Below, one piece after another: positions 1 to 64,000 of a stretch of DNA of 64,000 bases. The stretch is from Vitrella brassicaformis CCMP3155 (taxonomy: Eukaryota > Protista > Chromerida), in contig CDMY01000262.1 of assembly GCA_001179505.1 (NCBI GenBank), positions 80,595 through 144,594 of the forward strand. The letters run 5' to 3'. Below the pieces are notes generated by a model. The model had not been told where the DNA came from and did not search any database. It worked only from the letters and a program-made list of their open reading frames with translations. The position numbers and the translations under genes are program-made. Numbering within the stretch: the first letter of the stretch is position 1; every line of letters begins with the position of its first letter.

Positions 1-126
1 CACACCGCCCTGCGTCAGCGCACTCTGCAGGCTCAGGTAGGTGATGGCCACAAGGGACGATACCAACCTGAGAGAACCGACACGACACAACACAACATAC
101 ACAGCATGAGATCCGCCCACTGCCTG

Positions 127-158
<32 letters not shown>

Positions 159-2603
159 TTTGTGTGTCTGACCTGCAGACGAGCATAGCCATGCTCATGC
201 CCTTCCCCCGCAGGCGCATTGGAAAGACCTCTGCCGGGATGATGTAGGCCATCGGACCAACACCCAGCGAGAACGACGAAACGAAGCCCATGAACGCTGC
301 CACCTTCAGATAAGGGGCGTGGGCGAAGAACCACGCAGCTACGGCGAATGTGTAGAGGCAGGCACTCATCATCAGACAGCTGATCAGCAGCAGGGGGCGC
401 CTGCGAGCAAACCATTAACAGTCGGGGCGTCTGTCTGCCTTGGTCTCTGACCTGCCCATTTTGTCCACGAGGTATGCGGCGACGACAACGAAAGAGACCT
501 TGACGATGCCGATGAGGATGGTGCCGATGAACACCTCCTGCTGGGTCGACAGGCCCACCTGCATCAGGATGATGTCGCTGTAGTAGGTCGCCGCCTCCAC
601 GCCCGTGATCTGGGACAGCAGAGCCACACCAAGACCTGTTCAACACCAGACACACACATGGAAAGAGGTCAAGTCAAGGGAGGGCTCCTTCCATTTCGTA
701 TGTACCTGTGAAGACCATTCTTCGCGCCTTTCCGTCTTGTGGGCACAAGACGTCAAGCCATGAAGCCCCCTGCTGGCTCTCCTGCTTTTGCGCCTCATGG
801 ATCTCATTCATGGCCTGAGGCAGGACGAGACACACACGCACAGGACGAGAATGGACTTCTGCCTCTGCTGCACGTAGCTGATCACGTCCTTCCCCCACCC
901 ATTCACCTTATTGATCTCTGATGCGCGCGTGACTTGCATGAGGACGGCGGCAGCCTCCTCATCACGGCCGCGTGACATCAACCAGCGTGGCGGCTCGGGA
1001 AGACCAGACACACCTGCACAAAACACAAAACACAAAACGCAGCCGTGCGCACGGCCATGGATGGCGACATTCGTCTGCGTTGTTCTTCTTGTTCTGCATG
1101 TACCTAATAAAATGACGACAGGAGGGATCAGCCCCATTCCAATCATGAAGCGCCAGTTGACGGTCGGCGGCAGGTCCACATACACGTAGTTCATGACGTA
1201 GCCCAACACGATGCCCACGTTGATGGAGATCTCACACATGGTCGTCAGGCCGCCCCTCAGCTGCGCGGGGCTTATCTCCGCGGCATACAGGGGTGTGATG
1301 ACCAGACCCGCACCCACACCCAGCCCCGTGATCATTCTCCCGAGCAACAAGTACTCGAACGTCGGCGTAAAGGTCATGAGAAGCCCGCCAGCGATGAAGG
1401 TGAGCGAGGTGTACATGACGCAGGCGCGACGGCCGTAGGAATCAGCGATCTGCACGAAGAACACACAGACAGGAATGGGAATGAGGCGTGTTGTCTTTGT
1501 GTGGCATGCATGGGATTGACCGACTGACCGACCATTCCAGCCAAGATGACACCGCCAGTGGCCACCAAGTTCAGAATCCCTATCGTCACCTCCGTCATGA
1601 AATCACTCAGTCCGAAGGACGATTTGACAAAGACAATAGCCCCCGCCATGACGCCGATGTCATAGCCCAAGAGTGCAGACGTCAAACAAACGAACCCAAC
1701 GCAAAGCACCACGAAACACGCAGGCGGCACCCGACACCTGCTCACAGACGGTGGCCCCTGATGGCCGCGGTGCTTGGGTGGCGACCTCCTCTTGGTGGCA
1801 TAGCCGTGTTCTCTGAGCTTTGTCCGCTCGCCGAGTGACGTTGACGATGTGTGTGTGGAGGTGGGGGACGCATCGGTGCTGATGGGGGGCGGGGGGAGGG
1901 GGGTGAGCGTGATGCTCGGAGGGGGCAGACAGATGTGGGGAACAGCAGATCTGGCAGACATGGATGGACACGAGAAGAGAAGTGTGCCGGGTAGCGGTTG
2001 ACGGTTGCTTGGTTGGGTCGCACGTACCCGTAAATGGTCGGTACAGGGCCATCTGTCGGCCTCGGTGTCAGCACTATCTCCCTGACGAAGCATACAGATG
2101 CAGGCAGGCCTCAAGTGTGCGCCATATGGAGCCTCTGTTTGCTGCGCACCGGAACTCGGCCTCGTGTGATGAGTGCGTGACGATACTGACGTTGGACTCG
2201 CGCCGCAGATAACGCGGAGAGGATCTCCGAGTGACGCCCCTGAACCAAACGGGCCAGACGCACACATCACACACTCAGAGCATCTCGCTCTCCGTCGTGC
2301 TCTTCACCTGGGCGTCAGGTCAAGGTCATCGTCTTCCTGAAGGCACTCGTGCAGCACCGTGAACCCATTGATGAGCGAAGGTGAACAGGGAGGCGACACA
2401 CTTGGCGAGATCTTCTGCAGATGTAGCAACGAAACGAGCACATGAAGATGAAGATGCCTGCAGTGGCTCGTGACGCGCACCTGTTTGTGATTCTCTGCCA
2501 CATCTTCCCATGAGGTTTCGGACACAAACCCGTCATCGGTGTTTTCCTCAGAAAGTGGCAAATATCGCTGCCCCGGCGCTCTGCCTCTTCCTTCAGCCCT
2601 CAT
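1..2603 (-). CDS. MFS sugar/polyol transporter (sugar porter family), multi-exon, 3' end runs off the window
   Basis: Spliced exons give LLGYDIGVMAGAI (TM1), DSYGRR, PLYAAEISPAQLRG, PEPPRW and LLSQITGVEAATYYS, all sugar-porter motifs. Start is uncertain: ATG at 2603, with ATG 2711 or 1961 as alternatives. Confidence 0.9.
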
Positions 2604-2642
2604 CTGGTCCTCCCCTCCTCCGCTTCCCCTTTCTGTGACCTT

Positions 2643-2673
2643 AGCTCGCAGAGATCTAAGCTCGCAGAGATCT
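2643..2673. repeat. 15-bp direct repeat AGCTCGCAGAGATCT x2 in the ~100 bp divergent spacer between the transporter and the sterol gene
   Basis: Read directly: ttAGCTCGCAGAGATCTaAGCTCGCAGAGATCTgc. Confidence 0.8.
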
Positions 2674-2709
2674 GCTGGCCTTTCGGTTGCCTCTGTGCTC
2701 TGATTCGTC

Positions 2710-4242
2710 ATGGCGAAGAGTGCCCTGGCGATAGGAGGGTGCGGTTTCCTCGGCCGCTGCCTCGTACCGATGCTCCGGGAATGGGGCTACCGCGTCGCTG
2801 TCATGGACCTGGCGCCCAACTGCTATGAAGCACACACGGTGGGGAGAAACGTTGCAAGCAAGAGAGAGATGGGCAGGTGTGGTGCATGTCGATCTGTGCT
2901 TTGCGCTGTGCAGGATGTGTCGTATGTGCACGGTGATCTGACGTCGGCTGCTGACCTCGACAGGGCGATGGGCGGCATCGATGTGGTCCTGCACGTGGCG
3001 TCGCCCAATCCGCAGAAGCTCGACAGGGCCCTCTTCCAAAAAGTCAATGTGGACGGCACTCAGGTGAGTGAGTGAGTCCAACAATACACACAGATAGACA
3101 TCTGGGCCAGGCCATCTGCATGACGAACGAGTGTGTCGTGTGGTCCAGGCCATCATCGCTGCCTGCGTCCGCAATGGCGTGCCGTGCCTCGTGTACACCA
3201 GCTCGGCCAGTGTGGTGTTCGGCACTACGGGCCTGGAGGGGGCGGACGAGTCCATCCCCTACCCTGCATACCAGCCAGACGACTACAGCCACTCCAAGAT
3301 GCGGGCAGAAAAGGTCAAGCAGGCAGGCACACACACGCACACTCTTTTTGTACATCGCTGTCATAGGGTTTGTGTGTGTGGTGGGGTGCATCCGTCAGAT
3401 GGTGCTGGATGCTCACAGCGTGGGCGGTCTGCACACGGTGGCGTTGCGGCCCCACGGCATCTTTGGCATCGACGACCCTGGCTGCATGGGCGGCTTCCTA
3501 GAGGCAGGCCGCAAAGGCAAACTCAAGACCATACTCGGCAATGGAGACAATGTCGTCGACTTCACGTAAACGAAGTCACACTCGCGCTGTGTGACAAGAC
3601 AATGTCGTCGACTTCCTTGCTGTGTGTATGCAGGTGTGTGGAGAATGTCGCTCATGGTCACGTGTTGGCTGCGGATGCGCTGCTCAAGGATGGCGGGGCG
3701 TCGAGGGTGGGCGGCAAGGCATACAATCTCACCAATGCCGAGCCCATTCGCTTCTGGAGCTTCGCTGCCAAGATATGCGGAGAGATGGGGTGCGTGAATG
3801 ACACACATCTGCAGCCAGTCACATGCATGTGCTGTTTGGGTGGTGTCAGGTTCGATGTGCCTCGTTACAAGATCCCCTACTGGCTTGCACTGGTGGCTGC
3901 CAACGTCTCCGAGGCACTCATCGGCGAAGACGCCCACCTTACAGTCAAAAAGTACACACAGACACCACCGCAACACCACACACACGACCGTGCCACATTC
4001 ACTTCCTCTCCTGTGCTGTGTGTGAGCAGGGTGCGTCTGGCCGGTCTGCCCCACTGGTACCGTTGTGATGCGGCACAGAGGGACTTCGGTTATGCGCCGA
4101 TTCTGTCGCTCGAGGACGGCCTCAAGAAGGCGTGCGCAGCCGCAAGGGAGGCGCAGGCACAGAAGGGCGAGACAGCCAAAGTGCCACCGAGAGCACCGCC
4201 ACCGAGTGAGGAGGCAACAAGAAAAGAGAGGAGGAAGGACAC
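2710..4242 (+). CDS. ERG26: Sterol-4-alpha-carboxylate 3-dehydrogenase (3beta-HSD/C4-decarboxylase, NSDHL/ERG26-like) domain; probably the N-terminal half of a fusion with CYP51
   Basis: Rossmann motif GGCGFLG, VLHVAS, YTSSASVVF, catalytic YSHSK, RPHGIFG, DFTCVENVAHGH, DFGYAP across about 7 GT-AG exons. Confidence 0.9.
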
Positions 4243-4335
4243 GTGAGCGGCGTCTGTTGCTTCGTGTATGGGGTGTCCGTCAGGCTGGCTGCGGTTTGGC
4301 GGTTTTGGTGTGTCGCTTCTCGGCCAGGTGGTCAG

Positions 4336-7117
4336 GCTGGTTGCCGCTGTGTCGCTCGTGTGCCGCCTGGGGGGCATCCCACTGTCCATCACGCTGCCCT
4401 TTGGCCTGGGGGCCGTGCTTGCCTGGTCATCTTGGTCACTTGCTGGGGTGATCCTCGGCACATCCCTGGCCGTCATGGCCATATCCATCGTCACAGGGTG
4501 AGCAAAGGAAGCCACAAGAGGTGCTGTTGGAGTGCGTATGCCCGGTTGTTTCCCCTCAGAGCGGACCCCATCCCCGAGATCAGTCCCTATCCGATTATCG
4601 GAGTGATTCCCGACTTCGCCAAGAGTCCCCTGGCAGTGCTCAAGAGGGCGTCGAGGGAGTACAGGGATGTGTTTCGGCTCAACCTGGGTGGCATGCGCAT
4701 CACATTCTTCACGGGCACCGACGGCCTGGACGTCTTCTTCAAGAGTAGAGACACACAACTCAGCCAAAAGGAGGTCTACAAGGTAACTAGACGAAGCGAG
4801 AACAGTGGCCATCGTGTGCATGAGGCTTCATGTGTGTGTTGTGTGTGGCCATCCATCCATCCCATCAGCTGACGGTGCCCGTGTTTGGCAAGGGTGTGGT
4901 GTACGACGCCGATCTGGATGTGCGTCTGGAGCAGTTCCACATGCTGACGACGGGGCTGTCTGAGCGACACATGAAGAGATACGTCGGATACATGGTCAAG
5001 GTATCCATCCACACCGAGGGATGGCACCATCACACACACACACAGCCTCATGTTGTGATGCGGCTGTCCGTGTGTGTCGGATATAGGAGTGTGAGATGTA
5101 CTTCAGCCGCTGGGGCGACTCGGGGGAGGTCGACATCGGCGAGGCGTTCGCGGAGCTCATCATACTCACCGTACACATACCAGCCACCACACATGGATGG
5201 AGGGAAGCATTATGTAGCGGCACGGCCTCTCGCTTTGTCTCCTTCTGCAGGCGAGTCGCTGTCTGATGGGTCGTGAGGTGCGCGAGCAGATGTTCGAGGA
5301 GGTGGCCAAGCTCTACCACGCTCTCGAGGAGGGCATCACGCACATCGGCTTCATCGCACCCTGGCTGCCCATACCCAAACACCTCAAGAGGGACAAGGCG
5401 CGCAGGCAACTCGTCGACCTCTACTCTAGGGTGGGCAAGCAATGCAGCCAGACAACACAATGAATGCGCTTGACCCGATGTGTGTGCAGGTGTTGCGGGC
5501 TCGGCGTGCAGCAATGGCTGAGAAGGATGCGTCGCTGTCGACCGAGACGCAGTCGACCACACAATCGCAGGAGGACAAGACAGACGATGAGGACCTGGAG
5601 CACGACGTCATTGAGGTGAGTGGGCAAGACAGACGGAGGGGATCACCTCACGGGCAGGCACTTTTGGTGGCGTGTGTATGTGTGCAGGTGTTGCTCAAGA
5701 GTCGTTACCGTGACGGCCGTGCCCTGACCGATGATGAGCTGTGCGGCATGCTGATTGTCCTCCTCTTCGCCGGGCAGCACACCTCATCTGTTACATCACT
5801 TTGGCTGGTCGGCCACACACACACACCCCCCCCCCCCANNNNNNNNNNNNNNNNNNNNNNNNNNNNNNNNNNNNNNNNNNNNNNNNNNNNNNNNNNNNNN
5901 NNNNNNNNNNNNNNNNNNNNNNNNNNNNNNNNNNNNNNNNNNNNNNNNNNNNNNNNNNNNNNNNNNNNNNNNNNNNNNNNNNNNNNNNNNNNNNNNNNNN
6001 NNNNNNNNNNNNNNNNNNNNNNNNNNNNNNNNNNNNNNNNNNNNNNNNNNNNNNNNNNNNNNNNNNNNNNNNNNNNNNNNNNNNNNNNNNNNNNNNNNNN
6101 NNNNNNNNNNNNNNNNNNNNNNNNNNNNNNNNNNNNNNCCCCCCCCCCCCAACACACACACAGATATCGATGTGTGGTCATAGCTCTTGCTGTCCCTGTC
6201 TGGCTGGGTGTGTGTCAGAGCGTGAACCTGTTGTCAAATGCGTCTCGTGTGATGCCCAGCCTGGTGAAGGAGCAGGAAAGTGCCGGGCCGGTTGACTTCG
6301 ACATGATCAGCAAATCGCTCCCAAAACTCACGGCAGCCATCATCGGTAACCACAGACACACACATGCACGCGCATTGGCTCGCTCTCACCCCCACGAACG
6401 CCCCTATGTGTGTGTCGTTCGACCAGAGAGTCTGCGTATGTACCCGCCGCTGTTCTTTCTGTTCCGCTACGTCAAGGAGCCTCTGGTGTTCAAGGGCCGG
6501 GTCATCCCCACCAACAGCACGGTGGCCATGTCGCCAGCCGAGACGGGCAGGAACCCCGACATATTCGACCAGCCCGACTTCTACCAACCTGCACGATGGC
6601 TCACGGTGCGCACACTCAGACAGGCAGGAAGGGCAAGGGACCTCATCCTTGTCTGTCTGTGTGTGTGTGTGTTCAGAATGACTGGGACGAGTGGCGCAAG
6701 GTGTCCAAGTATGTGTCGTTCGGCTCTGGCGGCCACACGTGCATGGGGCGGCGGTTCGCACTCCTCCAGATCCGCACCATCTTCTCTCTGCTCATGAGGA
6801 ACTTCGTACTCGAGCAAGCGTATGCACACCCACACACGCCCGACCAGGACAAAAGACACAGCAACCACCATCCTCCCTCTCTCTCTGTCTGTGTCGTGTT
6901 GTCGCCTTGCCGTTGCTGTGCCAGTTCGCCGGTGCCAGCAGTGGACGAGACGGCCATGGTGGCCGGCCCCAAGACGCCCTTCCGCGTTAAGTACAGGAAG
7001 ATCCACACCGGGACGGCAGCACTCATGGGCATCGACGGACAGTGCGGCGACCTCATGGACGCGTGGGGATTCGACGAGAAGAGCCAGAAGGTCGCTGATG
7101 CGATGCGGGCGTTTTGA
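4336..7117 (+). CDS. CYP51: Sterol 14-alpha-demethylase (CYP51) with preceding hydrophobic anchor; probably the C-terminal half of the fusion
   Basis: [21 protein letters not shown]-helix [11 protein letters not shown]-helix ESLRMYPP, heme motif [10 protein letters not shown] (Cys at 6740-6742), stop at 7115-7117. Confidence 0.95.
5839..6138. other. Assembly gap (300 N) inside a CYP51 intron
   Basis: Both flanks end in poly-C/(CA)n runs; coding exons on both sides join sensibly. Confidence 0.95.
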
Positions 7118-8102
7118 CTGAGAGATCTCTCGTGCTGCATCCGGGTTCTTGTGTTGTCTTGTGTGTATGTGAGAAATGCAGTCGAGCGTGTGAGAGTGCT
7201 AGCGGGGGAGAAAGGCTGCTGATCCATTCATCTGCGGCCGACATTTTTGTCGAGTGAGTGAGGGGCTCTCTGCTGAGCTGTTGAGGGCGGCTGCACGTTT
7301 GCATAACACGCCCCATTTTGCATTGTTTTCGTTGCTGCTGTGTAGTTTTGCGCACGATAGATATGTTGAAGTGTTGGTTGTCTTGGTCGGGGTGTCATCA
7401 GATGCGACGTCGCGTCGGCCCCGGGCCTTTGTGGAAGAAGGTCGGTCGGGGGCCGTGTGCGGTGCGTTTTGTGACACACCGACCGAGGCCGACGAATGCC
7501 TACTCGCCTGTCTGTATGCGAGCTCGAGTTGTGTGCGCAGTGAGGCTGGTTATGTTTCAGTGAGACGGAGCTCTGTGCTAGTGCCTTGGTGTGCTGCCAT
7601 TCTTGAAAAGAGGTGACATTCATGGTCAGTCCTCCCTCAGCAGTGAGGGGGGCAGCACGGAGGCAGGCCACAGGTGTGCAGGGAGCGATGGGATGGGATG
7701 TACGTCTCACGTCAATGCATAACACTTCTATAAGATTGACGATTCTTGATCTGTTTATCGACACTGCCACACACACGTCGCTAGCCCTGACTAGCTCCCT
7801 TCCTCCCTCCCTCCCTCCCTCCCTCCCCACATACTTACACCCCTGCTCACGGTCCTAAAGTACACACACGGCACGAACGCCTTAAACCACAACGTCACTG
7901 CATGACGAGTAGGGCCTAGGACCTTAGACAACAAAGTAGGTGAGCGTATCAACTCACTCACGTGCACCAGCGCACCAACCAACCCACTGACTGCACTCAC
8001 TGTCTGCCCACATCACATCACCACACCACACATCGCTGCTGGGAACGACTCATTGCGCAACACTGTCCAGCCAAACGGGGCTGCGGGCGAGAGGGAGGCC
8101 CG

Positions 8103-11100
8103 TCAGGAGAACTCCACCTCCACCAGGTAACGGAGGCAGATCTGCGCCACATCCTGATGATCCACACACACACACACACACACGAGGGGGAGCGCACACA
8201 CACACAAAGAATTCTCCTTGCCACCCATCCATCCATCGCTCGCTCGCTCCTCACGTAGACGATAAACTCATTGTAGTTGAGGGATCTGTACGATTTCGTT
8301 GACTCGATGGCATTGGCGGCGGGCACCCTCACGCCACTGGGCAGCGTCACCGTCTTGGCGGGGTCGGGGAACATGCGACCCATCCCCTTGGTGCTCAGCT
8401 TGCCCTCGGGCAGCTTCTTGAGCGACAGCGAACAGTCGCCAGAATTCAGCTCGTTCATCTTGCCAAGGGCCACCTCAGCCAGCAGAAGCAGACCTGGACA
8501 CGTTCGCACACAGACAACACCGCGAAGAGAGAGACAGCCAGGGATGTGTGTGTGTGTGTGTTGGTTGGTTGCGAGGGCGTGTGTTGACTGACCGATGTTT
8601 TCGTTGCCGCGTCTGTGTCCCCCCCACGAGTAGACATTGCAGTACTGTGCCGACTTGCTGACCATGTCGGCGAAGTACACGCCCTTGCCGAACATGTAAC
8701 CCGTAGAGGGAGCTGCACACACATACCCAACGACCCGTTGAAGAGCACTTTCTGTGCATGTCAGTCAGTACTGACCTTCTGGTGGAGCGATTCGCAAGCC
8801 CTAGGATGAGACAAAGACAGGTGCACGAAAGGCGCCCCTCATCAGTCAGCACATTCATTCATCACGTGTGTACTGTATATGATGCATGCGCACCTGTGAG
8901 AGGATTCCCACATAGTTGGTCAGGCGGCTCCCGTGCCACAGCAGCAGCCTGACGTGAATGCACACACCAACAGACAAGCGAGAGGGCATCCGTTGATCAG
9001 ACGCATAATGGTGGGTAGATTCCTGACCTGTTGTCGTTGTCTTTGTGTTTAGAGAATCGTTGTTCCTCCCCCTCCCTGTGGATCTCATAGACATTCTTGG
9101 TCTTGAGCTTCCAGTACGAGTGGGTCTTGCCGTGAGTCCTGGACACGTAACTCGCGATCAACTGACCGACAACAGGAAAGGAATGGAACGGAATATTTGA
9201 CCAGACAGACGTGCCTGTCGGTGTGTGTCGTGCGTGGGGTCACTGACTTTGTACATGTCCTCTGTGGACTTGAGAGGCCTGATGTCGCACCGCAGGCTCC
9301 TGCAGACAAGACAAGACAAGAAAGACACCGTCACCGGTAACGCAGCTGCCTTGGGGCCAGTGTGCATGTGCCTACCTGTATTTCGCATCTGCTGGGTGCT
9401 CACTGACGTCAGACCGCTCCTTGAGCAGCTTGGTGGCGATCTCTGCGACGGATATCAGCACATGACAGGCGCGTGTGCACGTGTATGTGGGCCCTTCCAG
9501 TGGTCCGTTGACCGACCTATGTCTGCGAGTGCTTCGAGCATCCTCAGCTTCTCCCTCACTTTGCTTGGGCTATCCAGGATGTAACTGGCCAAATTGCGCA
9601 TCCTGAAACACGTCCAGCCAGCAACATCAGGCAGGTAGTATGTGTGTGCAGTGGGCGTGTGCATTGGATGCCGACCCGAAGTCGTGCGGGATGATGGTGT
9701 AGAATTGGGAAGACAGATCCATCAGCTGCTCCCTGCAGCAGGGAGAACACGCAGACCGTATTGCCGGGGTGTGTGTGTGTGTGTGTGTGTGTGCGTCTGT
9801 GGTACCTGTTACCGCCCTGGTTGAGCGCATCATCGATCTGTTTGAGTACTTCATAGGCACGTTGGATCATCCCTTTCGATATCTTCCCTAGGGGCAGCTT
9901 CTTGCTATCATACCCTATCAGACGCTGTCAGACAGAAAGAGGAAAGAAACACCTGCCTGCCGAATGAATATGGACCAGCGTGGCCACGTGCAGGTGTACA
10001 TGTCCCTACCATAGAGTCGTCCATCATCTTCATGTCGGATATCCGCTCCACCAGCGCCAGCACCTTCGCATGCAGCTTGCTTTTGGCCTTGTGCGGCTGA
10101 TCGATCGGCAAACACACACAGAACAGATGAAAGGAATGGATGTACTGGACTGCGACGGCTAAGCTTTGGCGTACGTCCTTGGCAGGTTTGGGTTTGTATG
10201 AAGGGTCTCTGAGCCTCTTGCTGATCTTCTGCTCCTCTTCCTCGGTCGACGACGAGTAGTCCATCTCGATCAAGGTATACTGGTTGGTATGACACGCACG
10301 CCAACATGTGGCGAGTGAGTGATGGGTCGTTGGTGTGCCTGCCTGCCTGCCTGCATACCCTGTCGGTGGCCGGCTGGAAGTCCTTGACCGTCTCAGCGCC
10401 GCTGCCCTTCCTGCACACCACCCAGACAGCCACACTTGTAGGCTTCCTTCGGACAAACAGTACCATGCGTTTTTGGTCTTGTCCCTGAATTTCCTCCGGA
10501 ACGCACTCTTGGCAGCGCCCTGCAGACAAAGGGATCGTTGACAAACACGACACAGACATGCACGGCTGCCTCCTCTGCTGAGCATCCGTACGATGTCTTG
10601 AAAATGGTCGCAGTGGCTGTTGCCGCTGTAGCCGACGCGGCCCCAGCGATTCCAACACACATAGTCATTTGGGTTGGTGTCGTGCTCCAACAACTGCACA
10701 CACACCACAAACCACAAACCACACAGCAGGACATGAACCACTATGTTCTATATCGCATGTTTTGTTTGAGTGCCTGCCTGTATGATGTAGTATTTGTTGT
10801 TGTTGGAGCCCAGCTTGGCCAGGTTGAGGTTGGCGTCCCACAGCTCGTCCTCATTCTGGTACACCTGGCAAGCAAAGCAACACACGAACCCACAAGACAC
10901 ACACAGACCGCCTCATTCACCGCTGGGGCGGGCTCTTGTCGGTACGTGATAGCTGTCCTTCTCGCTGAAGTAGCGATCGACCTGAACTCCAAGGAAGATG
11001 CAACGAAGCCACTTATCGGTCTGTCCATATTGACACAAGAGACTAATGCCCACTCACTCACCATAGCGATTCCCTTGGCGACACCCTCGACCATCTTCTT

Positions 11101-11413
11101 GTCATCGTCGTCGGATCTCTTCCGAGGCCGACCCGCCCGCCTTTTCTTCTGAAGCACGCACGCCACAGACCCATCCACACACCACAAACCCACACAATCG
11201 ATGAAGGACCTGCACCGACGGATCTTTCTATTTGCTTGCCTGCGTCCCGCTGTCACCATCAGCCGTGGCAACGGCGACCTTGGCATCGGTGGCTGCTGCA
11301 CACAAACACACACAGACAAGCAGACAAGGAGGATAGTGTTTGCACACCGCCCACGACACAGACATCTCGTTTTCAAATCCCACCTTGTGTAGAGTTTCCA
11401 TCTCCGTCGCCAT
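8103..11413 (-). CDS. PARP: Poly(ADP-ribose) polymerase, PARP2/3-like (WGR + regulatory + catalytic domains)
   Basis: WGR domain (NNNKYYIIQ, WNRWGRVG), regulatory domain (KLPLGKISK), catalytic H-Y-E triad LLWHGSR / GKGVYFAD / YNEFIVY, C-terminus LRYLVEVEFS*. Start approximate. Confidence 0.92.
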
Positions 11414-11931
11414 CTGCAGCCGGCAACAGCAGCAGGGGAGGTGTGGGAGGCCGCAGAGGCAGACGCTTTGTGAAATGCAGCCGTGGTTGAAGGGCTGGCG
11501 CGAGAGAAGGAAGGAACGCAGAGTCTGCCCGTCGGCGAGATGCGACCAATGAAACAGCAGGCGCGACAAGCAATCCAACAAGCAGTACCAACATGAAAAC
11601 ACCGATGAATCAAACTGCTGGTTCCTTCAGTCAGACCGAACCCTGGACTCCAGACCCTAACCCTGCATTGGGCGAAGGTCAGGGTCTGTGTGCCAGTGGG
11701 CGTGATGGGGGCAGGAAACGATTGCTGATATACACCTCTCATGCAAGTCAGCTAACAATCGATAGGCCGTCCATCCATCCATCCATCTAGCCATGTGTCC
11801 AGCTGTCTGCGTGAGAGATCTCAGCCAGCACCTCCAACACATCAGCCTGCACACCATCAAACACACACACACAGACCAACATGCCTGGCACTGCCGGATG
11901 TTCTCCCCCGGGCTCACCTGTGTGGTCGTCT

Positions 11932-13772
11932 CTACTGTGGTATGAGGTGGGCGAGTCGGTATTTGGTCAGCAGAGGGCGGACCAAGGACATCGCGATGGG
12001 GTAGCGGTCAGGCAGCCGCTCCTGGCCCTCGATGGCCGCCTCGGTCGTGTAGAGGACGATGTTAACATCGGTCAGCCACAGATAGGCGGCGACGGTGTCG
12101 CCCTCCTTCATGCCCTTGAGGACGATGTATCGCTCCCGCCCGTCGTCGTTTACCCACCCGATGCAGTCGATGGTGGTGCGGCCGTCGATGGCGTCGCTCA
12201 GCAGTCGCTGATAGCGCTTATCGCCATCGGCCACTGTTGCGTCGAATACCTCCTTCTCGTCCACCCCCTCTTGGTCACACCACTCCACCAACACCATCCT
12301 CTTCACGAAGGCCGCGAATGAGGGGAGGAGGAAGTCATGGTAGCGGATGGGCGGGTTGTGGGGGTCGTATGTGCGGCGGTAAGGGTGACGGGGACGGAGG
12401 GCGGACAGCGGCACCGTTTCGAAGCGCCACTGGTGCTCGCCGTTTCCGATGGTATACTGCTGCCGCGTCACCCCACCGTCCCCCTCCATCGGCTCGTCCA
12501 TCTGCCCGATCCCACCGGCCTCTCCTTCGCTGTCTTCTTCTCCGTCCCCATCGCCCTTTCCCTCCATCGCCTCTTCCTTAGCCTTCTTGCCATCCTGGGC
12601 CTCATCCACCTTGTCGAGCGCCAGGTTGATCCCCTGGTAGTTGAGGAGGTGGCCGAATGTGCTGTACTGGCGAAGGGCGAGGGGCATGGTGTGGAAGTGG
12701 GCCTTGGTGGGCAGGTGGGCCGCCATCCACTGGGGCGACATGATCAGCGGCAGACCAGTCGAGGGCGTCAGCTTGTAGATGTCAGCCAGCCGGATGAAGC
12801 CGGCCCACTCCTCACACCACAGCGCCCCGCCATGCTCCAGTGCATAGCAGCACTTGGTGTAGTACTGAAACGGCCTCTCCACGTCCATGAGGCCCCGCAG
12901 AGACCGGCGGCTGAGGTCCGTGTCGATGCGGGTGAGCATGAAGGTTTCACCGACGAGGTCGATGCCGCAGGTTTTGTTGGCCGCCCGTGCTGAGCTGACG
13001 GCCACGTCCAGGAATCGAGTCACGACGTCACGGTACAGATCCTCAGACAGGGTGCTGGGCATGCCATTGTCCATGTCGGCTGTGGTGTGTTCGGTGTGAG
13101 TGGGGGCGGCATGGGCAGCTGGTAGGGAGGAATGGGGGTGTGAGGGAGGAGGGGGGGAGGGGCTCGTCGCCGCCATGCCTTGTGTGATGGGGGTGAGGGC
13201 GTCAGAGGTCGCCGAGATGCTGCTCTTGAGGGTGGACCAATGAGAGGCAACAGACGGGACCTGAGGCCATCAGAGAGGAATGAGTCATGGCGGCGGTGGT
13301 GATGGGATAACCTCTCTGACCTTGGGAGCGACATTGGCGATGAACGAGCCTTCAATGGTCGTCACATCACACTCCACCTGACCAACACAAGGCCGAGCTG
13401 TGTGTGTGGATGTGTGTCGTCATCGCGTCCTTACCTGTGTCACTTGTGTCAGCAGCACTGAGAAGCGCCGCTGCAGCTCCTCAAAACTAAGACTACCGCC
13501 GGCCACCTGCACACGGACGCACAACACACACAGAGCTGTGATGGCGCACAGAGGGCGGTCAAATGTGTATGGGACAGGCCGCCCACCGATGCGTCATGGG
13601 CAACATCCATCCCGTCCTGCGATAATGCTCCACTCATCTCGTGATCTGACAATGCACAGCACATCATCTGTCCATATGCCTCGCTTCGCCCCATCCTCTC
13701 CATCTCTCTCGGCTTACCTGCGGCAGCCGGACCGTCGATGCGCTGGCGCTTGGAGCTGTCAGCATCAGACAT
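11932..13772 (-). CDS. Hypothetical protein of a lineage-specific family (three short 5' exons plus one ~1.3 kb exon)
   Basis: MSDADSSKRQRIDG start; in-frame splices lead into the 414-aa ORF 11932-13176. It resembles a Vitrella-type expanded family from recollection only; no catalytic motif recognised. Confidence 0.75.
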
Positions 13773-14128
13773 CTCAAACACACGCTAATTAATGATCAAC
13801 AGGCGCCACGAAGCGGAAACGGCGCCTGACGCGTCGCTGAAGGGCAAGAGGGCGATACTCTATCCATCACCAGGGCCGATTAGCGGCTCCTTCCGCCAAT
13901 GCGCACCGACGCCATCCTTCCGTCGCCCTCTTTGTCCTCTTTTCTCCTTCACCGCCGATTCGATCGCGGTGCGAGCTACTAAATGCGGAGAGCGACTCTC
14001 CGCCTTTCTCACCGACGGAGAGAGAGCACATGGGAGACCATCTGATGAACGACTGAGAATCAAGAAAGATCCTATGTGATGTGATCTTGACGCTCGGTCA
14101 ACTGCGGCAGCAGCAGGAGGCCGTGCCC

Positions 14129-17100
14129 ATGAGCCGCTGTTTCCCCTTCACCTCCTTGATAGTGACCGCCGCTAATGACGCGCAAGCATCGGCCTTCGAG
14201 CGAGAGGTGGCCTTCAGACGGGCCACCGGCAGCATCCCGCCGTCCTGCAAGACGCATGTCATCTCAGATCCCAAGGGCGCACGAATCGGTACGTAGGCGG
14301 ATCAGCACATCAAGCACAAAAAGGCCGCATCAACGATGACGTTTTCTGCTCTCATTGCAGGGTCCGGCGGTGCGACTCTGAACGCGTTAGTGCGATGTGC
14401 GCCCGGCGGTCCTCCTGCCGACGAGCTGCTGCTCATCATCCACTCAGGCGGCGACAGCCAGCGATCGCCCGTCCAGTCGGTCTGCGGCAAGGCGTTCGCC
14501 ACACTCAATTGCCAGCAGCAAGGAGGGACCGGGCCGTTCCTCAGCGCGCCCTTCGACCTGCTGCTAGAGTCCCTCTGTCGCCTATTTGCCGGCGTGAAGA
14601 AGGGCGGGCTGGTGGTGTCGTGCTCGGACGTGGTCCTGGCTGTCCCACATGCGGATGAGGGCATGTGGGGCGGCAGTGGGGTGGTCGGTGTGGCAGCGGA
14701 GGTCGACGCGAGATATGGCCCGAGGCACGGCGTGTATGTGCCGACGACCGAGGGGCGCGTGGCGCAATTCCTGCAGAAGCCGACGGAGGCCGTTATGACG
14801 AGTGAGGGCGCCTCCCTCCCTCCAGGCAAGATCGCCGTCGACACGGGGGTGGTCTACTTCGACACGACCACCACACAGAGGCTCGTCGAGATGGCCCAGT
14901 CGCCCGTGCTGGCCGGCTGCACCGAAGCGGGTCTGAAGGAGGGGCAGCCGCCCCTGAGGACAGAGCTGTATAGCGACATCATGCTGGCCCTCAGTGGCGC
15001 CTCGACCGACCAGGAGGGCTATCTGCGGCATGACGGGGGCTCCCCGCCGGAGGCGCTGGTGCGTGCGCGAGAGATGCTGTGGAAGGAGCTGCAGACGGTG
15101 GGGTTCTCTGTGGCAATGCCTTCAGAGATGGACTTCCTGCACCTGGGAACAACGAAAGAGGTAAGTAGGAGAAAGGCTGACCCATGCACGCGCGATGCGT
15201 TTCCCCGTCCATCATCTGTCCTTCCCCATGTGTGTGTGGGTCAGCTGATGGACTTCATGTGTGGGGCCAAGGCGTCCTTCACGGCAGCCCACTCCCTCAG
15301 GCCAGTCGTGGCCTCGTACCTGCCGCCGTTCCACCCCCTCACCCGCCCCCCTCCCCTCCCCACACAGACACACCCATGGACCGTCGTCTCGAACAGCATC
15401 CTCCTCCCGGTAGACAGCAGCGGCGCATCAGATGTAGCGGGATGTCTTAGCGGTGCCGTCATCGAGCACTCGGTGCTCGAGGGCCGCTATCATGTCGGGC
15501 ATCGGGCGTTTGTGAGCGGCGTGCGGTCGGGGTATCGGGACGGCCTGTGTGTGGGTGACGAGATGGTGGTGCAGGAGACGGCTGTGGGTGGGGGCATGCA
15601 CGTGGTGGCCGTGTACTGCCTGGGGGATGACATCAAGAGGCCGGCTGCTGACCAGCAGGCCACTGTGTGTGGCGTGCCCTGGGAGACACTGTATGACGCT
15701 GCCCAGGTGAGTGGTCTGGAGAGGGTGAGGCTTTGTATGGCTGTCTTTGATTTCTTCTTGCGTCTGTTGCCATGTGTGTGGTCAGGTGACTGCCGATGAC
15801 ATCTGGCCATCGGATGTGGCCGCGTCGAAGCGAACCCTCTGGACAGCGCGGCTCTTCCCACCTTTCCCTGCCGCATCGCCTCAGGCAAGAAGGCCCCTCT
15901 CCCTCTGGCTGATGCAGCTGCGCGACAAGAGGGCAACTATCACCAGCGATGACAGGTGAGACAACTGACCTGTGTGGGTGCCTGCTTCTATCTGCTTCTG
16001 CATGTGTGTTGATCGTGTGTGCACCGTGTAGGCTGGCGGGTGTGATCCAGGAGTGGCGACGCGCGCACCGTCTGTCGCTCAAGGACATCCTGCGACAGGC
16101 CGACGCCTCACAGGAGTTCCACTGGCGCAAAAACGAGCTGCCAAGACTCATCACCGAAGCCCACAAGGTGACGTCAAACACACACAGCCACATTCTCGCG
16201 TGGCACCCGGTCACACATCACAAATCTGTCCCGCCTCCCCCCCTCCCCCCCCTCAGGCCACATCCATATCGCTTCCAGCCATCCAGACCGACCCAGCAAC
16301 AGCCGCCCTGTCCATCGCCGCTGGCCCCTCTCCCCAGCTCGACATCGTCTGCCTCGTCGCGTCCACCGATGACAAGGCCAAGGCACTCGAGGGCACTCTG
16401 CACAAGGCACAGCAGAGAGGGCGGCTTCCGGCAGGGGCGGAGATCATGACGGTGGTCGACCCGTGTGGCGGCGGCCAGTGCGGGTCGGACCGGTCGGGGA
16501 GCATTGTGCTCAACGCGCTGCTTGTCATCGCCGAAAAACTGAGCGGACGAAACGTGAGAATCCCGCGGAAAGGCAGAGGGGGAGAGAGGGAGAGAGAGAG
16601 TGGATGATGGTCTCTCTCTCTCTCTCTGCGTGTGCTGTGGTGTGGTGTCAGAGTGCGACGTATTTGGATTTGGATGTGCTGTGTGGGCTGCGGATAGTGG
16701 TCATCTACGTAGAGGACGGCAGCCCACTGCCCCCATTCACCACCCTACTCCCACTGGTAAGGGCCCCCGCCCACCACACACCACAGGCATTTTAAAATGA
16801 CACCCGTATACCCGCCCTGCGCAGGTGTCTGGTGACCTTCAGAAGTGGCCCCTGAGCAGTCTCGATGTCACGTTGGGCTCCCTCGTCCCACTTGCTGCAT
16901 CGATGAGGCCTGGTGTGTTGGCGTGTTCGGCACATACCATCGTGCAGGGCAGCATTGCGCAGCTCCACACGGCCAGCGATAGCGACGGGGAGATCGTTGT
17001 ATTTGCCTCACGAAGCCGAGACGAAGAGCGGTCCGATACAGGTCAGCAGGAAGCCGAGGAAAACTTGGTCACTTATCGGCCGACCCTCTTTCTGTGCTTG

Positions 17101-20100
17101 CAGGCCTCTTGCACGTGGATGTGGCTACTCGAGACGTGGTGGGGATGGGTGGTGGTGGTGATGGTGGCGAGTCGACGAGCAGCAGCGGCAGCACCGTTGT
17201 GTTGCCCATTGGGCTAATTGATTTCGACACCAGGGCCGCACAGATGTTCCTGGCCCTCCACACCACAAGCCCGCTCGACAGATGCACATACCTGGGTGAG
17301 AAGTACCAAGGACTCAACACACATCCACACACACACACACACACACGTGTGGGCTTCCCAATATATCTGTGTGCAGGTGTCGACACCGGCAGCACCAGCC
17401 CCCTCCCCTTGTCGCTCACCACCCACCTGCTGCCATCCCTCATCCAGCCCCCCCTCCACAAGCAGGAGGGGCCCTCTCTGCCCCTCCCTCTCCCGAGCTC
17501 CTCTCCACCCCATTCGTCCACCGAGTCGTCGCCCCACCTGCGGGCAGCCACGGGAGGCGGCACATCTTTCACTGGTCAGGGCAGCGGCAGCGACGTCGAG
17601 CTGGAGGGCGACATGGGACAGATGAAACCACCTTGTAGACGCACACCACAGCCCCAACAGCTGCATATGGGCACTGGTGGCCAGGCAGTGGCGGCCGACG
17701 AGGAGAGGATGGTCGAGGTCATGCGGAGAGAGCTGGGGGGCAAGATAGCTGTCAGGGCCGCTATTGTGGAGTTGACGGGGCAGGGGCCGAGGGATAGCGA
17801 CAGAGGGCAGATTAGGTGAAAAGGGGGAAAAAGGCGCGAACCGCCCCGAACCGCCGACGGATGGGATGGATGTTTGTCTCTGCAGGCCATGTGTAGCGCT
17901 CCGCACGGTGCCCGAGTACGTCAAGTATGTGAATAGCGACCTGGTCCACTCAACGCCGCCAGCTACGCGCCGGAGCGATGCCGCCCACTCACACGTCGCC
18001 CACACGGTAAGCGGCAATCCGCTGTGGGTCGCCTTACCACATCACGTTCACATACATCTGTCTGGTCGGTCCATCCATCCATCCATCCAGGTGTCAGTGG
18101 TGACCCCCTGGTCGACGTCCCTCCAGTCGCCGCCCACCAAGCCGCTGCTCGTCAACTCCTGCCTGCAGGGGAAGGGATTCCTCCACCCCTCGTGTGTGGC
18201 CGTCAACTGCCGTCTCGATGGCGAGTTCAGCCTCGGCGAGGGGGCAGTGTGCGTCGGTGTGCGGTCTGTCAAGGGCATCAGCGTGGCAGGTGGGAGGGAG
18301 GGAGGGGTATGGGTGCGTTGCGTTGCGTTGCGGTGTTCGTCTTGGATGGCCGGTGTGGTTTTCGTCGCTGCCCTTCCACAAATTCGCCGCCATATGCATG
18401 TGCTTCCTTCGTGTTGGTCCCGTCTTGTCTTGCGTGACACACGAATGACATACATAGGCGGGACTGATGATCCGGACGCTATACACATACACTTCATCGT
18501 TTCTTTCTTTCTTTCTTTCTTTGTCGTCTCTCTCTCTCTCTCTGTGTCTGTGGTGACTGCAGCTAATGTGGTGGTGCAAGAGATTGAGATGCGGACGGGT
18601 GCGGACGGTGGTAGCCCTCGCTCCCCTGTGGTCGTCTTCTACGGCATCCAGGACGACTTGCGAGCGGCCTTCCGAGACCCGTCGGCCACCTTCAGGAACC
18701 GCCCGTGGAGCGACCTCTTCACGTCGACCGCCATCACCCCAACAGACCTCTGGCCGCCCCCCCACGACGACACGCAACAGCAGCAATGCACCCTGGCCAA
18801 CGCCAAGCTCTTCCCCATCCACGCGCCGTCCCTCTCCCCGCCCCTCTGGCTGATGCAGATGCACGGGCCACCAGCAGCGGGAGCGGGCAGGGCCCAGATG
18901 ATGAGTGCTGAGCTGCTGTATGCGGTGGACGAGTGGCGGCGGGCCAAGCGGGTCTCACTGGAGGAGGCCGTGATGGCGATGGACGTGTGTGCGGAGATGC
19001 GCAAGGTGGATGACGTTGGGTGGGAGGTTGATAGGCACCGGATGGAGGCCGTGCTGACCGGGCGGATGGACGACGACCTCACCGAAGTCTACACGGCTTG
19101 TGCGGCGGACGGGCGAAAGGGGGTGAGACAAATGAGGCAGGGCAGCCATTCGACCATGCCATGTACTCCCTCTCTGTCTGTGTGGATATGTGTGTCAGGT
19201 GTTCGCCGCCCTCGACTCCATCATGACTGCATCTGTGTCTGAGCTGGACGTCCTCTGCCGAGCCCTCATACACACCTCTGAAGCACTAGCAGCCTTCGCC
19301 ACACAAGAGGTACCTGCCTGCACCCACACACACCTTGCTCGCTCCACCCAGCCAAACCCATCTGTGGGAATGGGGGTGTCTTCATTCACAGGGTGGAGTC
19401 CGCAGCGGCCCAGCCCACCATCCTGAGTGGGCCGAGGCGATGGCCGGTCTCAGAGACGTCAACCAGGTCGATGCCGTGCGACGGAGCCTACGGGACATGG
19501 CGGCCGTGAGGGACCGTTGGATGCATACAGTATGCCAGCCAGCAGCCGATGAAAGACCAGACCACCAGACCACACGAGACCAGACCAGACCACACGACAT
19601 GACGGACATCGGCCAGACCATGTGTGTGTCGGTCTGCAGGGTCGTCCGGACCTGTTGATTCGATCCGCCCGGCACTATGAGAGCGCGGCCTTTCTCGTCA
19701 TCCAGCAGGCAGTGGCCACGTGCAACCGGTTCGTGCACTTCTCCCTCTCGCCCACAGCCCGCCTGCCACTCCATGTGTGGGCGCAAGCAGTCGCACCGGC
19801 ACGGCTCGACCTGGGCGGAGGATGGAGGTACGAAACTCTCAGGAAGTCAAGCCATCTGCTGCTCATGTGAACTCTGTGCTGTGGTGGTTTTGTTTTGTTG
19901 TGTGTTTGTTGCAGTGACACGCCGCCCATGAGCTACGAGTATGGCGGCAAGGTGACGACAGTGGCCATCAAAGTCGACGGCGAGAAGCCCATCGGCGCCC
20001 GTGCGTGTCGCACTGAGCAGTTGGAGGTGGTCTTGGCGCCTCAGTCAGGCGGGCGAGATACGGCGGACAAGGCCGTGTGCCTGTGTCGGAGCCTGGAGGA

Positions 20101-21457
20101 CCTGTGCGACTACAACAAACCCGGCGCCCCGTGCGCACTGCTCAAGGTGGGTGGGGGGATGGGAGAGAGAGAGAGAGAGAGTAATCCTTTCAATCATCAC
20201 ACTCGTGATTCAGGCCGCCCTTGTGTGCTGCCGCATCATCGACCCACACGACAGTAGCCGCTCTCTCCAGCAACAGCTCCAAGACACAGTGGGCGGCGGC
20301 CTCCGCATCGAGTCGTGGGCCCACCTGCCCGTCGGCTCGGGCCTGGGCACGTCCAGCATCCTAGCGGGTGTGGTGCTGGCTGCTGTCGGCGTAGCGTGCG
20401 GCCGGCCATATAGCGACACAAGCAGCGTGTGTCACGCTGTCCTGATGGTGGAGCAGATGATGACCACTGGAGGCGGGTGGCAGGACCAGGTGAGTGGGAC
20501 TGACTGACGGGAGTGGGGGAGGGGAGGGAGGGGCATTGCATCCCATCTCTTCGCCCCAATGTGTTTTGTGTGTGCAGGTTGGTGGGCTGAATGGCGGCGC
20601 AAGGCTGGGTCAGTCGGGGAAAGGGCTGCCCCTGAGAGTGGAAGCGACGGCCATCCCTCTCGAGCCAGCCGTGGTAGATCGCCTCAACAGACACCTGCTG
20701 CTCATTTACACGGGTGCTGCACCCACAGAGCCATGCAGACAGACCAGACCCCATTGCACCGCACCTGACCTTGCAGTGCATCATGATGATATGTCTGTGC
20801 TGTGCAGGTCGATCGCGGCTGGCCAAGTGCATTCTGCAGCAGGTGGTGAGGCGGTGGTCCTTGAGAGGCCGACCCACACTCACAGGTGGGTGACGTGAGT
20901 GACAGCGAACCATCCATGGAGGGCATGTGGCCATGTGCGCGCCTCTCTCTCGTGCTGTCCATGCAATGCCGTCACATACATCAGACATGGAGAGCAACCA
21001 CCAGTACGCCACCACTGCCGCCGAGGCCCTGAGGAAAGGCGACCTGCAGGCCCTCGGTGGCGTCATGTGCGCCTATTGGGAGCTGAAGCGCCGCATGGCC
21101 GTCGATGCCGAGCCACCCATCGTGACGCTCCTCAACGACACCATGCGGCCTCACTCTCACGGCATGACGCTCGCCGGTGCGGGGGGCGGGGGCTTCTGGG
21201 TCGGCGTCACCAAACAAGACAAGCAGACCACTCTTGAGGCGGTCAGCCAGCAGCTGGGCCTCTCAGGTGCGCATGAGGGTGCGGCCGATGGTGTGTCGTT
21301 GGCGAAGAGAGGCAGTGCTGAGGACATGGGGGAGCAGCTGGTGCTGCCCGGGGGGGAGACGGTGTTCGTCAGAGATGTGGAGGTGGACACCGAGGGCATG
21401 GTGATCACTGTCGAGGGGCGGAGGGACAAGGGGAGCGCGGCTGGCTGTGTAGCTTGA
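14129..21457 (+). CDS. FKGP: Bifunctional fucose salvage enzyme: fucose-1-phosphate guanylyltransferase (FPGT) module fused to a full-length L-fucokinase (FUK/FCSK-like)
   Basis: Module 1: VISDPKGARIGSGGATLNAL, IIHSGGDSQRSP. Module 2: LNALLVIAEKLSGR, GGVRSGPAHHPEW, LLIRSARHYESA. GHMP kinase: PARLDLGGGWSDTPP, LPVGSGLGTSS, EQMMTTGGGWQDQ, GAGGGGF. Confidence 0.9.
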
Positions 21458-22159
21458 CATACATAGAACAGACATTGATAGATCTGCGAGGGAACTGTGC
21501 AAAGGCTGGTTAGTCTAGTCCAATTCGCCGCTGTGTTTAGGACTTCGTGTAGTAGGTCAGAGCTCACAATGAATCTTTGTGGTCAACGCCATTTTGTGCA
21601 GTGGTCCTGTTGATCTTTGCGGGGGGTAGGGGTCGCACATCGCCCTGCCCTCCGCATCAGACCATCCAACCGAGAAAGTGCAGACCTCTGCTTCGGTGTG
21701 CCCTCTGTACGGTGTGCCAACGGTCAAACGATTTTTCTTAGCTCGCAGCAAAACGAGCCGGAAAGGACTGATCTGTGAGCCCAACAGAAGGCAGCCGACC
21801 GACGACCGAAGCACAAAAGGCGTGGGCACCTTCGCAAAAGCGTTCCCTCGCGCCGCCGTGAAACGGTGCAGCTCGCGGATCTCTCCTCGCGAAAAAAAAA
21901 ACAGAGAGTGAGAAGACAGAGCGGAGCGGCACGGCTGTCGTGACCCCCCGCCACACAGCGCACCACAGCAGCCGCCATCCACCACACAGCACAGCAGCTT
22001 CAGTCCATCTGCAGCCCGTTCTCCTCTCTCAAGACTGCTTGTGTCAGCCAGAGATCGATACCCTTTGTCAGCGAGAGAGCCTGCTGCTGTGCTGCTGAGT
22101 CCCTCCCTTCTCATCACAGCTGTCTTCGCGTGAGCCGCTGACTCGGACGAACGGCAGAC

Positions 22160-25100
22160 ATGTCAAGTGTGCAGCACCCTGGCCTCTACTTCTTCGGACT
22201 GGTGAGCCAAGAGAGACACTCAGAGAGATACGTACGTGGAGAGCTGCAGACAGACGTTCTGTTGTCTGGTGGTGTGTTGTGTGTTGGCCCTTCCTCGTTT
22301 TCTTTGCAGGCGCTGTTTGCGTCGATATGGTTGCTGATGGCCCTCATCGGCGGCCAGTGGTCATGCATTATGGAGGGCAAGTGCGGGGCGTCCCCCGGGA
22401 TGAGCCAGGCAAAGGCCGTGCCAGTGATCACCACACCGACCATCCCAGATGACCGCAACTCGACGGCCACGGCCCAAGTGCAGTCGGCCCTCGATGACGC
22501 CAAGGACTTCTTCGCCATCGTGCAGATCTTGTGGATCGTTTCGCTGGCGCCGTTCGTTGTCTTTCTGCTGCTGGGGATGATTAACCCGCGGGGCTTCGAG
22601 TGGCGGCGAAAGGCCAAGACCTTGGCCAATGAGGACAGCGAGGCGCGGCGAGTGCATCTGCAAAGCGATGGGACCAAGATCAGCTACCGAGTGGTGACTA
22701 GAGGCACCAATCCATCGCTTGTGGCCGATGTGGCCAAGCGGAACATCCCGCTGCTGAGAGAAAAGGCCACGATGCCCTTCATCTACGAGGTCGCCACCGA
22801 CAGGTGAGGTGCGCTCACACACAGAGAGAGGAGGCAGGCCAGCCACAGAGAGAGAGCCAATGCACTGCCATGGGGGCGTCAGTCACCTGTCTGTCGGTGT
22901 CCTATTATTACTTCAGGCCTCTGAATTTGGCCTGCCATTTGTCTGAGTTGGGTATCGGTGCGGGGGGCCACGACGCCGAGGGCGGCCTGGCGGTCAATGA
23001 GATCGTGGTGCCCGACTCGTATAAGCCCCCAGGCGGCGCTGTGTGGAAGGCGCGGGCCCTCAACTTCGCCAATGAGCCCAACCTCTGACGGTGAGAGAGT
23101 CAGTGAGGATTGCCGGGACGCCATGGCCTCTCACTCATTGCTGTGCTGTGCTGTGCTGTGGTGCTGTGTGTTCAGGAAGGGGACATTGTGGTGCATTTGG
23201 ACGAGGAGACCCTCCTGACGCACAGCTGTGTGGCGGGCATCGAAGAGTTCGTCAGGGCCGATGCGTCGCGAGTGGGCAGCGGCACCATTGCCTACGGGCA
23301 GGACGTCATCGTCAACCCATGGCTGACCATGGCCGACAGCCTCCGAGTCACCGACGACTACTGCAAAATGCGACTCTTCTTCTCCTCCTTCAAACCCCTC
23401 ATCGGCATGAAAGGTGACAGCAGAGCAGACACACACACGGCTTCTCAGCTGACTGACCCCCTGCCCTGCACACCACACACACGGATCTGTCTGTCTGTCT
23501 GCTTTTTGGTCCACAGGCTCGTTTGTGGTCTGCCCCGTGGCCGTCGAGCGGCGCGTGACGTGGGACCACGGCCGCGACGGGTCGATCACCGAGGACACGA
23601 CCTTTGCCCTCAAGGCGGTGGGCGAGGGCGTGCGGTTCGGGTGGGTCAAGGGCGTCATGCGGGAGAAGAGCCCCTTCGGCATCGTTGACTTCATGAAGCA
23701 GCGGCGGCGGTGGTTCCAGGGGCTCTGGCGGGACGCCGTCAAGAAGGAGCTCAAGCTGCACACACGACTGAGTAAGCACAGCACACAGACAAGGATGAAG
23801 AGAGAGAGAGAGCTCATTCCTCTCTCTCTGTGTTTGGTTCGTTCAGTGTTNNNNNNNNNNNNNNNNNNNNNNNNNNNNNNNNNNNNNNNNNNNNNNNNNN
23901 NNNNNNNNNNNNNNNNNNNNNNNNNNNNNNNNNNNNNNNNNNNNNNNNNNNNNNNNNNNNNNNNNNNNNNNNNNNNNNNNNNNNNNNNNNNNNNNNNNNN
24001 NNNNNNNNNNNNNNNNNNNNNNNNNNNNNNNNNNNNNNNNNNNNNNNNNNNNNNNNNNNNNNNNNNNNNNNNNNNNNNNNNNNNNNNNNNNNNNNNNNNN
24101 NNNNNNNNNNNNNNNNNNNNNNNNNNNNNNNNNNNNNNNNNNNNNNNNNNACGGTGAGAGAGTCAGTGAGGATTGCCGGGACGCCATGGCCTCTCACTCA
24201 TTGCTGTGCTGTGCTGTGCTGTGGTGCTGTGTGTTCAGGAAGGGGACATTGTGGTGCATTTGGACGAGGAGACCCTCCTGACGCACAGCTGTGTGGCGGG
24301 CATCGAAGAGTTCGTCAGGGCCGATGCGTCGCGAGTGGGCAGCGGCACCATTGCCTACGGGCAGGACGTCATCGTCAACCCATGGCTGACCATGGCCGAC
24401 AGCCTCCGAGTCACCGACGACTACTGCAAAATGCGACTCTTCTTCTCCTCCTTCAAACCCCTCATCGGCATGAAAGGTGACAGCAGAGCAGACACACACA
24501 CGGCTTCTCAGCTGACTGACCCCCTGCCCTGCACACCACACACACGGATCTGTCTGTCTGTCTGCTTTTTGGTCCACAGGCTCGTTTGTGGTCTGCCCCG
24601 TGGCCGTCGAGCGGCGCGTGACGTGGGACCACGGCCGCGACGGGTCGATCACCGAGGACACGACCTTTGCCCTCAAGGCGGTGGGCGAGGGCGTGCGGTT
24701 CGGGTGGGTCAAGGGCGTCATGCGGGAGAAGAGCCCCTTCGGCATCGTTGACTTCATGAAGCAGCGGCGGCGGTGGTTCCAGGGGCTCTGGCGGGACGCC
24801 GTCAAGAAGGAGCTCAAGCTGCACACACGACTGAGTAAGCACAGCACACAGACACACAGACAAAGATAAGGAGGAAAGAGCTCATTCCTCTCTCTCTGTG
24901 TTTGGTTCGTTCAGTGTTGGGTTACTGTCTGGCGATGTGGTCGTTCATTCCGCTGTGGAATCTGCTGATGCTGCTCGAGCTCACCTGCGAGCATGGGCTG
25001 GGCCACCCCATCCCCTACCCCGCGACGCCCCTCCTCATGGCCATCAAGACCACCTGGATGGTCAGCCCAGCCAGCACACACACACAAGTGCTCAGGCAGG

Positions 25101-25707
25101 CCGTGTGTGGTGTGGATTTGCCGGTGTGGTGCCTTGATTGGTTTAATTACTTGTGCAGACGGCCTTTGTGTGGGGCTACCTGTTCGGTGCCATGATGAAC
25201 TTCTCGCCTGCGCAGCCCTTCTCGTACCTGCTGTACGTCGCTGCCACAGTGCCGCTGATGCCCTTGTGGGCCGTGTGTGAGGGCCTGGCGGTGCTCTACG
25301 CCATGCTGACCAAGACGGCCGGCTTCCACATCGTGCAAAAGGAGCACCCCGGGATCGCCGCTGTCGCCCAGCCCGCCGACCACCCCAGCACGTCGATGTG
25401 CGTCAAGAGGGACTCTGTGGGCGGCAGCGAGACGGCCGCCCTCATCCCCAAGACCACCAGTGCCCAGCAGTGCCTGCCAGTGGCCCGTCATTGCCTTGCG
25501 GTGCCAGTGGCCCGTCTGAGCCCCGAGCAGCGGAGCGACACGTCCCCCGTCCTCAGCAGTGTGTCGTCCGACCCCATCGGCCGCCGCAGAGCTGAGAGCT
25601 TCGACCTCGACGCGCTCATCGACACGACGTCATGCTCGAGCGACAACAATGATGCAGAGGGCGACGGGGAGGGGTCGACCAGCAACGGGGAGGGCAGCGA
25701 TAAGTAA
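22160..25707 (+). CDS. egh: Beta-1,4-mannosyltransferase, egghead/BRE-3-like (GT2 fold), copy 1
   Basis: YRVVTRG, KARALNFA, VVHLDEETLL, ADSLRVTDDYCK, WDHGRDGSITED, EKSPFGIVDFMKQRRRWFQG (QxxRW), with N- and C-terminal TM segments. These match the Drosophila egghead motif order. Confidence 0.88.
23088..24918 (+). repeat. Tandem near-identical ~765 bp copies (23088-23850 and 24151-24918) flanking a 300-N gap (23851-24150)
   Basis: The same two exons appear on both sides of the gap; the only differences I noticed are in one intron segment (acaaggatgaagagagagagagag vs acacacagacaaagataaggaggaaagag). Confidence 0.9.
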
Positions 25708-26740
25708 GGAAATGAGAGAGACTGAGGCCGGCTGGCTGAGTGGGTGTGTGTGTCTGCTGGCAGCTGGGCCATGTGTCAGTCAGTGTATAGCTGTGCGTTT
25801 GTGTGAAGGGGCGAGGGCGAGGGGGGAGAGAGGGAGACAGCTTAGGCAGCCTGGCCGTGGGGCAAGATGTAGCAGAGGGGGGCGGTGCGGTGACTGCGGC
25901 GCAGGCGAGTCGGCCGACAGGTTTTGTGTTCATCCCATCCACGTGTTGGTTTGTCGCCTGCCGGCCCTTTTTGCCACGATCAGTCTTTTTGTTTGGGGGG
26001 TGCGTGTGTGTGTGTGTGTGTGACGTTGTGGACGGAATGCCGGCGGCCAGTCGTGTTGAGCCTTCCCTGACCGACTTTGTCCATACCGACCGACTGACTT
26101 ACCGAGTTAGCTGGCTGCCGTCCTGCCGTTCACTCACTCCCCGTTCGCCTGGCCTGCCCTTCTCTCTCTGTCTGGCCGGCTGTGCATACAAACATCTACT
26201 GGCAATGACCCCCCCCCCTCCGTCTGTCTGTCTGTTTGTCTATAACTCACGCGAGAGCCAACCGATTCTTTGTCAACCGATACAAAGGGTACACGGTGTT
26301 TTTCTGCGAGTGCGTGTGTGTCGATACGGACGTGTGAGCTGGTCGGTGGAAATGCCCTCCCCTGCCTGCTGTATGCCTGTACCATGATGGTGTACCTGTA
26401 CACGTCTGTCTGTCTGTCTGTGGGGAGCGGTATTTGTCAGTGCATCAGAGAATGCACTTGTGCCTTTCTACAGCTCCTGCTTGGCTTGGCGCTTTCGAGC
26501 TTTTTTTTGACTCATTCATCGACACTTGACGTCCATGCTTGCGAATAACGCGCAGATGCATGACATGAAGTCACGAGTCAAGTGTGCACCCCGGTCAGAG
26601 CGACAAACCGCATCATCCATCCAGAGTGCACAAACCATTCTGTCTGCATTCGACAGACGCGAAGGCACAATTTGTTGCTATCCACAGTGAGCCTATCACC
26701 CAGCACAGTACCGGATTGCACACACAAGGAGCGTAGTCAG

Positions 26741-29700
26741 CTAAACGAGTCGATATCTGCTCTGCAAGCTGGCCGACAGCGCCCCCAGCTTGAGCGTCGG
26801 CAGCGATGCGACGTGACTCATCCCCGCCCCCGCCCCTTCTGCTGCGTGTTCTCTCTCCATCCTAACCTCCTCTCTCGGCGGAAATGTCTCCTCTGGTGCG
26901 TGAGACGGGCGGGGCAGCCCATAACGCACCGGGCTGCACACATAAACGCCACGTATGAAGGCGAAGACAGGCATGTTGCAATCCGTATCGCTTTCTCCGT
27001 GTCCGTCGGTATTCTCACGTCGAGGGGAAGATACGGCTGCGGCGGCCCTTGAGTGAGAGGTCCACGACGAATGTCTCAGGCACAGGGGGCGACGACGGTG
27101 GCGTGAGGGCATCGTCCACTGCCCTTGGGGGGTGGTCCTCCGCCCCGTCCTGTGTCGACTGCAGGGCGTCCCTCAGCGTCCCCTGGAAGCCCTTGCTTCC
27201 TCCTTGTGTCTCATCGCCTTCCCGTCGGCCCACGCTGGTCTTCCTGGCACGCCACCCGGCAGCCCTCGACCGCCGGTAGCGTGTCTGGGGCGAGGAGTCC
27301 GAGAGTTCTTCGCCCGAGCTGCCGGACCACGTGTACCCCGCCCCTGCCACAGGCGACCACTCCTCGCTGTCTTCCTCCATATCAAGTGTGAGCGTCATGG
27401 GCTTCAGAGGCCGGCGTCGCGGCTTACGACGAGAAGGTTTTCTGGCCGGCTTCGGTGATGGCCCACTCTCCTCTCGGCGCGTGTCGACTGCGAGGGTCTG
27501 ATATTCATCCTGTCTCGTCTCGGCTTCTTTTTTGATGCCTCTCAGCAGCACTTGTAAGGCGTCTTCCATCCCCACTTCCCCATCGTCAAACTGAACCGGC
27601 TTCCGTGCAGCCCTCGCCCTTTGCCGCCTCCTGTTCTTGCTGATGAGCTTCACAGGCCGGGGCTCAATCTCCATCTCGTCTGCGCCCTCCACGTGTCTCG
27701 CCTGCGTCTGCCCCACACCGCCGACCACAGGCAGGTCGGAATCACTGCCCGAGCCCTCTGCGCCCTTCTTCGCCTTGGCTGCTTTGCCGAGCGCACCCAC
27801 TGACCGCGCAGATGGCGGCCCAGGACGAGCGGGGGGGCTCTCGTCGGCCAGCTGGGACATCATCTGCGGCGAGGGGGCTGCCGAGGGCATGATGCCTTGC
27901 ATGGAAGGGGGGTTGAGCAGCTGCACGCTTCTGGGGTGCATGCCACCCCACCGTAGAGGCGTCCCCGACTTCCAGCTGGCGTCGCTCGTCAAGACCACGC
28001 TGCCGCTCTTCTGCTCGGGCGGCACTGCAGAGGGCGCCAGGAAGGACTCCACCTGGGGGCTGATTCTGGTGGCTCCAGTGGCCCCATCGCTCTCTGTGAC
28101 AGCCACCACAGATACCGATGGCCAGTCCTCCAAAGCCAGCGGGCGAGACTCGTCACGAAGAATCGACGGCTCAGCTGGTATGATCTCCGGCCCTGCCTGG
28201 GGTTGCGCAGGTAGTTCTGGCCGACGTGGTCTCTTTGCCTCTGTGACCGCTGGTAGGGAAGCTGTCGCCTCGAGCAGCTCCCGTGATCGGCCTTGCACAA
28301 GAAGCTGAACAGGCTTTCTTGTGGGAGACGTGACTGGACGGCTGGTCGTCCGCGGCAGGGACATTTGCGTCAGGAAGAGGCCGCCATCGCCCTCATCGGC
28401 GGAGGAGTCCTCTGCTGCTGCTGCTTCCTCTCCCTCCTCGTATTCCGCCCTGGCGGCTGCCGCTGCGGCTGCTGCAGCCTCCTCTAGCGCCAGGGCCTCT
28501 TGCAAGAGGATGGACTCCGTACGGTCGGTGGCCGCTTCCTGCGATCTGCCGTATAGCGAGCTCAGCGGCTGCGGGACCTCCCTCAACCTCGGCGCCGGCA
28601 TGACCCTGGCCGCCTCAGACCTCTCCCGGCTCCTTATCGGTCTCTCTGCGATAAGTGTTTCCTCTTCCTTGCGATCGACTGACGGTCTGTCCTCGAAGAG
28701 CTTGTCGAGGTTCTTCAGTCCTCCCAGGTCAGACCGCCGCCTCTCTTCCAGCCGGACGGACATCCCCAGCACGCCCTCCCCCGCCGCCACTGCCTTCTTG
28801 TCCTCCTGCTCCCCCAGTATCGTTCCCAATGTAGCCCGTCTTGCGACCTTCGACCCGGGCAGCTGTGTTGGGCTGACGGGAGGCAGATCGGCCGCAATCA
28901 CCTTTTGCGACAGACCCGGCTTGGCCCGTCCGCTTTCATAGTCGAGCAACGGCTGCAGCAGGGACTTGCCCCTCTGCAAGTCCCGTTTCTGAGGTGATCT
29001 GTCCGGCGACTGGAGCGAAGGAGGTCTTTGCCTTCTCTCGCCAAAGGACAGCTGCTGCACGAACTCAGGGATACGGGCCTCACCAGCGACCTCCAGTGAT
29101 GTCTCCTCTGCCTCAGGGGCCACTGGGACGGCTGCTGCTGAAGGGGAAGGTGGTTCGCCAGGTAGAATCGCAGAACGGTCCTGGGTCGCACTGAAGTCGT
29201 CAAATCCGACTCGACGTCGCTCACGGGAGTCTAGCCGCTCAGGCCTGGATAATTCACCAGGCATTTGATCGGCAGCAAACCTCAGCTCTGCCTCTGATCG
29301 TGACCGTCGACGCAGCCGGCGGTCTTCCTTGTCCGTGTCCACAAGATCCACAGGCAGCCCCTCCCGCGTCCCTTGTCTCACTGCTGACCTTAGGGTGCCG
29401 TCGTAGCCGCCCCGCAGCGTACCTTGGTACACTCGAGCCTCCACATCGCCGCCCAATATCTTCCCATCTTCCTTCTTGACTTGCCGTGCGCTTGCCAGAA
29501 TGCTCGTTCGGGACTTGCGCACCGGTGTCCTTGCAAGGCGGTCCAGAGGTGACATAACCTCCTGCTCTGAGGTATCCACCGTCCCTTTGAACTCCACCCG
29601 TGACCGTCCTGCCCTCAGGCTGGGTCGAGGTATCCGCTGCTCCGACTCAGGTGAGAGTGTGTCCACCGCACTCCGGGGGGAAGTCACGTCGCTGCGAGCT

Positions 29701-32700
29701 GATGGAAGCCGTTGCGGTGCTGCAGGCGTGCTCCGCAACGACGGTGTGCCAATGTGTGCAGGCACCGACACGCTGAGAAGGTCGCCCGATATGTCCGTCT
29801 GGACTCCCTTGCTGCGGACCGACACGGGACGAGGGGGCACAGGCAGAGCTACCGGTACGGCAGGTGGCGCGAGACGCACGACTCGACTCCCAGAAGGGGT
29901 CTCTCGCCGCACACGGCCGCCTTGGGGAGTAGGCAGCTGCTCAGTCGCCTCTGGTTGGACAAAGGCCGTGCCACCCGTTGGAGATCGACTGCAAGAAGGA
30001 GACGAGACACTCTTAATCTCGATGCCAGATGAGTACAATGATGCTCACCTCACCCTCTTATTTCGAATAGGTGGCCGCTGGGCGGCGACTCCGGCCTGGT
30101 CCCAACCGTCAGCATCGACGTCCGAGACCTTTTCATGGCTTTGCTGACATCTGCTGGAGATGCCGGCTGAGTGCGGGCGGTTGCCGGGGGACTCACGAGG
30201 CCCTGGAAGGAATCCATTACACAGGAGGTGATGGCATTCGTTCGTCATGTCCACTCCGTCAATGACTCACTATTGTCACGGTTTCCGCTGGTGGTCCCGT
30301 CGGCGTGAGGGGGCGGCTGCCCGGCATGGATGCAGGCAGTGACCTGCTGGCAAGCTCTCCGGGAGAGACTGGAGGTGCCAGTGTCTCGGGGCTGAGCGGC
30401 CGCTTGGGGCTTCTGCGGGCACTTGGAGAGAACAAATCCTCGAAATCTCCCGTCCTTCGGCCACTTGGAGACACGATCGCACCTGTGGCACAGCCAAGAC
30501 AGACGTGCATTCAGTAGATGCCGGCTTGCACCCGAGGCTTCACCCGATGGTTGCGATCGAAGCATGGAACCTCCTCCCATGAAGGTCGTTGTTGCTCGGT
30601 AGAGTGACGGTCTACCCTCCTCACCCTCTGCTTCGCCGAGTGCTGTGGATGAGCCGAATTCGCCGGAGAGCATGCGCATGACACCGGGAGTCGACGGAGA
30701 ATACAGAGGCCGATCGTCACTCCAGTCGTTCTGCCGTGCGGCGACAGTCACCAAGACCGCCAATTCATTACTACTTTACTTTGTTGCGCTTACCACTCGG
30801 TCCGGCCTGCTGGTGAGGTCGGCCTGCTTGAGCCATTTGTAGAAAGCAATTGCGATGAGCGATCGTGCTGTGGCGTCCGCGTGGAGAGTCTCGTCCATCC
30901 CACATTTCTCCGCCCGTCGGATGAGCCGCTTCTCCACCGACACCAGTCCCAGCTGCAGGCGAAACTCGGCTGGGTTGCGATATGTCAGGCCCACGGGGCG
31001 GCCACCAGCCTTCCTCTTAGCCTGTGCATGAGTAGCACACGTCAATAAGTATATGGCAGGAGGGGCTGTGTTCCGTGTCGGTCAGCATTCATAGCTCACG
31101 AGAAACTTGGTGAGGCGAAACAGGTGCGATCGCATAAGTCTGCAAGGGCACGAGAGACCAGGCAAGCAGATGTCTCTCCACTGGTTGGCTGCCTGCCGGC
31201 GATCTCACTGGTTGGCTGCCTGCCGGCGATCTCACCTCTTGAAGACATCGGCTTGCATGAGGGCCTCCATCCGCAGACGCATCAGCTCCTCAATGTCCAT
31301 GCCCTGCAGCTCCTCTGCGCTCATGTGTGTGAAAAGCAAACAGGCGAATGGGATAAAGCTTTATGGCAATCGAGTCGCACTTCTTACCGGGGCTAAACCT
31401 GAAGCGTTTTCTTTCTGTGCCGTCTGGTCGCCGCAGCATTCCGGCTTTTGCCGCCAGCTCCTGCTCTTCGGCAGCCGCTTCTCGCTCCCGTAGCCTCCGC
31501 TCATCGACGGCAGTGAGAGACCGATCCAGCCTTGCCCCGACTGTTCGGCGGCGCTTCTCCGCCTCCCTGAAGGCTTCGAGGCCTTCTATGTCGCGATCGC
31601 GATCGGCTGATGTCTCCCGCAGGTCGGCCTCCCTCCGTTCCAGGGACATCTGCACGAAAGCAGTATCAAGATTATTCTCTCGCCTGATAGTGGTGCATTC
31701 TCCTGACCTCCATAACACGCAGACGCGCCAACTCGTTATCGGCTTCGAGACCCTTCCTGAGCAGCTCCTCGATCTCTTTAGCACTCTTGCTGCGATCAGA
31801 GGAGAGGCAGTGCTGCTCGCTGCCTGACAGTGTAAGAGTCTGAGAGTCCTTCCATACCCCTCTAGTCCGAGCTTCTTCGCTAGCGCTCTACTGAGACCGG
31901 CCATCCCACCCTTCCCGAAGTCTTGCGGGCTGCATGACCAACAGGATAGTTGTCATTTTCCGCTTATCATCGATTGGACATATCGCGCTCACGCAATCTT
32001 CATCATTGTCGCATTGGCCTTCTCAAATGTGCTGTGCAGGTCAACAAAGTTCCTCTGGCGGAAAGCCAAATTGGTTGTCTGACACAGCACAGCACAGTTC
32101 CGAAAAACAAGAAACTTGCCAATAGTCGAGTCGGGCCGTCAGTGGCTTCTCACGTCTCTCAAGCTGTACGCCTCCCACCCTGGCAGGCTTCCTAGCGGCG
32201 GCAGGGCCTCCAGTGGCGGCAGCTCCACTAAACTCTGGAGGGCGTCGGGCAGATCGGATGCGTCCCCGCCTGCCGCCAGGTACTTGAGAATGAGGTTCTC
32301 CTTGCGCGTGACCTCAACCGTCGACTGCAGCTCGGTGATGGTATCGTAGGCATAGCCAAGCTGACAAAGAGAGAGGACGCGGATGGACCGTGTGTCGTCG
32401 AAGGCGTGTATCGAGATGCTCGTGTCTCACGTCATCTTGGAGGTTCTCATATGCTGTCTCCAGGGCCTTGGTGTTGGCCGTCAGAAGGTCCGTCTTGCCC
32501 GCCTTGAGAAGCAGATTCTCCTCTATCACTGTCTGCCGCAAAGAAGACCGATCGACAGTCACGACCATCATTCTTTGGTGTGCCTCCACATCTGCCTCTG
32601 TACCTGCAGTGCGGATTCCAGTCTTTGCATTCTGACGGCCATGGCCCTCTTGTGCGCCAAGAGCTCTTGCTCCATCTTGGCCCGCAGTTCTTCCACTGCT

Positions 32701-33974
32701 GCAAAGTACTCTACGGGCGTCTCGCCTCCAATGGGCGCTCCTCTGCATTTGTACACTCAGAGAAAAACCGATACGATTCGCCATCGATTAGCCATTTGCT
32801 CCGCCATCGTTTGCCTTACGGGGTGGCCCGCAGCTGCTGCTGTCTCGTTTCGAGCACCTCCTTCTCAAGCTGTGTCCGTAAGAGGGAACTAGATGCGCAG
32901 AGGGGTTCGTTGGTGTCTCTTTGGCGATCAAGTCCCACCTTGATCATGTTGACTTCCATCGTCCTGAGTTTGCGTTCCCTCTCGTCGACCTCCTTCTTTA
33001 GCAGAGTGACCAGCTTTTGCAGCCGGTCGACCTCGCCCTGCAACTCAGCCTTCATCCGCTCTTGCTGCAGCTGAAACTCCGCATCGCTTACGTCCTCCAC
33101 ATCCTCAATCCCTGACACACCGCGACACACGCCGAAGGACATGTAAGTAAGAATGAAGCAGAACTCTTCAACGAGACACCCGACCTGCGTAGAAGTGCAC
33201 CTTGACCCCTTCTTGTGTGTACATCCGGATCAAGTTCATCAGGTGGCTCAGCTCCAGGAGATACTGCCGCCGCAGCTTCCTTATCTGCAGACGAAGCTCA
33301 TCGATCCGCCCCTCCTGCCTATCGATGACGCCCATCTGCTCCTCAAACACGGTCAACACCACCTGGTAGTCGCTGTAACAGAATGACGGAGCGGCAGGCT
33401 CTGTCCCTCTTGCATAGCCATGCCCCCCGTCAGTGTTGCGAGCAGGGACTGACGCAGAGGACATCAGCTCTGGCATGGAGATCCGGCGGGCGCTGATGGC
33501 GTCGGTCGAGGTCTCTGCTTGGGTGAGAGGGAGAGGGGCAGGCACAGCAACAGGGGCAGGAGCAGGGGGCGGAGGGGCTTCCGACGGCATCGAACTAAGG
33601 AGTTGGCTGGCTGTCGATGTAGTCGCCGCCACGTCTTGCACTGCCCAAGCATGCCACTCCCTCAAATCACTCGAGAAGCGCGCCAAAGGCTGCAAGAGGT
33701 GTTCGAACACTGTCATGAAGTTGTCCTTCATCGCCCGCCAGTCATAAGGGTTGCGTGTCCACAGGTAGCGCTGCTTCTTGAAGAGCCGGGTGACCTCACG
33801 ATGGAAGGTCTGCCTGAGAAGGTCGAAGCACCGCAGATGGTTCCTGCGGAGCTGCGTGCGGAAGTTGATGACCGCTGCGTTGTCCTTGGCCGCCTGCCGC
33901 CTGGACTTTCTGCTGTTGAGGATGACTCTGGCATCGGTCTTCCTGCTGGAGGGAAGGGGGCGGATGGATGTCAT
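26741..33974 (-). CDS. Large multi-exon hypothetical protein: N-terminal coiled-coil region and a very long R/S/P/E-rich low-complexity region
   Basis: ORFs 33168-33974, 32816-33142, 31290-31904, 30776-31045 and 27015-30038 are joined by plausible GT-AG introns. The TGA at 27015 lies within a GTGAGA donor that splices in frame to about 26741. Confidence 0.7.
31178..31236. repeat. 27-bp tandem repeat CACTGGTTGGCTGCCTGCCGGCGATCT x2, intronic
   Basis: Read directly. Confidence 0.75.
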
Positions 33975-34243
33975 TTGGAGGGTCGATCGCAGAAAGGTGG
34001 ATCAGTCACTCTGCAGTCTCCATGCAGTACTCCAGTCGGTGTGTCGGCTGCTTTCTCTCGAGGGCCGGGGGGGGCTTAGCGAGCTGGGAAGCTGATGGTC
34101 GAAGGGAGGCCTGAAGCAGGCTGTGGAACGAAGAGCTTGTCAACATTCCTTGGCCACCGATTCTCTGCGTTTGCTTCTGGCATTTTCTTGCGAGCCGAGG
34201 ATCGCCGCCGTGCAAGCTTAGCCTTGCGAATCTGGTGCGTGTG

Positions 34244-34690
34244 ATGGGCAATTGGAAGGTGGCGTCGGGCCGTTCCAAGAACTTCTTTCGAGTAGTGTGC
34301 GGCGGCTGCAGATATGAGACGACGACCGACGGCGCGGCGCAGCTCATCGTGCAGAAGCACTTCCCGCAGATGATGCGGGAAAACTACACGGGCACCGCCC
34401 CGTTTGTGGCCGCACGCTTCTGCGAAACCGTCAAGATCTTTGACAGAGCGCCCTCCTGGAAACAGGCGAGTGAATGCCACAAAGTAATTGAGCAATGCGC
34501 CAGGATGCCGTTGGTCTTTTCTTTCTGTTGTATGGTTCAGCGAGTGGGTCAGCTCTATGGCATGAAGCCGCCTGCACTGGATTTCGTTCGGAAGCTGAAT
34601 GGCGGCAAGATCCCCTGCCCCAAGTGTGGCGCTGTGGGGCAGTGGAAGGGCAACGCCGATACAGAGATGAGGACAGACATCCCAAGATAG
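34244..34690 (+). CDS. Small hypothetical Zn-ribbon protein (two CxxC pairs)
   Basis: VVCGGCRY and IPCPKCGA; possible in-frame 75-nt GC-AG intron after KQ; divergent from the large coiled-coil gene. Confidence 0.65.
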   Translation: MGNWKVASGRSKNFFRVVCGGCRYETTTDGAAQLIVQKHFPQMMRENYTGTAPFVAARFCETVKIFDRAPSWKQASECHKVIEQCARMPLVFSFCCMVQRVGQLYGMKPPALDFVRKLNGGKIPCPKCGAVGQWKGNADTEMRTDIPR

Positions 34691-35064
34691 ATTGATGATA
34701 GCTGAACCGGTCGACGGTCGTGTCGTGCAATCAAATGATCTGGACAATGTGTAGTGTACAGAATGCATGAAGGGACACGCCCGCCCGTCTATCATCTGGC
34801 CACACAGGACTGATATGCAGCACGTTACGGGTCATCATCCACTCACTCGACGTTTTTCGAGTTTTCATGTGAGCCATACGTACACGCAGCCACCAACTCA
34901 CTGCACAGGAGGGGAAATGAAAAACGGGATCCGACTGAAGGAAGGAAACATCGACACCGACGGCACTCGACGGCCGTCACGACAAATAAATGTGTGCATC
35001 CAGACAGCCATGTCACAGCTCTATGTACGCAGCTACACGTACAAAAAAACACCATCAGAACGTC

Positions 35065-36756
35065 ATGTACCCTTTGTATCGGTTGACAAAGAATCGGTTG
35101 GCTCTCGTGAGGTATAGACAGACAGACAGACAGACAGACAGAGGGGGTCGGTGGATAAGGCGGGGTACCCGAGCCATTGCCAGTAGATGTTTGTATGCAC
35201 AGACAGACAGAGAGAGAAGGGCGGGCCAGGCGAACGGGGAGTGAGTGAACGGCAGGACGGCAGCCAGCTAACTCGGTAAGTCAGTCGGTCGGTATGGACA
35301 AAGTCGGTCAGGGAAGGCTCAACACGACTGGCCGCCGGCATTCCGTCCACAACGTCACACACACGCACACACACACACACCCCAAACAAAAAGACTGATC
35401 GTGGCAAAAAGGGCCGGCAGGCGACAAACCAACAGGTGGATGGGATGAACACAAAACTTGTCGGCCGACTCACCTGCGCCCCACTCACCGCAGCGGCGCC
35501 CTCAGCTACATCTTGCCCCACGGCTGGGCTGCCTAAGCTGTCTCCCTCTCTCCCCCCTCTCCCTCGTCCCTTCACACAAACGCACAGCTATACACTGACT
35601 GACACATGGCCCAGCTGCCAGCAGACACACACACTCAGCCAGCTGAGCCTCAGCCTCTCTCATTTCCTTACTTATCGCTGCCCTCCCCGTTGCTGGTCGA
35701 CCCCTCCCNNNNNNNNNNNNNNNNNNNNNNNNNNNNNNNNNNNNNNNNNNNNNNNNNNNNNNNNNNNNNNNNNNNNNNNNNNNNNNNNNNNNNNNNNNNN
35801 NNNNNNNNNNNNNNNNNNNNNNNNNNNNNNNNNNNNNNNNNNNNNNNNNNNNNNNNNNNNNNNNNNNNNNNNNNNNNNNNNNNNNNNNNNNNNNNNNNNN
35901 NNNNNNNNNNNNNNNNNNNNNNNNNNNNNNNNNNNNNNNNNNNNNNNNNNNNNNNNNNNNNNNNNNNNNNNNNNNNNNNNNNNNNNNNNNNNNNNNNNNN
36001 NNNNNNNNACTGGCCGCCGATGAGGGCCATCAGCAACCATATCGACGCAAACAGCGCCTGCAAACAAAGCGAGAGCCAACACAACACACCACCAGACAAC
36101 AGAATGTCTGTCTGCAGCTCTCCACGTACGTATCTCTCTGTGTGTCTCTCTTGGCTCACCAGCCCGAAGAAGTAGAGGCCGGGGTGCTGCACGCCTGACA
36201 TGTCTGCCGTTCGTCCGAGTCAGCGGCTCACGCGAAGACAGCTGTGATGAGAAGGGAGGGACTCAGCAGCACAGCAGCAGGCTCTCTCGCTGACAAAGGG
36301 TATCGATCTCTGGCTGACACAAGCAGGCTTCGGGAGAACGGGCTGCAGATGGACTGAAGCTGCTGTGCTGTGTGGTGGATGGCGGCTGCTGTGGTGCGCT
36401 GTGTGGCGGGGGGTCACGACAGCCGTGCCGCTCCGCTCTGTCTTCTCACTCTCTGTTTTGTCTTCGCGAGGAGAGATGCGCGAGCTGCAACGTTTCACGG
36501 CGGCGCGAGGGCACGCTCTTTTGCGAAGGTGGCCGCGGCTCTTGTGCTTCGGTCGTCGGTCGGCTGCCTTCTGTTGGGCTCACAGATCAGTGCTTTCCGG
36601 CTCGTTTTGCTGCGAGCTAAGAAAAATCGCTTGACCGTTGGCACAGCGTACGAGAGGCACACCGAAGCAGAGGTCTGCACTCTCTCGGTTGGATGGTCTG
36701 ATGCGGGGGGCCCGGCGATGTGCGACCCCTACCCCCCGCAATGCTCAAGAGGACCA
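35065..36756 (-). repeat. Copy B of the inverted duplication, with the central ~3 kb collapsed into the 300-N gap 35709-36008
   Basis: The left flank is the 3' end of the egh gene and its downstream region; the right flank is the 5' end and promoter. Both are reverse-complemented relative to copy A. Confidence 0.9.
35668..36201 (-). CDS. egh: Egghead-like mannosyltransferase copy 2; only the first exons and last codons are visible
   Basis: MSGVQHPGLYFFG...ALFASIWLLMALIGGQ before the gap and EGSTSNGEGSDK* after it, matching both ends of copy 1 (MSSVQHPG...). Confidence 0.75.
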   Translation of the reverse strand: MSGVQHPGLYFFGLVSQERHTERYVRGELQTDILLSGGVLCWLSLCLQALFASIWLLMALIGGQXXXXXXXXXXXXXXXXXXXXXXXXXXXXXXXXXXXXXXXXXXXXXXXXXXXXXXXXXXXXXXXXXXXXXXXXXXXXXXXXXXXXXXXXXXXXXXXXXXXXXEGSTSNGEGSDK

Positions 36757-39699
36757 GACGACGGAAGCAACACTCCGGCATCCTCCTCCTCTTCCTCCAC
36801 GCCATCATGGCCTCACTCGTCCTCACCAGCGCGTCCTTCCTGCAGGACCAGCGCACCAGACGCGATGACAAAAGGCACCAGCACCAACAGCAGAAGCAGA
36901 AGCAGAAGCAGCAACCACAGGAGAAGAACCCCGCCCGGCAGCGGCTCAGGGACATACGGTCGTCGGCAGCGCACTGGCTGCACAAGAAGGGGGCGCCGAA
37001 GCGTCTGCCGCCACTGGCATGGTGCTCCGACAGGCGGATGACGGCGGCGGTGCCCGTGGGGTATGATCCAGCGCAGATCGGCAAGCGGAGGGGCGGGTTC
37101 GCCAACTCGCCCACCATCAACGATGAGATCGTGAGCTGGAATGACACCGAGTGGCGGCCTGACGGGAAGGGCAACGGCACTGAGGACTGCCGGGCGGTGT
37201 ATGCCTTCAACTTTTTCGGTCTCAAGGCCGACGCGCTGATGGCGTCGGCGGGGTACGATGAGTGCGGCACCACCGTGACGCGCACGGCCCTCTACACCTA
37301 CTACACCAACGTGCTGCGCCTCAACGGGCCCAACAACAATGTCATCGTCACGTGCGCATGCCCTGTCGACCTTCCCACAAACACCTCGCTCGACGACCCA
37401 GTGCCCAGTTGTCAGTCGACGGCCAAGTGGGAGCATGAGTCGACATCCAGACGCGCCTTTCATGGCCGCAACGTCACGAACCCGATGGTGGGTGCGGTGG
37501 GGCGGGGCCACCTGCTGTCGAGCGAGTGGATGGTGGGAGAGAACATGACCATGGCCGTGCAAAAACGAGACGAGTGAGTCAGTCAGGAAGGGGGGAGAGG
37601 GTATTGGCATGGTATCCATGTTGTGAATGTGTGTGTTTGTGTTGTGTGTCAGGGAGCTGGTTTTCGAGTCGGTGATCGAGGGAGAGGCAGCCCATCCGTG
37701 GCCGATGGTGTGTGTGGCCCTCTGCAACGACACCAGTGGCCCAGCCGACCGGTCCAGTGACCGCTGCTCCCGCACCCTAATGCTTGAGGGCTGCCCCGTC
37801 GACGCCGACAATCGCTACAACTTCACGGTCCTCAACCAGACCGCCCACCGCATCGTCTTCTCCTTCTCCCGTGACGCCCTCCCCTCCCCCGCCCCCCCGT
37901 ATAGCGACGCCGTCAGCGTCCGCTGCATGATGGCCGCCTTCCCCCAGCCCCCCTCCAGCAAGGCCATGTGCGAGCTGCAGAAGACATACGCAGCCAAGAG
38001 GCGACGAAGGAAGCTTCAAGAGGACGATCCGGCAACAACAACAACAACAACAACGGCAGCGACAGAGGAGAGGAAGGAAGAGTTCCTTGCCAACGGGACC
38101 AGGAAATGGGACGACCTCGCTGCAGATGCGGAGGGCACGGTGGAGGGTCACGTGTTGAACCCCCTCAACTTCCCTCTCACCGGGCTGCTGGGTGTGCCTG
38201 GTGCCCAGTTCCCCCGCTTCACGCCCTCGGCCGATCGGGTGGCCGTGGAGGTGGCCAACGAGATCGTCTACGACAACTGGCAGGTCAACTGGGGACGCGA
38301 CTTCGCCGAGGCGGAGACGGCCGTCCAAGTGGGCAATGACCTGGCCTTCGTGGGCATCGGTATCGGGGTCGACCAGCGGGAGAGTGCCGTCAACGTGGGC
38401 TACGGCAAGACCACCGTGTCGTATTCGGCGCAAGAGACCGACCTCGAGGCAGGTGTCGGCGTGGCAATCGGGTCATACGGTGTGCGTGTCGATAACGACA
38501 TCGACGATCGGGCCGTGGCCGTCGAGGCGGTCGCCAGAGGCGTCGAATCGGGGACCAACGTCGACATACTCGATCGGTACATAGCTGACACGCATACATC
38601 GAAGACAGACAGACTTAAGCGTGAGTGGCTTGTGGCTTCGTGTTGCAGGGATTACGGTCAGCGCGTCAAGGTCCGCAACTTCGAGTTTGCGGCGCGTCAC
38701 GACTTCTTCGACGTGCAAGACCCCAGCACCTTCGACGACGACGAGCTGGCGACGGAGGTGTTCGTGGGCTACAAGACCACTGCCGTGGCCGTCGGCACCG
38801 ACGTCGACGACACCGAATACGGCGTCAGTGTGGGCACACTTGGGTACCAATTCTCAATCATTCGCGACTTCGACGAGCGGGAAACGGACTTCCAAGGTCA
38901 GCTAAGCGAACGGACGACAGGTTCCTGCCTCCACTCGGCGACTGTGGGCTCTGGTTCTCTATCTATCTGTAGGCAACTGGGGCGATGGCTACCAGCTTGT
39001 CTTGAATGGTTGGAAGGGCCGATGGCCGTGATAGATACCGCCTGAACTTGTCGTGAGTGTGCATTAATTATGTCTGTCTGTGGCGGTTCCTGCAGGTGAC
39101 TTCCCCGACTTCGCCGACACTGAGGTGTTCGGTCAGGTGGGGTTCGGCAAGCTGGGTGGCGTGTACGTGCAGATCGGTGCGGGTGTGGGTGGGGACGGCA
39201 TTCCACAGGGGTCGGCAGAAGTCGAGACCAGGGACATCGGCATTGGATTCGACTTCATCGATGACGGGGGCAGGCGCCTCTTTCTGCTATCAATCACCAT
39301 CGGTGGGTGAGACAGACAGAAATGGATTGGGGAGCACTGGATGAGTGTGGCTTTGTCTTCTGTATGTGTGGTTGATTGGTGCAGGCAAGTTCACGTATGT
39401 GTGGGAAAGGTAAGGACAGACAAGCCACGTGGATTCGCTCGCTGGCCGACGCTCACTGTCCTGCTGTTTCCTTGTCCTTCTTCCCCCCGTGTATGTGTCC
39501 GCGCGATCTTAGCATCGTTGTGCCAGGTAACGCTGCACGTGAGCCATGTCGAGCGTACAAGCGTCCTTATGTCTCTCTCTCTCCCTCTCTGCCTGTGTGT
39601 GTATGTGCAGACAATCTGGAGCTCCCCCTTATACTGGGTTCGGATTTGGGCCTTACCTCCGCCGAGTCGCAGAGCACCACTTTGTCACGCCCCCAATGA
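36741..39699 (+). CDS. Secreted protein with a zona pellucida (ZP-N/ZP-C)-like module, polybasic furin-type site and beta-strand-rich C-terminal domain
   Basis: Hydrophobic leader ILLLFLHAIMASLVLTSA; WCSDRRMTAAVP, DECGTT, YYTNVL, VIVTCACPVD, LMLEGCPVD, RIVFSF, VSVRC, then KRRRRK. The gene itself is well supported (long exons, GT-AG introns); the ZP call rests on motif recognition. Confidence 0.7.
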
Positions 39700-40149
39700 T
39701 GGATGGATGGATGGATGGATGGGCGGGTGGGTGAGTGGCGTATTCGACACATCTATATGGTAGAGAGATGTACGTCCATTATATACATCCGTCAACACGG
39801 GCAGGGGGACAGGCAGTGGGGCAGAAGAGCTGGTCGGTCGGGTCTTCTCTTCACACATACACACACGGGATGGAGGCGAGGCGCTCCGATGGTTTGTTTT
39901 TTTTCGTGCCTATCTCCTCCCTCCCTCCGTTCTGTCTACCGCCTCTCCAGCCACATCTGTCTGTTTTTGGTTCTCGGTCGGTCCAGGCATCGATTGATCG
40001 ATCTATCGAGGCACCTACCTTTCAATCAATGCTGTATGTGTGTGTGTATGTGTGTACAGACTTGTTGTCTTTGATTTGTTCCCGCTTCGCTGATCAGCGG
40101 TGACTAGTCTGTCTGTCTGTCTGTCTCCTTGCGTATTCGTATCGATACG

Positions 40150-41493
40150 TCAAGTCAGTCCAGCTGGGGATGAGGACGACATCATGATCCACACACGGGG
40201 TGTACATACATACGGACGCACGCACACACACATACATACATACTTGAATCGACGAGTATACTGGAGGCCGGACGTCCGTGCATGGGCATACCGGGGGGCG
40301 GGGCGTGTGCGCCGTGTATGGTGTCTGTCTGCGGTGTGTGCGGCGCATGCCGCTAGTCGAATGAGTGAAGGTCATCCTAGGGTGGGGTGTGCGTGGATGA
40401 TCATATGCGATCGATGCGGCGGAGTCGAGTCGAGCCGAGTCGACCAGCAGTAATTCGGTGGGCACTGATTTGTTGTTGTGACGGGAGCTGGGACGGGACA
40501 ATCATGCATGTGTTCTGTCTTAATTGCCGTGCGGAAAGCGAGCGTGGCATTCCATTCCCTTCATGTGTGTGCATCGAAGACCGTGATTCATTCATGTCTG
40601 CATGCCATCTCATGTCAAGAAGGCTTGCTTCGCACAAACATTCTCGGACCTGCCTGGACCTGCGTGTTCGTGTGTGAGTGCGTGTTGGGGCCGGTTGACG
40701 ATGAGGGCAACGCGCTGCTGGGGGGCGCCCAGCAATTTACGGCAGACTGGCTCGAGATATTCCACGTCATCGACACACACAGCTGGCTGGCTGACATCGT
40801 GTGTGTGTGTCGATGACGTGTTGCTAATGCTCATCAGAACAGTCGATTAGCAGGAGTGACACGACCTCCACAGGACAGGAGTGTACGTGACGTAATGAGC
40901 AACCTTGTTTCGATGGACCGCCCCGAGGGGACACCACCGTTGGACGACTCGACTCAATGTGTCAACCCACAAACTGTGAATATATCTTTCTGTACGTATG
41001 GATGTATGTGCGCTGTCGTTGCCACGGACTAGTTGATTGACATGGATGGAAAGAGGGACACCCACAGAGTGCATTCAATGAATTGACGTCTCCGTTGCAC
41101 CAACACGAAACGTCTGATTGGTTGACAATAATTTGACAGCAGGACGAGTGCAAAGCTTACAAAGCGGGAGTGAGAGTGCAATCTGCTTCCCTTGTGTGTT
41201 TCGTCCTCCAGCCGGTAGTCGTTCATCACCTCAGTCAGGGCGGACAGTATCCCAGGCTGCTTCTGGAGGTCAGCCATGTCCGCATGAATTTTCTGAATCC
41301 TCTGGCTGGCGATGCGGGACGCGTAATAGAGAGCGTCTTCATCCGGCGGAATCATATCACTATCGACATCGGCATCATGATCCATCTCGTCCCAACCCGG
41401 ACTTGCCACACACTCTAAATCAGCCATGTCGGTGGAAGCCATCATTTGAATGTCTAAGCTCGCGAGAACGCGATCCAGGCATTTACAGGCCAT
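40150..41493 (-). CDS. Hypothetical multi-exon gene, structure uncertain
   Basis: The first exon MACKCLDRV...YRLEDE looks coding and ends near a GTAAGC donor; downstream exons could not be fixed reliably. Confidence 0.4.
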
Positions 41494-41608
41494 TTGGAGG
41501 AAAAAATTGAGCCCGTCAGCCTGAAGTGATTGCCTGATTGACCTTTGTCCTGCGCACGGCTCACAGAGCGACTTGATTCATCCAGAATCGGACACGCAGC
41601 CAGGAGCG

Positions 41609-41975
41609 ATGGACAGCAGCAGCGCTGACGGCCGCCTCAAGCAGATCGAGAATTTGCTGGTGCGGATCATGGCGTCGTACCACAGCATGGAGATCACCCT
41701 CAATGCAGTCCTGGCCCGCAACAGACAGCTGGAGGCCGAGAATGCTGCATTGAAGCGGTGAGGCAAATCAGCGGAGTGAGTCATTGATTGATTCAATCTC
41801 ATGCAGGCGAGTGAGAGACACCACGACGACATTCGACAGTGACGGACAGCCCGTCAACAAGTCTGCTAAGGTGCGCTGCCTCATCACACACAGACAAAGA
41901 GGCCGGCAGAAGACACCATCTGCGTGTTTTGATCAACAGATGAGTGTCTGAGTCAGAGTAGGAGCGGAGAGGAGG
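41609..41975 (+). CDS. Small hypothetical coiled-coil protein (2-3 exons)
   Basis: MDSSSADGRLKQIENLLVRI...LARNRQLEAENAALKR with a GTGAGG donor and an in-frame second exon; last exon uncertain. Confidence 0.55.
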
Positions 41976-42296
41976 AGTGAAGAGGTCGAGGTGTACAGAG
42001 GAGTGAGTGAGTGAGTGACTCTGACTGAATGTGTGATCCACGGCCGTGTGGACTTCTGCGGACGGGTGGGGTGACTGGCTGAGTGATTGAGTGCGTGAGT
42101 GGAATGCGCAGAGGATGGTCGTCCAGACAAACGAGCTGATTGACTGACTGAGTGAGCGAGGAGATGATCCGCGAAGAACTGACAGAGCCTGTCTCTCTCA
42201 ACCAATCATGCATGATGTCGTGATCATCATGAAGACAACACTGACAATTGTCAGGGCAACAAGGCAAAGCTCGTCAGACTCTCGAACGCGCCGTGT

Positions 42297-45200
42297 TCAC
42301 TCGTTTTGCTTTTTGCGCCCTTGGTACCAGAAGAAGATCAAAGCAATCAGGTTGAACCTACACAAAGCCAGAGAGACCCGCATCACATACACATGCACTC
42401 TCTCTCTCTCTTTGTATGCACTCACCCGACGACCATCGCAGCCAGGACGGGCACGTCCCGCTCCCACAGGTCATCCTTGCGCACCGCCAGGAACTTGAGC
42501 ACGTCATTGCCGTCACGGAAGCGACAGTCGGTACCACCGCATTCGATTGCCTGGTTCTCGGGGAACGTCCAAACCACCTGACACACGAGAGCAGAGCAGA
42601 GCAGTGTGGGTGGGTGGGTGGGTGTCTCTTCCTGTGATACTGTTGTTATGGGTGGGGACCGTTGCGAAGGCTGAGAAGCCGTATTTGAAGAAACTCAGGT
42701 ACTCCAGCCACACCCAGCCGGGGCCAATGGTGTCTGCGTGGACAGACAGGCACGAGAAAGGGAGACATGATAATTTACTGGGTGGTGTCTTTGCCTGTGT
42801 TGACGAAGAAGCCCCCAAAAAGCATGAGAGGCATGGCGATCAGGGGGCCGAGCGCCAGCGCAACCGCCACCTGGAGGATTACGCGTGATCGATACACAAC
42901 TGGCTAAGCTGTTTGTGGGCGTGCGCTTGCCGAGGTGCAGGCTGTTGAGACAAGGCTGAAGACACGCATGAAGGCAAGTCTCGCTGTTGTCTTCTGTGCG
43001 TGCCTGGCTCTTACTATCCGAGCGAGATGGCGGCATTGGCGGTGAGAATGATGATGAGCACCGAGAGGATGAACGTGACGCCATCTGCAGGAGATCGCAG
43101 ACCACATCAACAACAGCATCATTCAGACGTCCCGGTTGGCGAGCGGCAAGGACGCCAAGCGGTGCGAGGCGCACTACACCGCCAGATACCGGGATTCAAG
43201 CCCATCATCCAGTAGGAGATCCTACACACCCAAAGAGAAATGGAGGCCAGTCTAAGGCGCAAAGCGGGCCGGATAGCTGTGCACTCACGAGCAGAATAGG
43301 GCAGGAAAGATGATCTACAGACGACAGAAAAGGTGATCTCAGCTTTTTCAGTAGACGTATCCGCTGTCCCACTGACTTGGAATGGGATGTTGCTCAGGAT
43401 TTTGCAGAGGAAATAGGCAGTGGTACTGTACGACCCTGACTCGTGCTCGCGCATGGCGATAGGTCTTTCCATTGGGAACACTTGCAACACACCGAAGATG
43501 CCCATGATGCTCTGGAGAGCGAGACATGACGTACCATCTTCCGGGATGCTACTGCAGGGACATGGACACCTGCTGACCTGGTTGGTGACTATGAAGAAAA
43601 TCCCTCCATTCTTGTCCTGCACACTGCGTTGCCCGTCGCCGAGCCTGAACAGAGACCGATGGATAGAGGAAGCGGAACTGACACTGCCTGATGAACTACG
43701 CGCGTACTGATAGAAGATGAGGCCCACAAGGAGGCCGAGGATGAGTGTCTGACCAAGGCGGGCCACCGTGAGCACGGGGTCGCGAGAGGTCATCTTCATT
43801 TCACGATTCAACAACACCATAAACTGCATGGGCCTGGATGAGGCAAGCAACAGGCGGAGACAGACCGAGGACAGCTGAGTTGTTGCTGCCTGATCGATTG
43901 ACTGCATGGGGCTGACCAGCTGACGGCAAAGTGGCCTTTGATGTTGATGGCGGCGTTGTCAGTGGCTGGGTCACTGGTAAAGTCGCAAAAAAAAAGGGTG
44001 CAGAGCGCGGAAATGTTCGCTTGCACAATCGGCGCCGCCGAAAGCTGCTCACCCCTGCTCGCAAGCGAAATCCTCTTCGTCCTTCACGTGGGTCTTCACC
44101 TGGCCGAACGCGCACAAACACACACATCGAACGCACATTTGGAGGCTCAGTGGCTCACTTCATCCATGTGTCACCCATTCTGCATTGAAGGTCTCTCCCT
44201 TTTCCTTCCACTGTTTCGCCATGTTGTCAATTTCCGCCATTTTGACTGTGTCATCGGATCTCACAGCCAAAACTGAGAAAGAGACAGCATTGGTTCGTTT
44301 GCATTGGTGTGCCTGTGTGTCTCTGTCCTGATGGTTTCTGTACCACGAATGATGTAGTCAGCGGGGTTCGAAAACTGCACGCACCCCAAATCAAGCACGT
44401 AGAAGGAGAGATGGTGCCTTTCCTTACCTGTGGGCACTGGTACCCCAGTCTGCAAAATGGAAACCAGAAACAGCCTGCACTCGCTCTCTCTCGCCTTTTC
44501 CTGGCTCCATGTCTATCTTGCCTCACCGCGAGAAGTACGTAACAGCGCCCTCGAGTTCGCCATAGTAGACTATTTTGCCCTCCGCCATGTACATGACCTT
44601 GTCGAACATGGCGTAGATCTCAGAACTCGGCTGATGAATCGTTGCAATCACCGTGCGACCTGAAGGTGGAAAGAAATGAATGCCTAGCCCACACTCAATG
44701 ATCGGGATTGGATGCGTGAAAACGCACCTGCACGGGCGAGATACTTCATTGTCTCGACAACCGACTGAGCCATAAAGGCGTCAAGTCCACTGGTCGGCTG
44801 CAGAGACACATCCGATGTGCAAACACACGCGTCTTCGGCAGACAATCACGCTCGACGCAACGAATACGCTCAACGCAACAAGTTACCTCGTCAGCGAACA
44901 GGACGGAGGGGTTCGTGAGCACCTCTGTGCCGAACGCCAGACGCTTACGCTCTCCGCCACTGATGCCTCTGCAAGTTGCAAGGAGAGGCAGTCAGAAGAC
45001 TGTGCTCTTCTTCACCCAGTGAGTGATGTGTCACAAGCACAAACCGTCCGTGTCCGGCCTGCACGTTTCCAATGAAGTGGTGCTGCGCCTTGGCCAAGTT
45101 GAGCAGCGCGATTACTTTGTCGACCTTTTGTTCTTTTTTGTCCAACGGGATGTGAGAAGGCAGCCGGAGGCGGGCCTGGTACATCAACTGCTCGCGAACT

Positions 45201-46015
45201 GTGAGATTCCCAAAGAACATATCCTCCTGCATCGATTCATAAAATGCAGCCGTCATGAGATGTGCAATGGAATCGTCGGACGCTTCGCTTGCCTGCTGCA
45301 CGAAGGCGCTGATGCGGGTGAAGTGTTCGTCACACTGCCGACCGTTGTACGTGACTTCGCCTCCGTGTGACGTGATGCGACGAGACAAGACTGCATATAC
45401 ACAAAGATATACAAAAAAGTAGTGGCGGCTATCAAAAGACTTCTCTTCTTACCATTGAGAAGGGTGGACTTTCCTGCACCGCTGTATGTATGTAAGAGAC
45501 ACAAGCGACAAATCCAGATGCTTCAGATGCATCAAAGTCGTGTCTCACCTCGCACCCATGACCGCAACTGCATACCAAGAAGGCACACCCAGTGCATGCT
45601 CTTTTCTATTATTGGCTTGATATGTGGCCCGACAGCTCACGCACCGAGTGTGCCTGGCTCGATGGCGCCTGATACTTCATGCAGGATGCGCTTCTTGGGG
45701 ATGGTCTTCTTCTCCCGGTGATCCTTGATCATCTGGGCAATCTTCACACAAGGCAGGCCCTTCTTCGGCTCAGCCTTGGGAGTGACCTCCACTGACACGG
45801 CAAGACAACACTCACTTGTGCATGTTCTCCCATTGTTTTGTCTCACCGACGATGTTCTTGAACTCCAGGCGGATCCCCTCACATTCCGGGAGGCTCAACT
45901 TGCGCTGCTTGCAAGGGGATCCCTCAGCCCCAGCCTCACCCACGTCCACCGCCACCTCACCGTCCTGCTTGTCGTCGGAGACCTCATGCACCTCCTGGTT
46001 CTGGTGATCATCCAT
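42297..46015 (-). CDS. ABCG: ABCG (White-like) half transporter, NBD-TMD order
   Basis: Walker [10 protein letters not shown], signature ISGGERKRL, Walker B LFADE then PTSGLD, TIHQPS, TMD with YLSFFKYGF; ends [13 protein letters not shown]. Confidence 0.93.
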
Positions 46016-46282
46016 CGTGAATAAGCTGCAAACAAACAGGGGGTATCAACACATCAGCCTGTTCATTGGACGTGTTCTTTGTGCATTGAAATCACACCAA
46101 AATCAGGCGGAATACCGGGGGGTGTTCAAGCCGTGCTTTCTTGTCAATGTGGCCCCCACACGGAGCCCTTGTATCAGCCGCTCTCTGCTGCACACAAGCA
46201 CTTAAAACACACAGCGCTCAACGGGAGCGATCCGATTCGGTTTGAGCTCGCAAAATTGCGAGCTGTTCATTTTGTGAAGGCG

Positions 46283-49200
46283 ATGGCTGCTAAAAACTAT
46301 GAGGATCTCTTGCAGCAGAGTAAGCTGAGGCCAATGCATATATGTCAAAAAATGAGCCGCGCGGCCATGCATTCACTTGGCTTCATGGCATTGCATCATT
46401 TGTCAGTTCAAACGTATGAAAGGGACCTGACGGCCACGGTCAAGGCAGCGGAACGCTTCCGGGAGGACAACCGGGCTCTCAAAGACGTAATCGCCAGAAA
46501 TCCACCGCATAGCAGCCGTCGATTGATGCTGCGCGTGATCCTTCATGTCAGACGTGCGAGTCACTGCAGAGGGCCCAGGGAGAGCTCAAGGGCATCAACG
46601 CCGAGGCCAAAAGGCAACTCAAGAACGTAAGCAGCCAGCACAAGTGGCACATGCACATGGACTATATGTGTGTGTGCTTGCCTGCAGTATGTTGCCAAGC
46701 TCTCGGACTATCAGCAGCGCCACGACGCAGAGCGGGCGGCGCTCCAGGGCGAAATAGAGGCGCAGGCAGAGGTGAGTGAAATCAATGACACAGCTACCCT
46801 TTCAGGGAGGCGAGGCGTCCAGCAGATGTGTCTGGTCTGAATCTGTGTCTGCCTAGGAGATAGATGCCCTGCATCGCCAGCTGCTGGAGCGACAGAACTT
46901 CGTAGGCGTTGACACATGGAACGAGCCGCTGAAATGTGCGAATGTAATGTGTGGCTGTCTGTATGCAGGATGAGCAGCATCGCCTGTCGTTGCAGAACGA
47001 GGTAGAGGGGCCGTTCATTGAGGTACATGCAGATGCATCCATACATGCATTCAGGCCGAAACTTCACCTTGCGCATCGTCTCTTCCCTTTTCAGCGTATT
47101 TGCAGGCTAGAGTCCGCTCTTGACAAGGAGCGCCGCACATCCAGCGATCTCCAACGCACAAATCAGGTGAGCGAACTACACAACAGACAAGAACTCTCCT
47201 TTGTCTTGCCAACGTGTGCGTGCTTGGGTGCAGTCTCTCCGCTTCACGCACGAGAGCGAGAAGGCTGACCTGCAGGCGCAGCTGAGGGACCTGCGGGCCA
47301 AGAGCGAGCACCAGAGGACGGAACTGCTCGCCGAAGTAGACGAACTCAAGGCGCAGCTCAGGGCGAAGGTAGCAACGGCACCACGGACAGAGATGGATGT
47401 CGTGCACATTCCTTTGTCTCTCCCTCGGTCTGCATCAGGAAGATCTGGAGAGCTCCAACGCCAAGCTGAAGAAGGACGCAGAGGAGGCGCGGTGAGATGA
47501 AGAGCAGGGGTATGCACACCTTCTCTTGTCTTCCCCCCGCAGCATTAAAGCTACTCAGCTCAAGAAGGAAGTAGAGGAGCTCGAAAGCCAATGCGTAGGA
47601 GACCCATTCATACACACATTCCTTTCCTCACTGTCTGTCTCTCTTTACAACAACGCAACAGACTAGAGTTGTCCGTCAGAAGAGCACTGAGATCGACTCG
47701 CTCAAAAGCGAAATGGTGCAGCATCAGGCCGAGGCCTCCAAATGGAGGTAAGCATAGGCACGTCACATGCAAACGGCTCAGTGTGACACCTACGTGTGTT
47801 GCGTCGCTTGCAGGAGCGAGGCGGAGAAGAGGGACCGCACGCTCTCCAAACTCACTGCAGAGTGAGGAGAAAAAGAACAATATAATGCAATTTGCGTACG
47901 GATGCTTTGCATTGTCCTGTGCTCCATACCTGTCGATCGATCCAACAGATTGGCAGCTGTAGCCGAGGAGCGGAATCACCTGGCGCAGGAATTCGACCGA
48001 CACAAAAGCGTAAAAGAAATCGGCAAAAGATGTACGTTCATGGATCCGTGAGCTGCGAGTCTTGTGTGTGTGTGTGTGTGTGTGTGTGCAGAGTTGGTCA
48101 GAGCGGTTGCGTGACGTGGAGAACAAGTGGATCAAGGAGACACACGACGTGCGCCAGCGCCTCGAGGAAGAGCAACGAAGATGTATAGACGTAAGAACCA
48201 CACCAAGCCACTACACCGATCTTCAGTATGGACATACTGCAGCTGACTGAGGCCCAGCAGCGGGCGCAGGAGTCGTTCGAGGGCCGGCTGTCTGAGAAGA
48301 AGGCCGCTCACCGAGCCCTCAAGCGGCAGCTCGATCAGCACCAGAGCGAAGGCGACATGGATGTCCAGCAGATGAAGGATGGATACGAATCCAAGGTGGG
48401 TCGACCATCACACACGAAGGGAGGGGGAGGGGGAGTGCAGATGTGTGTATTCCTTGCCTTGCTGTCTGCTCATGCAGCTGCACGAGTTGGAGATGGAGAG
48501 GGATGCGCTGCGTGACGAAGCTGAGAATGCCCGCAACACACAGAAGAAGCTGCAGAGCGAGGCCAACACACAGGTGAACCGCGATACGCTTATTCAGACA
48601 CCAGCCACACATCAACCGGCGACCATTGTCAGTTGGAGAGTTTGTCTGAGGAGTTGGAGAAGGCCCAGGAGGAGAACCTCACACTCACCGCTAAATGCGA
48701 CAAGGCCAGCAACCAGGTGGCCTATACAGCGCGAGACATCCTTCGTATCAATTATCTGTGTCGCGTTGTTTCCAGCTTCGTGTGACGGAGTGCTCCTATG
48801 AGAAGCGCCTGATCGAACACGAAACGCTTAAAAAAGACTATCAAAGCCTCCAGGCAAGCCACCAGAGACACTCACTCATGCTTGTTGTACGAAAGGCCCC
48901 GTATAGCGATTTATCCTTTTCGCTTCCTGCAGGGTCGCCATCGCGAGTTGATGGGTCGTGTTGAGGGCCTTCAGAAGACCGACGCGACCAACCATGACCT
49001 GATCGCAAAACTCAAGAGCGAACTGGTGGGCATGCAGGCTCGGACGCAGCCCCGTCACCCAGAGATCGTTCTACATGTATGGAACAGGCCTCGACGTCCA
49101 TCCGTTTGGATCGTGAGCGCCGCGACAACCAGGAGGAACTCAACAGGGTGCAGCATGTGAGCTGAGACACGCTTACACAAAGCTTCACACCCGCATTTTT

Positions 49201-50210
49201 GCTGTGCGTGTCATTTGCGCGCGTGCAGTCGAAGCAGCAGGAGAGTGAGAAGCTGAGACACGAGCTGGAGAGCATGGCCAAGTGAGTGAGCATTTGGGAC
49301 CAAATGCCAGGAATCCGATTGCTGTCTCTGTCTGTGTGAACTTCCCAGGTTGTGTGATAGTCAGTCTGCCGAGTTTGCGCGCCTCAAGACGGCGTCCAAG
49401 CAGCTCTTCACCAAAGCCAAGAAGAGAACAAGAGACCTCAAGACCAAGGCACAGGTAGCCGCACACGGAGAAACATCTCGTACGAGAGCGTCAACCACCC
49501 ATGGCTTTGCTTCCCCGCTCTGCTCAGTTGCTGGCCCAGCGTGTGCAGCAGATCCAGTCTGAGAAGCAGGTCTTGTGGCAGAACTTCCAGGCCACACGGG
49601 TCCGCCATGCAAAGAACCAGAAGCTGAGTGCTTTCTCGTCTACCCTTGGAGTATTGTCTTGTCTTGCCCTCGATGCAGGAGGGGTATGAGATTCGCATTC
49701 GTGACCTGGAGTGTTCCCGCAAGTGTGAGCTAGACTCCCTCGTCGGCTTGGCCGTGCCCCTCCATGCCAACTCAAAAATGATCCAGGTGTGCATATGCCT
49801 TGCCTTGCAAGTGCGCGCCACACACACTTGCAATCCCTCTCTCTGCCCTTGTCTGTCTCGCCTTGCCTGTCGTCCCTCAGGACATGCTATCGAGTGCGTC
49901 TGCCTACCGCCGGCAGATCGACCAGCTGCGCGAGAACCTCTCCATCCAAGCGGCCACCTACCTGCCGCCAGGCGATGACCGAGACAGGGACGCCAAGGCG
50001 CAGGCCAATGGCCACGTGTCTGGTGTGTCGGATGTGATGTCGAGCCTGCCCTTCGAGGGCTTGAAGCTCAAGGAGCAGGTGGCGGCCGCCGCATCCATGA
50101 CCAATAGCGGAGGGCAGACATCGGAGCTGGCACTCGTCAAGACGGCGGGCAATGGCAATGGCGGGAGAGGCGCTGGCGGAGGGGGCGAGGGGGGCAGCTC
50201 ACGACAGTGA
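46283..50210 (+). CDS. Long coiled-coil protein, CEP83/CCDC41-like (tentative)
   Basis: Many short heptad-rich exons. Spliced LSLQNEVEGPFIERICRLESALDKERR resembles, from memory, the CEP83 segment [26 protein letters not shown]. Confidence 0.55.
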
Positions 50211-50753
50211 GGCAGGGATGATCTTGTGGCAGGGACTCGATCCGATATTGCATGATAGAGGGGACGCGATGGACCTTGATTGATGGAGTGGACACAGAGT
50301 ATCTATCGTCTGAATGATTGATCAAGATCTGCAGGCATTTGTTTGTGTCTTTCCCAGGCAGGCACTCTGCTGTATATATGTATGTGCTGGCTCCTTCCTT
50401 ATCTTTTCGATAATGGTGGCTGTCGATTGGCTTGTGAGTATGGTGGGCGGGCTGCGCTCGTGTACGTACCAACTAGGTAGGGCATCACATCCACCGCCGG
50501 CCAGGCCATGGAGGACACAAAGCACCCATCCAACCCACGCACTCGCTGCACTGCACTGCACTGCACGGAAAAAGTAACCGCAGCCATCGCACGCACGGCA
50601 AACGGCAATCAGCCAGGCAGTCGTGGATGGACACACACACAGCCATAGCCTACTATCTCAGCCAGACCACTGCACAGCACGCCGAGTCTCCATGCATTCA
50701 TTTTGGGTTGGTTGTCTTGGATGGTTTTGTGCTTGGTTGGTTGGTTGGTGTGG

Positions 50754-51526
50754 TTAGACGAGCCCTGGAGTATAACAGCGAACAGCAATCAGGTCAGACG
50801 TGGTAGGGTGAAAGAGATGGAATGTAGAAAGAGCTGACCGAGTATTTCCATGCCGGCTTTGCTGAGCTTGAACTCTCCGCTCTGTGTGTAGCCCTTGGGG
50901 CCGGCGGTCTCAATCACCTTGCGGCTGCTTGACAACAGACGGCTGGTCGACATCAGAGGACCGCCTGACACACAACACGCAGACAGACAGACACTCTCAG
51001 TCTCCCTTTCCCCCTCAGTCCCTCCCTCCCTCCCTCCCTGTCTGTCTGACCTGTGGAGGTGAGTGGCTCCCCCCCGGCACCAAACGCGCGTGACTGGACA
51101 TCTGGGGGCAGCTCTCCCTTCTTGGTGGACGGACCGCAGCAGGGCGAGCACGTCGAACCGGCACAACTCTTCTTCGACTTCTTCTTCAGATCCTGCACAT
51201 ACATCCACAGACAGAGACACGCACACACACTCCCTCCCTCCCTCCCTGCGCGTGTGAGTGCGTGTGTTGCGTTGCCCCGCTGTCCGGTGGACTAACCGGC
51301 TGCTCAGGCTGGTAGAGGGTCGGGTCCATGGGTGGAGGAGGAGGCAACTCCCCTCCCTGCACAGTGAGGCCGGGAGCGGGGCCACCGTACACGGGGGGAT
51401 GCTGCTGCTCCTGTCCCTGCTGCTGCTGCTCGACAGTCTGCTCAACCTGCTCCTGGGGAACCTCGGACGCTGAGCAGACCGGGTCACAACCACACAAACA
51501 ACACACACGTGCCCAACACACGACAT
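50754..51526 (-). CDS. Small Q/P-rich protein with basic-Cys cluster, possibly PhIL1-like pellicle protein (tentative)
   Basis: Exons give KKKSKKSCAGSTCSPCCGP then ELPPDVQSRAFG...RKVIETAGPKGYTQSGEFKLSKAGMEILGLV*. The gene is clear; the family call is from recollection. Confidence 0.5.
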
Positions 51527-51890
51527 CGAAAAGTGTGGTGGTGAGCTGCGTGTGGGGGCGCTCAAGGAGGAGCGCTTGACGGTCCGTTGCAGGCAGGCAC
51601 CAAGGGCAGACGTGCTGGGGGTGTCTTACCCATCGTATAGGACAGATGAAGAGAGAGGGAGTCGCTGGGAAACCACTAAGAAGAATGGCTGGCGGGGCCC
51701 GACGCCGACACTCAAACACGAAACCTCAAGGACGGAACCAGACGAAAGACGCACTGCTGCTGCAGAGGATGCCTCACACCACTTCTTGGGGCAGGCACCA
51801 AAAGACTGCGAGCTCTGCATGCAGCCCCCATGCGAGCTTAAAAACTCTGCACATCTATCTCCAACGCGCCACCATGTAATTCGTGAGCGG

Positions 51891-53173
51891 ATGCCTTCTC
51901 TTTCCTTTCTTCCAGTGCGCAGTGTGTGGAAGTCTCTGGTTGCGGCGCTCTTCGGCATGGCGGTGATCACCTTGGCTGAGGATGCCGGTCCAGCGGAGGG
52001 AAAAGAGCGACAGCAGCCTGTCGAGAAGGAGCAGCCAGCACCGCTACCGGCGTTTCGAGCGGCAAACGTGGACTTCAACCTAATCGACTCCACCTTCCAA
52101 GAGTGCAGGGCAACCGGGGTGAGCAGACCGAGACGAGATCAGGAAGCAAAGCACACGCCGGTTGATTGATGGCATCTATCTCTGTGTTCCATTTTCGCAG
52201 GAGTGCATACCGTGCGGTGACATGGAGGGAGAGATGGCTTACTGTAAGCCACGGCAGGCAGACGACTGCACAGTGTGTGTGTGTGTGTTGCTGCGTTATT
52301 GTTGCGTGTGGCTCTCGGCTCTCTCTGTTGGTCAGGCAAGGGCAAAGAGGATGAGATGAAGCAGAAGCAGCCTGTCGAGTGCTCGGTGGCCGAGGGCGAC
52401 AAGGACCCGCCGCTTCTCACCTTGAGACACTTCTACCGCTCATGCACCCCGGCACAAGGTGCGCATACCATCCATCCCCCCTCTCCCCCGTGTGCCTTGG
52501 AACTGAGCTCATGTGTTGGCCTGTCCTGCTGCTGCCCATCATCAGATCCCCAGGAGGTGACGCGCCTCAATCCAGTCGGTCCTCTCACCCTGCGTGACGG
52601 CCGGCCTGCAGAGGAGAAAGCCAAGACGAAGGAGAAGCCGAAAGCCGCCAAAGCTGACTCAAAACCAGAGAACAAGGCACCCCCTGCCGACACCGGCAGC
52701 ATGGTCGGCGTCCCCGTACCAGAAGAGCAGCAGCCGCCTGTCCAACAAGAGGTGCCAGCGCCTGAGCCAGCCGAGCCAGAGAGCCCAGCCAAGGAAGGGT
52801 CGAACGGCCAACCGCCCGCGGCCCCCAGACCAGAGGCCAAACCTGAGCTGCGCGGCCGGGCGGGTGGGAAGGGCAAGAAGGAGAAGGAGAAGGCGGCTGA
52901 TGAGCGGGGCAAGAGCTTCGAGGTGCAGCCAGAGGAGGTGGATGAGCTGCCGACGGTGGTCGGGTTCGAGTTGGCCATGCTGGCCGCCATCCTGTTCTCG
53001 CACCGGTGCATACGGCTGCAGAAGAAGAAACAGGACCGCGTCAGGTGAGGGGAACGGACGGCTGCGGACAACGAAGCCGAGCACTGCACTGACGGGGATG
53101 GCGCTGCGCTTCTGTGGTTTGCTGTCCTGTATGTGTCAGGTATCAGCGCTTGCAGAACATCATGTCGACCTAA
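51891..53173 (+). CDS. JTB (jumping translocation breakpoint)-like type I membrane protein
   Basis: Signal peptide; Cys domain QEC...GECIPC...YC...VEC...YRSC; TM VVGFELAMLAAILF; basic tail RLQKKKQDRVRYQRLQNIMST*. Confidence 0.6.
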
Positions 53174-53691
53174 GACACCTACCTGGTGATGATGCGATCA
53201 TTTTGACAGAGATGCGACTGTCTGGCTGTCTGCCGAGGCTGAGTGATACGCTGACTCGAATTCATTCACCTGTGGTGTGGTGTATGTCTATCATGACAAT
53301 TTGTCTGTATGTGGGTATCTTCTTTTTCGTGACGACGCGAACATACATGAGATCTGGCTGGCTACTTACGCGGACTGACTTGTCAATCAAACCTCTGCCC
53401 GTATGTGTGTACGTATGTACACCCTCACTGATAGGCCCAATTCGCAACATACACAACCTCGCCTTTGCGCTGCAATGGGGCTTCCGGGGTGAAACGCTTC
53501 GCATTTCCCCTTTTCTCGGGACACGGCGGGAGACGCTGCAGATCTTTGCCAAGGGATCTGTTTGACACCATCTTGCTGAGAGGCGCTTGGGCGGATCTGT
53601 TTGACCACGCATCAGCCGAAGGCTGCTGCTTTGCTGAAATCAGGCGTTGGGCGAGAGAACACCAGGCTGTTGGGCGAGGCAGGAGTAGACC

Positions 53692-56600
53692 ATGAGGGAG
53701 AACGAAGGCAAGCGCAGTGACCACAAGAGAGGCCTGTGTGTTGTCTGCACAGGGGGTGGTTTCACCTTCTGATTGTCTGCTTCTCTCGTGGCTGTGGTGT
53801 GTTGCTTGTGTATGTTCAGCGAATGGCAACACAACACCCGTCCACTCCAACCAGAAGCACAAGGAGATAGCAGAGTTGACCAAGGCGAGTCTGCCGCCTC
53901 CCCAGCCGCTGCCGTCCAAGGGCAGCGATGAGGGCGGGGAGGAGATGGCCACACTCACCCTGCCAGACGGCCGCACACACAAGCTGCGGGTCCTCAAGCC
54001 GACCTGCGGGTGAGCAAGGCGGGCTGACAGGCAGAAAGGCACGGGTGGAGCATCAATCATGGGCCTTTTGTGTGTGTGTGTGTGTGTTTGGCAGGAATCA
54101 GACGTTCATTGACATAAGAGATTTGCTTTCCGCGACCAATGCTGCCACATTCGACCCAGGTGAGGTCACACACACACACACACACACACGCCTCTGCTCT
54201 GCCGCTGGATGGATGGGTGTGCTGTTGTGTTCGGTTGGTTGTCCCATCAGGTTACAGCTCGAGCGCTTCGTGTTGCTCTGCGATAACCTATATCGATGGC
54301 GACAAAGGCACCTGCCTGTACCGAGGGTAATAGGGTCACAGGGACACCCAAGACAGGCGGGCAGGCAGGCAGGCAGGTACCCGGCAACCACGATGTGTCG
54401 GTTTGTGTGTCTGTCTGTGTGTCTGTCTGTCTGTGTGTGTTTCCCATCCACTTCAGGTATCCGGTGCACGAGCTGGTGGAGAAGTCCCACTTCGAGGAGG
54501 TAGCCTACCTGCTCATGTACGCGCGCTCTGCACGAAGGAACCACACGCACGCTCGCATGATGGCGGGACGGACGGACGGACGGATTAAGTGTGCTGTGTG
54601 TGTGATTAGGTACGGGGAGGTGCCCGCAGAGAACGTCAGGCTCATGTTCGAGAAACAGGTCACCACCGAAACACACGACAAAGCGAGAGGCGCATCGACA
54701 TTCTGTTGTGTGCTGGTTGTTGGTGCAGTTGAAGTCGGAGATGTTGGTGCACGAAAGGCTCAAAAACTTCTTCACCGAGTTCCTCACTGGTACACGGAGA
54801 AGGACGAGATACATTCACGTGGCCCGGTATAAACGTGCCGCTACTCCCATGCAGGTGCTCACCCCATGGCGATGCTCGCGACTGTCGTGGCCGCTCTGTC
54901 GTCCTTCTTCGTCGACCCCATGGACCTCAACGACGCCGAAGAGCGAGAACTCGTAAGCGATGAGGAGGAGGCAGGAGAAAACCCCTCTTTGATTCATTCT
55001 TATCTCTGTCGTCCGTCTGTGTGTGTTTGTCAGGCCATCATCCGTCTGATAGCCAAGATGCCGACCATTGTCGGCATGTGCTACAAGACAGCAGTGGGCG
55101 AGCCCTTCAACTACCCGCGGGTAACCTGCCCGCCGCCAAACAGACACACAGACACACACCGCAGTGGTTCTCGGCCTGTGTGTCAGATGCATATGTCGTT
55201 TGCCGAGAACCTGCTATACATGATGTTCGCGAGGCCCCTCGAGGAGTACACCGTCGACCCCCTCCATGCCAAGATCGTCGATGCGTTCCTCATTCTACAC
55301 GCGGACCATGAGCAGAACGCATCGACGAGCACCGTCAGGACGGCAGGGTGAACAACACATGGAGCGAGGGCGGGGGGCGAGGAGGGAGGGATCACAATGC
55401 TCCCTGTGTGTCGGTCTGTGCTGTTGTGCAGGTCGAGTCGTGCGAACCCTTACGCGTGTGTTGCTGCGGGCATCACGGCGCTCTGGGGCCGTGCTCATGG
55501 CGGGGCCAACGAGGCCGTCATCAAGATGCTGAAGGAGATTGGCGATGGTGAGCGGGGAAGCGTCGATGCACATGCACAGCGCATTCGCATTCCATTAGCT
55601 CCCTCTGTATGTGTCCGTGTGCGTGTCTGTCTCAGTGTCAGGGGTGCCTGACTTCGTGCAGAAGGTCAAGGACAAGAAGGTGCGGCTGATGGGCTTCGGC
55701 CACCGCATCTACAAGGTAAAAGAGATGATTGGCGTGACCCACTGACATGATCGATGCCCTGCGGTCTCTGTGCGTGTCGTCAGAACTACGACCCCCGTGC
55801 CATTGCCATGCGAGGACTCTGTCGCCAGTGAGCTTCCCCCTGCACATCGGCACCTCCAAAGAATCACCCTGATGTGTCTGCCTTTGATGTATGCCCTTTG
55901 CTCAGATTGTTTGAGGCCGGCACACAGAGGGACCCGCTGTTTGACCTGGCCATGGCTCTGGAAGAGGTGAGCTGACACACGGAAACCCCACAGAAGGGCG
56001 TCATTGCATCGTGGCTCCTGCGTGGGTGTGTCTCTCTGTGTGTGCAGGTGGCGTTGTCCGACGACTACTTCGTCAAGCGCAAGCTCTACCCGAATGTACT
56101 GTACTCGTCTGTGTGCCCTCCCTATCTGCATGCAGCCACGGACTGAATTGCTATGGTTGTGGGTGTGTCGTGGTGATCAGGTCGACTTCTACTCGGGCAT
56201 CGTGCTGCGGGCCATAGGCATACCACAGGAGATGTTTACCGTCATGTAAGCAGGCCCATGGATGAGGAAGCCTGCCTGCAGCAACGGGAGATGTGGTCGG
56301 TCGGTTGTGTCGTCTGCAGGTTTGCCCTCGGCAGGACCGTGGGCTGGCTGTCGCACTGGAAGGAGGTCGGCCACAGAGACACACACACACAAATGACACG
56401 GGCGACACATCCGTGTGTACGTTCAGATGATCCAGGAACAGCAAATGAAGATATGCCGCCCACGACAGCTCTACGTCGGACCAACGGTGAGTCTGTGTAC
56501 TGAGGTATCCAATGCCCAAGGCCCACGAACGACCCTGTCTTTGGTTTGTTTGTGTTCCAGGAGCGTGCGTACATCAGCCCGGCAGAGATATCGGCTGAGC

Positions 56601-57171
56601 GTCTGCGTGCCCCGTCGCCCCCGCCCCGCTCAGAGCCCCAGTCAGAGGAGTCGGTGTCAATCGCCAGGCAACCATCCGACATACCACGACACAGAACAAA
56701 GGTCAGCCACACAGACATCCCCATGTTCACAAGGAGAGCAGCTGACCCTTGTGTGGTCTGTCTGTCTGTCTGTCAGGTGGTCATCGAGGCGCCGAGCATC
56801 GAGAGCGAGTACATCAACGAGTTCATGCCCACAGGTACGTACATGCGAACAGCCAGCCACACACACACATACCCACCTGTGTTTGTTATATGTGTCTTAC
56901 GTCTGATATAATATCTATGTGTGCAGAGACCGAGATGTCCAAGCATTTCGATTTCCACAAGGTGCAGGCGATGGTGGTGAAGCGGCTGTCGTCGGACAGA
57001 CGGTCAACCCGAGGCGAGCCACTTGGGTCCCCCTTCCCCTTCATCCGCCAGTCGGAGTCCGAGTGGGATGATCACCATTTCAACCCAGACGACCCGGCTC
57101 CACAGACGCCCACCAGCAGGGAGCGTCTGGACAGTCTGTCCATGCTCAGCTCGGGATCTGCCGGCGGCTGA
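53692..57171 (+). CDS. gltA: Citrate synthase, bacterial type II / plant peroxisomal-like, with N- and C-terminal extensions
   Basis: [89 protein letters not shown]. Confidence 0.95.
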
Positions 57172-57743
57172 TGCATGTGGGATCATAGGTGCTGGTCGTG
57201 GTGGTGAAAATGTCTCGCGTGCGTGTGGATCAAGTGCTTTTTTCCCTGTAACGGGACACACGGGTGCGTTCATGTGTGTGGGGCGGTGTTTCTTCTGTGT
57301 AGTCGGTAGGCGGGCTTGCTTGGGTGTAATGTGGTGCGGTGATGGTCGGCTGGGAGAGATCGGTTTTGACGCTAATTGGCGTACGTAGCCTGGGAATGAA
57401 CGAAAGGATGATCATGTGTGAACGTCGGTAAGTAGGACTGGCATGTCTGTCTGTCGTCCGTGGAAGTGTCTCGGCTGCTCTGCGTCTTTTTCCTTGTCGA
57501 TAAGGAGGGAACGATCGAATGAACGAATGAATGAATGAATGTGTATGTGTGTGTATGTATGGGTGTGTATGTTTATGTATGTGTGTGTACGTGTGTGTCT
57601 CAGCGTGATCGAGGTGTACGTCTGACCGGACGAGAGAGCACTCAACTCAACAGACAAACAAGCACTGTGTGTGTCTGTCCATCAATGGATTGATTGACTG
57701 ATTTGACTCATTCATCCCGTGTCTGTCTGTCTGATCAGCAAGC

Positions 57744-60125
<2,382 letters not shown>

Positions 60126-60290
60126 ATAAACACACACACAGACGAACAGACAGATGTGAGACCGGCGCACACACAATGCATTGTATCAGACTGATGCATG
60201 TGTGAGTCTTCACGCTCTCATGAAAGAAACAACAGACTTGTGTCTTAGCCCCTGTCAGCCGTCTGCAGCAGGTGGACAACGGCCTGCGCT

Positions 60291-63200
60291 TCAGTCTGAC
60301 TGGACCAATGCGCAGTGCGTTGCCCGATCGCATCTAACAGCTGACAGGGTACATGAAGGACATGAGCCGGTCCCACAGTATACACACACAAGTCCGTTTT
60401 ACTCGCAAACCGCTCCCACGACCGTCTCAAACACAGACAGCGGCGGCCAGTGCGGCCACATCCTCATCCCTCACTGTCTGTGCCCGCCGCAGCCACGCCA
60501 TCACCACCACCAACGCGTAACGCACCACACCACACACACCATCATCACGGAATACACTCCGCCCCCAGCCAGCGTTGTTCAGGCAGATCGCCAGAAGCAC
60601 CACCGCCAACAAGGACTCCTGCACCTGACCACACACACACACACATCGATGAGGATGTCTGACGTGTGGGGGGTGGGGTGTGTGTCATATACCCTGGTGT
60701 CGACAGTGAGGAAGAGGCCCCGCAGCGGTCCAGAGAAGTGCCGCCCGGGCTTCTTGGCGGCACGCAGCACGGCCGCACATGCGGCGAACAGGTCGGCAGC
60801 CACATACAGACCGCCGTCACTGGCAGTCTGACCACAAGACGCACGGACGCATCCCCTTGTTGTTTGTTCTTGTTGCGTGCGTTGCACTCTGCACTCACCC
60901 TGAGGTTGTGTATGGTAGCTGTGACGGCCTCTCTGTGCGATGCCCCCGGAGGGCAGCACTTCCATCCCAGCAGCAGCTGCTCGATCCGCATCTCGTAGAT
61001 GTGCACTGCCGACGAGCGGGTGTCCTTCAGACCAAACACAAACATCCGGCCCATACCCCACGACACACCCGTCCTGAAGACGCCAACAGACAACAGACAA
61101 CAGACAACAGACAGACAACAGGCGAGCACCGTTTTCTGGTTCTTGTGGCGCTTGTCATGATTGTGTGGTTACGTGCGTGCGCCAGGGGGCCGTTTGTTTG
61201 GCGGCATGTCGGTGGTGCTGCCGGTGGGGAGCGATGCCGCCATGGGTCTCGCCCGGGGGCTCCTGGTGCTGGCCGTGTGGGCGCTGTCAGACGGACAGGC
61301 AGCGCTCGCCGCACGCAGAGTCCGCAGTGACGACTCAACCCACTCCTGATTTGAGAAAAACCGAACAACTCCGTCATGGGTGCTGTTTGTCCTGATGAGT
61401 GTGGTGTGTACCTGGGTGAGGTCGTCTACGTGAACGGTCGATGGCACCAGCTCCAGCAGCTTGGCGTATTGTGCGCCATAGAGTGGCGGCCACATGTCGG
61501 CGTGGATGGCGAAAGACCCGCTTCCTGCATCGAGAGAGGGGCAGAGTTCGTACACCAGACTCTGCTGCAGGGCCTGGTCGAAGACCCGCAGGCAGGCACC
61601 GTCGTCATCCACTCGTTCGGCAGAGGGCACCTGTTGCCACAGACACACAGGGTGGGTGGGTGCGTGGTGCGACAAATGACCGTTTTCCTGTCCACCTCAT
61701 CGCACTCACCACAGCTGCGTCAGCTGTGTGCTCCTCCATGGATGCAACGAGTGACTGCAGCCGCTGCAGCAACCCCCGGAGCTCGGCACTCCGATTCGCC
61801 TCACGTCGCACTTCATCTGAACACCAATTCAACAGACACAAATCGGTAGGTAAGTGAACACCCAATAAGATCAGTCGCTGGCCTGGTGTGCGTTACCTAC
61901 CTTTGCCGCGCTGCCCATCTGCCGCCGCGACTCCATCGCTCCTTGTCGCTTCCATGTGCCATGTGGCCACCGTCTCGTCCCCACACGCAACCATCACGCG
62001 ACCAGCCGACACGCACATGCGTGTGGCCTCCAGAGGCAAGTTGGTCTGGCCGAAGGGGTGGTGCATCTCATGTGTGCGTGGGTCGATGACGTACGCACGT
62101 GCGACGGGGACGGCCTTGCCGGAGGAGGCCGGTTCTTCGGAGATGCCGCACACAAGCAGGCAGCCGTGGTGGTCGGGGTGCTTGTCTGCACACATTAGGG
62201 GCTTCGTCAGGGCCTGAAGGCGGCAGAGGCGAGAGACAGACAAAGAGAGAGAGGTATGCAGACATGGCTGGCAGGAGAGATGCGTGCATGGCTGAGATTG
62301 TTACCGTACCGTCTCCACGAGTGTGGCGCATGTGCTGTCGGCCGTCCCCCATCTCTGTATGACCGTCGCTGGCGCATCCCGCCGCCACCCACAAGTCACA
62401 AGCGACCCTGACCTGAAGTAGTGAGGCAACCATCAACCACGAGGGACGACGCTCTTCTAGCTTCTGATGACTTTCGCCCTTGTAAGCTTACCCCGTCCAC
62501 TCGATCCCCTGTATGGGGAATGGAGCCGCCAGGCATCTGACGGGTGCACGGGGCGAGCGGATGTCGAGGACATGGATCATGTTGAACGAGGCCTGCGCCA
62601 GCAGGTGGAACTCGTCGGGACACCACCTGTCCATCATCAACCAGAGAAGAGACCACAAGTCAATAATAGAGGCATTTTTCAAAGTGGAAGGCCATTCCCG
62701 TCTGTCGTCGAAATCACCTGAGCGTGGTAGCGTGCTGCGGGATGGTTCCTGCGGACATGATGGGCCGATTCCCCAGCACGACCGTCGGGGAGCACACAGA
62801 TGCATCGACCCCCTCGTCACGCCACCTGTCGACGGACGCACACGCACGCATTCATAAGCCGCTTGAGAAGGCAAACGGCCAAGCAATCAGCTGGCTGTCA
62901 CCTACCGTGCAGGCCGTCTGACATCCCAGATGCAGATGGCCCCGTCGGCAGGGCTGCTGCCGCATAGCAGCGCCGGCACACGCGGGCACCATTCACAACC
63001 TGATTGACACCAGCAAGCCACGGGCATCGCTCGTTTGTTCATGTACGTGTCACATCGCACGTAACGTACACACATACAGTAAGTACTTGGCTGGCTGGGT
63101 GTGCCAGGGTGGATGACATTCCTCGCAGCCGAGCCCCTGAATGTGGGCTCCTTGCCCCCCTGACCCGGGTCGTACACGTGCATGTGTGTGGAGTGTAAGG

Positions 63201-63617
63201 ATGCCGTGCAGCACGCCAGCTGACACCCCCGACTCATGTCAATGGATCCCATGCCGTCGGCTCCATCCACCTTCAACAAGACAACAAACACAAGACAAGC
63301 ACCATGGATACGGTGACACACTGTCCGGTGCGGGAGAGCACTGACCTCTGCAACAAATCGCCGATATGCGACAGATCTCTCAGCGCTTTGGAAGTCGAGC
63401 AGCAGCACATCGCGGCTGTCGGCGGCCTCGGCAGTGCGCTGCTTCTTCCGACTCAACAGACAGGCGCCGTGACGGCCATCTGTACGTGAATGCAGTGAAT
63501 GCAGTGCATCAAGTGCAATTGTCGTGTGCTTGCCTCTGGCTGGCTAGCTGACTGACCTTGTGTGAGAGCAATTGCCTCGTGTGCCCGCGGCAGACGAAGA
63601 GAGGTGCCAGTCGCCAT
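60291..63617 (-). CDS. WD40-repeat protein, WDR59/SEA3 (GATOR2)-like (tentative); 3' end approximate
   Basis: CEWCPRVPALLCGSSPADGAICIWDVR and RWCPDEFHLLAQASFNMIHVLDIRSPRAPVRCLAAPFPIQGIEW follow the repeat order I recall for the WDR59 N-terminus; Cys-rich C-terminal exon. Confidence 0.6.
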
Positions 63618-63824
63618 GGTCCTGACGTGCATGAACAGAGATCAATGAATCAATGTACAGGAGTGAGTCTTTTGATGCCCACACCCGCGCTGCGCTGGCA
63701 CCGCTTCCGATTCTGACAGGCAGGGTTTAGGGCTACCTTGAAACCGCTCTCTCCTGCTCTCTTTCACCCAGTAGTTCATTTCCCCAGGCTTTTCCCCACC
63801 GACCGAAACCCCATCCCACTCTAC

Positions 63825-63906
63825 CAGGTGTGCGCCATTGTCGCTCTCTACATCAGGTGTGCGCCATTGTCGCTCTCTACATCAGGTGTGTGCCATTGTC
63901 GCTCTC
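63825..63906. repeat. 29-bp tandem repeat CAGGTGTGCGCCATTGTCGCTCTCTACAT x ~2.8 upstream of the WD40 gene
   Basis: Read directly; the third copy has a C-to-T change and is truncated. Confidence 0.85.
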
Positions 63907-64000
63907 ACTCGTCTCACTCGGGCCGCCCTCGCTCCGCTCGGGCTCTTCCCACTGCCGCTTTCGGCAAAATGACCCGGTGTGGGACCTGAACCCATACCAT

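Follow-up and report, generated by a model that had tools for sequence, protein, structure and literature searches.

A divergent but genuine zona pellucida (ZP) module, probably homologous to that of animal ZP proteins, is present in an alveolate alga, Vitrella brassicaformis. The gene lies within the window (the whole 64-kb stretch of DNA analysed), and its module is followed by a C-terminal amphipathic beta domain without a characterised relative, which stands where animal ZP proteins have a transmembrane (TM) or GPI anchor. We demonstrate the gene structure, its transcription, the distribution of the family, the modelled ZP fold and a modest sequence-level relation to animal ZP modules. The explanation we favour, with a probability of roughly three in four, is that the 790-residue product is a secreted, N-glycosylated ZP precursor that would be cleaved, released and then assembled.

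The locus is a transcribed, spliced gene with eight exons, which starts with an ATG at 36741 of the + strand (Table 1). All seven introns are short (72–103 nt) and of the GT-AG type, and four of them have RNA support: RNA contigs from runs X1/X2 join across introns 2, 3 and 5, and a loose end agrees with intron 4. The splice sites covered by the RNA contigs are those of introns 2–5; intron 1 and the micro-exon were modelled from the sequence and the paralogues. An in-frame stop follows exon 1 and splicing there yields a gap-free alignment with paralogues, and the micro-exon, flanked by an AG acceptor and a GT donor, is required for both the reading frame and the paralogue motif WES-EVVP-D/EGL. 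The gene was found in both DNA and RNA runs of Vitrella. An earlier note on this DNA had placed a ZP-like module at 36741–38013 and implied that an intron interrupts it. The GT-AG intron is indeed there, but the interval stops halfway through the gene, as the coding sequence reaches 39696, with six further introns and 390 more encoded residues beyond it.

Table 1. Features of the ZP-module gene and its product (positions in the window)
Feature	Positions	Strand	Description
Whole coding sequence	36741–39696	+	790 aa, 8 exons; basis: open reading frames, GT-AG sites, paralogue alignment
Exons 1–4	36741–37573, 37653–38576, 38649–38896, 38973–39008	+	
Exons 5–8	39096–39302, 39385–39409, 39513–39526, 39611–39696	+	exon 8 includes the stop codon
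N-terminal leader	36741–36845	+	basic stretch, then hydrophobic core GILLLFLHAIMASLVLTSA (residues 13–31)
Low-complexity spacer, Q/K/R-rich	36846–37001	+	residues 36–87; basis: composition
ZP-N domain	37023–37361	+	C1 C95, C2 C150, C3 C175, C4 C205; extra cysteine 207
Interdomain region and ZP-C	37410–37989	+	residues 224–390; C5 C298, C6 C325, C7 C369, C8 C384
Intron 1	37574–37652	+	79 nt, GTGAGT...CAG, within the ZP-C coding region
Polybasic KRRRRK	37996–38013	+	residues 393–398, begins 9 residues after C8; read from sequence
Linker	38014–38229	+	residues 399–470: poly-Thr run from (ACA)n, acidic stretch, VEGH...PL..LLG patch
C-terminal domain	38230–39648	+	residues 471–775, no cysteine, spread over exons 2–8
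Micro-exon	39513–39526	+	14 nt, encodes (S)IVVP(D)

The leader of the ZP-module protein is probably a signal peptide or signal anchor, its hydrophobic core being the sole segment with a 19-residue Kyte-Doolittle hydropathy above 1.6, and hydrophobic leaders likewise stand at the start of paralogues P0003, P0004 and P0056. The spacer that follows is unalignable among the paralogues. N-x-S/T sequons are as numerous as the earlier note had it, nine in all, eight of which precede the RRRR site. Every peptide quoted there was also recovered in the + strand translation. In ZP-N these are WCSDRRMTAAVP (C95), EDCRAVYAF (C150), DECGTT (C175), YYTNVL and VIVTCACPVDL (C205/C207), and in ZP-C they are MVGENMTMAV, MVCVALC (C298/C302), LMLEGCPVD (C325), RIVFSFSRDAL, VSVRCMM (C369) and AMCE (C384). 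The eight canonical cysteines, C1–C8, are nearly invariant in the family, with C6 sitting in the LEGCPVD motif, and the extra cysteines C302/C316 of ZP-C form a pair that varies across the family.

The fold predicted for the module is a ZP-N plus ZP-C pair of beta-sandwiches. The AlphaFold2 model used is that of the Vitrella paralogue P0004, which stands in for the window protein (51% identity over 739 aa, no gaps at the cysteines) and has a pLDDT of 80–95 across the ZP module. When this model was compared with the PDB by Foldseek, ranks 1–17 were all ZP-module structures (E 3e-7 to 1.5e-4, probability 1.00, 265–289 aligned columns), among them uromodulin, ZP3, ZP3/ZP1, ZPD and endoglin, with both domains covered in order. 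Among the 30 best matches in AFDB Swiss-Prot, 29 were ZP-module proteins, aligned to query residues of about 84–397, and the alignments start at the P0004 residue equivalent to the start of ZP-N. VIA gave Z of 8–9.6 and rmsd of 3.1–3.7 Å against the ZP-C domains of UMOD, GP2, ZPD, ZP3, ZP2 and betaglycan. The TM-scores of the whole module are low (0.12–0.35), because the model is long and its interdomain orientation differs. The combination of AlphaFold and Foldseek, which had been suggested as a check, thus found the ZP-module fold, on the P0004 model.

The sequence-level relation is fainter. A Pfam profile search, the other check suggested, gave matches below threshold: exon 1 of the window protein hits ZP-N (PF23344) with an E-value of 0.004–0.012, and its 16.4–17.9 bits lie below the gathering cutoff of 24.7. 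Among 39 family members, sub-threshold matches to ZP-N were found in two and to ZP-C (PF00100) in one, and these two were the commonest and lowest-E families among all sub-threshold Pfam matches. No ZP protein was found in the PDB sequences with single sequences or the narrower profiles A1 and A2. When the family profile A5, built from 31 members, was searched against 177,635 PDB sequences, ZP chains made up four of the five matches and took the top four places (ZPD, E 6.1e-4; UMOD, 0.004 and 0.039; ZP3, 0.27), a significant but modest signal that points to a relation between the family and ZP proteins. In these alignments C3, C4 and C5–C8, and in ZP-N also C2, are in register with the cysteines of ZPD, uromodulin and ZP3, and the motifs CG(T/S), which follows C3, and GCP, at C6, fall on their counterparts in uromodulin and ZP3. 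The family-profile match and the predicted fold together support the earlier description of a ZP-like module in which ZP-N, ZP-C, the canonical cysteines and the GCP motif follow in order.

One might still suspect that two generic cysteine-rich Ig-like sandwiches without shared ancestry were rendered ZP-like by AlphaFold, a suspicion fed by the unmet Pfam thresholds, a best family-profile E-value no lower than 6e-4 and global TM-scores below 0.5. We consider such convergence or over-interpretation improbable, because uromodulin and ZP3 can be aligned with C3–C8 and the motifs around them; moreover, what Foldseek lists is almost exclusively ZP modules and not Ig-like folds of other kinds, covering both domains in the right order, and the eight conserved cysteines occupy canonical positions. 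The earlier note had left ancient origin, transfer and convergence side by side, and it is the last that these alignments make unlikely.

The closest known systems, by best Foldseek, VIA and profile matches, are uromodulin, GP2 and ZPD (6tqk, 6zya, 4wrn, 8xc5, 28yj), which also have ZP-N followed by ZP-C. In common with them the Vitrella protein has C3, C4 and C5–C8 in register, CG(T/S) after C3, x-G/R-C-P-x-D at C6, a polybasic site soon after C8, a probable signal peptide and N-glycan sequons. It differs from them in its identity of just 11–18%, below Pfam thresholds, in its extra cysteine pairs (the C207/C224-type and the variable 302/316), in having a 300-aa amphipathic beta domain instead of a recognisable EHP strand and a GPI or TM anchor, and in its host, an alveolate alga rather than an animal. 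ZP3 (3nk3/3nk4, 8bqu) matches in the fold of both domains, the profile aligns the C3...C4 segment of the family with it, and the four core ZP-C cysteines are compatible with the type I pattern; ZP3 has in addition a C-terminal TM helix, an EHP and a ZP-C subdomain, the last of which is absent from the Vitrella protein. Endoglin and betaglycan (5hzv, 4ajv, 8dc0) match the ZP fold too, and in them the ZP module serves as a tethered receptor, not a filament subunit. These vertebrate TGF-beta co-receptors differ in being anchored by a TM helix and in having no polybasic site at that place.

An exhaustive search of 1.84 billion (1.84e9) representative proteins returned 30 relatives, none of them an animal protein, and all of the named ones belong to Apicomplexa or chrompodellids. 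The family ranges over chromerids, Piridium, gregarines, Rhytidocystis, nephromycids and Cryptosporidium; Vitrella itself has six or more paralogues, and relatives occur in 11 or more apicomplexan/chrompodellid species. A second branch, with members in Cryptosporidium, Cardiosporidium, Selenidium and Rhytidocystis, consists of large proteins in which PAN domains precede the ZP-like module and which have no C-terminal beta domain; the window protein, for its part, has no PAN domain. Animals have proteins that combine PAN/apple domains with ZP in architectures of the cuticlin and NompA type, which the PAN-carrying branch resembles. This range across the lineage argues that the family is an old apicomplexan/chrompodellid component, neither contamination nor a recent animal transfer. 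Such a foreign source could be suggested by the view that the ZP module is otherwise metazoan (PMC13361971); its probability is minimal, and animal contamination of the assembly or very recent transfer is effectively ruled out by the uniform composition of the 64-kb window, the introns of the gene, its presence in DNA and RNA runs, the Vitrella paralogues, the apicomplexan and chrompodellid relatives and the lack of any animal protein among the 30 found. That this is a genuine non-animal gene with introns in the local style, as had been proposed, holds given the splicing in RNA contigs and the family across Apicomplexa and chrompodellids.

The KRRRRK stretch lies after ZP-C exactly where the earlier note had placed it and is a candidate proprotein-convertase site of the furin/kexin type. 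An RRRR-type motif occurs 6–9 residues past C8 in six paralogues (P0001–P0004, P0055 and P0056); no polybasic motif was found at the equivalent position in P0006 or in the gregarine and Cryptosporidium members, and most members outside Vitrella lack it. The segment after the site is helical or disordered in the P0004 model (pLDDT below 50, as across the equivalent of the linker), and no EHP-like beta strand is predicted there. In the paralogue alignment the VEGH...PL..LLG patch of the linker is semi-conserved; its hydrophobic part, PL..LLG, lies 45–65 residues downstream of the site and is not a strand in the model.

The C-terminal beta domain had gone unmentioned in the earlier note. It is predicted to comprise 12 beta hairpins, each a repeat of about 22 aa, and hence 24 amphipathic strands with one hydrophobic and one polar face apiece. 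AlphaFold2 gives it a pLDDT above 90 as part of the full-length model and of 87.8 (pTM 0.75) when modelled alone. Alongside the ZP module it is conserved in 23 family members (E 1e-46 to 1e-184), and its identity to the Rhytidocystis counterpart is 51%, against 24% for the ZP module. No other part of the protein is as well conserved, which makes the domain unlike a disposable propeptide. No TM helix or GPI-like tail was detected: outside the leader the 19-residue hydropathy reaches at most 1.38, and the C-terminus is polar. The domain matched no Pfam family, and Foldseek against the PDB returned nothing at E ≤1e-3 (TM ≤0.33); in AFDB its fold is common to family members only (TM 0.84–0.91). 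A Pfam search of P0054 did not recover the 'D15 domain' label that UniRef gives to a Cryptosporidium member. More distant likenesses came from VIA, with Z of up to 15 for the beta-belt of apoB-100 (9coo) and of 9–11 for large outer-membrane barrels (matches at Z 9–10 having an rmsd of 10–18 Å), and from an atlas shape search, with TM of 0.38–0.46 for TamB, ushers and porins. Like the apoB-100 belt, TamB, the usher PapC, the VDAC/OEP37 porins and the single-layer sheet of OspA, the domain has short amphipathic strands that run antiparallel in one long meander; it differs from them in that there is no match at TM 0.5, the rmsd is 5–20 Å and no Pfam family applies.

In the mechanism we propose, the precursor would enter the ER, where disulfide formation and glycosylation would take place. 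The amphipathic beta domain, replacing the TM/GPI anchor and propeptide of animal proteins, would tether the precursor to a membrane or lipid surface, or in some other way leave it assembly-incompetent. In Vitrella-type paralogues a kexin/furin-like subtilase would then cut at RRRR, and the freed ZP module would assemble into an extracellular matrix, either a surface coat or the wall of a cell, cyst or sporangium. The function suggested in the earlier note, a polymer for a wall, sporangium or gamete coat, is weakened because no EHP-like strand is predicted and the polybasic site is missing from the gregarine and Cryptosporidium members. Alternatively, a genuine ZP module may form no filaments and act as a surface-tethered adhesin or co-receptor, with the beta domain as a permanent membrane or wall anchor and RRRR either incidental or a site for shedding specific to the lineage. 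This seems to us the less likely account. In its favour, members outside Vitrella most often combine a ZP module and a beta domain with no polybasic site next to them, the beta domain is better conserved than the module, an EHP-like strand is not predicted and endoglin is among the structural matches. Against it, the polymerising uromodulin, ZPD, ZP3 and GP2 give the best matches in structure and sequence, and the position of RRRR past C8 is kept in six paralogues, which argues for selection there.

We found no paper describing ZP modules in these alveolates, the prior trace being an automatic UniProt/UniRef label, 'ZP domain-containing protein', on paralogues P0003 and P0004. The canonical ZP module has been described as a metazoan synapomorphy, choanoflagellates having incomplete ZP-like domains only (PMC13361971). 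A tentative, and on balance doubtful, reading would combine three elements: ZP-N/ZP-C already present in the apicomplexan-chrompodellid ancestor and not an animal invention, a 24-strand anchor or assembly domain joined to it, and a cleavage-activated polymer in the walls of cysts, oocysts or sporangia. Within that joint reading the ancestral source would be either inheritance from a much older eukaryote or exchange with early animals.

With a complete eight-cysteine ZP-N/ZP-C in chromerids, gregarines and Cryptosporidium, where the module arose becomes a question that lies beyond Holozoa; the candidate origins are ancient inheritance followed by loss, or transfer between animals and early alveolate associates. 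The family, which is represented in Cryptosporidium, a parasite of humans and animals, is a candidate structural protein for the poorly understood walls and coats of apicomplexans, and its C-terminal beta domain may be a new means by which a secreted polymer is tethered or regulated.

The window protein (790 aa) is encoded by eight exons, which we modelled from open reading frames, GT-AG sites and alignment with paralogues. All the peptides listed in the earlier note are encoded exactly on the + strand at 36741-38013, and the KRRRRK motif (residues 393-398) lies at 37996-38013, exactly where that note had placed it; its start was also right (ATG at 36741), but the second half of the gene lay outside its interval. 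By hydropathy, residues 13-31 are the protein's sole strongly hydrophobic segment, and there is no transmembrane helix or GPI-type tail. The spliceosomal introns that the note had described were found as GT-AG introns of 72-103 nt, and after splicing of intron 1 the reading goes on as ELVFES..., in register with the paralogues. The spliced joints of introns 2, 3 and 5 were found in contigs of two RNA runs, and the exon 4/5 junction was matched by one loose end of an RNA contig. Because the RNA contigs carry spliced junctions and the DNA runs carry the locus in unspliced form, the gene is real, transcribed and spliced, that is, a genuine expressed alveolate gene. Support for intron 1 and for the micro-exon, which lies outside the RNA contig coverage, comes from homology only.

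Exons and first intron of the window gene
Feature	Position	Strand	Basis or remark
Exon 1	36741-37573	+	ORF, GT-AG sites, paralogue alignment
Intron 1, GTGAGT...CAG	37574-37652	+	takes out in-frame stop downstream of ...QKRDE
Exon 2	37653-38576	+	ORF, GT-AG sites, paralogue alignment
Exon 3	38649-38896	+	ORF, GT-AG sites, paralogue alignment
Exon 4	38973-39008	+	ORF, GT-AG sites, paralogue alignment
Exon 5	39096-39302	+	ORF, GT-AG sites, paralogue alignment
Exon 6	39385-39409	+	ORF, GT-AG sites, paralogue alignment
Exon 7, 14-nt micro-exon (CATCGTTGTGCCAG)	39513-39526	+	required for frame and for paralogue motif WES-xVVP-D
Exon 8	39611-39696	+	ORF, GT-AG sites, paralogue alignment

Three assembly gaps, each of exactly 300 N, are present in the window (5839-6138, 23851-24150 and 35709-36008), and the last sits some 730 bp ahead of the start codon, which leaves the promoter and 5' UTR of the gene incompletely assembled. 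The product of this gene was itself not found in the protein database, where the closest entries were six Vitrella paralogues at 48-55% identity; the upstream gap may be the cause of its absence. No tandem paralogue of the gene lies within the 64-kb window.

A word-indexed protein search returned Vitrella brassicaformis relatives at 47-50% identity, two of which carry the automatic UniRef label 'ZP domain-containing protein'. When 1.84 billion representative proteins were searched exhaustively with a ZP-region profile by HMMER, only 30 matched at E <=1e-3, none of them an animal ZP protein, and all the named ones came from Vitrella, Piridium, Rhytidocystis, Cardiosporidium, Selenidium, Ancora, Blabericola, Gregarina niphandrodes and several Cryptosporidium species. 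Judged by these relatives, the family belongs to the apicomplexan/chrompodellid lineage and is lineage-wide, which excludes recent transfer; it also excludes contamination, which the earlier note had likewise dismissed. Pfam did not reproduce three UniRef names on long relatives ('Subtilisin', 'Bacterial repeat domain', 'D15 domain'), which we regard as unreliable.

Direct sequence comparison gave weak signals. A Pfam scan of exon 1 gave the ZP-N hit that the earlier note had proposed to look for, but below threshold (E 0.004-0.012, 16-18 bits; cutoff 24.7), and scans of the window exon translations and of all family members gave ZP-N or ZP-C only at sub-threshold level. Searches of the PDB by phmmer with exon 1 and with the family member P0010 returned chance matches only (DUF4183, EF-Tu) and no ZP protein, profiles built from the whole protein (A1) or from the ZP region of seven sequences (A2) matched no PDB sequence at E up to 10, and an ESM Atlas feature search with exon 1 was uninformative (scores <=0.56). 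Among the profiles tried, only the broader A5, built from the ZP region of 31 family members and run against all 177,635 distinct PDB sequences, reached ZP proteins; four of its five matches at E <10 were ZP chains, namely ZPD (28yj, E 6.1e-4), uromodulin (E 0.004 and 0.039) and ZP3 (E 0.27).

The A5 alignment bears on the possibility that the family arrived at a ZP-like pattern by convergence. The family segment around C3, the third ZP-N cysteine (...eeCGtqv...yYsNvlrv), aligned with a uromodulin segment and that around C4 (nvvvtCac) with ZP3 VVIVECHYP, while in ZP-C those around C5 (kCea), C6 (LivnGCPvs), C7 (iriqCem) and C8 (eqCs) aligned with NCYA, IIQDRCPHT, VYLHCEV and PTCS, respectively. 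Since the C3-C8 segments fall onto their animal counterparts in this way, and since C1-C4, an additional cysteine C4' and C5-C8 are almost invariant across the family (one additional ZP-C pair varies), convergence with animal ZP modules is unlikely, and the motif-by-motif ZP reading of the earlier note proved essentially correct. The window ZP-N also contains an insertion of ~21 residues (SPTINDEIVSWNDTEWRPDGKGNG, two sequons) between C1 and C2 (37083-37190, residues 115-150), which is missing from the Vitrella paralogues P0002-P0004.

For structure prediction, the full-length paralogue P0004 stood in for the spliced window protein, to which it is 51% identical over 739 aa with all 12 cysteines conserved; the AF2 input alignment had 39 family rows, the window exon translations among them. 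The pLDDT of the model was 80-95 in the module, <50 in the linker after RRRR and >90 in the C-terminal domain. In a Foldseek search of the PDB, ranks 1-17 were all ZP-module structures, namely uromodulin filaments and precursor, ZP3, ZP3/ZP1, ZPD and endoglin, at probability 1.00 with E between 2.8e-7 and 1.5e-4 over 265-289 aligned columns. ZP-module proteins likewise made up 29 of the top 30 matches in AFDB Swiss-Prot, including DMBT1, uromodulin, GP2, ZP3, beta-tectorin, ZPLD1, endoglin and CUZD1, and these alignments begin shortly ahead of C1 and end shortly beyond the RRRR site (query residues about 84-397). VIA-align placed the ZP-C of UMOD, GP2, ZPD, ZP3, ZP2 and betaglycan at Z 8-9.6 (rmsd 3.1-3.7 A, 111-132 residues); the low global TM-scores reflect the length of the query (713 residues) and a different orientation of the two domains. 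Taken together, the sequence alignment and the predicted fold show a complete ZP-N/ZP-C module that is very probably homologous to those of animals.

A polybasic motif lies 6-9 residues past C8 in the window protein and in six of the seven retrieved Vitrella paralogues, showing conservation of the putative cleavage site among them at the sequence level; it is absent at that position from the seventh, P0006, and from the gregarine, Rhytidocystis and Cryptosporidium members. Downstream of the motif, the P0004 model has no predicted strand that would correspond to the external hydrophobic patch, and in both anchor and patch the protein appears to deviate from animal ZP proteins. Immediately past the RRRR site, an (ACA)n microsatellite (38025-38068) encodes a poly-Thr run, likely an O-glycosylated, mucin-like spacer, whose length may vary between strains.

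The best-conserved part of the window protein is the cysteine-free C-terminal region (residues 471-775, 38230-39648), which is 51% identical to Rhytidocystis, versus 24% for the ZP region; 23 of the retrieved proteins have it together with the ZP module. AF2 predicted 12 beta hairpins that repeat every 22 residues or so, i.e., 24 strands of 8-10 residues (pLDDT 87.8, pTM 0.75), all 24 of them amphipathic, with a hydrophobic face (V, I, A, Y, F) and a polar or Gly-rich face. The underlying repeat, ~12 tandem copies of roughly 22 aa, has the consensus x-V-x-V-G-x-x-G-x-x-V-x-V-D-x-D-x-D-D-R/T-E and matched no Pfam family. One edge of the domain has two-residue turns and the other short acidic loops (DxDD, FDER, VDDT), which may bind cations. 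Foldseek found nothing in the PDB at E <=1e-3 (TM <=0.33). The VIA matches were large outer-membrane barrels, OspA, the CPAP G-box, MORN and, with Z 15 and an rmsd of about 20 A, the apoB-100 beta-belt, and an atlas shape search gave TamB, ushers and porins at TM 0.38-0.46. Outer-membrane barrels, OspA, CPAP G-box, MORN, apoB belt and TamB were all rejected as its fold, and because TM was <0.5 or rmsd 5-20 A throughout, we assign the domain to none of these beta-meander folds. Among AFDB clusters, the fold was common only to two family members, a Gregarina 'transmembrane protein' (TM 0.91) and a Cryptosporidium 'D15 domain' protein (TM 0.84). The models show a new, predicted amphipathic beta domain, and its amphipathic character suggests association with a membrane, lipid or another sheet.

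We propose that the window protein would be secreted and glycosylated, that a kexin/furin-like subtilase would cut at RRRR, and that the ZP module so set free would assemble into a wall or coat, with the beta domain possibly anchoring the protein or regulating assembly. The main functional alternative is that the protein stays tethered permanently and acts as a ZP receptor or adhesin that does not polymerise, like endoglin and betaglycan. Two observations speak for it: most other family members lack the polybasic site, and the beta domain is highly conserved. We consider it the less probable of the two readings.

Another branch of the family, with large members in Cryptosporidium, Cardiosporidium, Selenidium, Rhytidocystis and Vitrella, carries PAN/apple domains ahead of the ZP-like module and has no C-terminal beta domain; P0018, P0020, P0022, P0027, P0028, P0037 and P0046 (1100-2300 aa; Rhytidocystis, Selenidium, Cryptosporidium, Cardiosporidium) are of this kind. 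The arrangement resembles that of animal PAN-ZP proteins, an architecture otherwise known in cuticle and sensory-matrix proteins of animals. The gene model of P0046 (Cryptosporidium canis, 2338 aa) joins the PAN and ZP-like protein to an entire TRAPP subunit domain (residues 2173-2325, Pfam E 6e-39), probably by the merging of neighbouring genes in annotation; short TRAPP proteins fall in its 90% cluster because the gene model includes this domain.

A review (PMC13361971) treats the canonical ZP module as a metazoan synapomorphy and gives choanoflagellates incomplete ZP-like domains only. We found no account of alveolate ZP domains in the literature, the chromerid genome paper is silent on ZP, and the only earlier trace of ZP in this family is a UniProt automatic label. 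The novelty lies in a known module that turns up in a lineage where it was not expected, joined to an unprecedented C-terminal partner and deviating in its anchor and external hydrophobic patch. The finding is relevant to the structural biology of ZP proteins and fertilisation and, through its putative function, to apicomplexan cell-wall biology.
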